A stretch of DNA of 61,480 nt from Sedimentisphaerales bacterium (GTDB lineage: Bacteria > Planctomycetota > Phycisphaerae > Sedimentisphaerales > SM23-30): NCBI GenBank assembly GCA_963663965.2, contig CAXXFK010000008.1, forward strand, positions 1 through 61,480. The letters run 5' to 3'. The notes under the pieces are model-generated. The model was not told the DNA's origin. It made no database searches and saw only the letters and a list, made by a program, of their open reading frames with translations. The stretch's first letter is position 1, and each line of letters opens with the position of its first letter. Positions 1-61,480 of this stretch are shown here, piece after piece. A program made the position numbers and the translations under genes.

Positions 1-2862
1 GCAGTGTCACAGCTACCTGCCGGCAATGGGGTTGTCGCCTACTGGCCTTTTGATCAGGATTTTACCAATGCCCAGGGCAATTCTGATTTTGATGGAGAGC
101 CTAGTGGCACGGCGGAAATTTCCGCTGAAGATGTCAAAGTGGGTGGTGGCTCGCTTAAGATTGACGACGATACCACAACCTCCAGTCATGTCAAAGCTCT
201 GGGGGATTTTGTCGGTCCCGATCCGGTGGTACGTACTGTGGTGGGCTGGTATAAGTATAAGGATATCAGCAATGATGGTTCTGATGTCCGTAATTTTATC
301 TGGGAAACCTCGCCTCTATATTCACTTTCGTTTGGGATTCGTGATGGTTCCGTTGGTAAATATTCTCAGTGGTATTTCTTAACGGCTACTGGTAGTGCCC
401 TCTATGGTAATGGCGGTACTGTCAGTGATGGTAAATGGCATCATGCGGTTGTTATCTGGAATAGTGTTCGCGATCATATCAAGTTTTATGAAGATGGCCA
501 GCTGGTTGAGACCCGGCCGGTGGATATGGCTGCTAATCCCGTATCGGACCAAACCAGTTTTAATATCGGGACTAATCGTGATGCCAATGGGTCCAGAAAC
601 TGGGATGGTTATCTGGATGAAATTGCCATTTTCGATGTTGAACTCAGTCCCAATCAGGTCAATGCCCTGTATACTGATCCCAATAATGTAAATCCTTTGA
701 ATGTCTTAACCCTCTTTCCTGAAGTTGAAACCGTACTCCTTTATCCGTCTGACAACGCAAAAATATATCTTGAAGATATCGCTTTGCAATGGGATAAACT
801 TCAAGGTGGTAACGCCACGTACGATGTTTATTTTGGCACCGACCCCAATGATTTAAAACGGGTTGCCGAAGGGATTAGTGAAACCCAGTATATCCCGGAT
901 AATCTGCAAGTCGGCCCCACTTACTACTGGAAGGTCAATGGCACGCTGGGATTGGAATCGGACATGTCGGAAACTTACCGTTTCGAACTCTATCAAAATC
1001 AGGGTCTGGTGGCTTACTGGCCTTTCGATACGGATTATAAAAATGCTACCGGCAACACGCGTTATGACGGCGTCGAAATCGATACCGGCAATTGTGTGGG
1101 TATTTCTTCCGATTCAGTAAAAGCCGGCGCGGGCGCTTTAAAGGTCAATGACAACAATCCATTAACCCATGGTCTGATTCAGATACCCACCAGTCCGTTT
1201 TTTGCCGGTCAGAAAACCCTGACGATTACCGGCTGGTATCAGTATAAAGATATTGCCGGGGATGGTTCAACGTCCCGTCCGTTTGTTTTTGAAACGGCCC
1301 CAAGTCATACGATTAGTTACGGTACTCAATTTGAAACTGACGGTATGGACATGGGGGAATGGTATCTGCGCGGACGCCCCGGCGCCAGCGATACTTCCGG
1401 TCCGATCGACAGCGACCCAAATGGCTGGCATCATGTCGCGCTGGTTTACGATGCCATCGGCGGCAGTATGTCATTCTACTATGATGGACAGCGCAGAGAT
1501 TATGTGGAAGGCACACCTTATGCCGCGGTTGGCGATGGTTTGGAATATCATGAAGTTCTTAATTTCGGCGATTACCGTGGCGCTGATGGCGAACGGATGT
1601 TCGATGGCTATATTGACGAAATGGCCGCTTTCGATGTGGCGCTGACAGCGCGTCAGGTCCAGGGGCTTTTTGAGGGTGAATACAATGGCCAGCCGATTGA
1701 TCCAACCAATGTGCTGGATACTATCAACGATGTTTACGCGAAAAATCTCTATCCCAATGAAGATAAGATCGTACCGGGCGCCAACCTGGCCTGGACTGCG
1801 CCGCAGGATATCAACGAGCCGGTCTATCGCATTTACTTCGGCATCGATCCCAACACCTTTACTGATACGGTTTTCGCGACCACGTCAGAAACCCAATATC
1901 CTGTTGAACTGGACTATGGTCAGCATTACTACTGGAAAGTCGATGTGATTGATGGTACTACGATCTATTCGGGTAATCGCGTGTCCTTCAGTACCGCGTT
2001 GGGCCTGATGGCCTGGTATCCCTTTGATACTGATTTTGCCAATGCCCAGGGTGACGCGCTATATGATGGCCGGGCCATAGGCAATGTAGTTGCCTCCCCG
2101 GAAGATTATAAAGTTGGCAGCGGCGCGTTGAAAATCGATGACAACACCTCTTCGGCCAATCTGGTCACCATCGAACCGTCTCCCTTTATTGACGGCCAGC
2201 AGCAACTGACCATTACCGGCTGGTTTAAATACAAAGATATCAGTGGCAACGGTTCCGATTCGCGTCCGTTTATCCTGGAAAGTGACGATTATGATATCAG
2301 TTATGGCACCCGTTTTGAAGGAGAGATGCTCGATGGCGGGGAATGGTATTTCCATGGCAGTCCGGCTTATAACGATACTTCCGGTCCGATGATCACCGCC
2401 AATGATCCCTGGCATCACTTTGCCCTGGTTTACAATGCGGATACCGGCATCATGGAATTCTACTTTGACGGCGCCGTGAAGAACCATGTTGAATCGACCC
2501 CGGGATCGGGTCTGGCCCCGACTCAATACATCAATATTGGTGACTATCGCAGTGGTAACGGCGGACGTAATTTCGATGGTTACATCGATGACATTGCGTT
2601 TTTCGATATTGCCCTGAGCGGCAGCCAGATTAAAGCGCTGGCCTTAGCGCCAGAGCAGTTCAACGGCGGTAATATCATGGATGCCGTTCTGTTGGAAGGT
2701 GATATTAATTATGATCTGGCCGTGACGGTTCAGGATCTGGCTGATCTTGCCGCCGCCTGGATGACCGACAGTACGCAGGAAGACCTTAACCTGGACGGTA
2801 CTGTTAATAACAAAGATTTATCAATACTTTCATCCAACTGGCTCGTAAACGGCCAGGAATAA
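1..2862 (+). CDS. Large secreted-type protein with three LamG-like (concanavalin A/laminin G) domains, FN3-like spacers and a C-terminal dockerin-like duplicated motif; probably 5'-truncated by the window edge
   Basis: The frame is open from base 1. Three repeats begin WPFDQDF/WPFDTDY/YPFDTDF and end DGYLDEIA/DGYIDEMA/DGYIDDIA, each with WHHxx motifs. Spacers contain YFGTD...YYWKV. C-terminus is GDINYDLAV..D..DLNLDGTVNNKDL..NWL. Confidence 0.85.
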   Translation, partial: AVSQLPAGNGVVAYWPFDQDFTNAQGNSDFDGEPSGTAEISAEDVKVGGGSLKIDDDTTTSSHVKALGDFVGPDPVVRTVVGWYKYKDISNDGSDVRNFIWETSPLYSLSFGIRDGSVGKYSQWYFLTATGSALYGNGGTVSDGKWHHAVVIWNSVRDHIKFYEDGQLVETRPVDMAANPVSDQTSFNIGTNRDANGSRNWDGYLDEIAIFDVELSPNQVNALYTDPNNVNPLNVLTLFPEVETVLLYPSDNAKIYLEDIALQWDKLQGGNATYDVYFGTDPNDLKRVAEGISETQYIPDNLQVGPTYYWKVNGTLGLESDMSETYRFELYQNQGLVAYWPFDTDYKNATGNTRYDGVEIDTGNCVGISSDSVKAGAGALKVNDNNPLTHGLIQIPTSPFFAGQKTLTITGWYQYKDIAGDGSTSRPFVFETAPSHTISYGTQFETDGMDMGEWYLRGRPGASDTSGPIDSDPNGWHHVALVYDAIGGSMSFYYDGQRRDYVEGTPYAAVGDGLEYHEVLNFGDYRGADGERMFDGYIDEMAAFDVALTARQVQGLFEGEYNGQPIDPTNVLDTINDVYAKNLYPNEDKIVPGANLAWTAPQDINEPVYRIYFGIDPNTFTDTVFATTSETQYPVELDYGQHYYWKVDVIDGTTIYSGNRVSFSTALGLMAWYPFDTDFANAQGDALYDGRAIGNVVASPEDYKVGSGALKIDDNTSSANLVTIEPSPFIDGQQQLTITGWFKYKDISGNGSDSRPFILESDDYDISYGTRFEGEMLDGGEWYFHGSPAYNDTSGPMITANDPWHHFALVYNADTGIMEFYFDGAVKNHVESTPGSGLAPTQYINIGDYRSGNGGRNFDGYIDDIAFFDIALSGSQIKALALAPEQFNGGNIMDAVLLEGDINYDLAVTVQDLADLAAAWMTDSTQEDLNLDGTVNNKDLSILSSNWLVNGQE

Positions 2863-2873
2863 AGTTCTTATCG

Positions 2874-2920
2874 TAGCGTACCCGGTTAACTTCCAAAGCC
2901 GGGTACGCTATTTTCTTTTT
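2874..2920 (+). terminator. Rho-independent terminator
   Basis: Perfect 12-bp stem tagcgtacccgg/ccgggtacgcta followed by ttttcttttt, just after the stop at 2862. Confidence 0.8.
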
Positions 2921-2943
2921 ATATAAAGAGACTGGAGTACCCG

Positions 2944-3723
2944 ATGAAACAAACCAAGGCCTTTACCCTGATTGAGTTATTGGTTGTTATATCGATTATT
3001 GCGCTGCTTATCGCGATCTTAATGCCGGCCCTGGGCAAAGCGCGCGAACAGGGCAAGATGGTTTACTGCAAGACCAATCTGAAGAACATTACCCTGGCGA
3101 TGACCATGTATGCCGATGACAACGATGGCAAGGTGCATTCATCGCCCAATCAGGGCATGTGGTATATTTACCGTTCCGGCCCCGATGGTCCGATCAATAC
3201 CAACATTATGATCGATAAAAATCACGGCAATGCGTATTGGGGAGTGGCTTATTTTCCTTATTGCAGCAATGTTGATGCGTTTATCTGCCCCAAATCCAAA
3301 TATATGGATGATCTGGGTGACTATGCCAATTCAGAAGCCTATTGGCATGGGACCTATGCGTTGAATGGTTTTCTCAGCGGTAGAAAAGAAACTCGTCGGA
3401 TCAATACCACCAGACGCGCCTCCGAACGAATTCTTGCTCTGGATCATATCGAGCATTTTCTTGAGAATAATGGTGATATGCTGCATATCCGGCAGGGCGA
3501 TCGAATCAATATCCCCCAATGGCGGCAGGAAACAACCGATCTGGCTTATAATACTGCCGATCATTATCCCGATCCCCTGGGACAAATCTACCGTCATGTG
3601 CGCCGATGCAATCTGTTATGGCTGGATGGCCATATTTCCGATATTACCGAATCAACTGGTGAAGATGTACAATCATACTGGTTCTGTGGTTCAGTTCCCA
3701 GCAATTCGGCAATTGCTTTTTAG
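2944..3723 (+). CDS. Prepilin-type N-terminal cleavage/methylation protein with C-terminal H-X9-DG motif (DUF1559/SBP_bac_10-like planctomycete pseudopilin)
   Basis: [26 protein letters not shown] at the N-terminus; [28 protein letters not shown] ggag upstream. Confidence 0.92.
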
Positions 3724-4385
3724 CCTGACAGTTGTGATTCCTTATGATAGTGGTCACTGAAAATAACGGTTTTTCGGAGACTACTCATCTGCAACCGGGA
3801 GCGCCTCGGTGGGCTTCTGCGGTACGTTGGGAGAGCTGCATGAGGTGCAAGACGAATAGGTGTAAAGAAAACCTGTTTCCTGGCTGGAAAGGTACCAAAG
3901 AACGGTTTGGGGAGCGGGCGGAAATAATAGATCAAGATAGCAAATGATGTCAGGTCTTGGCGGAAATCGGACGTGCCTTGCCTGGGGCGGCTTTATCTGA
4001 ATTCATCCAAACATGATATAAGCCAATTAAAAGGCAATGTCAAGTTATCTCGTTCTTATGCGGTGTATCCGCTATGCTGTAGCGATGTCTGCTTTGCTGG
4101 TAATTAGACGAGATTTCGAGTCTCGCCATTTTTTTTTTCACTCTTCCCAGGATTGCCTGTTACCTTTTCCTGTGTCAGATCATGATAGCGCAGTAAATGA
4201 ACCTGAGAATATCACCCATGGGTAATAAGGTGTTAACATAGCTAAAAAGAAGTCTAACAAGCATGTTAGGAAAGCGGAAGGGGTATTCCCGTATTTGTCA
4301 GAGAGAAAAGCCTATGCGATCGAACCGGACTTTACGTTGGTGGAAAGCATGGGCATTCATCCGGGGATTCCGGTTGCGAGATGGC

Positions 4386-5516
4386 TCAATCGAGTGTTTT
4401 GTGGAAGAGGCGGCTGGCAATGGAGAGCAGAATGAGGCCGAGAATTGCCAGTGCGGCCATCTGGGGCCAGAGGATATCGAAGCCGACGCCTTTGAGAAAG
4501 ACACCGCGAATGATAATAAGGAAATAGCGCAGGGGATTGGCAAAGGTAATCCAGCGGATGGCGGCGGGAATGTTGGCGATGGGAAAAACGAAGCCGGAAA
4601 GCAGCATGGCGGGGAAGAAGATAAAGAAGGTGGACATCATGGCCTGCTGCTGGGTGTGACAGATGACCGAGATCAGCAGGCCAAGTCCAACGGCGGACAT
4701 GAGATAGAGCGCGGTGGCCCCGAAAAGCAGGGGCAGACTGCCGCGGATGGGCACTTTGAACCAGAAAACCCCCACGATGGTGACGAGGGTGACATTCATG
4801 AAGCCGATCAGGGCGAAGGGCGCGGTTTTGCCCAGGATAAATTCAAACGGCCGGATGGGCGTGACCATGAGTTGTTCCATGGTGCCGATTTCGCGTTCGC
4901 GCACGATGGACATGCTGGTCAGAATGAGGGTAATGAGCATGACCAGGTTGGCGATGACGCCGGGGACGTAATAATTGCGGCTTTCGAGGTTTTCGTTGAA
5001 CCAGGCGCGGCCGACAAGCCGGACCTGGCCGGGCAGGTCTGCGGCGCCCCGGCTATGCTGAATGCGACTGATCAGGATACGATCGGAATGCTGGCGGGCG
5101 ATTTCCAGACCGTATTTCAGGACAATACTGGCGTTGTTGGAATCGACGCCGTCCACGATCATCTGGATTTGGGCGGTCCGGCCACCGTTCAGGTCTTCAG
5201 AAAACCCTTTATCGATGTGAAGAACGGCGCGGACCTGACCGCGGTCAATAAGTTGACGGGCGCGCTGTTCGGTCTGGACATATTCATAGATTCGGTAATA
5301 ACCCGAGTCGAGAAAACGGCTGATCAGTTCGCGACTGGCAGGAGTGTTATCGAGGTCGTAAACGGCAGTGGCAATATCACGGACATCGTTTGAGGCGGCG
5401 TAGCCGAAAATCAGCAGCTGGATAACCGGGGTGACGAAAATAACCATCCGCATGCGTGGTTCGCGGAAGGCCTGGATGAATTCTTTGATGAGAATGGAGC
5501 GGACACGTTCCCACAT
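4386..5516 (-). CDS. ybhR: ABC-2 type transporter permease (YbhR-like)
   Basis: KEFIQAFREPR, WFNENLES, REREIGTMEQLMVTP, LSGFVFPI, NPLRYF motifs; last gene of the operon. Confidence 0.85.
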   Translation of the reverse strand: MWERVRSILIKEFIQAFREPRMRMVIFVTPVIQLLIFGYAASNDVRDIATAVYDLDNTPASRELISRFLDSGYYRIYEYVQTEQRARQLIDRGQVRAVLHIDKGFSEDLNGGRTAQIQMIVDGVDSNNASIVLKYGLEIARQHSDRILISRIQHSRGAADLPGQVRLVGRAWFNENLESRNYYVPGVIANLVMLITLILTSMSIVREREIGTMEQLMVTPIRPFEFILGKTAPFALIGFMNVTLVTIVGVFWFKVPIRGSLPLLFGATALYLMSAVGLGLLISVICHTQQQAMMSTFFIFFPAMLLSGFVFPIANIPAAIRWITFANPLRYFLIIIRGVFLKGVGFDILWPQMAALAILGLILLSIASRLFHKTLD

Positions 5517-5518
5517 GA

Positions 5519-6661
5519 TTACATTAACCTCTTTTTGAGTTTAAGATTGGCCAGCAGCAGCATAAGGGCGGCAAAAATGATGAGGAAGAGGGCTTGATCG
5601 CCCAGCGCTTCGAGTCCGACGCCTTTGAGGTAGATGCCCCAGAGCAGTTCGATAAAATAGCGGGCGGGTATGGCGTAGGTGACGATCTGGATGGCCCGCG
5701 GCATGTTTTCGATGGGATAAATAAAGCCCGAGAGCAGGAAGGCGGGCAGGAAGGTGGCGATGATGGCCAGCTGCCCGGCCAGCAACTGGTTGCGGGTGAG
5801 GATGCTGATAAGAATACCCAACCCGAGCACCCCGACGAGGAAGAGGGCTGAGATGGCAAAGAGCAGCAGGTAACTGCCGCGCATGGGGACGTGGAAGAGC
5901 AGGTCGCCCATGAGAACGATAATGAGCATGTCGAACATGCCGATGGCGAAGTAAGGGATTATCTTGCCCAGAATCAGTTCGTGGCTTTTGACGGGAGTGG
6001 CGATAAGTTGCTCCATGGAGCCGCGTTCCCATTCGCGGGCGATGGTGAGGCTGGTGAGCAGGGCGGTAATGATCATCATACTGATGGCGATCAGGCCGGG
6101 CACGATAAAGTTGCGCGATTGGAGTTCTTCGTTGAACCAGATACGCGGCAGCAGCCGCAGGGGTGTGGCGGGCAGCGGTTTGCCCTGGCGTTCAACCTGT
6201 CGCAACACGATATTGCGGGAGAAATCGTCGATAATCATGGTGGCGTAGCCCATGGCGATAGTAGCGGTCATCGAATCACTGCCGTCGTAGATCATCTGAA
6301 CCGGCGCGTCGGCGCTACTGTTGACGCGCCGGGCAAAATCACGCGGAATGACCAGCGCCAGCAGGGCGCGTCGGGTGTCGATGGCTTGTTCCATGGCGGA
6401 GTAATCGTCGACCGGTTCGTTCAGTTTGAAATAGCGCGAACCGCGAAAGGCGTCAATCAGGTCGCGGCTGAGCTGGGTGCGGCTCTGGTCCCAGACCGTC
6501 AGCGGCACCTGATCGACATCGAGCGTGAGGGCGTAGCCGAATAAGAGCAACATGAGAATCGGAATACCCAGTCCGAGTCCCAGACTCCAGGGATCGCGCA
6601 GGACATGGAGGGTTTCCTTACGGCAAACGGCACAAACACGCATCCAGGAGAAGGCTTTCAC
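5519..6661 (-). CDS. ybhS: ABC-2 type transporter permease (YbhS-like)
   Basis: RKETLHVLRDP, AREWERGSMEQL, LSGFIYPIENMP, PARYF; GTG start overlaps the upstream TGA. Confidence 0.85.
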   Translation of the reverse strand: MKAFSWMRVCAVCRKETLHVLRDPWSLGLGLGIPILMLLLFGYALTLDVDQVPLTVWDQSRTQLSRDLIDAFRGSRYFKLNEPVDDYSAMEQAIDTRRALLALVIPRDFARRVNSSADAPVQMIYDGSDSMTATIAMGYATMIIDDFSRNIVLRQVERQGKPLPATPLRLLPRIWFNEELQSRNFIVPGLIAISMMIITALLTSLTIAREWERGSMEQLIATPVKSHELILGKIIPYFAIGMFDMLIIVLMGDLLFHVPMRGSYLLLFAISALFLVGVLGLGILISILTRNQLLAGQLAIIATFLPAFLLSGFIYPIENMPRAIQIVTYAIPARYFIELLWGIYLKGVGLEALGDQALFLIIFAALMLLLANLKLKKRLM

Positions 6662-7632
6662 CGGGCCACCTCCGTTTGCGGCTGATCGGCGCGGTCGCTG
6701 CTTTCGATCAGTGAGACAAACACATCTTCCAGTGAGGGGACGATAGTCTGAAGATGCTGTATCATAAAACCCTGGTTTTGCAGATTTGACCGGACGACCG
6801 GTATCATACGTTCGGATTCATCCACCATGACATGCAGGCCGCGTCCGAAGAGCGCCGATTCAAGCACGCCCGGCAGAGACGTTAGATGAGAAAGCGCGTC
6901 CTGGGGCCGATCGCAGATGAGTTCGAGTATCTGATGCTGCATACTCTCGGTTTTGAGCCGGCCGGGGGTATCGCAGGCGATGAGACGACCGCGGTAAATC
7001 AGACCGATGCGGCCGCAATATTCGGCCTCATCCATATAATGCGTGGTGACAAAAACAGTCACGCCCCGTTCGGCCATCTGGTAAATCAGTTCCCAGAAAT
7101 TACGGCGGCTGAGCGGATCCACGCCGCTGGTGGGTTCGTCCAGGAACAGAATGGGCGGTTCGTGCAGCACGGCGCAGCCGAGCGCCAGGCGCTGTTTCCA
7201 GCCGCCTGAAAGCGTGGCAGTAATGGACTTGCGGCGTTCGCGGAGTCCGGCGCATTCGATCGCCCATTCTTTGCGTTTACGTTTCTGAGCGGCGGGAATG
7301 CGATAAATGCCGCTGTAGAAGTCGATGTTTTCTTCGACAGTCAGGTCTTCGTAGAGCGAAAATTTCTGGCTCATATACCCGATACGGGTTTTGATCTGCT
7401 CGGGTTGAGTGCCGACATCGAATCCGGCGACAGTGGCGCGGCCGCCGGTGGGCGCCAGCAGACCGCAGAGCATGCGGATCGTGGTACTCTTACCGGCGCC
7501 ATTGGGCCCGAGGAATCCAAAAATTTCTCCTTTATCGACCGAAAAGCTGATTCCGTCTACCGCGTAGAACTGGCCGAACCGGCGCTGCAAGTTGTCGACC
7601 ATCACGGCTTTTTCAGGACTGGTCGCGGTCAT
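6658..7632 (-). CDS. ABC transporter ATP-binding protein (YbhF C-terminal-half-like)
   Basis: Walker A GPNGAGKS, signature LSGGWKQR, Walker B LFLDEPT, H-loop TTHYMDEAE. The ATG at 7632 (MTATSPEK), 1 nt after the upstream stop, is preferred over the ORF-track start at 7725. Confidence 0.9.
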   Translation of the reverse strand: MTATSPEKAVMVDNLQRRFGQFYAVDGISFSVDKGEIFGFLGPNGAGKSTTIRMLCGLLAPTGGRATVAGFDVGTQPEQIKTRIGYMSQKFSLYEDLTVEENIDFYSGIYRIPAAQKRKRKEWAIECAGLRERRKSITATLSGGWKQRLALGCAVLHEPPILFLDEPTSGVDPLSRRNFWELIYQMAERGVTVFVTTHYMDEAEYCGRIGLIYRGRLIACDTPGRLKTESMQHQILELICDRPQDALSHLTSLPGVLESALFGRGLHVMVDESERMIPVVRSNLQNQGFMIQHLQTIVPSLEDVFVSLIESSDRADQPQTEVAR

Positions 7633-7633
7633 A

Positions 7634-8563
7634 TCAGTGTTCCTCCCGAGCGGGTTTGACGGCATCGATAAACACATCTTCAAGAGATGGTTCAACGGGA
7701 CGGAACGATTCGATGGTAATCTCATTGGCTTGCAGTAGCGCTATGGTTTGCTGACGGATTAGCTGTACATCGGCGGCGGCGATATGGAGCCGGTCCCCGA
7801 AAATGCCGACGGAGGCGCTGGCTATACCGGTACGCAGCAGGCCAAACGCGCGACGGATATCGGAGCAGCGCAGTTCGAGCAGGGTGCCGCGCATTAACCG
7901 GCGGACCTGGTCAACCGGCCCCAGCGCCAGCAATCGGCCGCGATCGATCAGAGCGATCCGGTTGCAGCGCTCGGCTTCGTCCAGGTAGGAGGTGGAAACG
8001 AATATCGTGACCTTTTCCCGCAGCAATTGATAGAGCAGCTTCCAGAAATCACGGCGCGATACCGGATCAACCCCGTTGGTGGGCTCGTCGAGAAACAGCA
8101 CGCGCGGGGTATGAATCAGGGCGCAGGCCAGTCCGAGTTTCTGTTTCATGCCGCCGGAGAGATTGCGAGCCTGGCGACGCTTGAAGGGAGTCAGGTTACT
8201 GAAAGCGAGCAGTTGTTCGATTTTGTCGCGGCGGCCGCGGCGCGGCATTTCGTAAATATCGGCATAAAAATCGATATTCTCGGTAACGGTCAGGTCGGGG
8301 TAAAGTCCAAAGCGCTGACTCATATAGCCGATGTCTTCCTTGATGGCTTCGGCTTCGCGCGCGATATGTCGGCCGGCCACCCAGGCGTCGCCTTCGGTCG
8401 GCGGCAGAATTGCGGTCAGCAACCGCATAGTGGTAGTTTTGCCGGCGCCATCGGGGCCGACCAGGCCGAATATTTCGCCGGGCGCGACCGAGAGGGTCAG
8501 GCTGTCCAGCGCAGTGAGATCGCCGAAGCGGCGGGTCAGGTTTTCGATACGAATCGGATCCAT
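7634..8563 (-). CDS. ABC transporter ATP-binding protein (YbhF N-terminal-half-like)
   Basis: GPDGAGKTT, LSGGMKQKL, LFLDEPT; the H-loop reads STSYLDEAE. Confidence 0.9.
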   Translation of the reverse strand: MDPIRIENLTRRFGDLTALDSLTLSVAPGEIFGLVGPDGAGKTTTMRLLTAILPPTEGDAWVAGRHIAREAEAIKEDIGYMSQRFGLYPDLTVTENIDFYADIYEMPRRGRRDKIEQLLAFSNLTPFKRRQARNLSGGMKQKLGLACALIHTPRVLFLDEPTNGVDPVSRRDFWKLLYQLLREKVTIFVSTSYLDEAERCNRIALIDRGRLLALGPVDQVRRLMRGTLLELRCSDIRRAFGLLRTGIASASVGIFGDRLHIAAADVQLIRQQTIALLQANEITIESFRPVEPSLEDVFIDAVKPAREEH

Positions 8564-8583
8564 AGCTGAGTGATCGGAAGGGA

Positions 8584-9741
8584 TTACGATTGAGAGTTGT
8601 TCAGGACAATATCGGCATCGGCGGGCATACCGGGTTTGAGTTCCATATCGGGATTGTCGATGTCAATTTTAATACGGTAAACCAGTTTGACGCGTTCCTG
8701 ATAGGTCTGCACGCTTTTGGGAGTGAATTCCGCTTCAGACGCGATAAAAGAGATGCGTCCGTCGTAAACCTTGTCGGGGTAGCTGTCGGAATAGACCCGA
8801 ACCGGCTGACCGATTTTGACGCGGCCCAGGTCGGGCCCGACAATGTAAGCACGCAGCCAGATATCTTTCAGGTTACCCAGGGTGACGATGGGAGTACCGG
8901 CGGCGACGAATTCACCGCTTTCGACATTTTTAGAAAGTACCACGCCGGGAACGGGACAGGTGAGCGTGGCATAAGAAAGGCGGGTTTTCGCCTGGGCCAG
9001 TGTCTGGCGGGCCTCTTCCAGCCGGGCATGGGCCTGGTCGATGGTTTCGACACGGGGTCCTTTTTGGATGAGCAGATATTGCTGCTGAGCACGAGCCAGG
9101 GCCGCGCGGGCCTGGTCGATGGCCTCGGCGCGCGGACCTTCCTGCACCAGTTTAAGATTCTCGGCCGCTTCGTCGGCTTTGGCGCGCGCGACCTCCAGCG
9201 ACATGCGGCTGCTGTCGAATTTGTCCTGCGAGACCGCTCCGGTAGAAACCGAATCTTTCATACGCTGAAAGTCAGTCTCCCAGAACTCAACCTCGGCGCG
9301 CGCCCGCTGCACCATGGCCTGGGCGGCGGCAATCTCTTGCGGACGAGAGCCGGCGAGTAATTCCTCCAGCGCGTATTGGGCCTGTTGCTGGGCGGCCTGG
9401 GCGGCTGCGATTTCTTCTGGACGCGACCCGGCTTGCAGTTCGGCCAGGGCCGCTTCGGCGCTATCGACCCTGGCCTGGTTGCGCTGGACTTCCTGGGTCA
9501 GTTCAGTATCGTCGAGCCGGGCGGCTACCTGATCCTGTGTGACAATATACCCTTCGTCGATGCATCGTTCCTTGAGCCAGCCCGGCAGCCGAAAACTCAA
9601 CTGCACCTGGGTGACTTCGATATTACCGGAGACGCGTAAAATGCCGGGATCAGTCTGGGGGCGATGCTGACGATAATAGAGGGTACCTGAGACAGCGGCG
9701 GCCAGTATCAGGAAAATCACGATGATTCTGAGGCGTTTCAT
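8584..9741 (-). CDS. ybhG: HlyD-family periplasmic adaptor (YbhG-like)
   Basis: N-terminal TM, SGNIE, three GSRPEEI/GPRAEAI-type coiled-coil repeats, EAEFTPKSVQT, LKPGMPAD. Confidence 0.85.
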   Translation of the reverse strand: MKRLRIIVIFLILAAAVSGTLYYRQHRPQTDPGILRVSGNIEVTQVQLSFRLPGWLKERCIDEGYIVTQDQVAARLDDTELTQEVQRNQARVDSAEAALAELQAGSRPEEIAAAQAAQQQAQYALEELLAGSRPQEIAAAQAMVQRARAEVEFWETDFQRMKDSVSTGAVSQDKFDSSRMSLEVARAKADEAAENLKLVQEGPRAEAIDQARAALARAQQQYLLIQKGPRVETIDQAHARLEEARQTLAQAKTRLSYATLTCPVPGVVLSKNVESGEFVAAGTPIVTLGNLKDIWLRAYIVGPDLGRVKIGQPVRVYSDSYPDKVYDGRISFIASEAEFTPKSVQTYQERVKLVYRIKIDIDNPDMELKPGMPADADIVLNNSQS

Positions 9742-11237
9742 GGTCTGTTTTCCTCTTTAACAGGTTGGGGGGATGAGTTCATATTCAAGGCGGTTGTTTG
9801 GGGGGTGTTGTCTTCCCAGCCGCCGCCGAGTGCTTTGAACAACGCAATCAGGTCAAGCTGCAAGGTCTGGCTGCTCTGGGCCAGTTGGTCTTCAACGTCG
9901 TAGAGCGATCTTTCCGCGTCGAGCACCTGGATAAAACTGGCGAGACCTTTTTCGAACAGATTATTGGCCAGAATAACCGAACGTTGATTAAAGCTGACGG
10001 CGCGGGATAATGCGGTATAACGCTCGAGCTCGCGGTCATAGGCAGCAAGCGCGTTTTCAACCTCTTCGAGCGAAACCAGAATGATTTGCCGGTAGTTGAG
10101 CAGGGCTTGTTGCGTGCGGGCATCCTGTACTTCAATTGTCTGGCGGATGCGGCCACCGGCAAAGATCGGCCAGCGCAGACTGGGGCCGACGGTGTAAGCA
10201 GTACTGGCCGACTGAAACAGTTCACTGAAATGCTGGCTTTGGAGGCCGACAGTGCCATTCAGACTGAAACGGGGAAACAGGTCGGCAGTGGCTACACCGA
10301 TACGGGCATGGGCTGCTGCCAACTGGCGTTCAGCGCGACGGATATCGGGCCGGCGGCGGAGCAGTTCAGATGGTAAAGCCAGCGGGATCGAGGGGATCAG
10401 GGCGGGCAACGCCTGGGATTCTGATAATTTGGTAGTCCAGGCGTCAGGCGGGTCGGCGGTAAGGACCGCCAGGCGATGAAGTGACTGGCTCAATCCGGCT
10501 TGCAAAAGCGGGATCCGGGCCTGGGTTGTAGCGAGCAGTGTCAAGGCCTGATTCAATTCCAGTTCGCCAATTAAACCGTTTTGGAAGCGGCGGCGGGTGA
10601 GTTCGACCAGGCGGGTTTGGGTGTCGATATTTTTGCGGGCGATATCGAGACGCTGCTGCAGAGAACGAATTTCGATATAGTGGCGGGCGGCCTCGGCGGT
10701 CAGCGTAACCAGTATTTCGCTTCGCTGTTCGTATGCGGCCTGCAGATCGGCTGTGGCAGCTTCGGTCAGCCGGCGCACACCGCCAAAAAGATCCAGTTCC
10801 CAGGTGGCATCGAAGCCGGCCTGAAACAGATCGCGATCATCGGTGGGAAAGGGGGTGTTTTGTGCTTCGAAGGTATTTTCGCTGGGACCGCTTCGCTGGA
10901 AGGCCGCCTGGCTGTTAAGGGTGGGCCATCGCCCGGCGCGACTGATCCCGTAAAGGGCGCGTGCCTCACGGATACGCGCAGTGGCCTTTTGCAGATCGAG
11001 ATTGGTGCGGGTAAGGTTGTCGATGATATTGTTGAGTTGCGGGTCGTTGAACGCCATCCACCAGTGCGCCAGGTCAACCGTGGCCATATTGGGATCGCTG
11101 GTGGCCTGGCTGGCATCTGGCAGTGATGTGCTCCAGTTTTCGGGCAGACTGACTTCGGGCCGGTGATAGTCAGGTCCGACAGTACAGCCGGCAATACCGC
11201 ACGACAACAGCAACAGAGTGAGTCGCAGGATTTTCAT
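9738..11237 (-). CDS. Outer membrane efflux lipoprotein, NodT/OprM (TolC) family
   Basis: Lipobox IAG-C followed by TVGPDY; WELDLFG; PSELLRRRPDI; ALGGGW. Confidence 0.92.
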   Translation of the reverse strand: MKILRLTLLLLSCGIAGCTVGPDYHRPEVSLPENWSTSLPDASQATSDPNMATVDLAHWWMAFNDPQLNNIIDNLTRTNLDLQKATARIREARALYGISRAGRWPTLNSQAAFQRSGPSENTFEAQNTPFPTDDRDLFQAGFDATWELDLFGGVRRLTEAATADLQAAYEQRSEILVTLTAEAARHYIEIRSLQQRLDIARKNIDTQTRLVELTRRRFQNGLIGELELNQALTLLATTQARIPLLQAGLSQSLHRLAVLTADPPDAWTTKLSESQALPALIPSIPLALPSELLRRRPDIRRAERQLAAAHARIGVATADLFPRFSLNGTVGLQSQHFSELFQSASTAYTVGPSLRWPIFAGGRIRQTIEVQDARTQQALLNYRQIILVSLEEVENALAAYDRELERYTALSRAVSFNQRSVILANNLFEKGLASFIQVLDAERSLYDVEDQLAQSSQTLQLDLIALFKALGGGWEDNTPQTTALNMNSSPQPVKEENRP

Positions 11238-11920
11238 GAACGATTCTCCTGGGTGGGTGTCTGGCAGGCCCGGATTCCATTCAGAGAAAAGTGGTAAATA
11301 TGGTCTGCCAGCGCGGTGATAGCCTCTTCATCGTAAGACTGTTGATGAATAACACGTTCGATAACGGGACGGGCGAAACGGTAAAAGAAAAACTGGCTGA
11401 TAATTCCTGCCGAACACATCCTAATGGTCTGATGCGGAGTGTCGGGTGTGAGCAATTCACCAACGATCCGGTTGAGATTGTTGAAAAGTGGTTGAGCCAT
11501 ATTTTCAATCACCATATCCAGCGCGTCGGTTGGATCCATCAATTCGCGGAGTGCGAGTTTCCAGGACCAGTCGGAACGATCCTGTTGAAAAAACCTGCGC
11601 AGGGCCGATTCGATAAAGGCCCGCAGGCGAATTTCCGGGCTGACAGGCTGATAAATGATTTCTGGCAGGGGGTAATTGGCCCAGCTTGACTGAATGAACC
11701 GACGAAAAACGGCCAGGTAGAGGTTCTTTTTATTGCGGAAATAGTAGTGCAGTGAGGCAATGTTTTCTCCGGCCTGGGTAACGATTTCACGGGTAGTTGC
11801 GCCATGAAATCCTTTATTGGCAAATACTTGCGCAGCAGCAGCCAAAATGCGATCGGCGGTATCTTGCGGTTGTGGAGTGTCGGTATGCAGAGGTGTGACT
11901 CCTAAAATAGGTGTGATCAA
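11234..11920 (-). CDS. TetR-family regulator, CecR/YbiH-like (C-terminal DUF1956-like); start codon uncertain
   Basis: RILAAAAQVFANKGFHGATTREI...SLHYYFRNKKNLY TetR HTH; RELMDPT and FSLNGI C-terminal motifs; heads a ybhGFSR-type operon. Confidence 0.85.
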   Translation of the reverse strand: MITPILGVTPLHTDTPQPQDTADRILAAAAQVFANKGFHGATTREIVTQAGENIASLHYYFRNKKNLYLAVFRRFIQSSWANYPLPEIIYQPVSPEIRLRAFIESALRRFFQQDRSDWSWKLALRELMDPTDALDMVIENMAQPLFNNLNRIVGELLTPDTPHQTIRMCSAGIISQFFFYRFARPVIERVIHQQSYDEEAITALADHIYHFSLNGIRACQTPTQENRS

Positions 11921-11955
11921 ATTGTTTAATCATATGATATAATCAAATGATTAAA
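11914..11955. promoter_or_regulatory. Putative TetR/CecR operator: three tandem 13-bp near-palindromic boxes
   Basis: tgatcaaattgtt / taatcatatgata / taatcaaatgatt lie in tandem, with an outer inverted repeat tttaatcat-N13-atgattaaa. They overlap the -10 and spacer. Confidence 0.6.
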
Positions 11956-11962
11956 TTGTCAA
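11934..11962 (-). promoter_or_regulatory. Sigma70-type promoter of the efflux operon
   Basis: Minus strand TTGACA (11962-11957), 17-nt spacer, TATCAT (11939-11934). Confidence 0.75.
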
Positions 11963-12004
11963 GCTAAAATATCCTTTTCCAGATTTTCTATTCGTTTTTG
12001 CCAG

Positions 12005-14440
12005 TTATTTCCGATTTGCTTTGGTAATACCCATCCCCATTCTGGGCAGGACCCATTCTGCTTCCCTGGTGGAATAATTGAAGATCGTAAAGCCTCCGGT
12101 CCGGTATTGGCGGGTAATATTAATCTGCTCGATCAGTCGCACGGCGTCGGTGGGATCGTCCCAGACACTCAGGCCGATGCCGGGATAGCAGGGGATGTTA
12201 TGGCTCCAGGTCAATTGTTTTTCGATCCGACTGCTGAACAGATTATTTGATGCGGTGTAATCCATTGGGCAGACAAAATCAAGATACCCCTTTTGGCACC
12301 ATAACTCCCAATCCTGGCCGACTTCGAACCGGTCGACAGTCCAGTTGGGAAAAACCGCCGCCGAGATCTTGATTGCCGGGCGAATCTGGCGGGCGGCCTG
12401 GGCCACTGTTGCCACTACTTCGGTGATCTGCTGCTGACGGAACAATTGCCATTGGTCATTCAGTTCCTTGTCTTTTTTGACATCGTCCGGCCAATTGGAT
12501 ATCGATTTGCCGATGGCCTGTTCGAATCGCTCCCGGCAACCAGCACAAAAACATTTATCCCGGCCGGGATATCGGATATAGTCGAAATGAATGCCATCAA
12601 CCTCATAATTTCGCACAATCTCCAGCATGGAATCGATCTCAAGCTGTTTATTGGCCGGGTGCGAAGGACACAACCAGCGGTTCTCAACCTGGCCGGAGTC
12701 GCTGACCTGGACCCGGCCGGCCTTTTCCATCTTCTCGGCAAATTCCCGGGGGGCGCGTCCGCTCATATTAAAATTCACCTTCCAGACATGGCATTCCACA
12801 CCGTACTTCTTACAAGCCGCCAGGCACAATGCAATCTGATCGCCTTTTTCGGCGACATCATTATGAACGGGCAGTACCTCACTGGGGTAATAGGCTACCC
12901 CGCCCCAGAGCATATTAGGGATAACGGCGGTAAAGCCATTATCGGCCAGAATCTTCACCGCCTGGTCCCAGTCCATCCCGACCACTCCCAGAGCGTTATG
13001 GCACCAGAACGCCCGATGTTCATTCTCAATGGGTTTTTGCGCCAGACAAAAAGCGTCTACCAGGGTCGTCGCTGCCTGCCCGGCTGAAGTAATCGCCATA
13101 AAATAATCACCGGCAGCTTCCTGCTGTCGGGCCTGACGGTAATACTCTGCCGCCCGGGTTAACGCCGCTATTGCCGGGCCGGTCTGGCCGGCGAGTTGGC
13201 TTATTCCTTCCCGTGCTTCCGAAAAGTTATTATACGGCCCGAACTTACCAACCTTTTCCATGGCACCGGTCACCGCTTCGGTCCAGATCCCGCTGTCGAG
13301 ATATCCGGCCATTGACAACAACAGTTGCTTTTTGGCGGCCGGATCATCGTCGATCATCACGTGAGTCAAGAACACGCAATTATCGCTGACCAGAATCGCC
13401 GGCTCATGGGTATTCTTGCCGGACTGGTCATACCACCAGGCGGCCACTCGGCTTTTATCCGTCAATCCCCTGGCCCGCTGGATATTCCAGGAGGATTGCC
13501 TGGTTTGGGTCGGCATACCTTTTAATCCTTCCTCTGACGGTCGTATCGAGCTGAAATAGCCCTCAGTTTTTTGTTTGATATGATCGCCAAGGTCAATACC
13601 CACAGCCCTGGCCAACGCTGCTGGCAGAGTATAACAGGCGAGCAGTTTGCCGCCGGCGTCAAGATAATCGGTCAATACTTTGGTCGTTCTTTCATCGGTG
13701 GCAGGATTATGCGGCATGATTACCAGTGACCGGCCGCGCAGATGCTCGGTGGTTACATCAGCGTCACTGATCAGGGAATAACTCAGGCCCAGTTCATCCA
13801 GGAACCGCGCCATGATCTGGCAATACTGTTCAACTGACCGGGTTTCCGAGGGCGCCTTTTTTACCGCGGCATCGTTGCGTATGATAACCATCTTGCCGTC
13901 ATTGCCGTATGGGACGATGCTGTGAATATAAAGGGTGGTATCCTTATCCAATCCCCGCCAGGCGCTGAATCGGATGGTATCAACCCGGGCAAAACCGGCA
14001 GGATTTCCTTCAATCTTCATCTGGTCTTTGGCAATCCGAACGGTTTTCCACTTGCCAGTTCCTTCGGGCATAAAAGCGCCGGAATACCAACCATCACCGC
14101 TATGTAAGTAGAAAGAAAAATAAGCTACCGGCGATAGATCCTCACAATAAAACTGCAATTCCATGCCACGAGCCATTATCAAGTCGGTGGTAAAAGGGGT
14201 GTCCCAGGAGGCGCGGGAGATATCGGTTCCGACAAAATTGCAAGGCATTTTAAATACGTCATGGCCGTCGAATTGGACTATTTCAATTGTTGCCGAGCCG
14301 GGCATGGGAGTCCACTTGAAATCGTCCATTGCTATCGCCACCGATTGGCTCAAGACTGACAAAAGAAAAATCATCCACGTGGTTCTCGTGTATCGTTTGT
14401 TCATTGGTTCTGTCCTGCAAACAGGTTGTCTATTATCCAT
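12005..14440 (-). CDS. Secreted glycosyl hydrolase-like 10 (GHL10/DUF187) family protein with N-terminal beta-sandwich and glutamine amidotransferase-like middle domain
   Basis: Signal-peptide-like N-terminus; C-terminal domain with RAFW, ECHVW, WLCPSHP, DGIHFDYIRYP, ISAAVF, GQDW, DFVCPMDY. The true start may be the later ATG (MNKRY). Confidence 0.8.
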   Translation of the reverse strand: MDNRQPVCRTEPMNKRYTRTTWMIFLLSVLSQSVAIAMDDFKWTPMPGSATIEIVQFDGHDVFKMPCNFVGTDISRASWDTPFTTDLIMARGMELQFYCEDLSPVAYFSFYLHSGDGWYSGAFMPEGTGKWKTVRIAKDQMKIEGNPAGFARVDTIRFSAWRGLDKDTTLYIHSIVPYGNDGKMVIIRNDAAVKKAPSETRSVEQYCQIMARFLDELGLSYSLISDADVTTEHLRGRSLVIMPHNPATDERTTKVLTDYLDAGGKLLACYTLPAALARAVGIDLGDHIKQKTEGYFSSIRPSEEGLKGMPTQTRQSSWNIQRARGLTDKSRVAAWWYDQSGKNTHEPAILVSDNCVFLTHVMIDDDPAAKKQLLLSMAGYLDSGIWTEAVTGAMEKVGKFGPYNNFSEAREGISQLAGQTGPAIAALTRAAEYYRQARQQEAAGDYFMAITSAGQAATTLVDAFCLAQKPIENEHRAFWCHNALGVVGMDWDQAVKILADNGFTAVIPNMLWGGVAYYPSEVLPVHNDVAEKGDQIALCLAACKKYGVECHVWKVNFNMSGRAPREFAEKMEKAGRVQVSDSGQVENRWLCPSHPANKQLEIDSMLEIVRNYEVDGIHFDYIRYPGRDKCFCAGCRERFEQAIGKSISNWPDDVKKDKELNDQWQLFRQQQITEVVATVAQAARQIRPAIKISAAVFPNWTVDRFEVGQDWELWCQKGYLDFVCPMDYTASNNLFSSRIEKQLTWSHNIPCYPGIGLSVWDDPTDAVRLIEQINITRQYRTGGFTIFNYSTREAEWVLPRMGMGITKANRK

Positions 14441-14561
14441 TCTGGTAATAATCAGTCATTTTTTCATATTTGTGTTCTATTGACAACAAGTAAATATTAT
14501 TGCTAATGAATCAATCTGGAATATGTTTGATCATAACCGTAGCTGCATGAATCCCTCTATA

Positions 14562-15440
14562 TCAGCGCCATATTATTCCTTTGGCAAACCATATTGATAA
14601 GGAAGCTAAAGTTACTATCAGGCAACCCCAGGATAGAGCGATCTGAATCCATGAAATTACTTTCGTGGTCACTTTAGGCTGCAAACGAGGTTTATACCAA
14701 AACAGGATTCCGGCCATTGCCATGCTGCTTAAAGCGCCAACGATATTTGGTAAAATACCGATTCCAGGAGCCAGTTGATTCCAGTCGAATAAAAACCAGA
14801 AGGCGGTTCCAGGCAGGATGACCAAAAATAATAAAGCGAGTATGCGTGAGTTATTGGTGAATTGCTGGTTAACCAGTACCAGACCCTCGATTCCGGCAAA
14901 GGCCCGTGACCAGAACAAAAATGTCGTGCCGATGAAAAGCGCCGCGCTGAAAAACATAAAAATCCATCGTATCAACTCAACGGGTAGGTTTTGCCGGTTG
15001 CTGATCTGGCTGATAATTATCCCGATATCACCCGGCAGAACCGGATGATAAGCATTCCAGAACAGGTAAGGAATGCCATCCATCAGGCAGACATAACCCA
15101 GGACCCATAGCGCCAGTTGCAGACCGGCGCGTTTGGATAAAGTGGCGCATCCGAAAAGCAGCCCGCCCACAACTGTCGTGGCGATAATCCCTGATAACAA
15201 ATGCAAGATGTTATCGGAGAGTATTGCTGTGGATGGCAGAGAACAATACGCCCAGCCCATGGCATCCCATTTCAATACAAAACCGTTGAACTCACCGCCA
15301 AGAAGTAATGCCGTCAGTCCGTGGCCGAGGATTTCGTGTATCGCGACTCCCAGGATCCCTGCGATATAGGCTATTGGCAGGATAAAGAGGGCGAGCCTGA
15401 TTGTTCTGTTAGCCACCAATCTCTTATTCGTGTTAGTCAT
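14562..15440 (-). CDS. Polytopic membrane protein, M50/M50B-like intramembrane metallopeptidase
   Basis: About 7-8 hydrophobic segments; IHEILGHGL zinc-binding-like motif in TM1; later PGD. Confidence 0.6.
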   Translation of the reverse strand: MTNTNKRLVANRTIRLALFILPIAYIAGILGVAIHEILGHGLTALLLGGEFNGFVLKWDAMGWAYCSLPSTAILSDNILHLLSGIIATTVVGGLLFGCATLSKRAGLQLALWVLGYVCLMDGIPYLFWNAYHPVLPGDIGIIISQISNRQNLPVELIRWIFMFFSAALFIGTTFLFWSRAFAGIEGLVLVNQQFTNNSRILALLFLVILPGTAFWFLFDWNQLAPGIGILPNIVGALSSMAMAGILFWYKPRLQPKVTTKVISWIQIALSWGCLIVTLASLSIWFAKGIIWR

Positions 15441-15535
15441 TCAGCCGGGTTTAGAGTTAGAGACGATATGATATATCGATATTAATATATTTTGGACTGC
15501 AATGTCCCAATCTATATCTTTCAAGTTTTGTATGA

Positions 15536-15952
15536 TCATATTTTTAAGACCGCCGCGGCTTTTTCGCAGTCTTGCTGATTCAGGTAGAGAACCACTCCGT
15601 AGCTCTCCCTGATATTGGCGATGCCGCTGGATTCGATCAAGGTAATACCGGCCTGGGAAAGTTTCCGGTAGATATCTGCCAGTGCGCCGGATTCGTCTTC
15701 ATAACCTTTAATGATCAACGCCGGATGAGGACCATCCAGCTCCAGTCCGGCATTTTTCATGCCCTCAGCCATCTTTAAACTGTCATCGGGGAACAGCGTG
15801 AACAGGGCGCGCTTGGATTTCAGAGTTAAGGCTTTATAAGCCAGCAGGTTAACCCCTGCCTCTGCAACCAGAGCCAGTAATTTTGCGCCATCTGCGGCAT
15901 GATCTTCAACGGTCACATGGTAATAGGGTGCTATTTGAATATCATGTGCCAT
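15536..15952 (-). CDS. Tandem ACT-domain (amino-acid-binding) protein
   Basis: RBS gaaggag before the ATG at 15952; two ACT-like halves (VEDHAADGAKLLALVAEAGVNL; DESGALADIYRKLSQAGITL). Confidence 0.75.
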   Translation of the reverse strand: MAHDIQIAPYYHVTVEDHAADGAKLLALVAEAGVNLLAYKALTLKSKRALFTLFPDDSLKMAEGMKNAGLELDGPHPALIIKGYEDESGALADIYRKLSQAGITLIESSGIANIRESYGVVLYLNQQDCEKAAAVLKI

Positions 15953-16414
15953 AATTTCTCCTTCTGGCAGGAAAGGTACAGGTTTGTGCATCGGGGGACT
16001 CAATATGTATACCCAACAGACAGGAAAATTCCTGATCGCCTTGAATATAAGTAATTACTAAAAAAAGACTTATATTGCGTAGCAGCGGGTAAATTCAATC
16101 GTCAATGGTCAATTTATTTTATCCATCGCCGCTTATATTACAAGCAAGGATATTCAGATCTTTCAATTGACGGTTAATTGCTTTTGAAGTTGAAAACACA
16201 GGCCGATTCATCACGGTCACTTTGAGTCAATGTTATTTCAGATAAAACCAATCACAACGAGCAGGCTGACAACCTTGCATTGGTTTTTTACCTTTTAATT
16301 GAAAAGTGTTCCTGGAGGCCCAAAGTATGGTTATGGTGGGTCAAATCGATATCGGTACCGACCAATACCGTACCCGTATAGCGCCCTCTGTCAGGCTGTT
16401 GATGCGACAGGACG

Positions 16415-16447
16415 AAGAGGGGATGGAATCGGGTTTCCATCCCTTTT
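16415..16447. terminator. Putative terminator hairpin downstream of the PhoD-like gene
   Basis: Stem gggatggaa/ttccatccc with purine- and T-rich flanks. Confidence 0.5.
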
Positions 16448-16509
16448 GAATGGATCTGAACAGCGGGCCTGCCGGACTGTTCGGGTTGGAGTCCGCTTGC
16501 CTGAGTTAG

Positions 16510-19500
16510 CTACTCGGATCTCATCAGATTGGTGCAATCCGGGTTATTCGGCAAACTGCAATTCAGCCATTTGCTTATCAATGCCAGCAGATCGGTCATA
16601 TCCGTCACACAATCCTGATTGATATCCCCGGCGGCAAAACCCCATTCACCGCATATCGACGGTTGCAGGTTCGTAAATGATTCCCACTGGTCAGTGCCGG
16701 GTTCCCCGATATGGACGGTATAGGCGCCTCGTTCGAATACTTTCGCCTTAAAAGACGGGGTCAGAATCCGCCGGGTATAAATAATCTCTCCGGTGTCTTC
16801 CTTCACCACCTGCACAACCGGTTTGGTCAGGTAGGCTGAGGTTACTTCCGGTAAATAGCCCAGGGCTTTCCTGCCATAATTTTCACTCATATCCACTGTT
16901 TTGGGCCATCCGGCATATTGCCCGCCGGTGGCGGGATCGGCCGGATCCGGATAGCGCGGCCAGCATTCGAATTTAATGGTCTGGTGAACTTTGTCAAAGG
17001 TGACCATGCCGTAGCCGGTGCGCCGGTCATGCAGAATCGGCGGCGTCCAGCCGGTACTGCCAAACGGATTGGCCGCGGCCCAGACCGTAATGCGGTTGTT
17101 CATCCGGTCATAGAATTTGCCCGTGTAAGACGGCATTCCTTCAAACGCCTCCACCGGCGGATACGACGGCGACCAGGCGCGCGGAAAAGCGTTACCCACG
17201 GCCGGCACACACAGTACCCAGGGGCTGTCGTCCCAGTCATCCACGCCATACTGATTGAGCGTGCCCAGATGCTGATCGCCACAGACATGCACCGCAAACG
17301 CCTTGCGAATGGCCTTCAGCGCGCGGTTGCGGCCCGACTGCGGCCAGCCGTTCGAGTCAAAATCCGGCCCGCTGGGATTCAGCGCCACATTGGTGTGGGT
17401 ATGCAGGTTGGACCACAGGGTTTGCGACAGCGTTGCCTTCATGTCGATGCCCTGCCAGTCGGCGGCCCAGTATTCGATGAACTCCAACTGCCGCTCGCCC
17501 AGTAGTTTCAGATGGGGCAGATCGGCCGCCAGCGGATCGGCCGCCAGCGCCGCACCGGTCGGTACGGGCTCATCGGAATAACCGTTTTTGAACTTGCGGT
17601 CTTCCAGTATCGCAAAACTCACCCGCCCCCAGTTCAGATTGGTGTAATACACCGAAATATCCTGCAAAACCGGGGTGGGATCGTACGGATCGGGCAGATG
17701 CGCCGACTGGGTACGCTGGACCAAATTAACAAATTCGGGCGCCTCGGTATAGCCGCCGGCCGTCTGATTGCTGGTATACTTGCCGCCTTCACCCCACAGG
17801 TTCCCCTGGCGGACATCGTGATCGTCAGGAATGAAAATCGCCGGTATCTCACGCGTCAGTTCGCCAAACGACCACAAAGTGCAGTACCATACATACAGAT
17901 AATCGAGATTCTCCGCCAACTGCGGCGAAGCGGCAATTCTGATGGGCGTGCCGCCTTCATACACATTATCGCCGCTGAAAAACAGCAGATCGGGCTGATG
18001 CCAGGCGACATGATTTTTGACTTCTTCGTGAGGAATCCAGACCATGTTGGGATAATCCACCCAGTTGGTATTGATGCCGGTCCAGTTGTTGCCCATGTTA
18101 TGGATACAGGTAAAGGCGCCCAGCTTCAGAGAGTCTTTTTCCACCGGATCATGCCGGATGGTGCCGTATTCGTAACAGGCCACGGCCTGCCCGGTAGCGC
18201 TCTTGAGGTCGTAACGCACCCGATAAGCGTGATCGCGGGTAGAATCCCACTGCGGCACACGGAAAGTGGCCGTACAGGCCGGAGTGATGATATCCTGGGT
18301 CTGCACCGCGGTCCAGGCGTCCTCCCGCATCACTTCCAGTGTGGCTGTGGTGGTATCGTTGGTCCCCAGCGGGAACATCTGGGCGGTCATTTTCATGATG
18401 TCATTGCTCAGGGTATAATACACCCCCATAATCGGTCCGTAACATCGTTGGTCATCGATCGAAATCTTATCGCCGCCCACGGCAAAATCCTGGAACCAGT
18501 AACGTACTCCCGTAGCGGTATTGTTACCGTAATGCGAGACCAGCCCGATATTCCCGCGCATAGCCGTCGGCTCGATCCCTGGAAAGCTGGCCTGGCTGAG
18601 AATGACATCGCTGCCATCAAGAACCTGCACGGTCAGGGTATAGCATTCGTCGAGATACTGGCCGGAAAGTTTCAAAAGCACCTCACCGGGCAGTTTGCCA
18701 GGATCGGCGCCCTGCGCCAGCACCGGGTAGCCGCTGCCAGTCATGTCACGGATGACAGCCTGGCCATGGCCGTTAGCGCCCGCCCAGAAACCGGCCCCCG
18801 GCCCGGCGGCATGATGTATCACTGCCGCGGTTTTATAATTGGCCAAATTCGAACCGCTGGCTATCAGAAAACCACCCAGCGCCCCGGTACTATCTCCTTG
18901 CAGGGCGCCCATACGCGTGGTCATGATAAAATCGCCAGGCTGGTCATTCAAATAGCCGTTCAGCAGATGCGCCGTCAGGCCCGGATCGGCGCTGTCCACC
19001 CGCAGGCATTCCAGCCGGCCATTGGCAATCCGCCAGTCATACAGGGTGTTGAGCCAGAACTCCGGTCCGGCCCAGTTACGCGTGACATCAGGGGGCCAGT
19101 TGGTTTGATACTTGATATCCGGTGCGTCTGACATGGTAATAAACGACCATACATCACCGCTCACAACTTCGCTGGTTTGCGGATCAATGGCATCCACCTG
19201 CCAGTAATAATGGGTACCAGGTTGTAATGTCCCCGTATCATATTCCGTTGCGAGTTGGTCGCTGATCACCTGTGGATTGGCCGCGCCGTCTGGACTGGTT
19301 CCAAAATACACATTGCAGTTCCAGTCGTTTAAAACCTGCCATTGCAAGATAGTATCCAGCGGCATCATCGACGCGCCATCGGGAGGTGCGATCAAAATCA
19401 CTCCGGTAGTCGTCACCGTCAGCGATACCGAATCGAGTCCCTGCCAGGCAACCAGTCCCCTCAGGCGAACACCAATGGTTTTGCCGATATAAGATTGACC

Positions 19501-19968
19501 GGGCTGAGCTATCCATTCAGCCGAATCATGCTCCCAGGTGCTATGATCGGCATCGGCCGTTACGGCCAGAGTCCAACCGGGAATATCAATTTCCTTCGTA
19601 CCATCCAGATAAAACAATTGCGCCTCGTATCCACGCCCCACCGCTTTGGCATTGACATAAAAACTCAGCGTAAAAATGTCCCCCGCCTTGACCGTGTAAT
19701 CGGCAACCTGGGTCAGACCGGTGCCGCCGTCCGATACCCACGCGCGCCAGGCGCCTTCCTGTGCGGAAGAATCAAAACCGGTATTTTCCACGCCAGAACT
19801 GCCGGTACCCCAGAAAGTCCAGAAATCCGCTTTCGGCCACGCGGCAACATTACCGTCGGTTTTAAAATTATGCTCAAAACTTCCGTTTTTAATCAATTCT
19901 ATGCCACTGGCCCCGGTAAAAAGTACCGCTGTCATCAGGAACGATACAATCCAAAATCTTCTGATCAT
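16510..19968 (-). CDS. Secreted alkaline phosphatase D (PhoD)-like metallophosphoesterase with N-terminal CBM-like and FN3-like modules and C-terminal dockerin-like tail
   Basis: Signal peptide; NGSFE CBM-like start; FFSGDNVYE, PDDHDV, LEDRKFK and GDQH phosphoesterase motifs; terminal GDINQDCVTDMTDL..KWL. Confidence 0.82.
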   Translation of the reverse strand: MIRRFWIVSFLMTAVLFTGASGIELIKNGSFEHNFKTDGNVAAWPKADFWTFWGTGSSGVENTGFDSSAQEGAWRAWVSDGGTGLTQVADYTVKAGDIFTLSFYVNAKAVGRGYEAQLFYLDGTKEIDIPGWTLAVTADADHSTWEHDSAEWIAQPGQSYIGKTIGVRLRGLVAWQGLDSVSLTVTTTGVILIAPPDGASMMPLDTILQWQVLNDWNCNVYFGTSPDGAANPQVISDQLATEYDTGTLQPGTHYYWQVDAIDPQTSEVVSGDVWSFITMSDAPDIKYQTNWPPDVTRNWAGPEFWLNTLYDWRIANGRLECLRVDSADPGLTAHLLNGYLNDQPGDFIMTTRMGALQGDSTGALGGFLIASGSNLANYKTAAVIHHAAGPGAGFWAGANGHGQAVIRDMTGSGYPVLAQGADPGKLPGEVLLKLSGQYLDECYTLTVQVLDGSDVILSQASFPGIEPTAMRGNIGLVSHYGNNTATGVRYWFQDFAVGGDKISIDDQRCYGPIMGVYYTLSNDIMKMTAQMFPLGTNDTTTATLEVMREDAWTAVQTQDIITPACTATFRVPQWDSTRDHAYRVRYDLKSATGQAVACYEYGTIRHDPVEKDSLKLGAFTCIHNMGNNWTGINTNWVDYPNMVWIPHEEVKNHVAWHQPDLLFFSGDNVYEGGTPIRIAASPQLAENLDYLYVWYCTLWSFGELTREIPAIFIPDDHDVRQGNLWGEGGKYTSNQTAGGYTEAPEFVNLVQRTQSAHLPDPYDPTPVLQDISVYYTNLNWGRVSFAILEDRKFKNGYSDEPVPTGAALAADPLAADLPHLKLLGERQLEFIEYWAADWQGIDMKATLSQTLWSNLHTHTNVALNPSGPDFDSNGWPQSGRNRALKAIRKAFAVHVCGDQHLGTLNQYGVDDWDDSPWVLCVPAVGNAFPRAWSPSYPPVEAFEGMPSYTGKFYDRMNNRITVWAAANPFGSTGWTPPILHDRRTGYGMVTFDKVHQTIKFECWPRYPDPADPATGGQYAGWPKTVDMSENYGRKALGYLPEVTSAYLTKPVVQVVKEDTGEIIYTRRILTPSFKAKVFERGAYTVHIGEPGTDQWESFTNLQPSICGEWGFAAGDINQDCVTDMTDLLALISKWLNCSLPNNPDCTNLMRSE

Positions 19969-19998
19969 GTCACTTCCTTATTATACGCGAAATCGTTT

Positions 19999-21408
19999 TT
20001 AATTGTTAAAGGAAATACAACCCTCAATGCCCGGTTGGCTGCAGGTCAGCCAATCGTTGACTAGCCTGGCGAAATCGGCAATATTAACAATGCAGTCATG
20101 GTTGATATCGCCGGTGAAATAACCCCAGGCGCCACAATCATTCTCCAAAATGGTCACATCGACAAAGAAGGGTGGTAATGCCAGGTATTCACTGTCATTC
20201 GTTTCGAAGGTATGCCGCAGTCGCGTGGTGTGATTGGCTTCTTCAGCGAGGAGGTCGTCAATCGCCGTCAGGCTTATCGTTTGTGGAATGAACCAGTTGT
20301 CATAATCGAATAGCAATATTACCGGTGATACCATGACCTGCTGTGGAATGGAATCATTCTCAATGTTTACCTTTAATTCTCCGGCGGGCATTTTATCCAG
20401 AACTAATGTGTAATTTGCCTGGGTGGCCGAACCTTCCGCCACCACCAGATTTTCCATGCGGCTCAGTGTGAATCCGGCCCGGTCATCATCCCTGATCCAG
20501 ACCAGGTAGTCGGCGCTTGTCAGGCCGTTGTACATTGGATCATCGCTGGTAATGATGGCCCGGATCCCGGCAGATTCCATCCCTTCACTTACAGTATCGT
20601 CCACAGACTTTATCCGGATGGATTGGCCCGTGGACCAGTTTGAGGGTGTGAAAATCCGTTCGATGTGGCCGTCTGGGCCTGCTCCTTCCAATGTGATATC
20701 GTTGGAAGCGGGTGTCAGGAAAATGAAAACTTCCGATTGGGGTTGGGTACGCAAAGACAGTTGAACCTGCTCAGAGGAGGTAGTTCTTTCATCCAGGATC
20801 AGGGATTCTGAAGGAATGGAATAATTCAGTCCGCCGATAGTATCGTAAAACATCCGGACTACGTCGACGGACAGATACGTAGAATCGCCCTGGTTAGGGC
20901 CGGTAAATTGCACACCCAGGTAAGCGCCGGTATAGTCGGCATCCGCAGGCACCGTAAAGTGGTGTTCAAACGACTCCCAGTGATTGATTTGTAATACCGA
21001 AAAGGTAAAGGTTTGTGCGGCGATCACTTTTCTGACACCGGAGCCATCGTCAGCATAAAGCTGGGCGGTTACGGAGACCGGTAAATTTAAAAAGGTACTG
21101 GAATCAAAGGTCAGGGTATAGATATTACCGGCTCGAATGACATGGTCGGTTCGGTTGAATACGAGGGTGGAGTCTTCCAAAGAGATGCGACACTCGCCAT
21201 TACCGGCAGCGGTCTGGCCATCCGAAATGATCTGGCCTCCGCCATCCCAGCCGGGCACTCCCGGATCACTGACCGATTGCCGAGAGTTATCCTCCGGACC
21301 GATCGTATGGATTTCGCCACTGAAGTTGATCACTGGTATTTCCACCGGGGTTGCTGACATGGGCTGGATCAACCAAAAGAACAGAATACAAAACAGTCCT
21401 CTTTTCAC
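19999..21408 (-). CDS. Secreted protein with CBM-like N-terminus, two Calx-beta/Ig-like repeats and dockerin-like tail
   Basis: Signal peptide; repeats FTPSNWSTGQSI..VDD..SEG and FDYDNWFIPQTI..IDD..AEE; terminal GDINHDCIVNIADF..DWL. Confidence 0.7.
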   Translation of the reverse strand: MKRGLFCILFFWLIQPMSATPVEIPVINFSGEIHTIGPEDNSRQSVSDPGVPGWDGGGQIISDGQTAAGNGECRISLEDSTLVFNRTDHVIRAGNIYTLTFDSSTFLNLPVSVTAQLYADDGSGVRKVIAAQTFTFSVLQINHWESFEHHFTVPADADYTGAYLGVQFTGPNQGDSTYLSVDVVRMFYDTIGGLNYSIPSESLILDERTTSSEQVQLSLRTQPQSEVFIFLTPASNDITLEGAGPDGHIERIFTPSNWSTGQSIRIKSVDDTVSEGMESAGIRAIITSDDPMYNGLTSADYLVWIRDDDRAGFTLSRMENLVVAEGSATQANYTLVLDKMPAGELKVNIENDSIPQQVMVSPVILLFDYDNWFIPQTISLTAIDDLLAEEANHTTRLRHTFETNDSEYLALPPFFVDVTILENDCGAWGYFTGDINHDCIVNIADFARLVNDWLTCSQPGIEGCISFNN

Positions 21409-21478
21409 GGTTCTACCTCAATGATAAGGATTCGTATAAACGAATGAGCAATGATTGATTGAATAGTATTATCAAGTT

Positions 21479-21514
21479 AAAAGGGAGGAACCTTGGCCGG
21501 CTCCTCCCTTTTTT
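21479..21514. terminator. Rho-independent terminator (bidirectional appearance)
   Basis: aaaagggaggaacc-ttggcc-ggctcctcccttttt, immediately after the stop of 21536..23479. Confidence 0.7.
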
Positions 21515-21535
21515 GTCGCATTGATGACTATGAGC

Positions 21536-23479
21536 CTATTGACATTCGATTGCCGGCGCTATGCCGCAATCCAGCCAGCCTTCCACGAACAGTATGAAAT
21601 CCTGCACATCGACAGTACAATCCTGGTTGAGATCCATCTCCGGAATTTCCACGCATAACTCGCCACCCATAATGTCGACATACATCTGGCCGATTTGCTC
21701 ATTTGGCAAAGCGTAATTCCAGATCCGCAACTCGTCCAGTAACCCGTCATAATAGGCTTCGGTATCCAGACTGGCGCGGCCGAACACCAAAGGACTGGCA
21801 GTCTCGGCGTACCCATTGACTGAGTCAGCCAATTTCGATTCCAGGATACCATCCGTATAGAGACGGATCTCGTTGTTCTCCGGACTGTAAGCGCCGATTA
21901 CCAGATGCCAGGCGTCATCCGCCAAAACGGTCGTGCCGGTGGCGGACTGCGAGGCATTAAAAAGTGGATCACGCATTGTCAATTGCCCCAGCGCGCCGCC
22001 GTTCTTGCCAAACACAAAACCTTCATACGGTGAAATGGCTCGCTGCTGCTTGGCGGCAAAAGCGCCCCAGCCGATCTGATCGGTTTTCACCCAGGCGGCT
22101 ACAGTAAAGCCCAGCGGATAGAAGTTGAAGTAGTCCGTGCTGTCGCCCACCAGTACGATTTCACCGTCGCCCCACTGATCCAGTGCGCTGGTATCGCCCA
22201 GAATACCCGTGGCAAAGTTGGGATCACCCGATTCCAGACCGTCCAGTACCATCACACCGTCATGCGCCGGCGCACCCGGAATTTCCAACTGTACCGAATC
22301 GGCCAGATTGGATTCAAACTGCCACCAGCCCACCAGACGCCGCGTCATCACCCGCGCCGGAGCTGAAATCTCCATATCGCCGTCGTTATTACTTACAACA
22401 CAATAATACCAACCTTCGTTTGCCAGTTGCACATTCTCAAGTCTCTGCGAGGCAGCTGTACCCAGGGGTATGTCGCTTTCGGGTGTCGTATCTGTATCGG
22501 TGGAAAAATACCACTGATAGGAGGTGATATTCAGGCCTTCCACCCATAGTTGGGCAGACTGGCCCGCCTGGACAATCTGGCCGGCCGGTTGAATCAGAAT
22601 CTCCGGCTTCAGGGATTCAGTACTGAAAACCCAGGTCGGACCAGGATTCACGATGTCCGGCCCAGGGGCATTCGGTTCATAGGTGTCTACCCGCCAGTAA
22701 TAGGTGGTTTCGTATGCCAGCGTAGGATCATACGGACTTGTCGCCGGATCGACGGCAATGGTTCCGGCATCAGTCCAGTTGGGATCGTTCGCACGCAGAT
22801 ACAGCACCTGCTTGGTGGGACTAAAGGTCATCCCGGACGTTGGTTCCCATTCCAATAGCGTTTCCACCGGCACACGAGTTGCCTCATTGGCCGGCGTTAC
22901 CGGTGCAACCAGAAGATCGGTTTCAAGAACTACATTGTCGATGCCTTGGAACAAATCGTAACCTGTCAAGCGCAGACCGATTGGTTTGCCGATATAAGCG
23001 GCCCCGGACTCGGCGACAAACTCCGCCGCACCCGATTCCCACACACTGGTGTCGGCATCGCTGCAGGTTACCGTGAGGGACCATCCGGGAATGTCCACCG
23101 CGGTTAATCCATCCATATAAAATAATTGGCCGATAAAACCGCGCCCCGCGACGGCCGCGTTCACGTAGAACTTGAGCGTATAGGTTTTGTTCGCGGCCCA
23201 CAGATAGTCGGTTACCTGGCTCATGCCGGAGGTATTGTTGCCGGCCCAACCGCGCCACTCGCCGTCCTGAGCATTGGAGTTGAAATTACTATTCGCAACA
23301 CCTCGGCTGGTGCCAAAATAGCTCCAGAAATCGGCAATGGGCCAATTGACGGTATCGCCATCTGTGTTTACATTGTGCTCAAAACTGCCGTTTTTCAAAA
23401 GCTGCTCCGCCGGCAGCAGGCTCACACAGAATCCCAGTATTAAAGCAATCTTCATCAAGCGGTTTCGTGTCATATTCAT
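21536..23479 (-). CDS. Secreted CBM-like + FN3-like + Ig + LamG protein with dockerin-like tail
   Basis: Signal peptide; NGSFE; YYWRVD; YQWY...EGWYYCVV Ig motif; WHLV...GLLDELRIWNYAL LamG; DLNQDCTVDVQDF..GWL. Confidence 0.8.
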   Translation of the reverse strand: MNMTRNRLMKIALILGFCVSLLPAEQLLKNGSFEHNVNTDGDTVNWPIADFWSYFGTSRGVANSNFNSNAQDGEWRGWAGNNTSGMSQVTDYLWAANKTYTLKFYVNAAVAGRGFIGQLFYMDGLTAVDIPGWSLTVTCSDADTSVWESGAAEFVAESGAAYIGKPIGLRLTGYDLFQGIDNVVLETDLLVAPVTPANEATRVPVETLLEWEPTSGMTFSPTKQVLYLRANDPNWTDAGTIAVDPATSPYDPTLAYETTYYWRVDTYEPNAPGPDIVNPGPTWVFSTESLKPEILIQPAGQIVQAGQSAQLWVEGLNITSYQWYFSTDTDTTPESDIPLGTAASQRLENVQLANEGWYYCVVSNNDGDMEISAPARVMTRRLVGWWQFESNLADSVQLEIPGAPAHDGVMVLDGLESGDPNFATGILGDTSALDQWGDGEIVLVGDSTDYFNFYPLGFTVAAWVKTDQIGWGAFAAKQQRAISPYEGFVFGKNGGALGQLTMRDPLFNASQSATGTTVLADDAWHLVIGAYSPENNEIRLYTDGILESKLADSVNGYAETASPLVFGRASLDTEAYYDGLLDELRIWNYALPNEQIGQMYVDIMGGELCVEIPEMDLNQDCTVDVQDFILFVEGWLDCGIAPAIECQ

Positions 23480-23529
23480 GGCTATTCTCCTAGTATTTAT
23501 TATCTGAAGTTATGGCAAATAAACAACGT

Positions 23530-25509
23530 TTATTGAGGTTGACCTACCCGATTGGACTCCAGCCAGTTTCGTGTGAACCAGGCCAGATCGTACAGATCCA
23601 CTACGCAATCCGGAACACCTTCCGGTCCGGTGAAATCGTACGCCGGGTTTGCCACGCAGCGGCTGATACCGCTCAAATCGTAGTAGTCTTCGACCACCTG
23701 ATATTCAGTACGGGCATAATTATAAATACGGATATCATCCAGCTGCCCATGGAACAGCGTTGGATTAGACAGGTCATATCGCCCGATATAGATCGGCGCG
23801 TTAACGTTGTTATCCGCGACCCAGAGATTACGATGCCATTTTTGCTCACTGTTGACATACAGGGTATAGCCCACGCCATCGACCACAAATTCGACATGAA
23901 TCCATTCATCCGACGGCACGTAATAGCCGGTCAATTCGTCACTACCAGTACGCGTGGCAGCCAGGCGTACCTGCCCCGAGGCTATTTCCAGGGTCCAGCG
24001 GTTCAAGTCTACGGTATACCCATCGCGTTTACAGATAACCGGATCGGAGGTGTCACTGCCATCCCATTTCAGCCACAAACTGATGGTCATTTCGTCGCCG
24101 TAATCAAAGGTATCCCAAGCGCCGGCGGTAGCCCAGTTGCTGTCGTCCACTTGCACCGCGCCGTTTTCCAGGCCGTCCGCGCCGGGAACAAAAGTCGCCG
24201 TTGCCCCGTTAATCGCTGCGTCACGGCTGTGACCGCTGATATCGGTATGGCTGCCGTCGGCAAAATCGCTCTGATTCAGCGTCCAGTACGCGTCCCGCGT
24301 CTTGACACCCAGCATGGCTTTTTCGCTTTCGGCGGTCTGACCGTTACTGTCCAGTGTTACCACGCAGAAATACAGACCCTCGTTGGCTTCCTGAATGTCC
24401 GGAAGCACCAAATCAGAGGCGCTGTCGCCCACGGGGGTTTCCGTTGTACCGTCGTTCCAGTACCACTGATAACTCAGGCCGGTACTGTCATTGGTATAAG
24501 GATTGCGCGCTGCCAGCGAAATCACCGGATCACTGCCCGGATCAGCCAGTTGATCCAGTGGATTGCGGTCTATTACCGGACTGGGTGGTACGGTACCAAA
24601 GCGCCAGACCAGACCTTCATTAACAATATCCGGCCCGGTAGTATTGGGCTCGTAGGTATCCACTCGCCAGTAATAAGTCGTACCCAGCTGGAAATCCGGA
24701 TCGGGCGTCACCGGGCTGGTTGCCGGATCGATGACCACGGTATTGGGCTCGCTCCAGTTGGTATTGTCCCCTCGATAATACAATACAAATTTGTTGGGTG
24801 TATAGCCGGCTGTGACTTCATCAAAACTCCAGGCAAGTTCCTGGTTTACCGGGATGTTTTTGGCTTTGTCGGCGGGCTCAATTAAATCAGGTACAATCCC
24901 TTCAACCAGCAAAATATCATCCAGATAGATGAAATCACAATTGGTTGGCTTGTAGAAATACAACTGGGCCAATTGGCCGTCGACTCCGGCGGCGGCAATT
25001 TCTGCTCCGGTTAAAGTCGCCTTGCCCGTATTCCATTTATTCAATTGGGGAGTCAGGTAAATGGCGGGTTTGATCAAAGTGCTAATGTTGTCGGACCAGG
25101 CCCGCAACATGACTTGAAAGTTCGCGGCCGGGTAGGAATGATCCGTTGAACCATGCCTGAACAGCAGTGTATAGTTCTTGTTTTGATCCCATTTGACATT
25201 CCCGATTATGTAACGAATCGAGACATCGTCGTAGGCATAACCGGTTCGTAACGAATAGCCGGTGGGATTGCCGGAACCATCGGTGCCTTCCGGCGTGGTG
25301 GTTAGCAGATTTGAGCCGTCATGTTTGACTGAAACGCATGACGCCGCCGCGTTTTCCGAACCGCAATACCATTGATTCTCCACCGGCGCGGTATTATTGT
25401 TCGGATTGGGAGCCGATTCAAAATCTTCCTCAAACAGGATGATCTGGCCGTTGGCTTGAATTGCGACCATAACCCACATCAGCAGGAATACCAACAATCT
25501 GTTCTTCAT
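23530..25509 (-). CDS. Secreted FN3-like + Ig + LamG protein with dockerin-like tail
   Basis: Signal peptide; YYWRVD; SYQWY...EGLYFCVV; FHGQLDDIRIYNYA; DCVVDLYDL..NWL; RBS aaggag. Confidence 0.8.
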   Translation of the reverse strand: MKNRLLVFLLMWVMVAIQANGQIILFEEDFESAPNPNNNTAPVENQWYCGSENAAASCVSVKHDGSNLLTTTPEGTDGSGNPTGYSLRTGYAYDDVSIRYIIGNVKWDQNKNYTLLFRHGSTDHSYPAANFQVMLRAWSDNISTLIKPAIYLTPQLNKWNTGKATLTGAEIAAAGVDGQLAQLYFYKPTNCDFIYLDDILLVEGIVPDLIEPADKAKNIPVNQELAWSFDEVTAGYTPNKFVLYYRGDNTNWSEPNTVVIDPATSPVTPDPDFQLGTTYYWRVDTYEPNTTGPDIVNEGLVWRFGTVPPSPVIDRNPLDQLADPGSDPVISLAARNPYTNDSTGLSYQWYWNDGTTETPVGDSASDLVLPDIQEANEGLYFCVVTLDSNGQTAESEKAMLGVKTRDAYWTLNQSDFADGSHTDISGHSRDAAINGATATFVPGADGLENGAVQVDDSNWATAGAWDTFDYGDEMTISLWLKWDGSDTSDPVICKRDGYTVDLNRWTLEIASGQVRLAATRTGSDELTGYYVPSDEWIHVEFVVDGVGYTLYVNSEQKWHRNLWVADNNVNAPIYIGRYDLSNPTLFHGQLDDIRIYNYARTEYQVVEDYYDLSGISRCVANPAYDFTGPEGVPDCVVDLYDLAWFTRNWLESNRVGQPQ

Positions 25510-25565
25510 AACATTTCTCCTTTATTATAGAAGTGTTTATCAGCCATTTCATTGTGGCTAAAAAT

Positions 25566-27194
25566 TTATTCCAAGGCGGACTGGTAGAGCCGCCGTATTT
25601 CTTCTTCAGTCAGAGGACGATCAAAAAAAGCGATTTCACTGACCGCCCCGGTAAATCTTCGAAGATCAGGTTCTTGAGAGATGTCAGTTGGCAGCAGACC
25701 CAGATATAGTGAATTGAAAAAGTTCGCGCCATCTCCCGCAAAGGCTTCCGTTGAGGCTTTCTGGCCATTGATGTAGAAATATTTGCCGCCGTCTTTTACC
25801 GCACTGCATACCACGTGGCACCAGGTTGATTCTGTCAGCGGAGTGAGAGTGACAAACTGGGTGCTGGACAGATTGTGAAGGTATTCCACGATCTGGCCGG
25901 ATTCGTTAAATATTAAATATCTGGGAGCGTTGCCAGGAATCTGACTCATGATCAGCTGCTTTCCTTGCGGTTTTCCTGGTTTGATCCAGAACGAAATCGA
26001 AAAGCCGCTGCTGATAATGACTTTCCTGGGATCAGCAATAATATTATCGAAACGAAGCGTGTCTTGGTCATTTTCCAGTTTTATCCCGATCCCAGTTCGG
26101 TTGCCCCCCAGTGGCGGTCCTGCGACCAGGGCAATATCGCCCTGATATTGGTAATCGATGCCGTCAAGAGTGACGAGGTTGGCCGGGGTTTTTCGCCAAT
26201 TGTCCTGCGATCTTAGATAAAAAAGCGGGTTTAATTGCATGGTCGCGATCTGATAGGGCGCCGGTACGTCCCGGGTAAAGCGCATCCCATCGAATGGAAT
26301 GGATTGCACCGTACCGCTGGAATCGATCTGGCCGCTTAACCGTTCGGTTAGTTTCAGGCTCGCGCCGTGATAGACCGGATCTGTTCCCGCCCTCAGATCG
26401 ACCGTCCCTTCGTATACATGGGCGCTAGTTTGGCCGGTTTCCAATACCTCAACACCAAATTCTGTACCGTAATCCACAACAGTGGCATTCGGGGTTCGTA
26501 CCAGAAAGTTATTAGTTTTACCTGCAATCCGGGCAGTCAATTTTCCCTGTTCCAGGAATATTCGATCCTCCGATTCTATCTGAAACCGCGCAGGGCCTTC
26601 AACAACCACCCGAGCCCCTTCAACGAAGCTAAGTTCAACAAATCCTGTCAACAGGTAACGCGTTTCACCTTGACGAAGTAAGGCCCCTGGTTTATCTGGA
26701 AAATTATCAGTCCATTGGACCGACTGGGCTTTGGTGATTCGAGCGACCGTGGGAATCGAATTTCGTGGATTGAATTCGATATATAGTATCAGGATAAGCA
26801 AGGCTGCGAATGATAGCAATGCCGGCATGAACGATTGGCGTTTGATGGGCCGGATTGGCTCGGATAGTCTGGCCGGAGGTGGGATCGGGTTCGGCTCTTC
26901 TTGAGGTTGGGGAGGGGCGGTCCGTTCAAGTTCAGCCAGGTCCGCCCAGAAGTCGCCAGTTGTTGCTGTGTTAAAAAAAGATTCGTAATTATTCAGTTCC
27001 GGGTAATCTTTAAACTCGTTTAAAGCCAAATGGATATCGATAAAATCGGAATAAAACCGCATCATCCGGGGGCTGCTTTTCAATATCCGGTTAATGGCGG
27101 TAATATCATTCTGGTCGGCTTCGCCTTCCAACGCTTTGATCAGAAGATCGCGAAGCCTAATCATAGATGAATCGTGCGTGTTCATGGAGTTCAT
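25566..27194 (-). CDS. FecR-type anti-sigma factor with C-terminal LamG domain
   Basis: Single TM (ALLSFAALLILILYI); FecR motifs GARVVVEGPARF, FLVRTPNATVVDYGTEFGV, HVYEGTV; C-terminal FTGAVSEIAFFDRPLTEEEI; overlaps the sigma stop. Confidence 0.88.
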   Translation of the reverse strand: MNSMNTHDSSMIRLRDLLIKALEGEADQNDITAINRILKSSPRMMRFYSDFIDIHLALNEFKDYPELNNYESFFNTATTGDFWADLAELERTAPPQPQEEPNPIPPPARLSEPIRPIKRQSFMPALLSFAALLILILYIEFNPRNSIPTVARITKAQSVQWTDNFPDKPGALLRQGETRYLLTGFVELSFVEGARVVVEGPARFQIESEDRIFLEQGKLTARIAGKTNNFLVRTPNATVVDYGTEFGVEVLETGQTSAHVYEGTVDLRAGTDPVYHGASLKLTERLSGQIDSSGTVQSIPFDGMRFTRDVPAPYQIATMQLNPLFYLRSQDNWRKTPANLVTLDGIDYQYQGDIALVAGPPLGGNRTGIGIKLENDQDTLRFDNIIADPRKVIISSGFSISFWIKPGKPQGKQLIMSQIPGNAPRYLIFNESGQIVEYLHNLSSTQFVTLTPLTESTWCHVVCSAVKDGGKYFYINGQKASTEAFAGDGANFFNSLYLGLLPTDISQEPDLRRFTGAVSEIAFFDRPLTEEEIRRLYQSALE

Positions 27195-27739
27195 TTCTCA
27201 GTTGCCATTTTATGTCTGACACAATGCAATAGATTGGAATGAATCCGACCAATCGTCCGGTATAAGCTCTGAGTGGTACGATTGGTTAATTCCGCGATTT
27301 GTTTGACTTTCAAATTATTGATATATCTCAGGGTGACCATCTGGTAGTCCTGATCGGTCATTTTTTTCAAGCAATCTTGCAGATAAGATAAGTAGTTCTG
27401 GGTTAAATCACTTTGCCTGAACTCAAGTTTATGCAATCCGTCAAATACTTCATCATCCAGAATTAACAAGGGTTTCCGGGCACGGTAACGCAAGATATTG
27501 AAATGGGCGATTCGTAATGCCCAGGCCAGAAAATTGGAGCCAGGAATGAACGTGTTGATTTTTTTCCACATCACAGATGTTGTTTCCTGGAGCAGGTCAT
27601 CCGCGTCGTGGCCGTTGAGCACCAATTTCAGGATATATGCGTATATCTTTCTTTGGTGGACGGTTAGCAGATGAATGAATTCATCAGGACTTAATCGAGA
27701 TGGTTCATTTTTATTCTGTCCGGTATTTTTCTCTATCAT
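27191..27739 (-). CDS. ECF RNA polymerase sigma-70 factor (Rhodopirellula/Verrucomicrobium type)
   Basis: DADDLLQETTSVMW, NFLAWALRIAHF region 2; LRY...IAE...RIHSNLLHCV region 4. Confidence 0.92.
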   Translation of the reverse strand: MIEKNTGQNKNEPSRLSPDEFIHLLTVHQRKIYAYILKLVLNGHDADDLLQETTSVMWKKINTFIPGSNFLAWALRIAHFNILRYRARKPLLILDDEVFDGLHKLEFRQSDLTQNYLSYLQDCLKKMTDQDYQMVTLRYINNLKVKQIAELTNRTTQSLYRTIGRIHSNLLHCVRHKMATEK

Positions 27740-28425
27740 TGACGGGTGACCTTAGGAACCGTTCATCAATAAATACTTCATTTCTCATCCCATCTTGCTA
27801 CCATCTTCAGCCGCTTCTCCATCGCGAAATCCTCGACATAGAACCGCTATGCCTGCGGTTTCGCTCAATCGGCGCGACTGAATCTGACAACAAGCTGTGC
27901 GATAAATGCAGCATTTATTTATGGACGGCTCCTTAGAGATTTAACGATCATGCATCCATATGCTATTATAACACCAGAGTTTTACCAAAAAAACCAACAG
28001 GAATAATTCAAAAATTATTATCCTTGTCCCGGATTCATGTTTGACGTGTGAGGATTCGTGACGTAACTGTCTGGAATATAATGAAATACAGGCAATCAGT
28101 CCGTTGCGTGATCTAGCGCCACCGACACCCTTTTAACCTGTAATTCAAGTATAAGAGCAGAATAAACACTATCTTGCATTGTCATGCTCATCCAGAAACA
28201 GCCCAATTCTGGGATCCACCTACCGTTGGTTATATGATTTGACGAGGAGGAAACGGTTTGCGTCCGCTGACTTTTTGTGGTTCAAGCCTGGCTGACGGTT
28301 TGTTGTTATACTGCTTACAATTGAAAATGCCCGCCAGACCGTGATATAAGTTCTACACCAGTAAAACTTATCTTGCGAGCGATCAGGGATTTTCCTGCCC
28401 ATTGGGTATAAGTTGGAACCAGCTT

Positions 28426-28462
28426 AAAAAAGGCCGTTGCCTCTTTTGTGAAGCAACGGCCT
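28426..28462 (-). terminator. Rho-independent terminator of the oxidoreductase gene
   Basis: Stem aggccgttgc/gcaacggcct, with an A-run on the + strand (U-tract on the - strand). Confidence 0.8.
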
Positions 28463-28486
28463 GAATAAATCTGAGATAAAAAGCGC

Positions 28487-29884
28487 TTAGACTTTCATTT
28501 CCAGCGGGCCCCAGCCTTTACGCGGTTCACGCCAGGCCAGATCGTTGATCTTCGGATCATTGATGATCTTGCCTTCTTCATTCAATACCAGCTTCTTGCC
28601 GGCGCGGGCGCACAGGTTGCCGAGTTGAATATTGGCGGTCATCGGACCGGCGTAGCCAAAGTTTGACTGGCTGAATTCACGCGGTTTTTCGCCGCGGCAG
28701 GCCATGAAGAATTCCGCGTGGTGTCCGGGAGAGCGTTCGAGCAGTTGTTTGGGTTTGCCGAACTCTTTATGCCGGGCGGTTGGAATCAACTGAGAAATAT
28801 TCCAGTAGTCATCATTAACCAGCATCTTGCCCTTGGTACCCACGACCAGGTTACCGGTTCTGGGCAGCTCACGACCGTCAACTTTCAGTTCTTCGGGCGT
28901 TTCGGGCATATATGGTTTGTCATTTTTGTCTTTGCCTTCGTACCAGAAGGTGGTAAAGCCTGGACGGCCATTCCTGGCACGATAGGTACTTTTAATGACC
29001 ATACCCAACGGCCACTGATCAGTAACCGGTCCAGTCATGATAATTGGCTCTGCCGTGGCGGCATAGCCCGGATCCATGATCGCGTAGATGCCATCGGTGG
29101 TGTGACAGGCCATATCGCCCAGAGCGCCTGAACCGAAATCAACGAAGCCGCGCCAGTTAAAGGAGTGGTACGGGCCATTTTTGTCTTTGCTGCCATCTTT
29201 GGGACCGGCATAAGGGCGCCACGGCGCAGCCCCGATCCAGGCTTCCCAATCCAGGGTGCTGGGTACCGGGGTGGTCCAGTCCGGGCGATCGCCGCCTTGC
29301 GGCCATACCGGGCGATTGGTCCAGGTATGGAATTCGACAATATCGCCCAGGGCGCCGGCTTTGACATATTCGTACGCCAGTCGCCAGCCATTGCCGGCGT
29401 GACCCTGGTTACCCATCTGGGTGACCACCTTGGGATTTTTGGCATAGGCGGCAGCCAGCAACTGAGCCTCGCGGACCGACCAGGTCAGCGGCTTTTCCGT
29501 ATAGCAATGAATGCCCATGGAAACAGCCGTCATGGATGGGGCGAAATGGGTGTGGTCCGGGGTAGCGACGAAAATGACATCCAGATCCTTGCCATGATTT
29601 TCAAAGACTTTACGCCAATCGGTATAACCGGCGGCTTCTTTCCAGCCTTCTTTACCATGTACGCCACCCCAGCGGGTTTTGTCTACTTCGGCAAAAGCAA
29701 TACACTGGAGTCCTGCCTTATGAGATTCATCGGTATGAGCTCCGGCCCGGCCGCCTACGGCAATGAATCCAACCTGGAGTTTTTCATTAAGTCCCTGGGC
29801 CCGGATCAGGCTGGGAAATCCCACCGCGCACCCCATACCAATGGCAGTACGCTTGACAAACTGACGGCGAGTAATCTTTGACAT
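28487..29884 (-). CDS. Tat-exported Gfo/Idh/MocA family oxidoreductase
   Basis: TRRQFVK Tat motif; VATPDHTH; YTEKPL; TQMGNQG; GALGDMACH. Confidence 0.92.
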   Translation of the reverse strand: MSKITRRQFVKRTAIGMGCAVGFPSLIRAQGLNEKLQVGFIAVGGRAGAHTDESHKAGLQCIAFAEVDKTRWGGVHGKEGWKEAAGYTDWRKVFENHGKDLDVIFVATPDHTHFAPSMTAVSMGIHCYTEKPLTWSVREAQLLAAAYAKNPKVVTQMGNQGHAGNGWRLAYEYVKAGALGDIVEFHTWTNRPVWPQGGDRPDWTTPVPSTLDWEAWIGAAPWRPYAGPKDGSKDKNGPYHSFNWRGFVDFGSGALGDMACHTTDGIYAIMDPGYAATAEPIIMTGPVTDQWPLGMVIKSTYRARNGRPGFTTFWYEGKDKNDKPYMPETPEELKVDGRELPRTGNLVVGTKGKMLVNDDYWNISQLIPTARHKEFGKPKQLLERSPGHHAEFFMACRGEKPREFSQSNFGYAGPMTANIQLGNLCARAGKKLVLNEEGKIINDPKINDLAWREPRKGWGPLEMKV

Positions 29885-30186
29885 AATTGTAACTTCCTTA
29901 TCTTAAGTGAATAAAACTAATGAAAAATGGGGTTATTCTCTTTTGTGTTAATCCTTTAGGTGATCTCGAAAATGAAGATTTATACCAGTAAAATACAAAA
30001 AACGGCTGGATATTGCAAATTTATAAAAAACATTAAAATTTATCCACGGATTTTAATGGATTAAAATTTGTAACTTGTTTTTAAATAATTGTTTACGAAT
30101 TATTTAGTCAAGCATTTGCGTTTTAGCAAATGACAGATCTCAGGGCGTGGATTCGCAGCCCGACGAGTGGAATGGGGTATTTTGTT

Positions 30187-30891
30187 TTAATTCTTTTGTT
30201 TAAAATACTTTGCATCAATCAGAATCGTATTGTCTTTGAGAAAAATTTTGATTGGTTGTAAAACGTTGACGTTTTTATTCGGCGGTGTCAGGCCTTCGAT
30301 TTCCAGACCTCGATAGATTTCCGGATCGGGTTTATCAGCCAGAATACAGGTAGTTTCATCCAGTTTACGGTATTTTGACCGCCAGATCAGAACATTGCCA
30401 TCCGCATAACGTCGTTCTATTTCGATTCGATCGCCATATTTGAACCGGACCAGGCAGGTCTGATAGCCGCCGGGCATGAAATCAGGTGCGTTGTTTTGAT
30501 CGGATTGTTGATAGACTTTATTGGCCAGCATGGCCGGTGGGGGGGGTAATGATTCAAAGGTAACCGATCCGGTTGGACGGGTATTGCTCCAGTTCAAGCC
30601 CTGCAGTTGATTGATTTCGGGCACAAGCCCCGGATCGATACCGTTCGGCTGGGCGCCAGTATTATCAGTCGATTCCGGAGTTGAATTGGCATCTGCCGGG
30701 TGGCCTTCTTTTTCCTGGGTCTGTGATTGAGTTTCCTGACCAGAAGATTGTGTGTCAGAATCACTGGAGGTATTCTGCGCGGAGGAATCAGATTCGCGTC
30801 CACCGGACTGGCCGGCCGGCTGACAGGATAACCGGCTGAACAGCAGCCAGATCACCAGAAGGATCAATAATAGTAATACGATTAGTCTCAT
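30187..30891 (-). CDS. Hypothetical N-terminally anchored exported protein, probably the last gene of the GTPase operon
   Basis: Hydrophobic N-terminus MRLIVLLLLILLVIWLLF, then a low-complexity S/Q/T linker and a globular C-terminus; 63 nt after the upstream stop. Confidence 0.6.
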   Translation of the reverse strand: MRLIVLLLLILLVIWLLFSRLSCQPAGQSGGRESDSSAQNTSSDSDTQSSGQETQSQTQEKEGHPADANSTPESTDNTGAQPNGIDPGLVPEINQLQGLNWSNTRPTGSVTFESLPPPPAMLANKVYQQSDQNNAPDFMPGGYQTCLVRFKYGDRIEIERRYADGNVLIWRSKYRKLDETTCILADKPDPEIYRGLEIEGLTPPNKNVNVLQPIKIFLKDNTILIDAKYFKQKN

Positions 30892-30954
30892 GATGGTTTG
30901 GTCATTTTCAAATGTGTGGTGTTGGATTCATGATACAGTCGCAGTTAGAAAAAA

Positions 30955-31860
30955 TTATTGAACCGGCAGGCTGTAAGCCGGGTAAACGACCAGGCCGGCT
31001 TGGGGTGAATAGTAGGCGGTCCGGTAGGAATAGTTCCGGTTCAAGACAGCATTTTTTATAATCTGAAAGGTTTTGAACGACTGGTCATCGCCGCAGACAA
31101 AGATATTAAGCGCGTTAAACGGTTTGATTGCGTCGAAAAAATCCTGGCCGGGTTGGCCGTTTTGCAGGGCATAACCCTGGCCTTTGATGGGTTCGACCTT
31201 GATGCCGGATTCCCCGGATTGGGAACTGATCCGGCAATGACCACAGGTGCGGGGGGCCGCGCCGACCTTCATGATAGGGTCGTTGAGACTGTAAACGACA
31301 TTTCCCATTATGACACAATCATAGAAATTGGAAAATTCCTGATAATGGGTGTAGGGCAGACGCATGTTCTGCGGCATTTCCGCGTTCTTATTTAACTGGC
31401 GGGCCAGCAGTTCGGTTTCTGCTTTCAGCGGACCGATCTGGGCAGTGAGTTCGGTTCGGGTTTGTTCCTGCCGGGACTGGTCGGCAATGGCTTCATCGAT
31501 CAACTGGTTAATGGCTTCCTGTTTGGCCTGGGCCAATATTAAGGCCTGTTCATACTGGGTGTTTTTTTCGATACTGGCGACGATTTCAGGCGTTAAGCGG
31601 TCCTGATACTGGTTTTGCAGATCCTGTTGGCGCTGGCGAACATCATCAATCAGCTGCTGAAGCCGGATATATTCGGCCTGAAGCTGCTGGCTTCGCACTG
31701 AATCGGCATCAAGGCGTTTCTGGCGGTTTTGCAACTGGTTGGCGGCTGTCTGTGTTTGCAGGACGATCAGCAACGTCATGAGAATAATGCCGCCAAAGAT
31801 ATTGCAGATGGTATCCAGCAGCATTTCGAGACTATCATTGTCGTTGCCTTTTTTTTTCAT
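30955..31860 (-). CDS. Single-pass ExbD/MotB-like membrane protein with coiled-coil stalk (subunit 2)
   Basis: Short basic N-terminus, then SLEMLLDTICNIFGGIILMTLLIVL (Asp in TM), about 120 aa of Q/E/L-rich coiled coil and an alpha/beta C-terminal domain; overlaps the upstream stop. Confidence 0.6.
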   Translation of the reverse strand: MKKKGNDNDSLEMLLDTICNIFGGIILMTLLIVLQTQTAANQLQNRQKRLDADSVRSQQLQAEYIRLQQLIDDVRQRQQDLQNQYQDRLTPEIVASIEKNTQYEQALILAQAKQEAINQLIDEAIADQSRQEQTRTELTAQIGPLKAETELLARQLNKNAEMPQNMRLPYTHYQEFSNFYDCVIMGNVVYSLNDPIMKVGAAPRTCGHCRISSQSGESGIKVEPIKGQGYALQNGQPGQDFFDAIKPFNALNIFVCGDDQSFKTFQIIKNAVLNRNYSYRTAYYSPQAGLVVYPAYSLPVQ

Positions 31861-32654
31861 GGCGCGATTTCAAATAAATTCCGGGTTTCAGGGATGAGAT
31901 CCAGTCCAATAGTAAACCCTTGATCTTTCATGGCGTGTTGAATATCGTCGGCATAGAAAACACCGGACGGTTTCACGAACAGAACAAAATAGTAGCGGGA
32001 TTTATCCCGTTGCCCGGCCCAGGCCATGAAGCGGGCGATTCGGGTTTCGAGCGCCTCACCGGCAAAGACGGTGATGTTGTTGATCCCGAGATCGGAAACG
32101 ACCAGACGATGTTCAGTCAGTTCCACCAGAATGGGCATCTGGGTACACAACTCATCCAGAATAAATGCGATCGGGGGTTTGTTCTGGATCTCGTCGATAC
32201 CGCCCAGAAGAGTCTCACGGTATTGTTGTAATCCCTGCAACTGGTTTTGAAGCGCTTGCAGTCTGGCCTGCATCTGGTAATTATCCAGTGAAAGCTTTTC
32301 AAATCGTTTGATATCCCGGGCGATCTGGTCCATAAGGATTTTGAGCGAATCCCGGGATTCGCTCAGAGTTGTTTTAAGGTGATCCTGACCTTCGCCGGCC
32401 CGGTTGACATGTTGCATCATGGTGATTAGCTTTTCCTGTTCCAGGGATAGCGTGTCGCGCAGCGACTGGCATTGGTTTTCGAGTAGATCGAATTCATTGA
32501 CGGCTGACGGACTGGGCGCGGCCGAAGGCGCGGCCTGGGTCAGGTTCAGGGCCATGATGAATACGATAAAAAACAGGATGCCGATCACGGAGGCCATGAC
32601 ATCCTGAAAAGCGAACAAACTGATGCGCGCGGTTTTTATCTTTGATCGGGCCAT
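31857..32654 (-). CDS. Single-pass ExbD/MotB-like membrane protein with coiled-coil stalk (subunit 1)
   Basis: ATG at 32654 (MARSK); ISLFAFQDVMASVIGILFFIVFIMAL (Asp in TM); coiled coil; C-terminal YFVLFVKPSG...GLDLIP. Confidence 0.6.
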   Translation of the reverse strand: MARSKIKTARISLFAFQDVMASVIGILFFIVFIMALNLTQAAPSAAPSPSAVNEFDLLENQCQSLRDTLSLEQEKLITMMQHVNRAGEGQDHLKTTLSESRDSLKILMDQIARDIKRFEKLSLDNYQMQARLQALQNQLQGLQQYRETLLGGIDEIQNKPPIAFILDELCTQMPILVELTEHRLVVSDLGINNITVFAGEALETRIARFMAWAGQRDKSRYYFVLFVKPSGVFYADDIQHAMKDQGFTIGLDLIPETRNLFEIAP

Positions 32655-32659
32655 AAGTG

Positions 32660-33529
32660 TTACATGGATGAGAGTCGTAATTTGGAGACGATGTGTTTCT
32701 GGCAATAATCCTTGCAGTCATCCAGAAACTGTTCCTCGCGCCGCTGGACCCCGATCATCAGCATGTGGATGATGAGGGTGGCGACCAGACCTTCCAGGGT
32801 GGTTTCAAAAGCGGTGCTCAATCCGCCGGTGACCGTTTGCAACGCGTCTTTCAGCTGGTCCATTTGCTGGGCGGCCGCCAGGACGCCGCCAAAGGATCCC
32901 AGCGCGACGGAAAGCCCCAGTACCGTGCCGACAAAACCCAGCACTGGAATTGCCCAGATCAGACCGCGTAACAGGGTATAGCTGGAATCGATGGCGGATT
33001 CGTCATGCTCGGACTGGGTGTTGAGGATCTTGTCGACATCGGAGATATTGCCGATATTGCGCAGGTTGCCCAGCGCGATCAGGATCCGGCGGGTCAGAAT
33101 GAATTCCTGCGGGTCTTCCACCTCTTTATTCAACTTGGCGATGACCTGTTCAACCGATACCGGGGTGATAATGAATCCGGGTGAATCCGGCGGGATGATG
33201 TTCAGTTTTAATGCGGAGACCTGGGTTTTGAGTTTACGCGCTTTAATAAAAAGCACCCCGAGCGCCCAGGCAGTAAAAAAGACAATGAAATAGGGGATCA
33301 AGCCCCGCTGGGTGAACATGTCGATATAGTTTTGGGGAATGGATATCATGGGTAGCGCGAGATAGAAAATCACCGAAAGCGCAATGGCGATGATCAGGGG
33401 AGCCAGACTGCCGGGATGGGTAAATTTGCCGGCGGGCAGGACAAGTTTTTTCTCGAAATCCTGTCGACGCCAGGATAACCAGGGTCGTGAAGCAATCGAT
33501 TCATTTACTTTTTCGGCAATTGTTTTCAT
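32660..33529 (-). CDS. MotA/TolQ/ExbB proton-channel family protein
   Basis: IPVLGFVGTVLGL and GLSTAFETTLEGLVATL TM motifs; two additional N-terminal TMs. Confidence 0.88.
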   Translation of the reverse strand: MKTIAEKVNESIASRPWLSWRRQDFEKKLVLPAGKFTHPGSLAPLIIAIALSVIFYLALPMISIPQNYIDMFTQRGLIPYFIVFFTAWALGVLFIKARKLKTQVSALKLNIIPPDSPGFIITPVSVEQVIAKLNKEVEDPQEFILTRRILIALGNLRNIGNISDVDKILNTQSEHDESAIDSSYTLLRGLIWAIPVLGFVGTVLGLSVALGSFGGVLAAAQQMDQLKDALQTVTGGLSTAFETTLEGLVATLIIHMLMIGVQRREEQFLDDCKDYCQKHIVSKLRLSSM

Positions 33530-36423
33530 TGGGACTCCTGGCTGGAAATCGTATCATTTCGGATAAAGAGAATGGCGCCATCCATGACATGGGTCAGGTT
33601 CATACCTGGTGGATTACCGGCGTCGACCATTGGCAGCGACTGAGGTGCGAACCGGCCTCCATTATCAAGCGCCAGTTGATAGACAGTGACCGGCGGTTCC
33701 GGAGCCCAATCGCCGGCGCCGCAAAGCCGGCCGTCAATCACGATGCCGATCGGCTCATAAGAAGCCAGTTGAAAACGCCAGTCGGCCCGGCGGGCATCCT
33801 GTTCACGCCCGGCGGCTTGAAAATCATTTTGGAGCGCCTCAAGGATACGCTGGGCCCTGGGACGAATGGCGGTGGCTTCCACGCTATCGGGATCCATCCA
33901 GGCTACGTCGAGGTCAATCTCATCGATACGATTACGCATCCGGACAATCGCATCGTTGGTCCAGGGTTGACTTTTTTCGAGGTAGTCCGCCAGCAGCCGC
34001 GCCAGCGATATACTCAGGATGGGATCGCATTTGCTCTGGATCGTGTCATGCAGGCAGGCCAGCAAGGTCTGGCTGCAGTTGGGTTGCGAAGTTAAGCGGC
34101 CTTGCTCAATGTGAGCGTTTATTTTGCGGTACAAATCGTTTTGCGGCGCATCGGCCAGCGTGTTGCGGACATCGGTCCAGGACAATGAAACTGACCGGGT
34201 ATTACCGCTGCCGTTATAGAAATAATCGAGTTTGCAGTTTTTTTCGCCCAGTTCCTTCTTTTCGAATATGGCATCGACGGTCAACTGGCCCGAAACATAA
34301 TAGGTCTTGTCACCGGATTGGGCCATCTTGCAATCGGACATGAGCGGCACACTCATAATGGAAATCAATTCATCGTAATAGATAAACAGGTCTGCTTCCC
34401 AGGCGGGTTTGATCTTATTGAAATAGTCCAGGCACGCCTGAGCGGTAGGGGCGTTGGCCGCATTGGGATACGTCTGGCAATAGGTCTGGATCAAAGGATA
34501 CAGCTGGTCGATCTGCCGGGCGTGAGTCACCAGGCCGTCGCCGGACATGCGGGCGCGAATCGCGCGCCATTGTGCCATGGCGGCAACCGAATCATAACTG
34601 GGAAGTTGTGCTTTGAATCCGATCGTATGACGGTCCCTGGGATAGTTTTCGATGAACTGTTGCACCATGGCCGCAATGCGTTCCGGTCTTGAAATGCTTG
34701 AAATCATTTCATCAATGATTTTATTGATATCCCGTTCCGTATGAGCGCGCCGGAGAAAATCCTCACTGGACTGGCTGATGCCCCGGGCGCGTGCGGCGAT
34801 ATGTGCGAACACCCTGGGACTGTTCATGAGCTGCGTGGCATGAAATTTACATTTTTCCACTTCCTGGGTAATCGTGTCAATATTGTCAAGAGGCAGGCTA
34901 GTTAAAGTTGAGTACAGGGTTTCCAGATCGGCCAGTTGCTGCTTATAGGTCTCATTCAGCCGGCGCTGCTCGGCGTCTTCGCTTTTCAGATAAGCCTGGC
35001 GGTGAGGCTCAATCAACGCTTTTTCCCGGGCTGTCCGGGTCAGCTTGTCAACCTGAACAAACAACTGGGCCGAATAATCTCCCGCTTCAAGCCGGGCCAT
35101 GCACTCGGCCAGTTCCGAACGGCGCGCCTGTTCGTTTTGCTCCATGAGCGCAAACTCTCCCTGCAAGCTCTGAATTTCCGGATCAGTCAGGATCCGGGGG
35201 TGTTTCTTCAACTCATCAAACAGCGCGGCAGTCGCTTCAAAGTTGTCCTGGGTCAGGGCGGCCGTCAGGTTGGTCTGCCATTTATTAATATTCTGCCGCA
35301 GCATCTGGGCATCGATCAACCAGGCCGCACCGCCGGCCAACAGCGCCAGCGTGACCACGACCGCCACCAGGCGGGTGATAAAACGGGCATGCGCCTTTTT
35401 CTCCAGCTCTTTGCGTTTGGTGTTATAGCGTAACGCCAGCAGTTCGGGAAAATCCATTTCAAATGACAAAACCCGGGCCGCCAGTTCATCCAGTTCCGCC
35501 AGATCGCCTCCCGGCTCACTCACAAATTGATCGAGGGTTTCACAGGCCTGAAGATAATCTAACTCTTTCTGTTGCTGTTCGATTACTTCACAGATCCAGG
35601 CGCGGGCGGCTTCGGTCTGCCGCTCCAGTTCGGCGTCAGGTCCGATTCCGTATTGATCCTGTAAATCCTGCCAACCCTGGTAAAGACCGGTCATTTCCAG
35701 ATCATCCATGTGTTCATGGGCCTGGAGCATCAAAGCCGCCAGATCCCGATAACGCCGGTTGACGGCCTGTTTACGATGGGGCACGATTAAATCGCGAACC
35801 CGGGTCAGCAAATTGGCGGCCTGAGGATCCTGCCAGGTGGCATCCTGCAATTCACCGGCAATCCGTTCCAGGGCGGGCAGATCGCCTTCGCGATCGGCGC
35901 GCACCGCTTCCACGCTGAGATGTTCCAGCCAGGCCTTTTCGAACAGGGCGATATCTTTTTTCCAGAATGCCGAGCTGGCATCCAGCTCGGCCAGTTTGCG
36001 CAGGACATGGAGTCGTTCGCCCAGTGAACCGCGGCTTAAAGCCAGCAATCGGTGCCGGCGTAACAGCGCGGCATATTCAGGCCGGGCGGAATACAATGCA
36101 TTGATAGTGCGGGTAATCATTTCCGGGATAACCAGATGGCATCGCGGTAAGTCATAATTTTCACAGAGAGTCCACCAATCGTTCACTGTTTCAAAATCGA
36201 CCAGTTCATATTCCGCCTTAAGGTCCGGGTTTTTCTGCACCAGACTCAAGGCTTCAGCCCGTTTGTTTTCTTTTAGTAATCGATCCGCATGGAACGCTTT
36301 TTCCATGATCCGCGTGCAAGCCTGGGCATGCGTTTCCGCGTAGGGATAAAGTGTCTCGCGTTCCACCGTTCGGCCGGACGCGATAATCTCTTTGATGGCT
36401 CTGACGGCTTCCTGTGTCGTCAT
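33526..36423 (-). CDS. Large alpha-helical/coiled-coil single-pass membrane protein of unknown function
   Basis: 965 aa, rich in A/L/E/R/Q; one TM near residue 350-370 (LVAVVVTLALLAGGAAWLI); RBS gaggt; stop overlaps the next ATG. Confidence 0.7.
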   Translation of the reverse strand: MTTQEAVRAIKEIIASGRTVERETLYPYAETHAQACTRIMEKAFHADRLLKENKRAEALSLVQKNPDLKAEYELVDFETVNDWWTLCENYDLPRCHLVIPEMITRTINALYSARPEYAALLRRHRLLALSRGSLGERLHVLRKLAELDASSAFWKKDIALFEKAWLEHLSVEAVRADREGDLPALERIAGELQDATWQDPQAANLLTRVRDLIVPHRKQAVNRRYRDLAALMLQAHEHMDDLEMTGLYQGWQDLQDQYGIGPDAELERQTEAARAWICEVIEQQQKELDYLQACETLDQFVSEPGGDLAELDELAARVLSFEMDFPELLALRYNTKRKELEKKAHARFITRLVAVVVTLALLAGGAAWLIDAQMLRQNINKWQTNLTAALTQDNFEATAALFDELKKHPRILTDPEIQSLQGEFALMEQNEQARRSELAECMARLEAGDYSAQLFVQVDKLTRTAREKALIEPHRQAYLKSEDAEQRRLNETYKQQLADLETLYSTLTSLPLDNIDTITQEVEKCKFHATQLMNSPRVFAHIAARARGISQSSEDFLRRAHTERDINKIIDEMISSISRPERIAAMVQQFIENYPRDRHTIGFKAQLPSYDSVAAMAQWRAIRARMSGDGLVTHARQIDQLYPLIQTYCQTYPNAANAPTAQACLDYFNKIKPAWEADLFIYYDELISIMSVPLMSDCKMAQSGDKTYYVSGQLTVDAIFEKKELGEKNCKLDYFYNGSGNTRSVSLSWTDVRNTLADAPQNDLYRKINAHIEQGRLTSQPNCSQTLLACLHDTIQSKCDPILSISLARLLADYLEKSQPWTNDAIVRMRNRIDEIDLDVAWMDPDSVEATAIRPRAQRILEALQNDFQAAGREQDARRADWRFQLASYEPIGIVIDGRLCGAGDWAPEPPVTVYQLALDNGGRFAPQSLPMVDAGNPPGMNLTHVMDGAILFIRNDTISSQESQ

Positions 36424-36433
36424 CTTTTACCTC

Positions 36434-38614
36434 TCATGGCTGGTTGATCTCCCGTAAGGACAAAGCGATATTGGCGACCGGAAGCCCCCAGGCATCGATC
36501 ACCGGGATGGTCTCTTTCCGGAGTTTGCCGGAAATTGCCTGATACGACGGTTGCGGAATCTCCGCATGAGCCTCCTGCAGCCGGCGTAATTGTGTCTTCA
36601 AATCAGCCACTAAGTCCTGGTTCTTCCGGGCGGCCGATTCTTCCCGGGCGATTTCCTCTTGCAGGCGATTCGACTCAATTTTGTCTGTTTCATATCGGCA
36701 GGCGCGATTGATCATGCCATGGGTGTCCTCTATTTCAATATCGATCTGACCATTGTTTTTGAGCCGGCAGGTCAATTGATATTCATCCTGACTGTCGCGA
36801 TAAACGGTATTGTCTTTGTGATCAATGCATAATAACGACTGGGCCGGGTAATCGTCAACGGTAATGACGGTCGATTGGCCCGGAAAACAGATACCCGTCA
36901 AGGTATAGGGCGGTTGTTTTCGATATTGGAAGACTTTCTTTTCGGAATCCGATACGAATTCCAGAACATAATAATTAAGCCAGGATTCCGTTCCGGGGTC
37001 ATGTGACAGGTGACGGAGTATCCGGTGTCCCTGGCTTTCATCGATCGCGTATTCAATGGTACCCAGTCTGGGCAGGGCGATATTGTTGGAAGGCAACGGG
37101 ATGGTGATGGCCAATTGCGATTGATGGATGGCATGGCTGATCGAACCGCCCGCTGAACCGGTCGCGACATTTTTCAGCTTATTGATCCGCTCATAAACGG
37201 CCACCGACCGGCCCAGGTCGATGGTTTCAGGATTGCCATACAAGACAATTTTATCATACCCTGCCGGGAACTCCGAGTCGTTGGGTTTTGTTCGGAGCCG
37301 GCTTTCCAGTGGGGGCAATCCTTCAGAATTGACATTCTTTATATTCGAGTCGGAACGACCGGGATTTGATGAGTGGTTCTGGCTGGTTTGATCCGTTTTA
37401 GCAGGAATCGCCAGGGGTTGAGAGTGGGTGTCGAGGGCCCGGGGCGGTTTGTTTTGTTCAGATGCAGAAGCATTGTCAGTCATTTGTGACTCTAAGTCAT
37501 GGGTGTCCGGGACACGGTCGGACTGATGGCTGCGAATAATCGACCAGATAATGATACTGATAACCAGGACAAATACCGGTACCAGAATCCAGAGAATCTG
37601 AAGGATCTGGTTGTTATGATTGCGGCGCGCGGCAGACCAGTAAACCGGCGTCTCTTCATCAGCTTGAGTTTGCTGTAAATCCCGCAGTCCAAACAAATCA
37701 TCGTCGACCGGCGCGGTGGTGTCATAAAGCGAAGGATCATAGCTATTCTTCTCGCCGGGAGGTTGGGATCTGGCGGTTTGCGTGATCGGAGCCGGCGCCC
37801 GGCCCTGACGGGCCGCCGCGACGTAACGGCTCGCGCTGGTGAGTGGTGGCAGTGGGCCGGTTAAATCGATGACCTGCGGCGCGCGGTAGCGTTCAATTTC
37901 CTGTTGGGCGCGCGAGCCTTTTATCAGTGCCCGCCAATGATAATGACAACCCGTGGGCAATTGAGTGTAGTAGGTCGCGAATCCCACCTGCCATCTTTCT
38001 TCCGATGGCAGCAGGCGCAACGCCTCGACGAACAAATCTAATACAGGCAAACCCGGCTGATAGATGATGAAGACAGGATTTTCCGGGTCGTTCCGGTATT
38101 GCTCGATCAGCCATCCGGCCCAGCCGGGATCTCCGGTCAGGGTCTGCCAGTTGGCAAGCTGGACGCCCGCCTGGTCAGTCCGGGGCAGTTGTTCGGTGAT
38201 GTGGCCATAGGGCAGTTCGCACGGAGCCTGTTGCCAGACTTCTCGAAACAGCCGGTTTTGCTGGATCTGCTGAATCATCCAGGCGGGACCGGCCGGGTGC
38301 AGGTCTTCGCCGGTCAGAAGGATATGATGGGCGATCTTATTGGCGCGACCGGTATAATCGGTGCCGCTGGCGGCCACCCGCGAAAGGACATGTTGGGAAC
38401 GATTGGCAACCGAAATGATCGTATGGGCAAAATTAACCGGGTTATGGTGATAGTTGGAATCGGACAGCGGGTACGCGAATTCATAACCGCTGAGCATTTC
38501 CATTTTTCCGGCGATGGCACGTGAAAGCCCGGCCGTCACGGCCACCGTGCAAAAACCGCGGCTGCCCTGTTTGAGACCCTGCTGACTGGAGGTGTAAATC
38601 AGTTCACTGCTCAT
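36434..38614 (-). CDS. GTPase-associated protein 1 (GAP1-N2/GAP1-M-like) membrane protein
   Basis: N-terminus ELIYTS..GL..GSRGFCTVA.T.G...EMLSGY and DYTGRANKIAHH; middle TGDPGWAGWL and EALRLLPSEERWQVGFATY; central TM; lies directly after a GTPase gene; strong RBS aggagga. Confidence 0.7.
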   Translation of the reverse strand: MSSELIYTSSQQGLKQGSRGFCTVAVTAGLSRAIAGKMEMLSGYEFAYPLSDSNYHHNPVNFAHTIISVANRSQHVLSRVAASGTDYTGRANKIAHHILLTGEDLHPAGPAWMIQQIQQNRLFREVWQQAPCELPYGHITEQLPRTDQAGVQLANWQTLTGDPGWAGWLIEQYRNDPENPVFIIYQPGLPVLDLFVEALRLLPSEERWQVGFATYYTQLPTGCHYHWRALIKGSRAQQEIERYRAPQVIDLTGPLPPLTSASRYVAAARQGRAPAPITQTARSQPPGEKNSYDPSLYDTTAPVDDDLFGLRDLQQTQADEETPVYWSAARRNHNNQILQILWILVPVFVLVISIIIWSIIRSHQSDRVPDTHDLESQMTDNASASEQNKPPRALDTHSQPLAIPAKTDQTSQNHSSNPGRSDSNIKNVNSEGLPPLESRLRTKPNDSEFPAGYDKIVLYGNPETIDLGRSVAVYERINKLKNVATGSAGGSISHAIHQSQLAITIPLPSNNIALPRLGTIEYAIDESQGHRILRHLSHDPGTESWLNYYVLEFVSDSEKKVFQYRKQPPYTLTGICFPGQSTVITVDDYPAQSLLCIDHKDNTVYRDSQDEYQLTCRLKNNGQIDIEIEDTHGMINRACRYETDKIESNRLQEEIAREESAARKNQDLVADLKTQLRRLQEAHAEIPQPSYQAISGKLRKETIPVIDAWGLPVANIALSLREINQP

Positions 38615-38620
38615 GACCGG

Positions 38621-39898
38621 TTAATCCTCCTGTCTGGATGAACCGGCTGCAGGTATGATGCCGGTGGCCCATTTGCACAACGAATACAATAACGGAATGG
38701 TCGCCCAGCGGGGATGAACCTGACTGGGTTGGATGCCGTAGAATTCGCGGCCGGCTTCACGGATGAATTGCGGAGGAGTACCCAGGCTGCTGACGGGAAT
38801 ATACACCACGGTTGAGGTAATATCATCGGCACAGGTATTGAGTTCGGGACAGATCTCTTCGAACAAGGTATGTAGCCGGGCGCTATAGCGTTCGATCCGG
38901 GCCGTGTCGAGACTTAAACCGCCTTCGCTGTTCTGAATGAACGGTTCGCTGGTAATATCTATCCCGTCAATTCCCCGATACGCGTCGAACTTCGGTACAA
39001 TGACCACCAGGGGCGCTTTGACGCGCGCCTGATCGGGCAGGCCGGAATAACGGCGTATTTGTAAGGCGACATTCCTGAGAATCGATTCCTGCCGGATGGG
39101 TTGTTTGGCCGTTCGTAGCCGGTCATCCGTGCAGAAACGGGCAAATCGTGGATCCTGGGTCAGATCGAACAACATAAAGCAGATATTCGATTTGGCCAGG
39201 TGACGGGTTGCCACGGAAGAAAAGTCCTCGCTTTGCGGCAGGTAATCCTCGCCGGCATTGTCATACAGCACGATCGCTCTGCCGTTGCGATGTCCCTGAC
39301 GATAGCGGGGATGGGTCCGCGCCAACCGGGTGGTGAACTGGATCGGGCTGGGGCAGCGTACCGGAACATCTTTGCGCATGACCATGCGATATAAACGGGG
39401 ATCATCCGCCTGGGTTTTGGGGATCTGAGTGGGGGATTCCGGATCCGGATTCATAAAGAGCAGATTCTCATAATCGGCGATGACGCTGTTGGCAAAAGGA
39501 TCCGAATCGATAAATTGCAGCTTGAATTGCGGCATTGTATTGCGCAGGCACCAGATCATACTGGTCAGGAAATAGGATTTGCCGGCTCCCGGAGCGCCCA
39601 CCAGTGAAATAAACAAGGGAGCGATTTCCAATAGCTGTTCGTGGATTTCCAGATGGCAATGCGGACAGGCCATGGTGGAGGTGGGCGCTTCCCGGTCGTC
39701 CAGTGCGTCGCCATCGAGATTGAACCGCATGGGAGAAAACCGTAAAAACTCATTACTGCCGATGACCGGATCGCCGATCAAATCGGGATGCCGGGCGACG
39801 AAAAGAATCTCTTCCGGTGAAAACCGGGCCCAGCAGTTGGGGCAGACAATCCGCTTGACCAGCTTTCGTTCGCGTCGATCTGTGTTATCGATTTTCAC
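38621..39898 (-). CDS. TRAFAC-class GTPase of the GTPase-centred conflict-system type (DO-GTPase2-like) with N-terminal Zn-ribbon
   Basis: CPNC...CPHC; G1 GAPGAGKS; G2-like PKT; G3 DNAGE; G4 PKFD; G5-like VSSLG; RBS gaggtg before the GTG start. Confidence 0.8.
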   Translation of the reverse strand: MKIDNTDRRERKLVKRIVCPNCWARFSPEEILFVARHPDLIGDPVIGSNEFLRFSPMRFNLDGDALDDREAPTSTMACPHCHLEIHEQLLEIAPLFISLVGAPGAGKSYFLTSMIWCLRNTMPQFKLQFIDSDPFANSVIADYENLLFMNPDPESPTQIPKTQADDPRLYRMVMRKDVPVRCPSPIQFTTRLARTHPRYRQGHRNGRAIVLYDNAGEDYLPQSEDFSSVATRHLAKSNICFMLFDLTQDPRFARFCTDDRLRTAKQPIRQESILRNVALQIRRYSGLPDQARVKAPLVVIVPKFDAYRGIDGIDITSEPFIQNSEGGLSLDTARIERYSARLHTLFEEICPELNTCADDITSTVVYIPVSSLGTPPQFIREAGREFYGIQPSQVHPRWATIPLLYSLCKWATGIIPAAGSSRQED

Positions 39899-39922
39899 TG
39901 CCAGGTCACCTCTATAATGATA

Positions 39923-40288
39923 TTAATAGGATTGGATATGACAATTAAAACAGGGGGAACCATCCCTGGGTATCAATTCCCCGCAATTGGGGCATGGAGC
40001 CAGGACAATATCATCGTCTTCTTCCAGATGGAGGGCGTAAGTATTGTCGGGGGGGGCCGATTCCGGATTGGCCGGGATCTTCTCTGGTTTGACTGGTTCG
40101 GATTTTGATACAGGAGATGGGGAGGCTGTAACCGTCAGTGGGGTCACTGATGGGATATCAGGATTAAGGCTGAAACTGCCATTACAGAATGGACAGGTGC
40201 CTTCCTGATTCGCCAGAAAATCTGGGATAACCAGTTTTCGGGCGCAGTGTTTACATTGTGTGTTCATAACTGGATCCGTATGATTCAA
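39923..40288 (-). CDS. Small double zinc-ribbon protein, first gene of the GTPase operon (start may be the ATG at 40267)
   Basis: CKHC..CPFC, Pro/Ser-rich linker, CPNC..CFNC. Confidence 0.7.
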   Translation of the reverse strand: MNHTDPVMNTQCKHCARKLVIPDFLANQEGTCPFCNGSFSLNPDIPSVTPLTVTASPSPVSKSEPVKPEKIPANPESAPPDNTYALHLEEDDDIVLAPCPNCGELIPRDGSPCFNCHIQSY

Positions 40289-40655
40289 AGCTTCGTTTGA
40301 TCATTGGACAATTTAAGCCTGTCCTTTCCCATTTTTATTATCTATAGACGGAGAAATTGACGGTTTGTTACCAAAAAAAGAAACTCTGATACCTGCAAAT
40401 TCTTGTGAAATACAGATATCGATATTAAATAGAATTATGGGAAAGTCAAGCATTAACGTTTTAAAACATCAGTATTTACTGCAATAATACCCTGCGATTA
40501 ACTTCAAATTTAACTAAGACTCGTGTTGAAAAATAGCGAAAATAGGTAATATGGAAAAAGCTTTGTGCTTGGCAATCTCATTAATCGGGATGACGACGTG
40601 AATTATTTCATTCAAAACCGTCTTAATTATGCTTACAATTTTAATTAACTATGTT

Positions 40656-41459
40656 ATGAGAAAACGAATTGTAAACTTTATTGAAGATTTCGGCAGTTTT
40701 TGGCGATTTGCCTGGTTTGTTCTCCTAGCACCGGTTATTACCGGACGCACCCGCCCCATGCCTGGCCGTAACCACTTATGGGCACAGATGTTCGAAATTG
40801 GTATCAAAAGCGTTCCGGTTGTTATGATTACCGGTGCGTTTGTTGCGATGACCCTGGCGGTACAAAGTTATGGCCAGCTCTATGGGATGGGATTCGAAGA
40901 TCGTATGGGCAGTCTCATCAACCTTTCCGTTGTCAAGGAACTGGGCCCGGTGCTGGCTGCCTTTATGCTGGCCGGCCGGGTAGGGGGGGCTCTGACAGCC
41001 GAACTTGGCACCATGCGGGTGACTGAGCAGATTGATGCCGTTCGTTCTATCGGCGCGAATCCGCTCCGTTATCTGGTCTGGCCCCGCTTTATGGCCTGTG
41101 TTTTGCTCATGCCTTTTCTCACAATTTATGCCGACTTGATGGGAGTAATCGGCGGTTATGTCATCAGTGTGTTTTATTATAAGATCAATTCCGAGGCCTA
41201 TTGGCGATTCAGCGCCGATATCGTGCAGCTGTGGGATGTCGGGGTAGGTGTGGCCAAGAGCTTCTTTTTCGGCGCCAGTATCTCTCTCATCAGTTGCTTT
41301 AAGGGATTCCATTGCGACCGGGGCGCCCGGGGAGTGGGCAAGGCCTGCACAGAAGCGTTCGTCTATAGTTTTATAGCAATCCTGCTGTTAAATTTTGTAC
41401 TTGCCGTAATCACCAAAGCCATCTATGAAACCCTCTGGGATGTCCAGATTATTGTTTGA
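40656..41459 (+). CDS. mlaE: MlaE-family ABC permease (phospholipid/MCE transport)
   Basis: KELGPVLAAFMLAGRVGGALTAELGTMRVTEQIDA; GARGVGKACT. The ATG at 40656 is preferred over the TTG at 40629. Confidence 0.92.
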   Translation: MRKRIVNFIEDFGSFWRFAWFVLLAPVITGRTRPMPGRNHLWAQMFEIGIKSVPVVMITGAFVAMTLAVQSYGQLYGMGFEDRMGSLINLSVVKELGPVLAAFMLAGRVGGALTAELGTMRVTEQIDAVRSIGANPLRYLVWPRFMACVLLMPFLTIYADLMGVIGGYVISVFYYKINSEAYWRFSADIVQLWDVGVGVAKSFFFGASISLISCFKGFHCDRGARGVGKACTEAFVYSFIAILLLNFVLAVITKAIYETLWDVQIIV

Positions 41460-41462
41460 TTA

Positions 41463-42239
41463 ATGACCGAATCGACTCAACAAAACCTCTTTGAATTGTC
41501 AGCGATCCAAAAATCTTTTGGGGATACCAAGGTATTGACCAATTTTGATTTTGCCATTGAACGCGGTAAAACCACGGTAGTAATCGGTCCCAGTGGATGT
41601 GGTAAAACCGTGTTACTTAAACTGTTGATTCTCCTGTTGCGTCCGGACCGGGGCAAAGTGTTTTTTGATGGCCGGCGCATTGATCCTTTGCCCGAATCCC
41701 GGCTGGTGCCGGTGCGTGCCCGGTGTGGCTTTTTGTTTCAAGCCGGCGCGTTATTCGATTCCCAGACGGTTTTCGAGAATATCGCGTTTCCACTCTATCA
41801 GCATACGGATCACAGCCATGATGAAATTCGCCAGATTGTCCGCAATAAACTGCGCCTGGTGGCACTGGAACCGTTGGAAAACCGCTATCCGGCCGAACTT
41901 TCCGGTGGTCAGCAAAAACGTATTGCCCTGGCCCGGGCGATTGCTCTTTCACCCGAAGTGGTGCTCTACGACGAACCCACCACCGGCCTGGATCCCATCC
42001 GTTCGGATATTATTGGCGATTTGATCCTCAAGTTAAAAACCGAATTGAGAATCACTTCCGTTGTGGTGACGCATGATATGAAACTGGCCGCCAAGATCGG
42101 AGACCGGATCGTGATGATGAGCCAGGGCAGGATTATTGCGGATGGAACGGCGGATGAAATTTATCATAGTACAGATCCGGTGGTCCAGCAGTTTGTTCTG
42201 GGCCGGAGTGCTTTTGCCGGGGGAGTTCATCTGGATTAA
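41463..42239 (+). CDS. mlaF: MlaF-family ABC ATP-binding protein
   Basis: GPSGCGKT, FQAGALFDS, LSGGQQKR, LYDEPTTGLDP, VVTHD. Confidence 0.92.
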   Translation: MTESTQQNLFELSAIQKSFGDTKVLTNFDFAIERGKTTVVIGPSGCGKTVLLKLLILLLRPDRGKVFFDGRRIDPLPESRLVPVRARCGFLFQAGALFDSQTVFENIAFPLYQHTDHSHDEIRQIVRNKLRLVALEPLENRYPAELSGGQQKRIALARAIALSPEVVLYDEPTTGLDPIRSDIIGDLILKLKTELRITSVVVTHDMKLAAKIGDRIVMMSQGRIIADGTADEIYHSTDPVVQQFVLGRSAFAGGVHLD

Positions 42240-42268
42240 AGGCTGTATTGAAAATAAGGATAGTTATC

Positions 42269-43336
42269 ATGCCTAATGAAAGATTCAGAAATCAGATAGT
42301 CGGCTTGTTCATGTTGATCGGCCTGGTCGTGTTTGGCTGGCTGGTGATGCGTTTTGGCGATCTGCCCAGTATTGTCAGTCGGTATGATGCCAGAATAGTG
42401 ACGGTCTGGCTGCCTGAAACCGCCAATCTGAAAACCAACAGCCGGGTCGTTTTTCGGGGTTATACCGTCGGAAAAATTCTTTCGGTATCGCCGCCCGCGG
42501 CTTATGCCGATCCTGATCATCCGGATTCGACATTGTATGGGGTCAAACTGGAAGCGGCGGTTGCATCCTCAAACAAAGTGCCCGCCAATGTCACTGCCCG
42601 GGTTGTACGTGGCGGCCTGGGCGCCAGTTACCTTGAACTGGTCCTGGATCAGGCGCCATCTGAGGAACTATTAATCAGCGGTCAGCAGTTATACGGATCG
42701 ATTTCGATGACCAATCAATTTATCTCCGAAGATACCCAGAAAAAACTCGACAGTCTGATTGTTTCCATGACAACGTTGAGCGAAGCGATGCAGACTCAAC
42801 TGAAACCGTTGCCGCCCGACCAGCTCGATCCAGCCCGTGAGGTCTATGCGAACATGACGACTGCCGTGATGCGTCTGGATGAGGTGCTTAAACATTTCAA
42901 TACCATTCTGGGTGATCCTGACAACCAGAAAAATATTAAGGAAGCGATCACTTCGGTCCGGGATGCCGCGGACGGGATCCGTCAGACAGCCCGAAAAGCC
43001 GATCTCCTGCTTGAAGATGCCCATAAAATGGTGGATAGCGCAGATGAAACCGTTGCCGAAATCAAAACATCGGTAACCCGATTGACCGATACGTATCAAC
43101 AGGTGGGTGTTCATGCCAATGTGGCTCTTGATGAATTATCCGGGGCGTTGAACGAATCGCGAAAAATCCTGGCGGCCATCAATGCCGGTGAAGGCACCTT
43201 GGGCCAGTTGGCTACTGATTCCCGGCTTTATGAATCGTTTATCGATGTGAGCCAGCGGATCGAATTAACCATGAAAAGCATAGATGCCATCCTCCAGCAA
43301 TGGCAGCAGGATGGGGTGCGGATGAAACTGAAATAA
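42269..43336 (+). CDS. mlaD: MlaD/MCE-family protein with long helical C-terminus
   Basis: N-terminal TM VGLFMLIGLVVFGWL; LKTNSRVVFRGYTVGKI MCE motif; GEGTLGQL..D..LY. The ATG at 42269 is preferred. Confidence 0.85.
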   Translation: MPNERFRNQIVGLFMLIGLVVFGWLVMRFGDLPSIVSRYDARIVTVWLPETANLKTNSRVVFRGYTVGKILSVSPPAAYADPDHPDSTLYGVKLEAAVASSNKVPANVTARVVRGGLGASYLELVLDQAPSEELLISGQQLYGSISMTNQFISEDTQKKLDSLIVSMTTLSEAMQTQLKPLPPDQLDPAREVYANMTTAVMRLDEVLKHFNTILGDPDNQKNIKEAITSVRDAADGIRQTARKADLLLEDAHKMVDSADETVAEIKTSVTRLTDTYQQVGVHANVALDELSGALNESRKILAAINAGEGTLGQLATDSRLYESFIDVSQRIELTMKSIDAILQQWQQDGVRMKLK

Positions 43337-43361
43337 AACGTTCATTTTCGGTTGTTATGCC

Positions 43362-45368
43362 TTATAAGTTGGATAATTCCATCGGCTCAATCTGATACAT
43401 TACATTCTCTGCGTCAGTATGATATTCAAGCCGGACCTGGATCGGTGAGGTCGATTCCGGATCAAGATAAAATGAGCCAACATTTGAGTAAACCCCTTGT
43501 GCGGACATACAACTTTGCGTTCCCCAGCTTTTACTGCCTTTGCGGCTGGTCACCTCTTCAATTTGCCAGGGTTGCGGATTGCCGGAGAGGGTAGGCGTTA
43601 GTTTGACGGTATATACGGTCAGGGTGTTATTTTTATCATAACCAAATAAGATCAAGGGTCGCCCAGGCGGCAGTTCCAGTTGCTGATGCTCAATCACAGT
43701 TTTGGCATCGATTGCGCCCATAGCCATCAGGCAGTCCGTGTCCAGCTCTTCATCAAGTAGCGCTTCAGATTCCAGCTTTTTAGCTAGATTCTTAATGTCT
43801 GATTCATGCTTACTGGACCCCGATCCAATCCGGTCCAGAATGATCGCCTTTTTCAAATAATCCAGCGCCTTGTCCGTTTGCTTTCGAGATTGATACAGGG
43901 TTCCCAGTTTCAGGCATATTGCTGCGGAATTCAACTCGGCGCGTTCCAGGCGGGCCATAAACTGATCGTAGAGATGATAATCGAAGAGGTTTTCCAGCAA
44001 CATCAGGTGTTCTATCGGGACGGAATCATTAAGAAAACGTTCCAGGGCAGTTTTGATCTCCGTCTGCGGCATCAGACTGCGATAAAAGCCATAAAGATAT
44101 TCGCGATCGATTACGGTCTCTTCTGTATGGTGTAATGGGACAGGATCCCAATCCTGATCATCCTGATGCATATGATATATCTGCAAAATGGTATGATCAT
44201 TTTCAATCCGGATATTATTCAAGGTATGTTCCCCGATACTCCTGGATGCTATGGTCCAGCCGTTTTCCTTAAACTGGCTGCAAAGCGCTTTCAGTACGTC
44301 AGAAACCGGGTCGGTTATCGGAAAACGAAACAGCGTTTCATTTGGAGTCAGCATGCGGCTGGCTGTAAATAGAATCTCCGGTTCATAAACTGCCAGCACA
44401 TCGGGGACGTCAACTGGTTGATAATCCGGGTACAGATAATCTGGGAAAGAAGGCATACTGCCATCTTTTTTCTGTTGGCCTTCAATATATTTTTTCAGCG
44501 AATCACTCAGTTCTTCAGCAATTTTACTTGCTGCCAGGTTGAATTTATGTGATTCATAGCCGGTAGTAGTACTCTCATGCTGAATCTCGCAATTCCAGTT
44601 AAATTCCATCGCGGGAATCGAATTATTGTCGAAATGATGGCAACGGTTGCCCCAGGGGCCATGGAAGGCGTTGGCCTTGATACTGGCCGTAAGATCATAT
44701 TTCAGCGGCCAGTTGTGCGTCTGGTAATGATCGACTCTTACTTGCATGACAATATCGGGGGTTCTTTGCCCGGCCGGTATCGGTTGGTCGCGAAAGTAAG
44801 CAATCTGTTGGATGAGTTTGGATTTTTGCAGCGCTTCTTCCAGATAATCGCAGATCATCATTGTCAGGATCTCATTATCTGCCGGTACAAGCCACAGGGA
44901 ACGGCAGGCGATCGGGCAATGATTCGTCTGTGCGCTGGACGAACTGGTTGAGGTCGACTGGTTGCTGACGATCGTTGCCGCATGCGCGTTGTATCCTTTC
45001 TCCTGTTGAAGCTCCGGACCGCGCAGCATATCCATCCAGCCGTGGGCAAATACCGGTACCCGTACATAAAAACCCAGAATAATTATGGCTACTACCGTAC
45101 CGCGCATGGTCCAGCGCATCGCTGAGCCGGCCACTTTGGCGGGTGATCGGAATTGCCCGAATATCAGGTATAAAAAGGTAAGCGCCGGGTTCAAAAATGG
45201 AAATGTGATTAACCAGAAAAACCGGGTTACGGAGGTTTTGTCAAACAAACGGTAAAATTCCCGGCGGCGCAAACACAGAATCAGCAATATCAGCCATCCT
45301 CCGATAAAGAGTGCCGGGATCAGCCAAAACAGAAAACTGACGCTTTGTAAGTGTTTAAATATATTCAT
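43362..45368 (-). CDS. Hypothetical membrane protein with PLDc_N-like hairpin and a TPR-like segment
   Basis: N-terminal TMs include FFWLITFPFLNPALTFLYLIFG; CLKLGTLYQSRKQTDKALDYLKKA is a TPR-like helix pair. Confidence 0.6.
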   Translation of the reverse strand: MNIFKHLQSVSFLFWLIPALFIGGWLILLILCLRRREFYRLFDKTSVTRFFWLITFPFLNPALTFLYLIFGQFRSPAKVAGSAMRWTMRGTVVAIIILGFYVRVPVFAHGWMDMLRGPELQQEKGYNAHAATIVSNQSTSTSSSSAQTNHCPIACRSLWLVPADNEILTMMICDYLEEALQKSKLIQQIAYFRDQPIPAGQRTPDIVMQVRVDHYQTHNWPLKYDLTASIKANAFHGPWGNRCHHFDNNSIPAMEFNWNCEIQHESTTTGYESHKFNLAASKIAEELSDSLKKYIEGQQKKDGSMPSFPDYLYPDYQPVDVPDVLAVYEPEILFTASRMLTPNETLFRFPITDPVSDVLKALCSQFKENGWTIASRSIGEHTLNNIRIENDHTILQIYHMHQDDQDWDPVPLHHTEETVIDREYLYGFYRSLMPQTEIKTALERFLNDSVPIEHLMLLENLFDYHLYDQFMARLERAELNSAAICLKLGTLYQSRKQTDKALDYLKKAIILDRIGSGSSKHESDIKNLAKKLESEALLDEELDTDCLMAMGAIDAKTVIEHQQLELPPGRPLILFGYDKNNTLTVYTVKLTPTLSGNPQPWQIEEVTSRKGSKSWGTQSCMSAQGVYSNVGSFYLDPESTSPIQVRLEYHTDAENVMYQIEPMELSNL

Positions 45369-45477
45369 GTTACGGTCTTTTTTTACTTTTTGCTAACTTT
45401 GCGCGTAGACATATTATATACTGATAGACGCGTCTTGGCTAATAACATTACAGATTCTGGTCAGACAGGGAGACACA

Positions 45478-45873
45478 ATGAAAATGAACCATATCTCACC
45501 GGCGTTTACGACGGATAAAGTGGCGGAAACACGCGATTTCTACGTCAATTTGTTCGATGCGAAAGTGACTTTCGATTGTGGTTGGTATGTGAATCTTGAA
45601 TTTGGCAATCCCTGCGCCACCTTACAGTTCATGGCGCCGCAGGAAGACCATCAGCAGTTGGCTGACAGTGCCGGATTAATTTACAACTTTGAGGTCGAAG
45701 ATGTCGATCAGGTTTATGATCGGCTTACGGCTTCCGGGTTGGAACCAATAGTGCCGCTGGATGACCATCCCTGGGGTGATCGCGGGTTTTGTGTCAAGGA
45801 TCCTAATGGCATCTCAATTTACATTTATTCACTTCGCGAGCCCGATGAAGCATTCAAACCCTATTTCAAATAA
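45478..45873 (+). CDS. VOC/glyoxalase/bleomycin-resistance family protein
   Basis: RDFYVNLF, FEVEDVDQVYDRL, PWGDRGFCVKDPNG; RBS gggag. Confidence 0.9.
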   Translation: MKMNHISPAFTTDKVAETRDFYVNLFDAKVTFDCGWYVNLEFGNPCATLQFMAPQEDHQQLADSAGLIYNFEVEDVDQVYDRLTASGLEPIVPLDDHPWGDRGFCVKDPNGISIYIYSLREPDEAFKPYFK

Positions 45874-45964
45874 TCATGATCCAAAAATCTGCTGGTACTT
45901 TTTGCCGCCAAGCGGTATTGAGGGGTATACTTTATAAGGGACTCCAGCAACCGAGGACTTGACA

Positions 45965-46813
45965 ATGTCCGATAAGTTGTTTTTAACCAATAGCTTGTAT
46001 GTTTTGCTGATTATCGCACTTTTAGCCCTGCCAGGGTGTAAGCGGGGTGAGTCGAATGGCCGGGGTGATATCACATCGAAGGATTCAGTAATGATTGATA
46101 AACAAGAAACAGTATTAACCAATATCAATAATGATTCAGGCAATCCCCCGGCTTTGATTGAGTGGAATCATCCCCGCTCGGGTGAGAGGCTTGAAGAAAG
46201 AACCCGTATGGTGGATACGATCAGCAGGTACTATCGATTCAATGATGAACAGGTACTGGATGCAATCATGAATGTTCCGCGTCACTGGTTTGTACCGGCA
46301 TCACAGCAGGGAGCGGCTTATCGCGATTCCCCCTTATCGATCGGATTTGATCAGACCATTTCTCAACCCTATATTGTGGCATTTATGACCGGTCAGCTTG
46401 GCTTGGATCCGGAGAAAAAAGTATTGGAAATTGGGACCGGATCCGGTTATCAGGCCGCCGTACTGTCTGAATTGACACCACAGGTATTTACGATTGAAAT
46501 CGTCGAACCGCTGGCTCATGCTGCGTCTGAACGGCTTAAAAAACTGGGATATGATTCCATTCAGCTACGATGTGGCGATGGCTATCTGGGCTGGCCCGAG
46601 GAGCAGCCTTTTGACGCCATTATCGCAACCTGTGCGCCGGAGCATATCCCTCCGGCGCTGATCGAGCAACTCAAGCCTGACGGTAGACTGGTTATACCCG
46701 TTGGCTCGGTTCATGGTATTCAAAGCTTAATTCTCGTCACAAAAGATGACCAGGGTCGGATTCGCAAAAAAGAACTGATGATGGTGCGATTTGTTCCGTT
46801 GGTCAGGGAATAA
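45965..46813 (+). CDS. pcm: Protein-L-isoaspartate O-methyltransferase with lipoprotein-like N-terminal extension
   Basis: VPRHWFV, QTISQPYIVA, VLEIGTGSGYQAA, GDGYLGWPE..PFDAI, VRFVPLV. Confidence 0.93.
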   Translation: MSDKLFLTNSLYVLLIIALLALPGCKRGESNGRGDITSKDSVMIDKQETVLTNINNDSGNPPALIEWNHPRSGERLEERTRMVDTISRYYRFNDEQVLDAIMNVPRHWFVPASQQGAAYRDSPLSIGFDQTISQPYIVAFMTGQLGLDPEKKVLEIGTGSGYQAAVLSELTPQVFTIEIVEPLAHAASERLKKLGYDSIQLRCGDGYLGWPEEQPFDAIIATCAPEHIPPALIEQLKPDGRLVIPVGSVHGIQSLILVTKDDQGRIRKKELMMVRFVPLVRE

Positions 46814-46898
46814 GCAAAGAGAAAAGGATCTGCATTAGATTCTGGAAAATTTGCATTTGTAAGGATCAGCCGTTACAATTCCCCAATGAAAATTCAAG

Positions 46899-48446
46899 GT
46901 GATAGCGCCTGAACCGCCTCAATGGAGCCTGAATGTGTCTGTAAGCAATAATAAAATTCTGTCTGATCCAGATCAGATGCTTCCTCTGGAAATAAAAATA
47001 CTGTCATCCATTGCCGGTTTTCCTGTTTCGCCAGCCCAGGCTCCCTGGTTGCTGGCAGTTTCCGGCGGGGCGGACAGTGTGGCCATGTTACAAGTCTTGT
47101 TTCGGCTGTTCCGGATGAATCAATTGCCCTGCCGTAAATTGGTGATGGCTCATCTGAACCATACCTTGCGGGGTCAGGATTCTGATCAGGATGCCGTTTT
47201 TGTCAGGGATCTGGCAAAAGACCTTGGTCTGGATTGTTATTGTGAGCGTGCCGATATCGCTCAACTGGCTCGAGACCAGAAAATATCCATTGAAACTGCC
47301 GCCAGAAACGCCCGTTATGATTTTCTGGCAGGGGTAGCCATGGAAAGTGGCTGTGATACCATTGCCGTGGCGCACAATGCCGATGACCAGGTTGAAACAG
47401 TCCTTCACCGTATTCTGCGCGGCACAGGATTAAAAGGTCTGGCGGGAATGGCTCCGATACGCCCTTTGCGCGAAGGCAAATCGATGCTATTGATTCGCCC
47501 TTTGCTGGCCTGTACTCGTAAAGAAATCCTGGATTATCTGGCTGGAATCAATCAGCAATGGCGGGAAGACCGGTCTAATGCCGACACCAGTTTCACCCGT
47601 AACCGGATCCGCAACGAGCTTCTGCCGCTATTACGGCAACAATACAATCCCCAGATTAATAATGCGTTAATTCAGTTAAGTGAATTAACGCGTCAGGCGA
47701 ATAGCCTGCTGGGAAACATGACAGAGCCGTTATTAGCCGGTATTATTCTGGAACACCATGAATCCCGGATTGTTATCGGACTGAAGCAGTTCTCTGACTG
47801 TTCAAAATCCTGGCAAATCCGGATTCTTTATGAGGTTTTACATCGCCTGGACGTTCCTCTGGACCGGCTCGGGATGAAACAGATTCAGTTATTATGCGAA
47901 TTTGCCGGGAAAAATCGAACTGGCAGACTCGGTATGTCTGGAGGCTTGATCGCTGAACGCTATGCGGATCGGTTGGAGTTTCGAATAGGAGGCAAGAACC
48001 ACTGTATTGAAATTCAACCCATCGAATTACCGGGCCAGTCGGTGGTCACGGTTGCTAACGGATTGCTTTGGTATGACTTGCAGGCTAAGAAATCATACCC
48101 CATTAACTCATTGACTCGTCAGAAAGAGATTCTTTCCCAGGATAAAAAAACGATAAACTTCAATGGCAAAACCGCCGGCTTCGAATGGATCGATGCGGAT
48201 CGATTACAGGAGCCTCTTTTTATTCGAAACCGTCAGCCAGGAGATACAATTCATCCGCTGGGAGCCCCTGGTGGAAAAAAAGTGGGCGATTTGATGACCG
48301 ATCTGAAAATTCCAATTTCAATCCGGGATCGTCTGGGCGTGATTTGTGATCAGGCCGGTCTTATCTGGATCGCCGGATTAAGATTGGATAACCGGGTGCG
48401 GCTCACAAAAAAATCGAAAAAAATCGAAAAAATTTCTGTTTTGTAA
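46899..48446 (+). CDS. tilS: tRNA(Ile)-lysidine synthetase; start uncertain
   Basis: PP-loop AVSGGADS, HLNHTLR, ETAARNARY, AHNADDQVET, IRPLL, EDRSN, RNRIR; C-terminal TilS_C-like IRNRQPGD. Confidence 0.95.
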   Translation: MIAPEPPQWSLNVSVSNNKILSDPDQMLPLEIKILSSIAGFPVSPAQAPWLLAVSGGADSVAMLQVLFRLFRMNQLPCRKLVMAHLNHTLRGQDSDQDAVFVRDLAKDLGLDCYCERADIAQLARDQKISIETAARNARYDFLAGVAMESGCDTIAVAHNADDQVETVLHRILRGTGLKGLAGMAPIRPLREGKSMLLIRPLLACTRKEILDYLAGINQQWREDRSNADTSFTRNRIRNELLPLLRQQYNPQINNALIQLSELTRQANSLLGNMTEPLLAGIILEHHESRIVIGLKQFSDCSKSWQIRILYEVLHRLDVPLDRLGMKQIQLLCEFAGKNRTGRLGMSGGLIAERYADRLEFRIGGKNHCIEIQPIELPGQSVVTVANGLLWYDLQAKKSYPINSLTRQKEILSQDKKTINFNGKTAGFEWIDADRLQEPLFIRNRQPGDTIHPLGAPGGKKVGDLMTDLKIPISIRDRLGVICDQAGLIWIAGLRLDNRVRLTKKSKKIEKISVL

Positions 48447-48846
48447 CATGTTGTAAATAAAAGAATTGTAAATATTCCCGGGTCGTTTTTAAGTAAAAAT
48501 ATCGAAATTTATATCCATGTTTCCATTTTTCATACGCTTTAGATTATGGAAAAAGAATAACGGGCCAAACCATAGAAAATTGAGGGCTAGGAAATCTCTT
48601 AGTCCGGAAGAGAGGGGACATCGAATCCCCTTCGATGTACTCTGGTGAGTTATTGCACACCGCTCGCTGGTCCGCCGCGTTTTTAGAATTCATAATGGTA
48701 GTAATGTATAACAGGATAGCAGGGTATCGTGTAAGAATCCGGGTTGTTATAGGCTGCTGTTTGGATAATAGTAGATATTTATATTTAGATATTCGCCCTG
48801 AAGGGTGGTATCATTGTAATAATCAAAAACCTGATTCTACCCAGAT

Positions 48847-50673
48847 GTGTATATGATCATCAGATATCTATTAGTTTTAATAACGGTTTGTATCCTGCCG
48901 AATGTTTCTCAGGCGGAAAAAGAACTTTCCCGAAATGAAATTCTGGCCATTTTTCGACATCTGACACAATCTCCCAGTCGCGGGTGGATCAATCAAGGCG
49001 TCATCCAAGCCCGTTATGAACAATATCGGGCGCCGGAGATCACCGATCCCAATAAACTGGAAGCCAGAATTAAACAAACTCAGGAAGCTTACCTGGGAAA
49101 TGAAAATAAAGCGGAACAGGCAGATTTCTGGCAGGAAGCGCGTTATAATGCCATCCCATTTAATATTCGCTATCAATTTGGCAATGAAGTTCGTAACGTA
49201 TCACGCGAGACAGTCTATTTTGATAATGGCCTTTATGTCTGGGATTATCAGGTGCTTTCTCGTGATGAAAGCATCAAACCGCCCCCAGACCAGAATGATA
49301 TGTATGAATTTTTTGACCTCAAAACAAATGGTCACAAAATATATCATTGGGATGGCAAGTATTATACGATTCAGTTCCCTTTGATTAATACCGCTCAGAT
49401 ATTTGAAAATGCCCTGGGGGTCATTCCGGTGGTTCATGGCCCGTTTAATGCAGAAAAAATCGCATGGGGCCAGAAATGGTATAGCTATGAATCCCTGGCT
49501 CAATTGCCTTTTAAAGGCGTCGAACAGGATGGCGACATTGAAATTACGGTTAAATTTAAAGAGGTGGACCGGGTGTTTGTCTTCGATAAAACCCGCGATT
49601 ATGCCCTGTTAAGCGTCGAAGCCTATTATCCTAAAGCAGAGGAAATGGATATTTGTCAATATAGTGATTACCAACTGTTTGATAAAAAATGGGTTCCCGG
49701 CCTGCTGCGTCTGGAATCCTATACCGGCAGTGGCGATAGCTTTAGATTAACGAAATCGGATACCTGGACTTTTGAAAAATATGAACCATTACCGGAAGAT
49801 TATCAATTTTCCGCACGGTTGCCTGCTGATACGTTGGTGCATTATCATCTGGGCAAGGGGAAAAATTTAAGCTACTACCAGAGCTATGGTATGTACGATT
49901 CGATGAGAATGCTGGAATTAAAAAAGGAGTTGAACACGTTGTCTGGACAGGTTGTGTACAATTGCGCTACCTCGTCTGTCCGTTATATGCTGGATCAATT
50001 CAAGGTAACAACGTATTATCAAGATTTGAAAAAACTGATTAATCGGGATAATACCTCGACACTCGATCAAATTTATCGATATTTATATGAAAGACGATAT
50101 TGGGTCAGGCCTGTTCTGGCAGACCTGTCTACCTTGATGGCATTGGATCATTGTCAGATTCTAATCAATTTTCCTGAAAATCATTTTTGTGTTCTGGGTG
50201 AATGTGATGACAACTACGTCCGATTGATTGATTTTCAACGCGATCATTTTTACTATCGTATCGATCGTCAACAATTTGAGCAGCAATGGAAACTGGGCGC
50301 GGCGTTGATCGTCGCTACTCAGGAGGTCGATATCCCCGATACGGTTCAATTACTCAATGAGTCCCAGATGAAATCGATTTATGGCGCCCAGGGGTATGCC
50401 TGCACCGGGTTATTGCAATCGTATACCGTATCGTTATGTCCTCCCATATGGCATGGACGTTCCAGCGGAAATTATCAGATTACTTACGAACGCTGGTATT
50501 GTCAACCGGCGGCTTCCGGGATCTGCCTCGAAGAAAACTATCCCATCTCATCCTGGTGTGAGTGCCTGTGTAATTATTTGGATCCCGATCAATGCAGTAT
50601 CACAGGAAAATGGGATACGGTATATAGATCCAGTATCACTATCGATAATATCACATACACGATCTGTCGTTAG
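48847..50673 (+). CDS. Secreted protein with C39-like cysteine peptidase domain, internal double-glycine-type leader motif and Cys-rich C-terminal peptide
   Basis: Signal peptide (VSQA-E); putative triad NCATSS (Cys codon 49963), NHFCVL (His 50182), LIDF (Asp 50230); FEQQWK helix; then LNESQMKSIYGA and a 94-aa tail with 9 Cys. The start may be the ATG at 48853. Confidence 0.7.
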   Translation: MYMIIRYLLVLITVCILPNVSQAEKELSRNEILAIFRHLTQSPSRGWINQGVIQARYEQYRAPEITDPNKLEARIKQTQEAYLGNENKAEQADFWQEARYNAIPFNIRYQFGNEVRNVSRETVYFDNGLYVWDYQVLSRDESIKPPPDQNDMYEFFDLKTNGHKIYHWDGKYYTIQFPLINTAQIFENALGVIPVVHGPFNAEKIAWGQKWYSYESLAQLPFKGVEQDGDIEITVKFKEVDRVFVFDKTRDYALLSVEAYYPKAEEMDICQYSDYQLFDKKWVPGLLRLESYTGSGDSFRLTKSDTWTFEKYEPLPEDYQFSARLPADTLVHYHLGKGKNLSYYQSYGMYDSMRMLELKKELNTLSGQVVYNCATSSVRYMLDQFKVTTYYQDLKKLINRDNTSTLDQIYRYLYERRYWVRPVLADLSTLMALDHCQILINFPENHFCVLGECDDNYVRLIDFQRDHFYYRIDRQQFEQQWKLGAALIVATQEVDIPDTVQLLNESQMKSIYGAQGYACTGLLQSYTVSLCPPIWHGRSSGNYQITYERWYCQPAASGICLEENYPISSWCECLCNYLDPDQCSITGKWDTVYRSSITIDNITYTICR

Positions 50674-50904
50674 ATTCCCGGCGCACCATCTTTTCCCCAC
50701 AGTATTTTTAAAGCTTTGGCTGATAATTGGTTATATACGCTCGCTCTACAATATTGACTTTCAGGCTGGGAATTGGTATCATACGGTTTACTGTATGGAC
50801 AGTTTTTCATACTGTATAGGGGGACGGTAATGTCCTTTTTGTCAATTTGTTACTGTTCATTTTTTCCAATCAGACTTCCCCTTTCAGACTTTTTTTGACT
50901 CAGT

Positions 50905-51756
50905 ATGATACTTCGACAATCCAGGCGGGGCTTTGGCCTGTTTGAACTTGTGCTGGTTCTGATAATACTGGCTGTTCTATTTACGGTCATTGTTACCGCG
51001 ATGGATACATTACGCCAGAATGGTCAGACTACATCCTGCATCAACCAGATCAGACGAATTGCCGACAGTATGTCCCAATATGATCAGAATTATAGTTCGT
51101 TTCCCTGGGCTTTTAATGATGATGCCTCCTTTCTGATTGCCGGCAAACCTCCGGGAGGTTTTCTGGGAAATGCTTCCTATGATCGTATGGGGTGGTGGTG
51201 GCAGAATTTTCTCTCCCCTTATAGCGGAGTCGATGATTTCTATGAAGATAGCATTTTTCGATGTCCATCCCGTAATATTGTTGAAAATAACCTGAAAAAT
51301 CCTCTCTGGGGCAATTACGGGGTTAACCAGATGATCTGTAAATCTGCCCTGGAACCCGGCAACCGGGCTCATCTGGCTGGGAATCCTCTGGGGAGTCAAT
51401 TACTGCCGGCGCCGGCCCGTCTGGTCCTGATGGCGGATTGCGGTTATAATATGATCAATTGGGCTCATGTAACCAATAAGCCGCCTTATGAATTCGGCAA
51501 TCTTATCGAAGATCAGGCTTATCTGCCCGGTTTGATTATTTCGGATTACGAAACCGGATCCGTTTCTCCCAAAAAATTTCCCCAGTTTGTTAATGATGTG
51601 TCTGGCAGGCATGAGAATCAGAAAATCAATATTCTGTATGGCGATGGTCATGTCAAAACCGAACCTGCGGAATCTCTGAGAGTGACCTGGAAAGATGGAG
51701 TCTATGACCGGTTGGAAGCCTGGGTAGCGGATCCGGCCCGTCCGAAAGGGCGCTAA
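50905..51756 (+). CDS. Prepilin-type N-terminal cleavage/methylation protein with H-X9-DG-like motif (planctomycete pseudopilin)
   Basis: RRGFGLFELVLVLIILAVL; CINQIRRI; FRCPS; NYGVN; RHENQKINILYGDGHV (H-X10-DG). Confidence 0.88.
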   Translation: MILRQSRRGFGLFELVLVLIILAVLFTVIVTAMDTLRQNGQTTSCINQIRRIADSMSQYDQNYSSFPWAFNDDASFLIAGKPPGGFLGNASYDRMGWWWQNFLSPYSGVDDFYEDSIFRCPSRNIVENNLKNPLWGNYGVNQMICKSALEPGNRAHLAGNPLGSQLLPAPARLVLMADCGYNMINWAHVTNKPPYEFGNLIEDQAYLPGLIISDYETGSVSPKKFPQFVNDVSGRHENQKINILYGDGHVKTEPAESLRVTWKDGVYDRLEAWVADPARPKGR

Positions 51757-51765
51757 TCATGATTG

Positions 51766-53379
51766 CTAGGGTGTTAAGTCATCTTTGAATCCCAGCGCTT
51801 CGATACGAGCCTGGAATTCGTTTTCCGTCAGTTGGGTTAGAACCAGATATTCTTTCATGCGATAATGATTGATTGCTGAGGCGCGAAAATAGTATTCATA
51901 GCGTATCGGGACCTGAGAGTATTTATCCAGGTAAATCCGGTATTTATAAGCAGATGAACCCGTTTGGTCCAGCGGAATCGTCATTTCAAAGACGTCGGTC
52001 TGGTTGTCTGTCTGTTCGATTCGGATGATATCCGCGTTATATTGATGGGCGATCCGGGCAAAGTCCCGTTCAAAACCGGCGCAGTCATTCATTTGTGCGC
52101 GAAACAAGCGGAGGTCATCTTCTTTGATCTGGGAAATGACAGTTGCCTGATTCTTTGGTAAGGTGACAACTTGTCTGTTTTTCAGATCCCGGTATAACCG
52201 TTCATTCTGATTTATGATATAATAACAGTCATGTACGCGATCGATTAGAGTCTCTTCGGTGAGAGTGCCCAGTTCTGCGTCAAAATGTTCAACTTTTAAT
52301 AGTGGCAGCGTATTGATAATCCGGTTAATCTCATCCGGATTAATAGCGCGCACATCCTGATTCATGAAAATAGTAAAGCCGAATATCACCGCTGCCGCCG
52401 CAGCCGTAGTCATACCCAGTAACCAGCCACGTCGGGTGATAGCTGCCTGGGAGGGTGATGGTTGACGGTTCGGTTTTCTTGGTTCTTTCGGTTCCGGCTC
52501 AATAAATTCAATTTCCAGCGGTGGAGAGTCCAACCGGTCATGTCGCGCCAGCCGGCTGACGGTGATTTTCGGGGAGTCATTGTCTTTGAAGAAATTAAAT
52601 AATTCCAGATACAATAATTGTAATCGGGAATAGCATGCCGGACAATGGGCAAGATGCCGGACATTGTCCGCAGGAACATCAGATTTCGCTTCAGAAAAAT
52701 CATCAGGTAAAATTAAATCAAACAGTTGTGAGTCATTGAAACATTCAGTTGACAACGTGTTAGCGTGAACCAGTTTGAGACGATTCTTCTCCAGAAATTC
52801 AAATAAACTTTGAAAACAATCCGGACAATGCATGGTATGTATCAGGATTTCCGGTTTTAACGGCAGAAAATCCTGGCTGTTCATTGAGTGGATGATTTGC
52901 TTCAAGTCGGCGCAGGCAACCGGTTTATGGCGGTGACTCGGCGCGCCAGCCAACAGTTGATTCAGATGCTGAAGTTGCCCGATCGAAAAGTTTCTCAGGC
53001 GCAACCAGCTTAAACGATCCCGGCAATGTTTGCATTTTTCGATATGGGCGGTAATGGGGGTCTGAATCCGCATGGCCAGTTGCGGCAATAGCAGGGATGG
53101 CATGAAAAAGCGAACAATCCGGCAGTCGACCGGCTTGTTCAGATAGCCGTAATGCATTTGCACCGAACGTATCCATTGATTGTTTTGTGGATAGCCGTTA
53201 CTGCGCGGAATAGTATGGCCGACGATGTTGGCGATTCGTTGCGATTTATGACGGCATTCAAGACAGCGCTCGATATGGTCACATACCGGCTCCGGAACGT
53301 GACCCCGATCGATCGGATTATAATAATCCAGATAATAGGGTTGTGCTTCCAGGCACGAAGTCTTAGCAATAGGTTTCAT
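51766..53379 (-). CDS. Putative membrane anti-sigma factor with four tandem zf-HC2-like repeats and a periplasmic beta-rich domain
   Basis: HIERCLEC, HIEKCKHC, HTMHCPDC, HLAHCPAC, each preceded by an upstream Cys; single TM; start overlaps the ECF sigma 3' end. Confidence 0.75.
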   Translation of the reverse strand: MKPIAKTSCLEAQPYYLDYYNPIDRGHVPEPVCDHIERCLECRHKSQRIANIVGHTIPRSNGYPQNNQWIRSVQMHYGYLNKPVDCRIVRFFMPSLLLPQLAMRIQTPITAHIEKCKHCRDRLSWLRLRNFSIGQLQHLNQLLAGAPSHRHKPVACADLKQIIHSMNSQDFLPLKPEILIHTMHCPDCFQSLFEFLEKNRLKLVHANTLSTECFNDSQLFDLILPDDFSEAKSDVPADNVRHLAHCPACYSRLQLLYLELFNFFKDNDSPKITVSRLARHDRLDSPPLEIEFIEPEPKEPRKPNRQPSPSQAAITRRGWLLGMTTAAAAAVIFGFTIFMNQDVRAINPDEINRIINTLPLLKVEHFDAELGTLTEETLIDRVHDCYYIINQNERLYRDLKNRQVVTLPKNQATVISQIKEDDLRLFRAQMNDCAGFERDFARIAHQYNADIIRIEQTDNQTDVFEMTIPLDQTGSSAYKYRIYLDKYSQVPIRYEYYFRASAINHYRMKEYLVLTQLTENEFQARIEALGFKDDLTP

Positions 53380-53935
53380 CCAGACAATCGCCTCCCGGTT
53401 CGATGATTTCCCTGATTTTTCGCAGCCCTAACGAAATATATTTTGAAACGGTAGCCCGGCTTACTCCCATGCTCTGGGCTATTTTTTTTATATCGTTCTT
53501 ACGGCGGTAGCGCCGGATAATCGCTTCCGATTGACATCTGGGCAAATGGTTTTCCATGTAGGCCAGGATCTGATCGATTTGGCGATTTTCCCGGTCTTGA
53601 TCTTCTTCCTGTTCGAGCGCACAGAAAGTATAATCGTACCGTTTATTTTTAATGTTACAAAAATCATCTAATACCTGGCGATAACGCTGGTCCCGCCGGT
53701 AATAGTCAATGATTTGATTGCTGATGGCCCGGTAGAGATAGGCTTTGATATCGCCTTGGGTTATTTTCAGGGGATTGATGCTGGTCGAAAGAAAAAAATC
53801 CTGGTAGATATCATCGATGTCGGCTGAATGATTAGCCAGCTTTCTGATTACGTAACGAATAAATTCGCCATAATTCTTAAAAAGCTCGTTAGCGTCATAA
53901 TATTGGGGAATTGGGTTACAGGGCGAAGCGATCAC
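53363..53935 (-). CDS. ECF RNA polymerase sigma-70 factor
   Basis: DIDDIYQDFFL, AYLYRAISNQIIDYYRR, LPRCQSEAI, IAQSMGVSRATVSKYISLGLRKIR. Confidence 0.9.
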   Translation of the reverse strand: MIASPCNPIPQYYDANELFKNYGEFIRYVIRKLANHSADIDDIYQDFFLSTSINPLKITQGDIKAYLYRAISNQIIDYYRRDQRYRQVLDDFCNIKNKRYDYTFCALEQEEDQDRENRQIDQILAYMENHLPRCQSEAIIRRYRRKNDIKKIAQSMGVSRATVSKYISLGLRKIREIIEPGGDCLDETYC

Positions 53936-54239
53936 AAGCGGCTTTCCTTAATTCAAGATTAGTGCGTATTATAATTGATTGATGAGTGATTTTCAAGTTT
54001 CTCCTGAGATATTATCGCCACAATATCCTCTGAGACTCTAAATTTTATATTATGTCAGATAGCCCGCACAGGCTATTTTCTCATTCATGGCAGTAATCAT
54101 ATTTGAAAGAATAAACTGACCGGCTCTGGGTGATTGATCGTATTTGAAATACCTCGACCTATAATCGGTATAATTCATATAAATGCTACAATGAGTAGAT
54201 GATATGTAAATTGTTGTATGACAATGAGATACGACTTAA

Positions 54240-54280
54240 TTGTTCCAGGGGTTATTTTATTTGTTCCAGGCATTTATTTT
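54240..54280. repeat. Direct repeat ttgttccagg..ttatttt with 21-bp period in a divergent intergenic region
   Basis: ttgttccagg at 54240-54249 and 54261-54270, each followed by ttatttt. Confidence 0.55.
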
Positions 54281-54332
54281 GCACACTTTTCCAGTACAAT
54301 TTAATAATAGACCTTCCTGAAGAGGAAAGAAA

Positions 54333-54692
54333 ATGTGGCGAATTAAAACAGCAATATTCATAATTAGCCTGGCATCGATTTTTTTATTATCGACCGGTTG
54401 CCAGAAACCGGATCCGGATCTGCGTTGGATAGAACAAAATTTCTGTAATCGTCCCTCTCCCTTAAACCCATATCTGATATTGGGCAGTCCTTATTCTGCC
54501 TGGGATTCTCAGCAATTTTCCCGTTATGACTGGCCTAGCTCTCCTGAAGCAACAAAATATGTAACTACCACTGAAACAACATATTATGGTAATTATACTC
54601 GTGATTTCCAGATTAATACCCCATCAGGGCGGCCCAGTAATTACTTCCGTAGTGAATCCAGAGGGTATCAATTGCATCAATATCGGCGGTAA
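54333..54692 (+). CDS. Small hypothetical lipoprotein
   Basis: RBS gagga; hydrophobic signal ending LSTG-C; mature part rich in Y/S/T/P. Confidence 0.65.
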   Translation: MWRIKTAIFIISLASIFLLSTGCQKPDPDLRWIEQNFCNRPSPLNPYLILGSPYSAWDSQQFSRYDWPSSPEATKYVTTTETTYYGNYTRDFQINTPSGRPSNYFRSESRGYQLHQYRR

Positions 54693-54985
54693 ATATGGCA
54701 TATCCTTTTATTGTATAAATATTTAAGTTATTTTCTGATTTGGCCGATGGTTTGGTTAAGATTTGTCCCTGATTTTTTTGATTTTTCGCTTGCGATGTTT
54801 TGCGAAAAAATTTATAAAAAACTTGAATTCAGGAAGTCTTTGATATATACTGAATTACGAATAGCGAGCGCGTTGTAAACGGATTTACGCGGGGCAAAAG
54901 TGTTGTGTTCTATAATTTGAAATGAGTATTCGGGAAGGTTGAAAGGTATGACCTTTAATTCCCGGGTCAATGGAGAAATGTCATA

Positions 54986-55348
54986 ATGGCTACCATAACG
55001 AAAAAAGAACTGATCGATCGCATTTCAGAACAGACCGGAACAAAACGCGTAATTGTAAAGCGCATTATCCAGGCTTTCCTCGATGATATTATCAATGAGC
55101 TGGGTAAGGATAATCGCTTGGAGTTTCGTGATTTTGGTGTTTTCGAAACCAAACATCGTGCGGCTCGAATAGCGCAAAATCCCAAGACGCTCGAACGGGT
55201 GCATGTAGAACCCAAGCGCACCGTTAAGTTTAAGGTTGGACGCTTGATGAAACAACGCCTGCTGGATTATGATAATCAAAACGAAAGCGTCGAATCTCCC
55301 GCGCAATCCGCTTCTCCGGCGCCACAGGAGCCACCGCAGCACTTCTGA
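54986..55348 (+). CDS. HU/IHF family DNA-binding protein
   Basis: TKKELIDRI, LEFRDFGVF, RIAQNPKT, TVKFKVG; RBS ggag; acidic, Pro-rich C-terminal tail. Confidence 0.95.
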   Translation: MATITKKELIDRISEQTGTKRVIVKRIIQAFLDDIINELGKDNRLEFRDFGVFETKHRAARIAQNPKTLERVHVEPKRTVKFKVGRLMKQRLLDYDNQNESVESPAQSASPAPQEPPQHF

Positions 55349-55385
55349 ACTTGTGCTGCCAGTGGCCTTGTCCTTTAACAACTGA

Positions 55386-55433
55386 AAACCGTGTCAGTTA
55401 GCCCTCAAGGCTTTCTGGAGCGGTTTATTTTTT
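55386..55433 (+). terminator. Possible terminator after the HU/IHF gene
   Basis: Imperfect long stem aaaccg...cggttt followed by a T-run. Confidence 0.4.
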
Positions 55434-55721
55434 GCGCATTGTTTTCCTGGCAATGGATTTATCGTCCGTTAAAACCATGGTTTACAGTATTGTAATATCT
55501 TAAAACGGATACGCAAATGGATCGGTTCTTCCGGTAAATAATTTGTTTGAGGAGTTTCCCGAATCGTAATGTTGAAGTCGCTTTTGTTGTTTTATGGTTA
55601 GTACGGTGTTTTGAAAATGAGTTACAGGACGGTGCAAAAAAGTTGTTAAAAAAATCACGGCTATAAATACACCATAAGCATATACTTAGAAAAAACCTGT
55701 CTTTTTGCCGAAAAGGAGGGA

Positions 55722-55749
55722 TTGACTTTGTTAGAATATAAGCTAAATT
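55722..55749 (+). promoter_or_regulatory. Possible sigma70 promoter of the cold-shock gene
   Basis: TTGACT-16 nt-TAAATT about 100 nt upstream of the ATG, consistent with the long 5'UTRs typical of csp genes. Confidence 0.35.
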
Positions 55750-55845
55750 ATTTGTATAGCGTTAGAGAGCGACACTTTACATTCCTTAGTGAGTTACATT
55801 TAGAGCTGTGACTTCCACAAAATCTACTTAACCGAGGGCCATCCC

Positions 55846-56049
55846 ATGCAGGAAGGTACAATAAAGTGGTTCAATCCGGAAAAAGGCATTGGTTTTATTA
55901 CCCCTACCAATGATGGTCCGGATGTGTTTTTGCATCATAGCCAGATCGTCGACAAAGAAAACGGTTTGCCCGCCGAAGGCGATCATGTTGTTTTCGATAT
56001 TTTACGCGGCGAGATGGGTCCCAAGGCTGCTCGCGTCATTCGAAGCTGA
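55846..56049 (+). CDS. csp: Cold-shock domain protein
   Basis: GTIKWFNPEKGIGFI (RNP1), DVFLHHSQI (RNP2), GPKAARV; 67 aa. Confidence 0.95.
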   Translation: MQEGTIKWFNPEKGIGFITPTNDGPDVFLHHSQIVDKENGLPAEGDHVVFDILRGEMGPKAARVIRS

Positions 56050-56250
56050 ATAAGATACTTCCGAATGAGCCAGAATCCGTATTTGGGGTTCTGAATTTCC
56101 AAATTATCACAAAAATCAGACAAAAATCTGAAGTGTCTGGTTTTTTGTTTGATTTTTTCCTGAAGGACTGTAGAATTATAAATTCTTTGCTTTTTGACAA
56201 TTAAGTGATATGAAACGCAAGTTTAAAACTTGCTCCCGATAAAATAAGAT

Positions 56251-56324
<74 letters not shown>

Positions 56325-56327
56325 GTT

Positions 56328-56372
56328 AAAAAAAGGCAGTTGCAAACCATTAATATGCAACTGCCTTTTTTA
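56328..56372. terminator. Bidirectional terminator between the tRNA and the sulfatase
   Basis: aaaaaaaggcagttgca ... tgcaactgcctttttt, a perfect inverted repeat with A/T tails. Confidence 0.88.
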
Positions 56373-56381
56373 ATTCGCTGA

Positions 56382-57854
56382 CTAAAGTATCAGATTTTGA
56401 AGCAGGCTGCTTAGCTCTGCCACCACGCTGCTGTTTTCTGGTTGTCCGGCTACATTATTATTCTCATCCGGATCGATCTGGTGATCGTATAGCATTTTGC
56501 TGCCGTTGCTCCATTCGGTATAAAGGTAACGATCCGTCTTGACAGCCCGGCCGGTTCCCCATTCACTGTAGGCGGCCGGCTTTCCGGATTGAAGTGGGTT
56601 TTGCATCAGGGGCACCAGGCTCTCGCCGGCCAGCGTGTGCGAATCTGGGCCCGGCAGCCCGGTCAGGGCGCATAACGTGGGATAAACATCGACAAATTCC
56701 ACCAGGGAATGGGTGCGTAACGGCCCCCGAAATCCGGGAGCCCGGATCAGCAATGGCACTTGCAGGGCATTGTTCAGGGTGTTGTGTTTACCCCAGAAGT
56801 TATGTTCACCCAGATGCCAGCCATGGTCGCCCCATAATACTACGATGGTATTCTGATCCAGTCCCAGGGATTTCAGTTCATCCAATATCCGGCCGATCAT
56901 GGTGTCGACATAGGTTACGCAGGCATAATAGGCGTGACGTGCCTGCCGGTGAAAAGCATCCTGGTTGGGCCAGCCTTCGATTTTGGTATATTGCTTGATT
57001 TCAGTGGAATTGGTACAACCACTGGGCTTATTCAGTGGCGCATAGCGATTATCCGCCAGGTCAATTGCCTCGGGATCATACCTATCGTAATATTTTTTGG
57101 GGGCATTAAAGGGCAAATGTGGCCGCGAGAAACCGCAGGCCAGGAAGAACGGTTTATCCATCGCCCGCAACCGACGCAGATCCTGAATGGTTTTCATGGC
57201 AATCTTGCCATCTTCATAGGCGTCATCCGGCACATCCGGGCATTCGAAATAGGGGCCCCGGCCATTGGAACCGACATACTGTTTAGATGCCGGATCGAGC
57301 CAGAGCTTGTCGAAATTATAAGCGGCCCAATCGCCGTTCCCATCGGTATCATAATCGTAGGGCCGCCAGGGAGTTTCGCTCCACCCATTGGCGCTGTCAG
57401 CGACAAAATGGTAGATTTTGCCATTGCCCAGTGTGTGATACCCGTGTGCCTTGAAATGAGCCGGCAGCGTGGTCGCCTGCGGGGCATCCTGATCGGCGCG
57501 TGATCCAGCGGCCGTAAAACGGCCCCGGGAATGATCGGGACGAATCCCGGTCAGGATACTGGCGCGCGAGGCCCCGCATACCGGCACCTGGCAGTAGGCC
57601 CGTTCGAAAAGAATCCCATCCGCCGCCAGTTGGTCGATCCGGGGCGATAACGTCTGGGTATGGCCATAGCATCCCAGTTGAATACGCAGGTCATCCACCG
57701 CGATAAACAGGATATTGGGTTTGCTTCCCTTCTTAACGGTCAAAGCTGGATTGGTAAACAGGGTCTGGGCCCCGATACTGCCAGCCACTAAGCCTCCGGC
57801 CCCCAGGGCGGTTTTCTTAATAAACTGGCGGCGGCTGATAGTATGATCAGACAT
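56382..57854 (-). CDS. Tat-exported formylglycine-dependent sulfatase (iduronate-2-sulfatase-like)
   Basis: ATG at 57854 with RBS ggag; SRRQFIK Tat motif; PNILFIAVDDLR; CGASRASILTG; GKIYH; RPHLPF; GDHGWHLGEH..WGKH. Confidence 0.92.
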   Translation of the reverse strand: MSDHTISRRQFIKKTALGAGGLVAGSIGAQTLFTNPALTVKKGSKPNILFIAVDDLRIQLGCYGHTQTLSPRIDQLAADGILFERAYCQVPVCGASRASILTGIRPDHSRGRFTAAGSRADQDAPQATTLPAHFKAHGYHTLGNGKIYHFVADSANGWSETPWRPYDYDTDGNGDWAAYNFDKLWLDPASKQYVGSNGRGPYFECPDVPDDAYEDGKIAMKTIQDLRRLRAMDKPFFLACGFSRPHLPFNAPKKYYDRYDPEAIDLADNRYAPLNKPSGCTNSTEIKQYTKIEGWPNQDAFHRQARHAYYACVTYVDTMIGRILDELKSLGLDQNTIVVLWGDHGWHLGEHNFWGKHNTLNNALQVPLLIRAPGFRGPLRTHSLVEFVDVYPTLCALTGLPGPDSHTLAGESLVPLMQNPLQSGKPAAYSEWGTGRAVKTDRYLYTEWSNGSKMLYDHQIDPDENNNVAGQPENSSVVAELSSLLQNLIL

Positions 57855-57877
57855 GATGATATCTCCCAAATGGTAAA

Positions 57878-60253
57878 TTAATATTCGCCAAGCCAACCCT
57901 TCGCGATGGCGGCCAGGTCCTTCAAATCGATCCGGTCATCCGGCCAGGGTTCAATCCTGAGCTGGCCCGGAGAGGGGGGTTGCAGGATATGGCCGGCAAT
58001 TCCAGTCGCCAGCCAGACAATCTGAGCCGGAGTCAAAGCTGTCCGATAGATGCGCCAATCATCCAGCCGGCCCAGAAACAGGCCTGATCGGCCATCTGCT
58101 CCAATGCCGATCAAGCTGGCGGTCTGATGCAGGTCAACCAGGCTGGCTGGCTCATCATGGATCAGGTCAACCAGAATGCCCTGATGGTACAAGGCCATTA
58201 TACCGGCAGGATTATCGATTACCAATGCGTAATGATACCAGCCATTGACGCCGGCTGACTGGGAAGGACTCCAATTCAACCGCTGGGTTCCATGAATGAT
58301 TTCTAACGGCAAAATACCTCCCGGCCATCCTTCCGGATCAACCCAATACCAGAAGGCAATGGTGAGTTGATCAGTAACCGAATCGAAAGTCGCGGCTGGT
58401 ATTTCCAGCCAGAATCGGCCATCAAACTCCAGACAACCACCTCCGGCAGTGCCATTATTTCGCCATTGGCCTTCCAGATTAAAACCTTCCGGTTTAACGA
58501 TAGCATGATGGCCCTGACCGCTGCTGTCTGTGATACTTGCTCCATCCGGTATATCAAAATTGAAAAAGGCCAGCAGGTTGCTGTCAGACGGAGATGCCGC
58601 ATTAACGAGAACAGATTCGGCAAGCCAGCTATCCGTTAACAATACCAGATCATCACTGCCAATCCGGCCATTGCCATTTAAATCAAGTTGTTGGTAATTT
58701 TTAATTTCGGCAGGAACCAGGCGAATCTCATCAAAGCCCACACTGCCCTGGCCGCCGGGTGCGTTGCCGGAAGTAGAGCCGATTTTAAACGATAACCGGG
58801 TTACCTGAGCCAGATCAATCCCGCTGAAATCAATCAGCCTCAACCGTATCAGTTGCCATGAACGGCATTGAGTAGTCGTGGGATCGTCAATTGACAGGGT
58901 ATGGGTTGCCTGACTATCTGACAGGCTGATATGCAAGGCATTAGCCGCCGGATCTCCCCGATACCAGAACGATAAGTCAGCCTGTCGCTTCGACCAGTCC
59001 TGGGGTGAGTCAAAAGGAAGGGTTACTTCGGCAAAGTAGGGGGGCTGGCTGTTGTCAAAACCTACATTAAGATGAAACGCCAGGTAGGGCGAGATTTGGC
59101 TGGTGCTGCCATTGCTGCTGCCATCCTGCCAGTACGCGATGAGCGAGGAATCATTTAATTCATAATCGAAATCATCTATTACTCGATAGTCTGCGGTAGT
59201 AAATGACCAGACGGGCCCGGTTTCGATCAGACCGCCATCATAGAACAGATCGACACGCCAGTACCAGCGCCGGCCTGCTTCCGGTTGCTCGATTTCCAGA
59301 CAGAACCGGCCTGGATCATTCTCACAGCGTGTTGCTGTCGGGCCCAGATAACAGGAGGAATCAGGGGTACCGGTGAGTACCGCTTCATAGGTGTCGCCCA
59401 GATAGACCTGACTGGTACGGGCGTGGATAGGGGCGGCCCAACTCAGAGTGGTCAGGGCTCCAATTCCATCTGTCTCATCGGTTGGAATTGGCAGACTGGC
59501 GGGTTGGGCCAGCGGCGTCGCCTCATACTCCAGATGCAGATCCCTCAGTGCCAGACTGTCGATACCGGTAGATGGATGCAACAGAAAAAAGCTGTTAAAG
59601 GAAGTGGCATTGATATAGTCTGTCGTGGTCTTGACCTGCACCGGACCATCCACATCCACTATGGACGTAATCTCATAAAGGCTGCTGCTCAGGCGGGTAA
59701 TGGTCAATGCCATCTCATACGATTCATCCTGGATCAGAATCGGCCCGCCACCACCCGAACCGAGTGAGGCGGTTCCGGTAGTGCTGCAGGGATTGGCATT
59801 GCCAGACACTCGCCGGTAAAGCGACCCTCCGCCGCTGACATTCCAGCTGACAAAATATCCCATGGTAGTCAAAAAAGCGTTATTCGTATTGACACCATTC
59901 AGATTCTGCTGCAACAGGTTGCCGCCGTTGTTGTATAGACCGAACCGAAAGGTTTCCTTGCTGGCGCTGGCATCCAGAGAGGTGACGGTAAACCGAACGG
60001 TAATCGAACTGCCATCGACATCCAGGGACCGGTCAGGAAAATAGCTCCACAGCAGACCCGTCTGGGCAGTGGCTGAAGGAGTCGTGTCGCTACCCCAATC
60101 GAAAGTGTTGGCCTGAGAATCCGACAGGGCGGGGGTGCCATTTTTAGATCCGGTATACCAAGGTCCGGCCAGTGGTTCAATCTGTCCCCAAGCCGCCAAT
60201 CCAGGCAGTAGAACGACAACTGCCATTGTTAGAAATCTCTCGATAATCCTCAT
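57878..60253 (-). CDS. Secreted multidomain protein: beta-sandwich, FN3-like, CBM11-like, LamG and two separated dockerin-like half-motifs
   Basis: Signal peptide; WYWRVD..GPVWSF; IDDFD...PQDWS..LSFWYRG...FDEIRL; DLNGNGRIGSDDL..SWL; GRLDDWRIY; DDRIDLKDL..GWL. Confidence 0.75.
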   Translation of the reverse strand: MRIIERFLTMAVVVLLPGLAAWGQIEPLAGPWYTGSKNGTPALSDSQANTFDWGSDTTPSATAQTGLLWSYFPDRSLDVDGSSITVRFTVTSLDASASKETFRFGLYNNGGNLLQQNLNGVNTNNAFLTTMGYFVSWNVSGGGSLYRRVSGNANPCSTTGTASLGSGGGGPILIQDESYEMALTITRLSSSLYEITSIVDVDGPVQVKTTTDYINATSFNSFFLLHPSTGIDSLALRDLHLEYEATPLAQPASLPIPTDETDGIGALTTLSWAAPIHARTSQVYLGDTYEAVLTGTPDSSCYLGPTATRCENDPGRFCLEIEQPEAGRRWYWRVDLFYDGGLIETGPVWSFTTADYRVIDDFDYELNDSSLIAYWQDGSSNGSTSQISPYLAFHLNVGFDNSQPPYFAEVTLPFDSPQDWSKRQADLSFWYRGDPAANALHISLSDSQATHTLSIDDPTTTQCRSWQLIRLRLIDFSGIDLAQVTRLSFKIGSTSGNAPGGQGSVGFDEIRLVPAEIKNYQQLDLNGNGRIGSDDLVLLTDSWLAESVLVNAASPSDSNLLAFFNFDIPDGASITDSSGQGHHAIVKPEGFNLEGQWRNNGTAGGGCLEFDGRFWLEIPAATFDSVTDQLTIAFWYWVDPEGWPGGILPLEIIHGTQRLNWSPSQSAGVNGWYHYALVIDNPAGIMALYHQGILVDLIHDEPASLVDLHQTASLIGIGADGRSGLFLGRLDDWRIYRTALTPAQIVWLATGIAGHILQPPSPGQLRIEPWPDDRIDLKDLAAIAKGWLGEY

Positions 60254-60286
60254 GCGATCCTCATGGCTTATAGAATTGAAAAAATG

Positions 60287-60328
60287 AAAAGGGGGGATAG
60301 AAATGGCTCGGAGCCATCTCTATCCCTT
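60287..60328 (-). terminator. Terminator hairpin between the two LamG genes
   Basis: gggataga.atggct/agccat.tctatccc stem with an A-run on the + strand. Confidence 0.65.
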
Positions 60329-60349
60329 GACAGGTTTGTAAAGCAACGG

Positions 60350-61480
60350 TTATTGCAGGCAATCGGGTACCAGCCCGCATTCGAACCAGTCCAGCGCCAA
60401 CAGGGCAAAATCAGCCAGGGTAACCTGACAATCGTCGTCCAGGTCTGCAGTTGGCTTATTGACGCAAATATCGCCGCCTTGAACGCCGGTATATAGCAAC
60501 GCGATCTCAGTATTGGTCAGGTCGTAATTATAGACGCGCAGATCGTCGAGCATACCGGCGAAGAAGTGGTTATTGGCGCGGTTGGCGCCCAGCGCCAGTT
60601 GGCCGAATCGATTATCGACGATCGCACGGGTATCGACCAGCATGCCGTTATAATAGACACGCGTTTCGGTTCCATCACAACAAGCTGCCAAATGAACCCA
60701 GGACGGTTCTACAGGCACCGGCCCAAGTACGACGGTGTTCGTTCCGACATAGCGATAATTCCCGCCGGATATGTCCAGTTGGAAATCCGAGGCGGAACTG
60801 TTATTATTGAACGGAGACGCATTCGTTTCCTGGGCGGGATCGTCAGTCCACATCCATAGCGATACGGAAAAGCGCGGGATCACGGTTTCTTCCGGGAAGG
60901 TATAAACCACCTGGTCGTCCAGACCGTCCAGCGTCAGCGCCTGATCGATCAGACCATCAGCGTAACCGGGATTGCTGACCGGCACGCCGTCATACCCGTT
61001 GGCGACATCATTAGGATCGCCATCCAGCGGCCAGTGGGCCATCAATCGTTTGATCACCAGTTCGGCCGGATCGGAAACGACGCTCTTGCTGTTGGACTCG
61101 ATCGTGATCTGACAATAATAGCTGGATTCATCCGCCAGTGTGGCAGAAGCAACGTTCAGTTGAGCGGCGTTGTCTCCTACGGGTTGGGTAACATCGCCAG
61201 GCAATCCTTTGTACCACTGGTAAGAAAGGCCCTCGGCCGTCTCAGTGAAAGGATTGACCGCGCTGATATTTAAGACCGCCGGATCGCCGGCAAACACATA
61301 GGTGGTTTGGGGCTGTTCGAGGACAGTCGGTTCAGAAAGAATCGTCTGGAAAGACCAGGTCTGGCCGGTAATCACCGGCCGGCCGGCCGATTCGAATTCA
61401 TCGATTCGCCATGAATAGGTCCGGTCCCGCTTGAGGGCAGGCAGCGAATATTCCCCGGCAGCACCATTCACGGGGATTTC
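60350..61480 (-). CDS. FN3-like + Ig + LamG protein with dockerin-like tail; 5' end lies outside the window
   Basis: YSWRIDE..TWSF; SYQWY..ESSYYCQI; AHWPLDGD...FAGMLDDLRVYNYDL; CVNKPTADLDDDCQVTLADF..DWFEC. The frame is open to the window edge. Confidence 0.8.
   Translation of the reverse strand, partial: EIPVNGAAGEYSLPALKRDRTYSWRIDEFESAGRPVITGQTWSFQTILSEPTVLEQPQTTYVFAGDPAVLNISAVNPFTETAEGLSYQWYKGLPGDVTQPVGDNAAQLNVASATLADESSYYCQITIESNSKSVVSDPAELVIKRLMAHWPLDGDPNDVANGYDGVPVSNPGYADGLIDQALTLDGLDDQVVYTFPEETVIPRFSVSLWMWTDDPAQETNASPFNNNSSASDFQLDISGGNYRYVGTNTVVLGPVPVEPSWVHLAACCDGTETRVYYNGMLVDTRAIVDNRFGQLALGANRANNHFFAGMLDDLRVYNYDLTNTEIALLYTGVQGGDICVNKPTADLDDDCQVTLADFALLALDWFECGLVPDCLQ

Follow-up and report, generated by a model that had tools for sequence, protein, structure and literature searches.

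A C39-type peptidase fused to a double-glycine-type leader and a cysteine-rich tail in Sedimentisphaerales: a candidate self-processing system outside the inner membrane

The locus and its genes

The window analyzed here, a stretch of 61,480 nucleotides from a Sedimentisphaerales bacterium, carries on its forward strand an intact open reading frame at 48847/48853-50673, for which a GTG start at 48847 gives 608 aa and an ATG start at 48853 gives 606 aa. Residue numbers follow the 606-aa ATG form, the start used in the protein collection. From its N-terminus the protein starts with what is likely a Sec signal, continues with a LolA-like domain and then a C39 peptidase, and ends in the leader LNESQMKSIYGA followed by a Cys-rich tail. 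Searches with the 606-aa protein returned no matching NCBIfam model and no significant match among PDB sequences. The AlphaFold2 model of the whole protein, built on a 143-row alignment, is a rigid arrangement of three domains (pLDDT 93.1, pTM 0.91). The likely signal peptide (aa 1-21, 48853..48915, + strand; alternative GTG start at 48847) is assigned from sequence and ends in SQA. A signal-like start, scored by a simple rule (a hydrophobic core, then a small residue ahead of the point where the conserved mature part begins) without a signal-peptide predictor, is present in 215 of the 224 relatives with sufficient N-terminal sequence. This lends computational support to the Sec export proposed in a preliminary description of the locus, and the chain very likely takes that route.

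The next gene downstream (50905..51756, + strand) encodes a prepilin-like protein of the DUF1559 type, designated the predicted acceptor of the tail on the basis of profiles, gene order, and covariation. Its N_methyl and DUF1559 scores fall just under the Pfam cut-offs (19.4 against 21.2 and 22.9 against 23.3, respectively); it reaches the cut-off of TIGR02532, and two relatives lie above that of DUF1559. On the opposite strand follow a predicted anti-sigma factor (51766..53379, - strand) and an ECF-type sigma factor (53363..53935, - strand). The former, assigned from sequence and gene order, has a Cys/His-rich cytoplasmic part, one membrane helix, and a periplasmic domain encoded at 52362-51769, and gave no family match above cut-off; the latter matches the Pfam Sigma70_r2/r4 and TIGR02937 models above cut-off. 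Upstream of the peptidase gene lies tilS, and the 400-base gap before the gene (48447-48846) contains a short inverted repeat near 48612-48642 (GAGGGGACATCGAA ... TTCGATGTACTCT). The window has about as many promoter and terminator matches as chance would give. Elsewhere in the window, a three-gene operon that resembles MlaE/MlaF/MlaD-type ABC systems, labeled by sequence appearance, occupies 40629-43336 (+ strand).

Distribution and gene neighborhood

The fused architecture is real and order-wide. Of 301 genomes from the source order, 174 match a two-sequence profile of the family, including 127 of the 189 of high quality; the profile matched 237 representatives at 50% identity, and there is mostly one copy per genome. 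In a sample of the phylum the tail profile found a match in 7 of the 9 genomes from the order and in none of the 392 from outside it, and a profile of this C39 clade gave a single, weak match among 174 out-of-order genomes of the same class.

Gene order was compared across 76 loci (a few genomes being represented twice), 65 of which have enough downstream sequence. Among these 65, the prepilin-like DUF1559-type gene is next downstream in 55 and absent beside the protease gene in 10; an opposite-strand anti-sigma gene lies downstream in 55 and an ECF sigma gene in 52. A gene for a secreted protein bearing a dockerin or PEP-CTERM end lies upstream in 50 of the 65. This upstream partner (L033:3168-3860, L040:4956-5507, and equivalents) has one conserved secreted domain, mostly with a dockerin end, and a PEP-CTERM-like motif in L040. 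The window locus has all three downstream cassette genes, and the upstream partner is not beside its peptidase gene; a profile of the partner's N-terminal part found only a match at E 1e-4 in this genome, which is 94.6% complete. A WYL/WCX transcription regulator flanks the cassette on either side at 22 of the 76 loci (L033:9584-10588 and 21 others), and had no match in the source genome. No small immunity-type gene is conserved in the cassette across 43 loci, and a simple word count upstream of the operon recovered only a sigma-70-like TTGA element as a shared promoter motif. Two loci show disrupted cassettes, with broken pilin-like and anti-sigma frames in the region L059:3400-5600 and a masked, split protease gene in L077.

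The peptidase and its leader

The peptidase domain (aa 369-490, 49957..50322, + strand) is assigned by Pfam, VIA, and conservation. It matches Peptidase_C39 (PF03412), scoring 33.5 bits where the cut-off is 22 (E 4e-8), and the same profile is matched by 65 of 65 aligned family members at E<=0.1. The codons of the catalytic triad begin at 49963 (C371), 50182 (H444), and 50230 (D460) on the + strand. Conservation was counted among 232 distinct full-length relatives, selected by length and by a final 100 residues with six or more Cys; all 232 have C371 and H444, and 228 have D460. The 143-row alignment, picked by length and coverage and including six duplicates, gives the same picture for triad, leader, and tail. 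The modeled domain has a papain-like fold, with 128 residues aligned to LahT (6mpz) by VIA at Z 11.1 and rmsd 2.7; over the peptidase domains of PCAT/AMS transporters (LahT, ComA, PCAT1), model residues 348-492 score Z 10.6-11.1 with rmsd 2.5-2.7, and Foldseek matches the domain to ComA (5xe9) with E 7.5e-5. Position 365, where a Gln six residues before the catalytic Cys would serve as the proposed oxyanion residue, is variable in the family alignment. This Gln is not essential to C39 membership, because in LahT it is 4.3 A away and a His may serve instead, according to the part of that structural report available (PMC6363468). By profile, triad, and fold the peptidase is thus a member of C39, as the preliminary description had it, and proteolytic activity is predicted. 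One relative already bears the database name cysteine peptidase family C39 domain-containing protein, and another (P0087, 804 aa) has an active C39 followed by a second copy without the catalytic Cys, then leader and tail.

A short linker (50323..50352, + strand), delimited by the spacing in relatives, connects the protease to the leader LNESQMKSIYGA (50353..50388, + strand), for which conservation and a helix in the model predict a cut after A512. By its motif and hydrophobic positions this segment is a double-glycine-type leader whose cleavage is predicted; the coordinates and the L, M, and I at -12, -7, and -4 agree with those first described (L501, M506, and I509, followed by G511 and A512). 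Conservation of the GA motif in homologs, on which that description had made its reading depend, is also found, with Gly at -2 in 225 of 232 relatives and G[GAS] in 205; the remaining 27 have a residue other than G, A, or S after the Gly, or lack the Gly. Hydrophobic residues (L, I, V, M, or A) occupy -12 in 224, -7 in 182, and -4 in 205 of the 232 relatives, and 30 have Gln at -7. Hydrophobic residues at these positions with a GG, GA, or GS end constitute the rule for ComA and LahT in the portion of the source available (PMC10885120). The full pattern occurs in 141 of 232 relatives; at G[GAS] sites elsewhere in these proteins it occurs in 56 of 1381 (4%). In 137 distinct relatives, 9-16 residues separate -12 from the last protease strand, and from the predicted cut site to the first tail Cys the distance varies from 3 to 9 residues, with indels clustering right after the GG. 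The fixed leader spacing together with these variable 3-9 residues behind the cut site therefore fits the expectation for a cleavage boundary.

In the model the leader forms a helix over 503-508 (-10 to -5), with pLDDT 96 over 501-510. The leader bound to LahT is a two-turn helix from -11 to -4, in the available part of that report (PMC6363468), and because the model helix matches it the leader may be expected to dock in the protease groove. Covariation between leader and protease was absent (0 of 2002 pairs above z 5.5). Searched against 59,355 six-frame segments of the bacterium's own genome, the leader profile matched only the gene at 48853-50673 (E 2e-5; next 0.89), and thus revealed no second leader-bearing protein there. 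No PCAT was found in the source genome, and a PCAT-derived profile matched in it only a 299-aa membrane C39 encoded elsewhere. This second C39 (L002:1093-1992, G000:C35) has N-terminal membrane helices and no ABC domains; the gene beside it looks like that of an S49-type peptidase.

The LolA-like domain, the tail, and their candidate partners

The N-terminal domain (aa 22-344, 48916..49884, + strand), a predicted holder of the tail, is assigned by Foldseek, VIA, and covariation. Residues 22-344 match LolA3, LolB, and LolA-superfamily structures by Foldseek with E 6e-7, and by VIA with Z 11.1-11.9 and rmsd 5.2-5.3 over 194-214 aligned residues. The domain shares the open beta half-barrel that defines the LolA/LolB superfamily (9tp6, 9tpm, 3bk5, 3buu, 4z48), although identity to its members is about 10% and the rmsd exceeds 5. 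Two proteins (P0143, P0144) are related to this domain alone; P0143 lacks a protease and ends in a membrane helix.

The tail (50389-50670; 50389..50673 with the stop codon, + strand) has 94 aa and nine Cys, as originally described, with a mass of about 10.7 kDa and a pI of 4.75. It is the predicted cargo, an all-beta domain assigned from its eight-Cys family and its model (pLDDT 93). In alignments the tails of all relatives form one family on a fixed eight-Cys frame with no other domain swapped in; the median tail has 83 aa and a net charge of -4, aromatic residues make up 16%, and eight or nine Cys occur in 58 of 64. The Cys filter of the 232-protein set favors Cys-rich tails, and the 143-row set, which lacks that filter, shows one tail family too. 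The window tail lacks one of the eight conserved Cys, the third position being Ser537, and has two extra ones. Because alignments differ on whether C571 or C573 is the conserved Cys, residue labels within 563-575 are uncertain by two. Among close relatives the tail is the fastest-diverging part of the protein, with a non-Cys identity of 0.56 against 0.72 for the N-terminal domain and 0.76 for the protease. The expectation of a conserved leader and a variable tail therefore holds for the leader and fails for the tail, and the suggested toxin is not borne out by a single conserved family whose cargo is never swapped; a variable toxin tail was rejected on the grounds of this one family across 232 proteins.

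Modeled alone, the tail forms long beta-hairpins and no helices (pLDDT 92.9). Its profile found no match among PDB sequences, Foldseek gave none at E<=0.001 against the PDB and viral models, an ESM Atlas search gave none, and no stand-alone tail relative of 43-165 aa was found. The best VIA match reached Z 3.7, and the weak rows, which include a pilus-like filament and gasdermin-type pores, are not usable. The missing structural matches may reflect a new fold, which they fit without proving.

Covariation was used to rank partners, binding itself being predicted, since the alignments are shallow and kin are not independent. Within the protein (232 rows), five of the 17 strongest pairs join the N-terminal domain to the tail; z exceeds 6.5 in 5 of 23,408 such pairs, 2 of 44,035 between N-terminal domain and C39, 0 of 10,868 between C39 and tail, and 0 of 2002 between C39 and leader. 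For partner comparisons the statistic was fixed as the mean of the top five z, with true pairing set against shuffles. The tail scored 7.45 with the N-terminal domain (4.87-6.29 in 8 shuffles), 7.44 with the pilin-like protein (5.35-6.77 in 14 shuffles; 122 pairs), and 6.34 with the periplasmic domain of the anti-sigma factor (4.78-6.10 in 14 shuffles; 120 pairs), a smaller margin than that of the pilin-like protein; with C39 it scored 4.38, below every shuffle (4.44-5.26). Against the first half of the pilin-like domain, a half selected after the signal was seen, it reached 6.79, above 40 random and 40 near-neighbor swaps (maxima 5.99 and 5.91); the best single pair (z 8.1) was beaten by 1 of 40 random shuffles, and the clustering was matched in 2 of 40 and 3 of 40. 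The predicted contact patch pairs tail residues 541-546 and 580-586 with residues 70-72 and 87-95 of the pilin-like protein, whose periplasmic domain is encoded at 51004-51753. Partial correlation of pairwise distances favors the anti-sigma periplasmic domain (0.29 vs. 0.17). The N-terminal domain itself covaries with the pilin-like protein (z 10.0 and 9.2, against shuffled maxima of 6.7-8.2 in 4 shuffles). Rates of evolution across 49 taxa gave rho 0.41 for the control (N-terminal part of the anti-sigma factor against the sigma factor), rho 0.30 for the tail against the first half of the pilin-like domain (p 0.003, which fails correction over 55 pairs), and no covariation of the tail with its own N-terminal domain or protease (rho -0.02 to -0.07) or with the two halves of the anti-sigma periplasmic domain (rho 0.08 and 0.12). 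Covariation ties the tail to the LolA-like domain and to the pilin-like protein, to a smaller extent to the anti-sigma factor, and not to the protease. For the LolA-like domain this suggests a protein cargo; fold and covariation together are carrier-like, in line with the carrier role first proposed.

Split operons in other Planctomycetota

Twenty non-transporter C39 loci on long contigs of other Planctomycetota were inspected, 19 from the 150 matches listed and one from a separate class search. A pattern scan yielded candidate precursors in 6 of the 20 loci; one (L188:8873-9469) was left out of the count because its "leader" is presumably the hydrophobic core of a lipoprotein-type signal, leaving six precursors in 5 of 20 loci. 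Each of the six has a signal, a leader, and a Cys-rich core and is encoded separately from C39; the operons (L184:6299-10002, L170:5625-9449, L171:6125-9587, L172:6831-10211, L169:5481-9541) comprise a precursor, a C39 gene, and one or two genes of 370-470 aa for membrane-anchored proteins. The leader profile, built from the fused family only, places four of the six at the top of 1067 ORFs (E 6e-6 to 0.035); the other two it misses, and the cores differ from the fused tail. With the same leader on separate precursors, the split operons support the leader/C39 interpretation. Among the six membrane-anchored neighbors one matches the N-domain profile (E 0.014) and none a Pfam family, so that the LolA-like label for these proteins is tentative. 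The C39 of split operons may be fused to DUF1573 or, as in L172, to N_methyl and DUF1559; L170 has two tandem precursors, and L184 a MauE-domain gene upstream.

Comparison with known systems

The system resembles a PCAT peptidase with its precursor, yet it is not a PCAT, a bacteriocin system, or a polymorphic toxin. A class II bacteriocin or microcin system has a small separate precursor, a dedicated exporter, and an immunity gene; none of these is conserved in the 43 loci, and here the chain is fused. With the C39 domains of PCAT/AMS transporters (LahT, ComA, PCAT1) the window protein shares fold, Cys-His-Asp triad, leader pattern, and short helix. The transporters, however, act in the cytoplasm on a separate precursor, while the window protein likely acts after Sec export with leader and cargo behind the enzyme in the same chain; it also has a LolA-like domain attached, and its family does not conserve the Gln at Cys-6. 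ABC transmembrane and ATPase domains are absent from the 606-aa protein by Pfam and by model. C39 is described as fused to ABC transporters in the accessible part of a survey of the papain superfamily (PMC10318531).

A precedent for a periplasmic C39 with a signal peptide and without a transporter is FapD of the Pseudomonas functional amyloid system, in which the catalytic Cys is needed (PMC5557850, as far as its accessible sections go). FapD stands alone and, in those same sections, its putative target has no canonical leader (PMC5557850), whereas the window substrate is fused and has one; the window cassette, unlike FapD's system, also includes pilin-like, anti-sigma, and sigma genes. In self-processing polymorphic toxins a peptidase (HINT, caspase-like, or papain-like) lies, as here, just before the C-terminal domain that it would release; in the portion of that survey available, C39-like domains are listed as toxin domains and not as releasing enzymes (PMC3482391). 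Such toxins have interchangeable C-terminal domains and adjacent immunity genes, whereas the window cargo belongs to one conserved family with no swapped tips and no immunity gene. The architecture was not found described in the literature searched, subscription journals lying outside its scope; the supplements of two surveys (PMC10318531, PMC3482391) could list such proteins.

Proposed mechanism and alternatives

In the proposed sequence of events the chain would be exported by Sec, and its tail would fold and make four disulfides while held by the LolA-like domain, which covariation and the rigid model make probable. Next, the leader helix would dock into the groove of the protease, and the chain would be cleaved behind A512. 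Such self-cleavage after Gly511-Ala512, a one-shot event outside the inner membrane, is likely by analogy with the LahT/ComA rule. The cut is probably made in cis, because the tether is 9-16 residues long, and the enzyme is probably single-use, because the leader stays tethered. The freed domain of roughly 10 kDa, with QGYAC at its new N-terminus and a remainder of about 58 kDa left behind, would bind the periplasmic domain of the DUF1559-type prepilin-like neighbor; given cleavage, gene order and covariation put this step at about an even chance. Bound there, the tail could cap a pilus-like surface module, or act as its ligand, with the module tied to the ECF sigma/anti-sigma pair. The full reading, self-cleavage followed by hand-over of the tail to the pilin-like protein, is put forward tentatively, at somewhat under an even chance.

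The alternatives that retain self-cleavage differ in the fate of the tail. It may serve as a signal to the periplasmic domain of the anti-sigma factor and turn on the ECF sigma factor in a pheromone-like loop, an idea encouraged by an anti-sigma gene downstream in 55 of 65 loci, kept even in two without the pilin-like gene (L037, L055), by tail-anti-sigma covariation above all 14 shuffles with the partial correlation of 0.29, and by the fast divergence of the tail (0.56 vs. 0.72-0.76 identity). The margin of that covariation is nevertheless below that of the pilin-like protein and its top pairs are scattered, rates do not covary with either anti-sigma periplasmic half, and the operon has no common ECF-type promoter motif, all of which leaves the signaling role unlikely. 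It is also quite unlikely that the cut is for maturation only, with the tail either kept by the LolA-like domain, giving a protein of two chains, or freed to polymerize as the subunit of a surface fiber. The rigid model (pTM 0.91), the covariation of tail and N-terminal domain (the strongest between domains), the predicted long beta-hairpins without helices, and the service of FapD in fiber export fit this, but it leaves the tail-pilin-like covariation to explain, tail rates are uncoupled from those of the N-terminal domain and protease, and the precursor of split operons has a gene to itself.

If the leader were instead never cut, it could act as a self-inhibiting pseudo-substrate and the tail as a sensor, whose displacement would free the protease to cleave a different protein, for instance the anti-sigma factor. 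A multi-turnover enzyme would also keep its triad invariant, and 27 of 232 relatives do without G[GAS]. A Gly at -2 in 225 of 232 with a mostly small residue at -1, however, is what a cut site requires, indels gather just behind that site, the genome encodes no further leader-bearing protein, and the same leader is found elsewhere on free precursors beside C39 genes; a pseudo-substrate is distinctly improbable. Release of the tail as a bacteriocin or toxin against other cells is very improbable: bacteriocins often carry double-glycine leaders, 22 of 76 loci have a WYL regulator nearby, and the order of protease then cargo recalls self-releasing toxins, but 232 proteins share a single tail family with cargo never swapped, the tail is acidic (median charge -4), and the cassette, mostly present once per genome, has no conserved small immunity-type gene. 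The reading preferred here is thus self-cleavage with transfer of the tail to the pilin-like neighbor.

Implications

The pair of C39 and double-glycine leader is taught as the cytoplasmic step of ABC-dependent peptide export. Here it appears to act after Sec export, in one chain, across most of an order, with split versions of the system elsewhere in the phylum, and a new form of double-glycine/C39 processing, with a route to a pilin-linked maturation system, is plausible. The protein offers a naturally stand-alone C39 enzyme, and the proposed reading names a substrate for a periplasmic C39 and puts the expected cut at a single defined bond, with a product of 10 kDa. On a broader view, which is possible and somewhat doubtful, Planctomycetota would have, beyond the inner membrane, a double-glycine pathway that works without a transporter, in which C39 enzymes mature disulfide-rich domains held by LolA-like proteins and load them onto DUF1559 pilin-like proteins; the source order would have fused carrier, enzyme, leader, and cargo, the last of a fold without a solved relative, into a single-use chain. 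The reading also points to a candidate ligand for a DUF1559 pilin-like protein and, if true, would for the first time give this large family a member with a specific partner.
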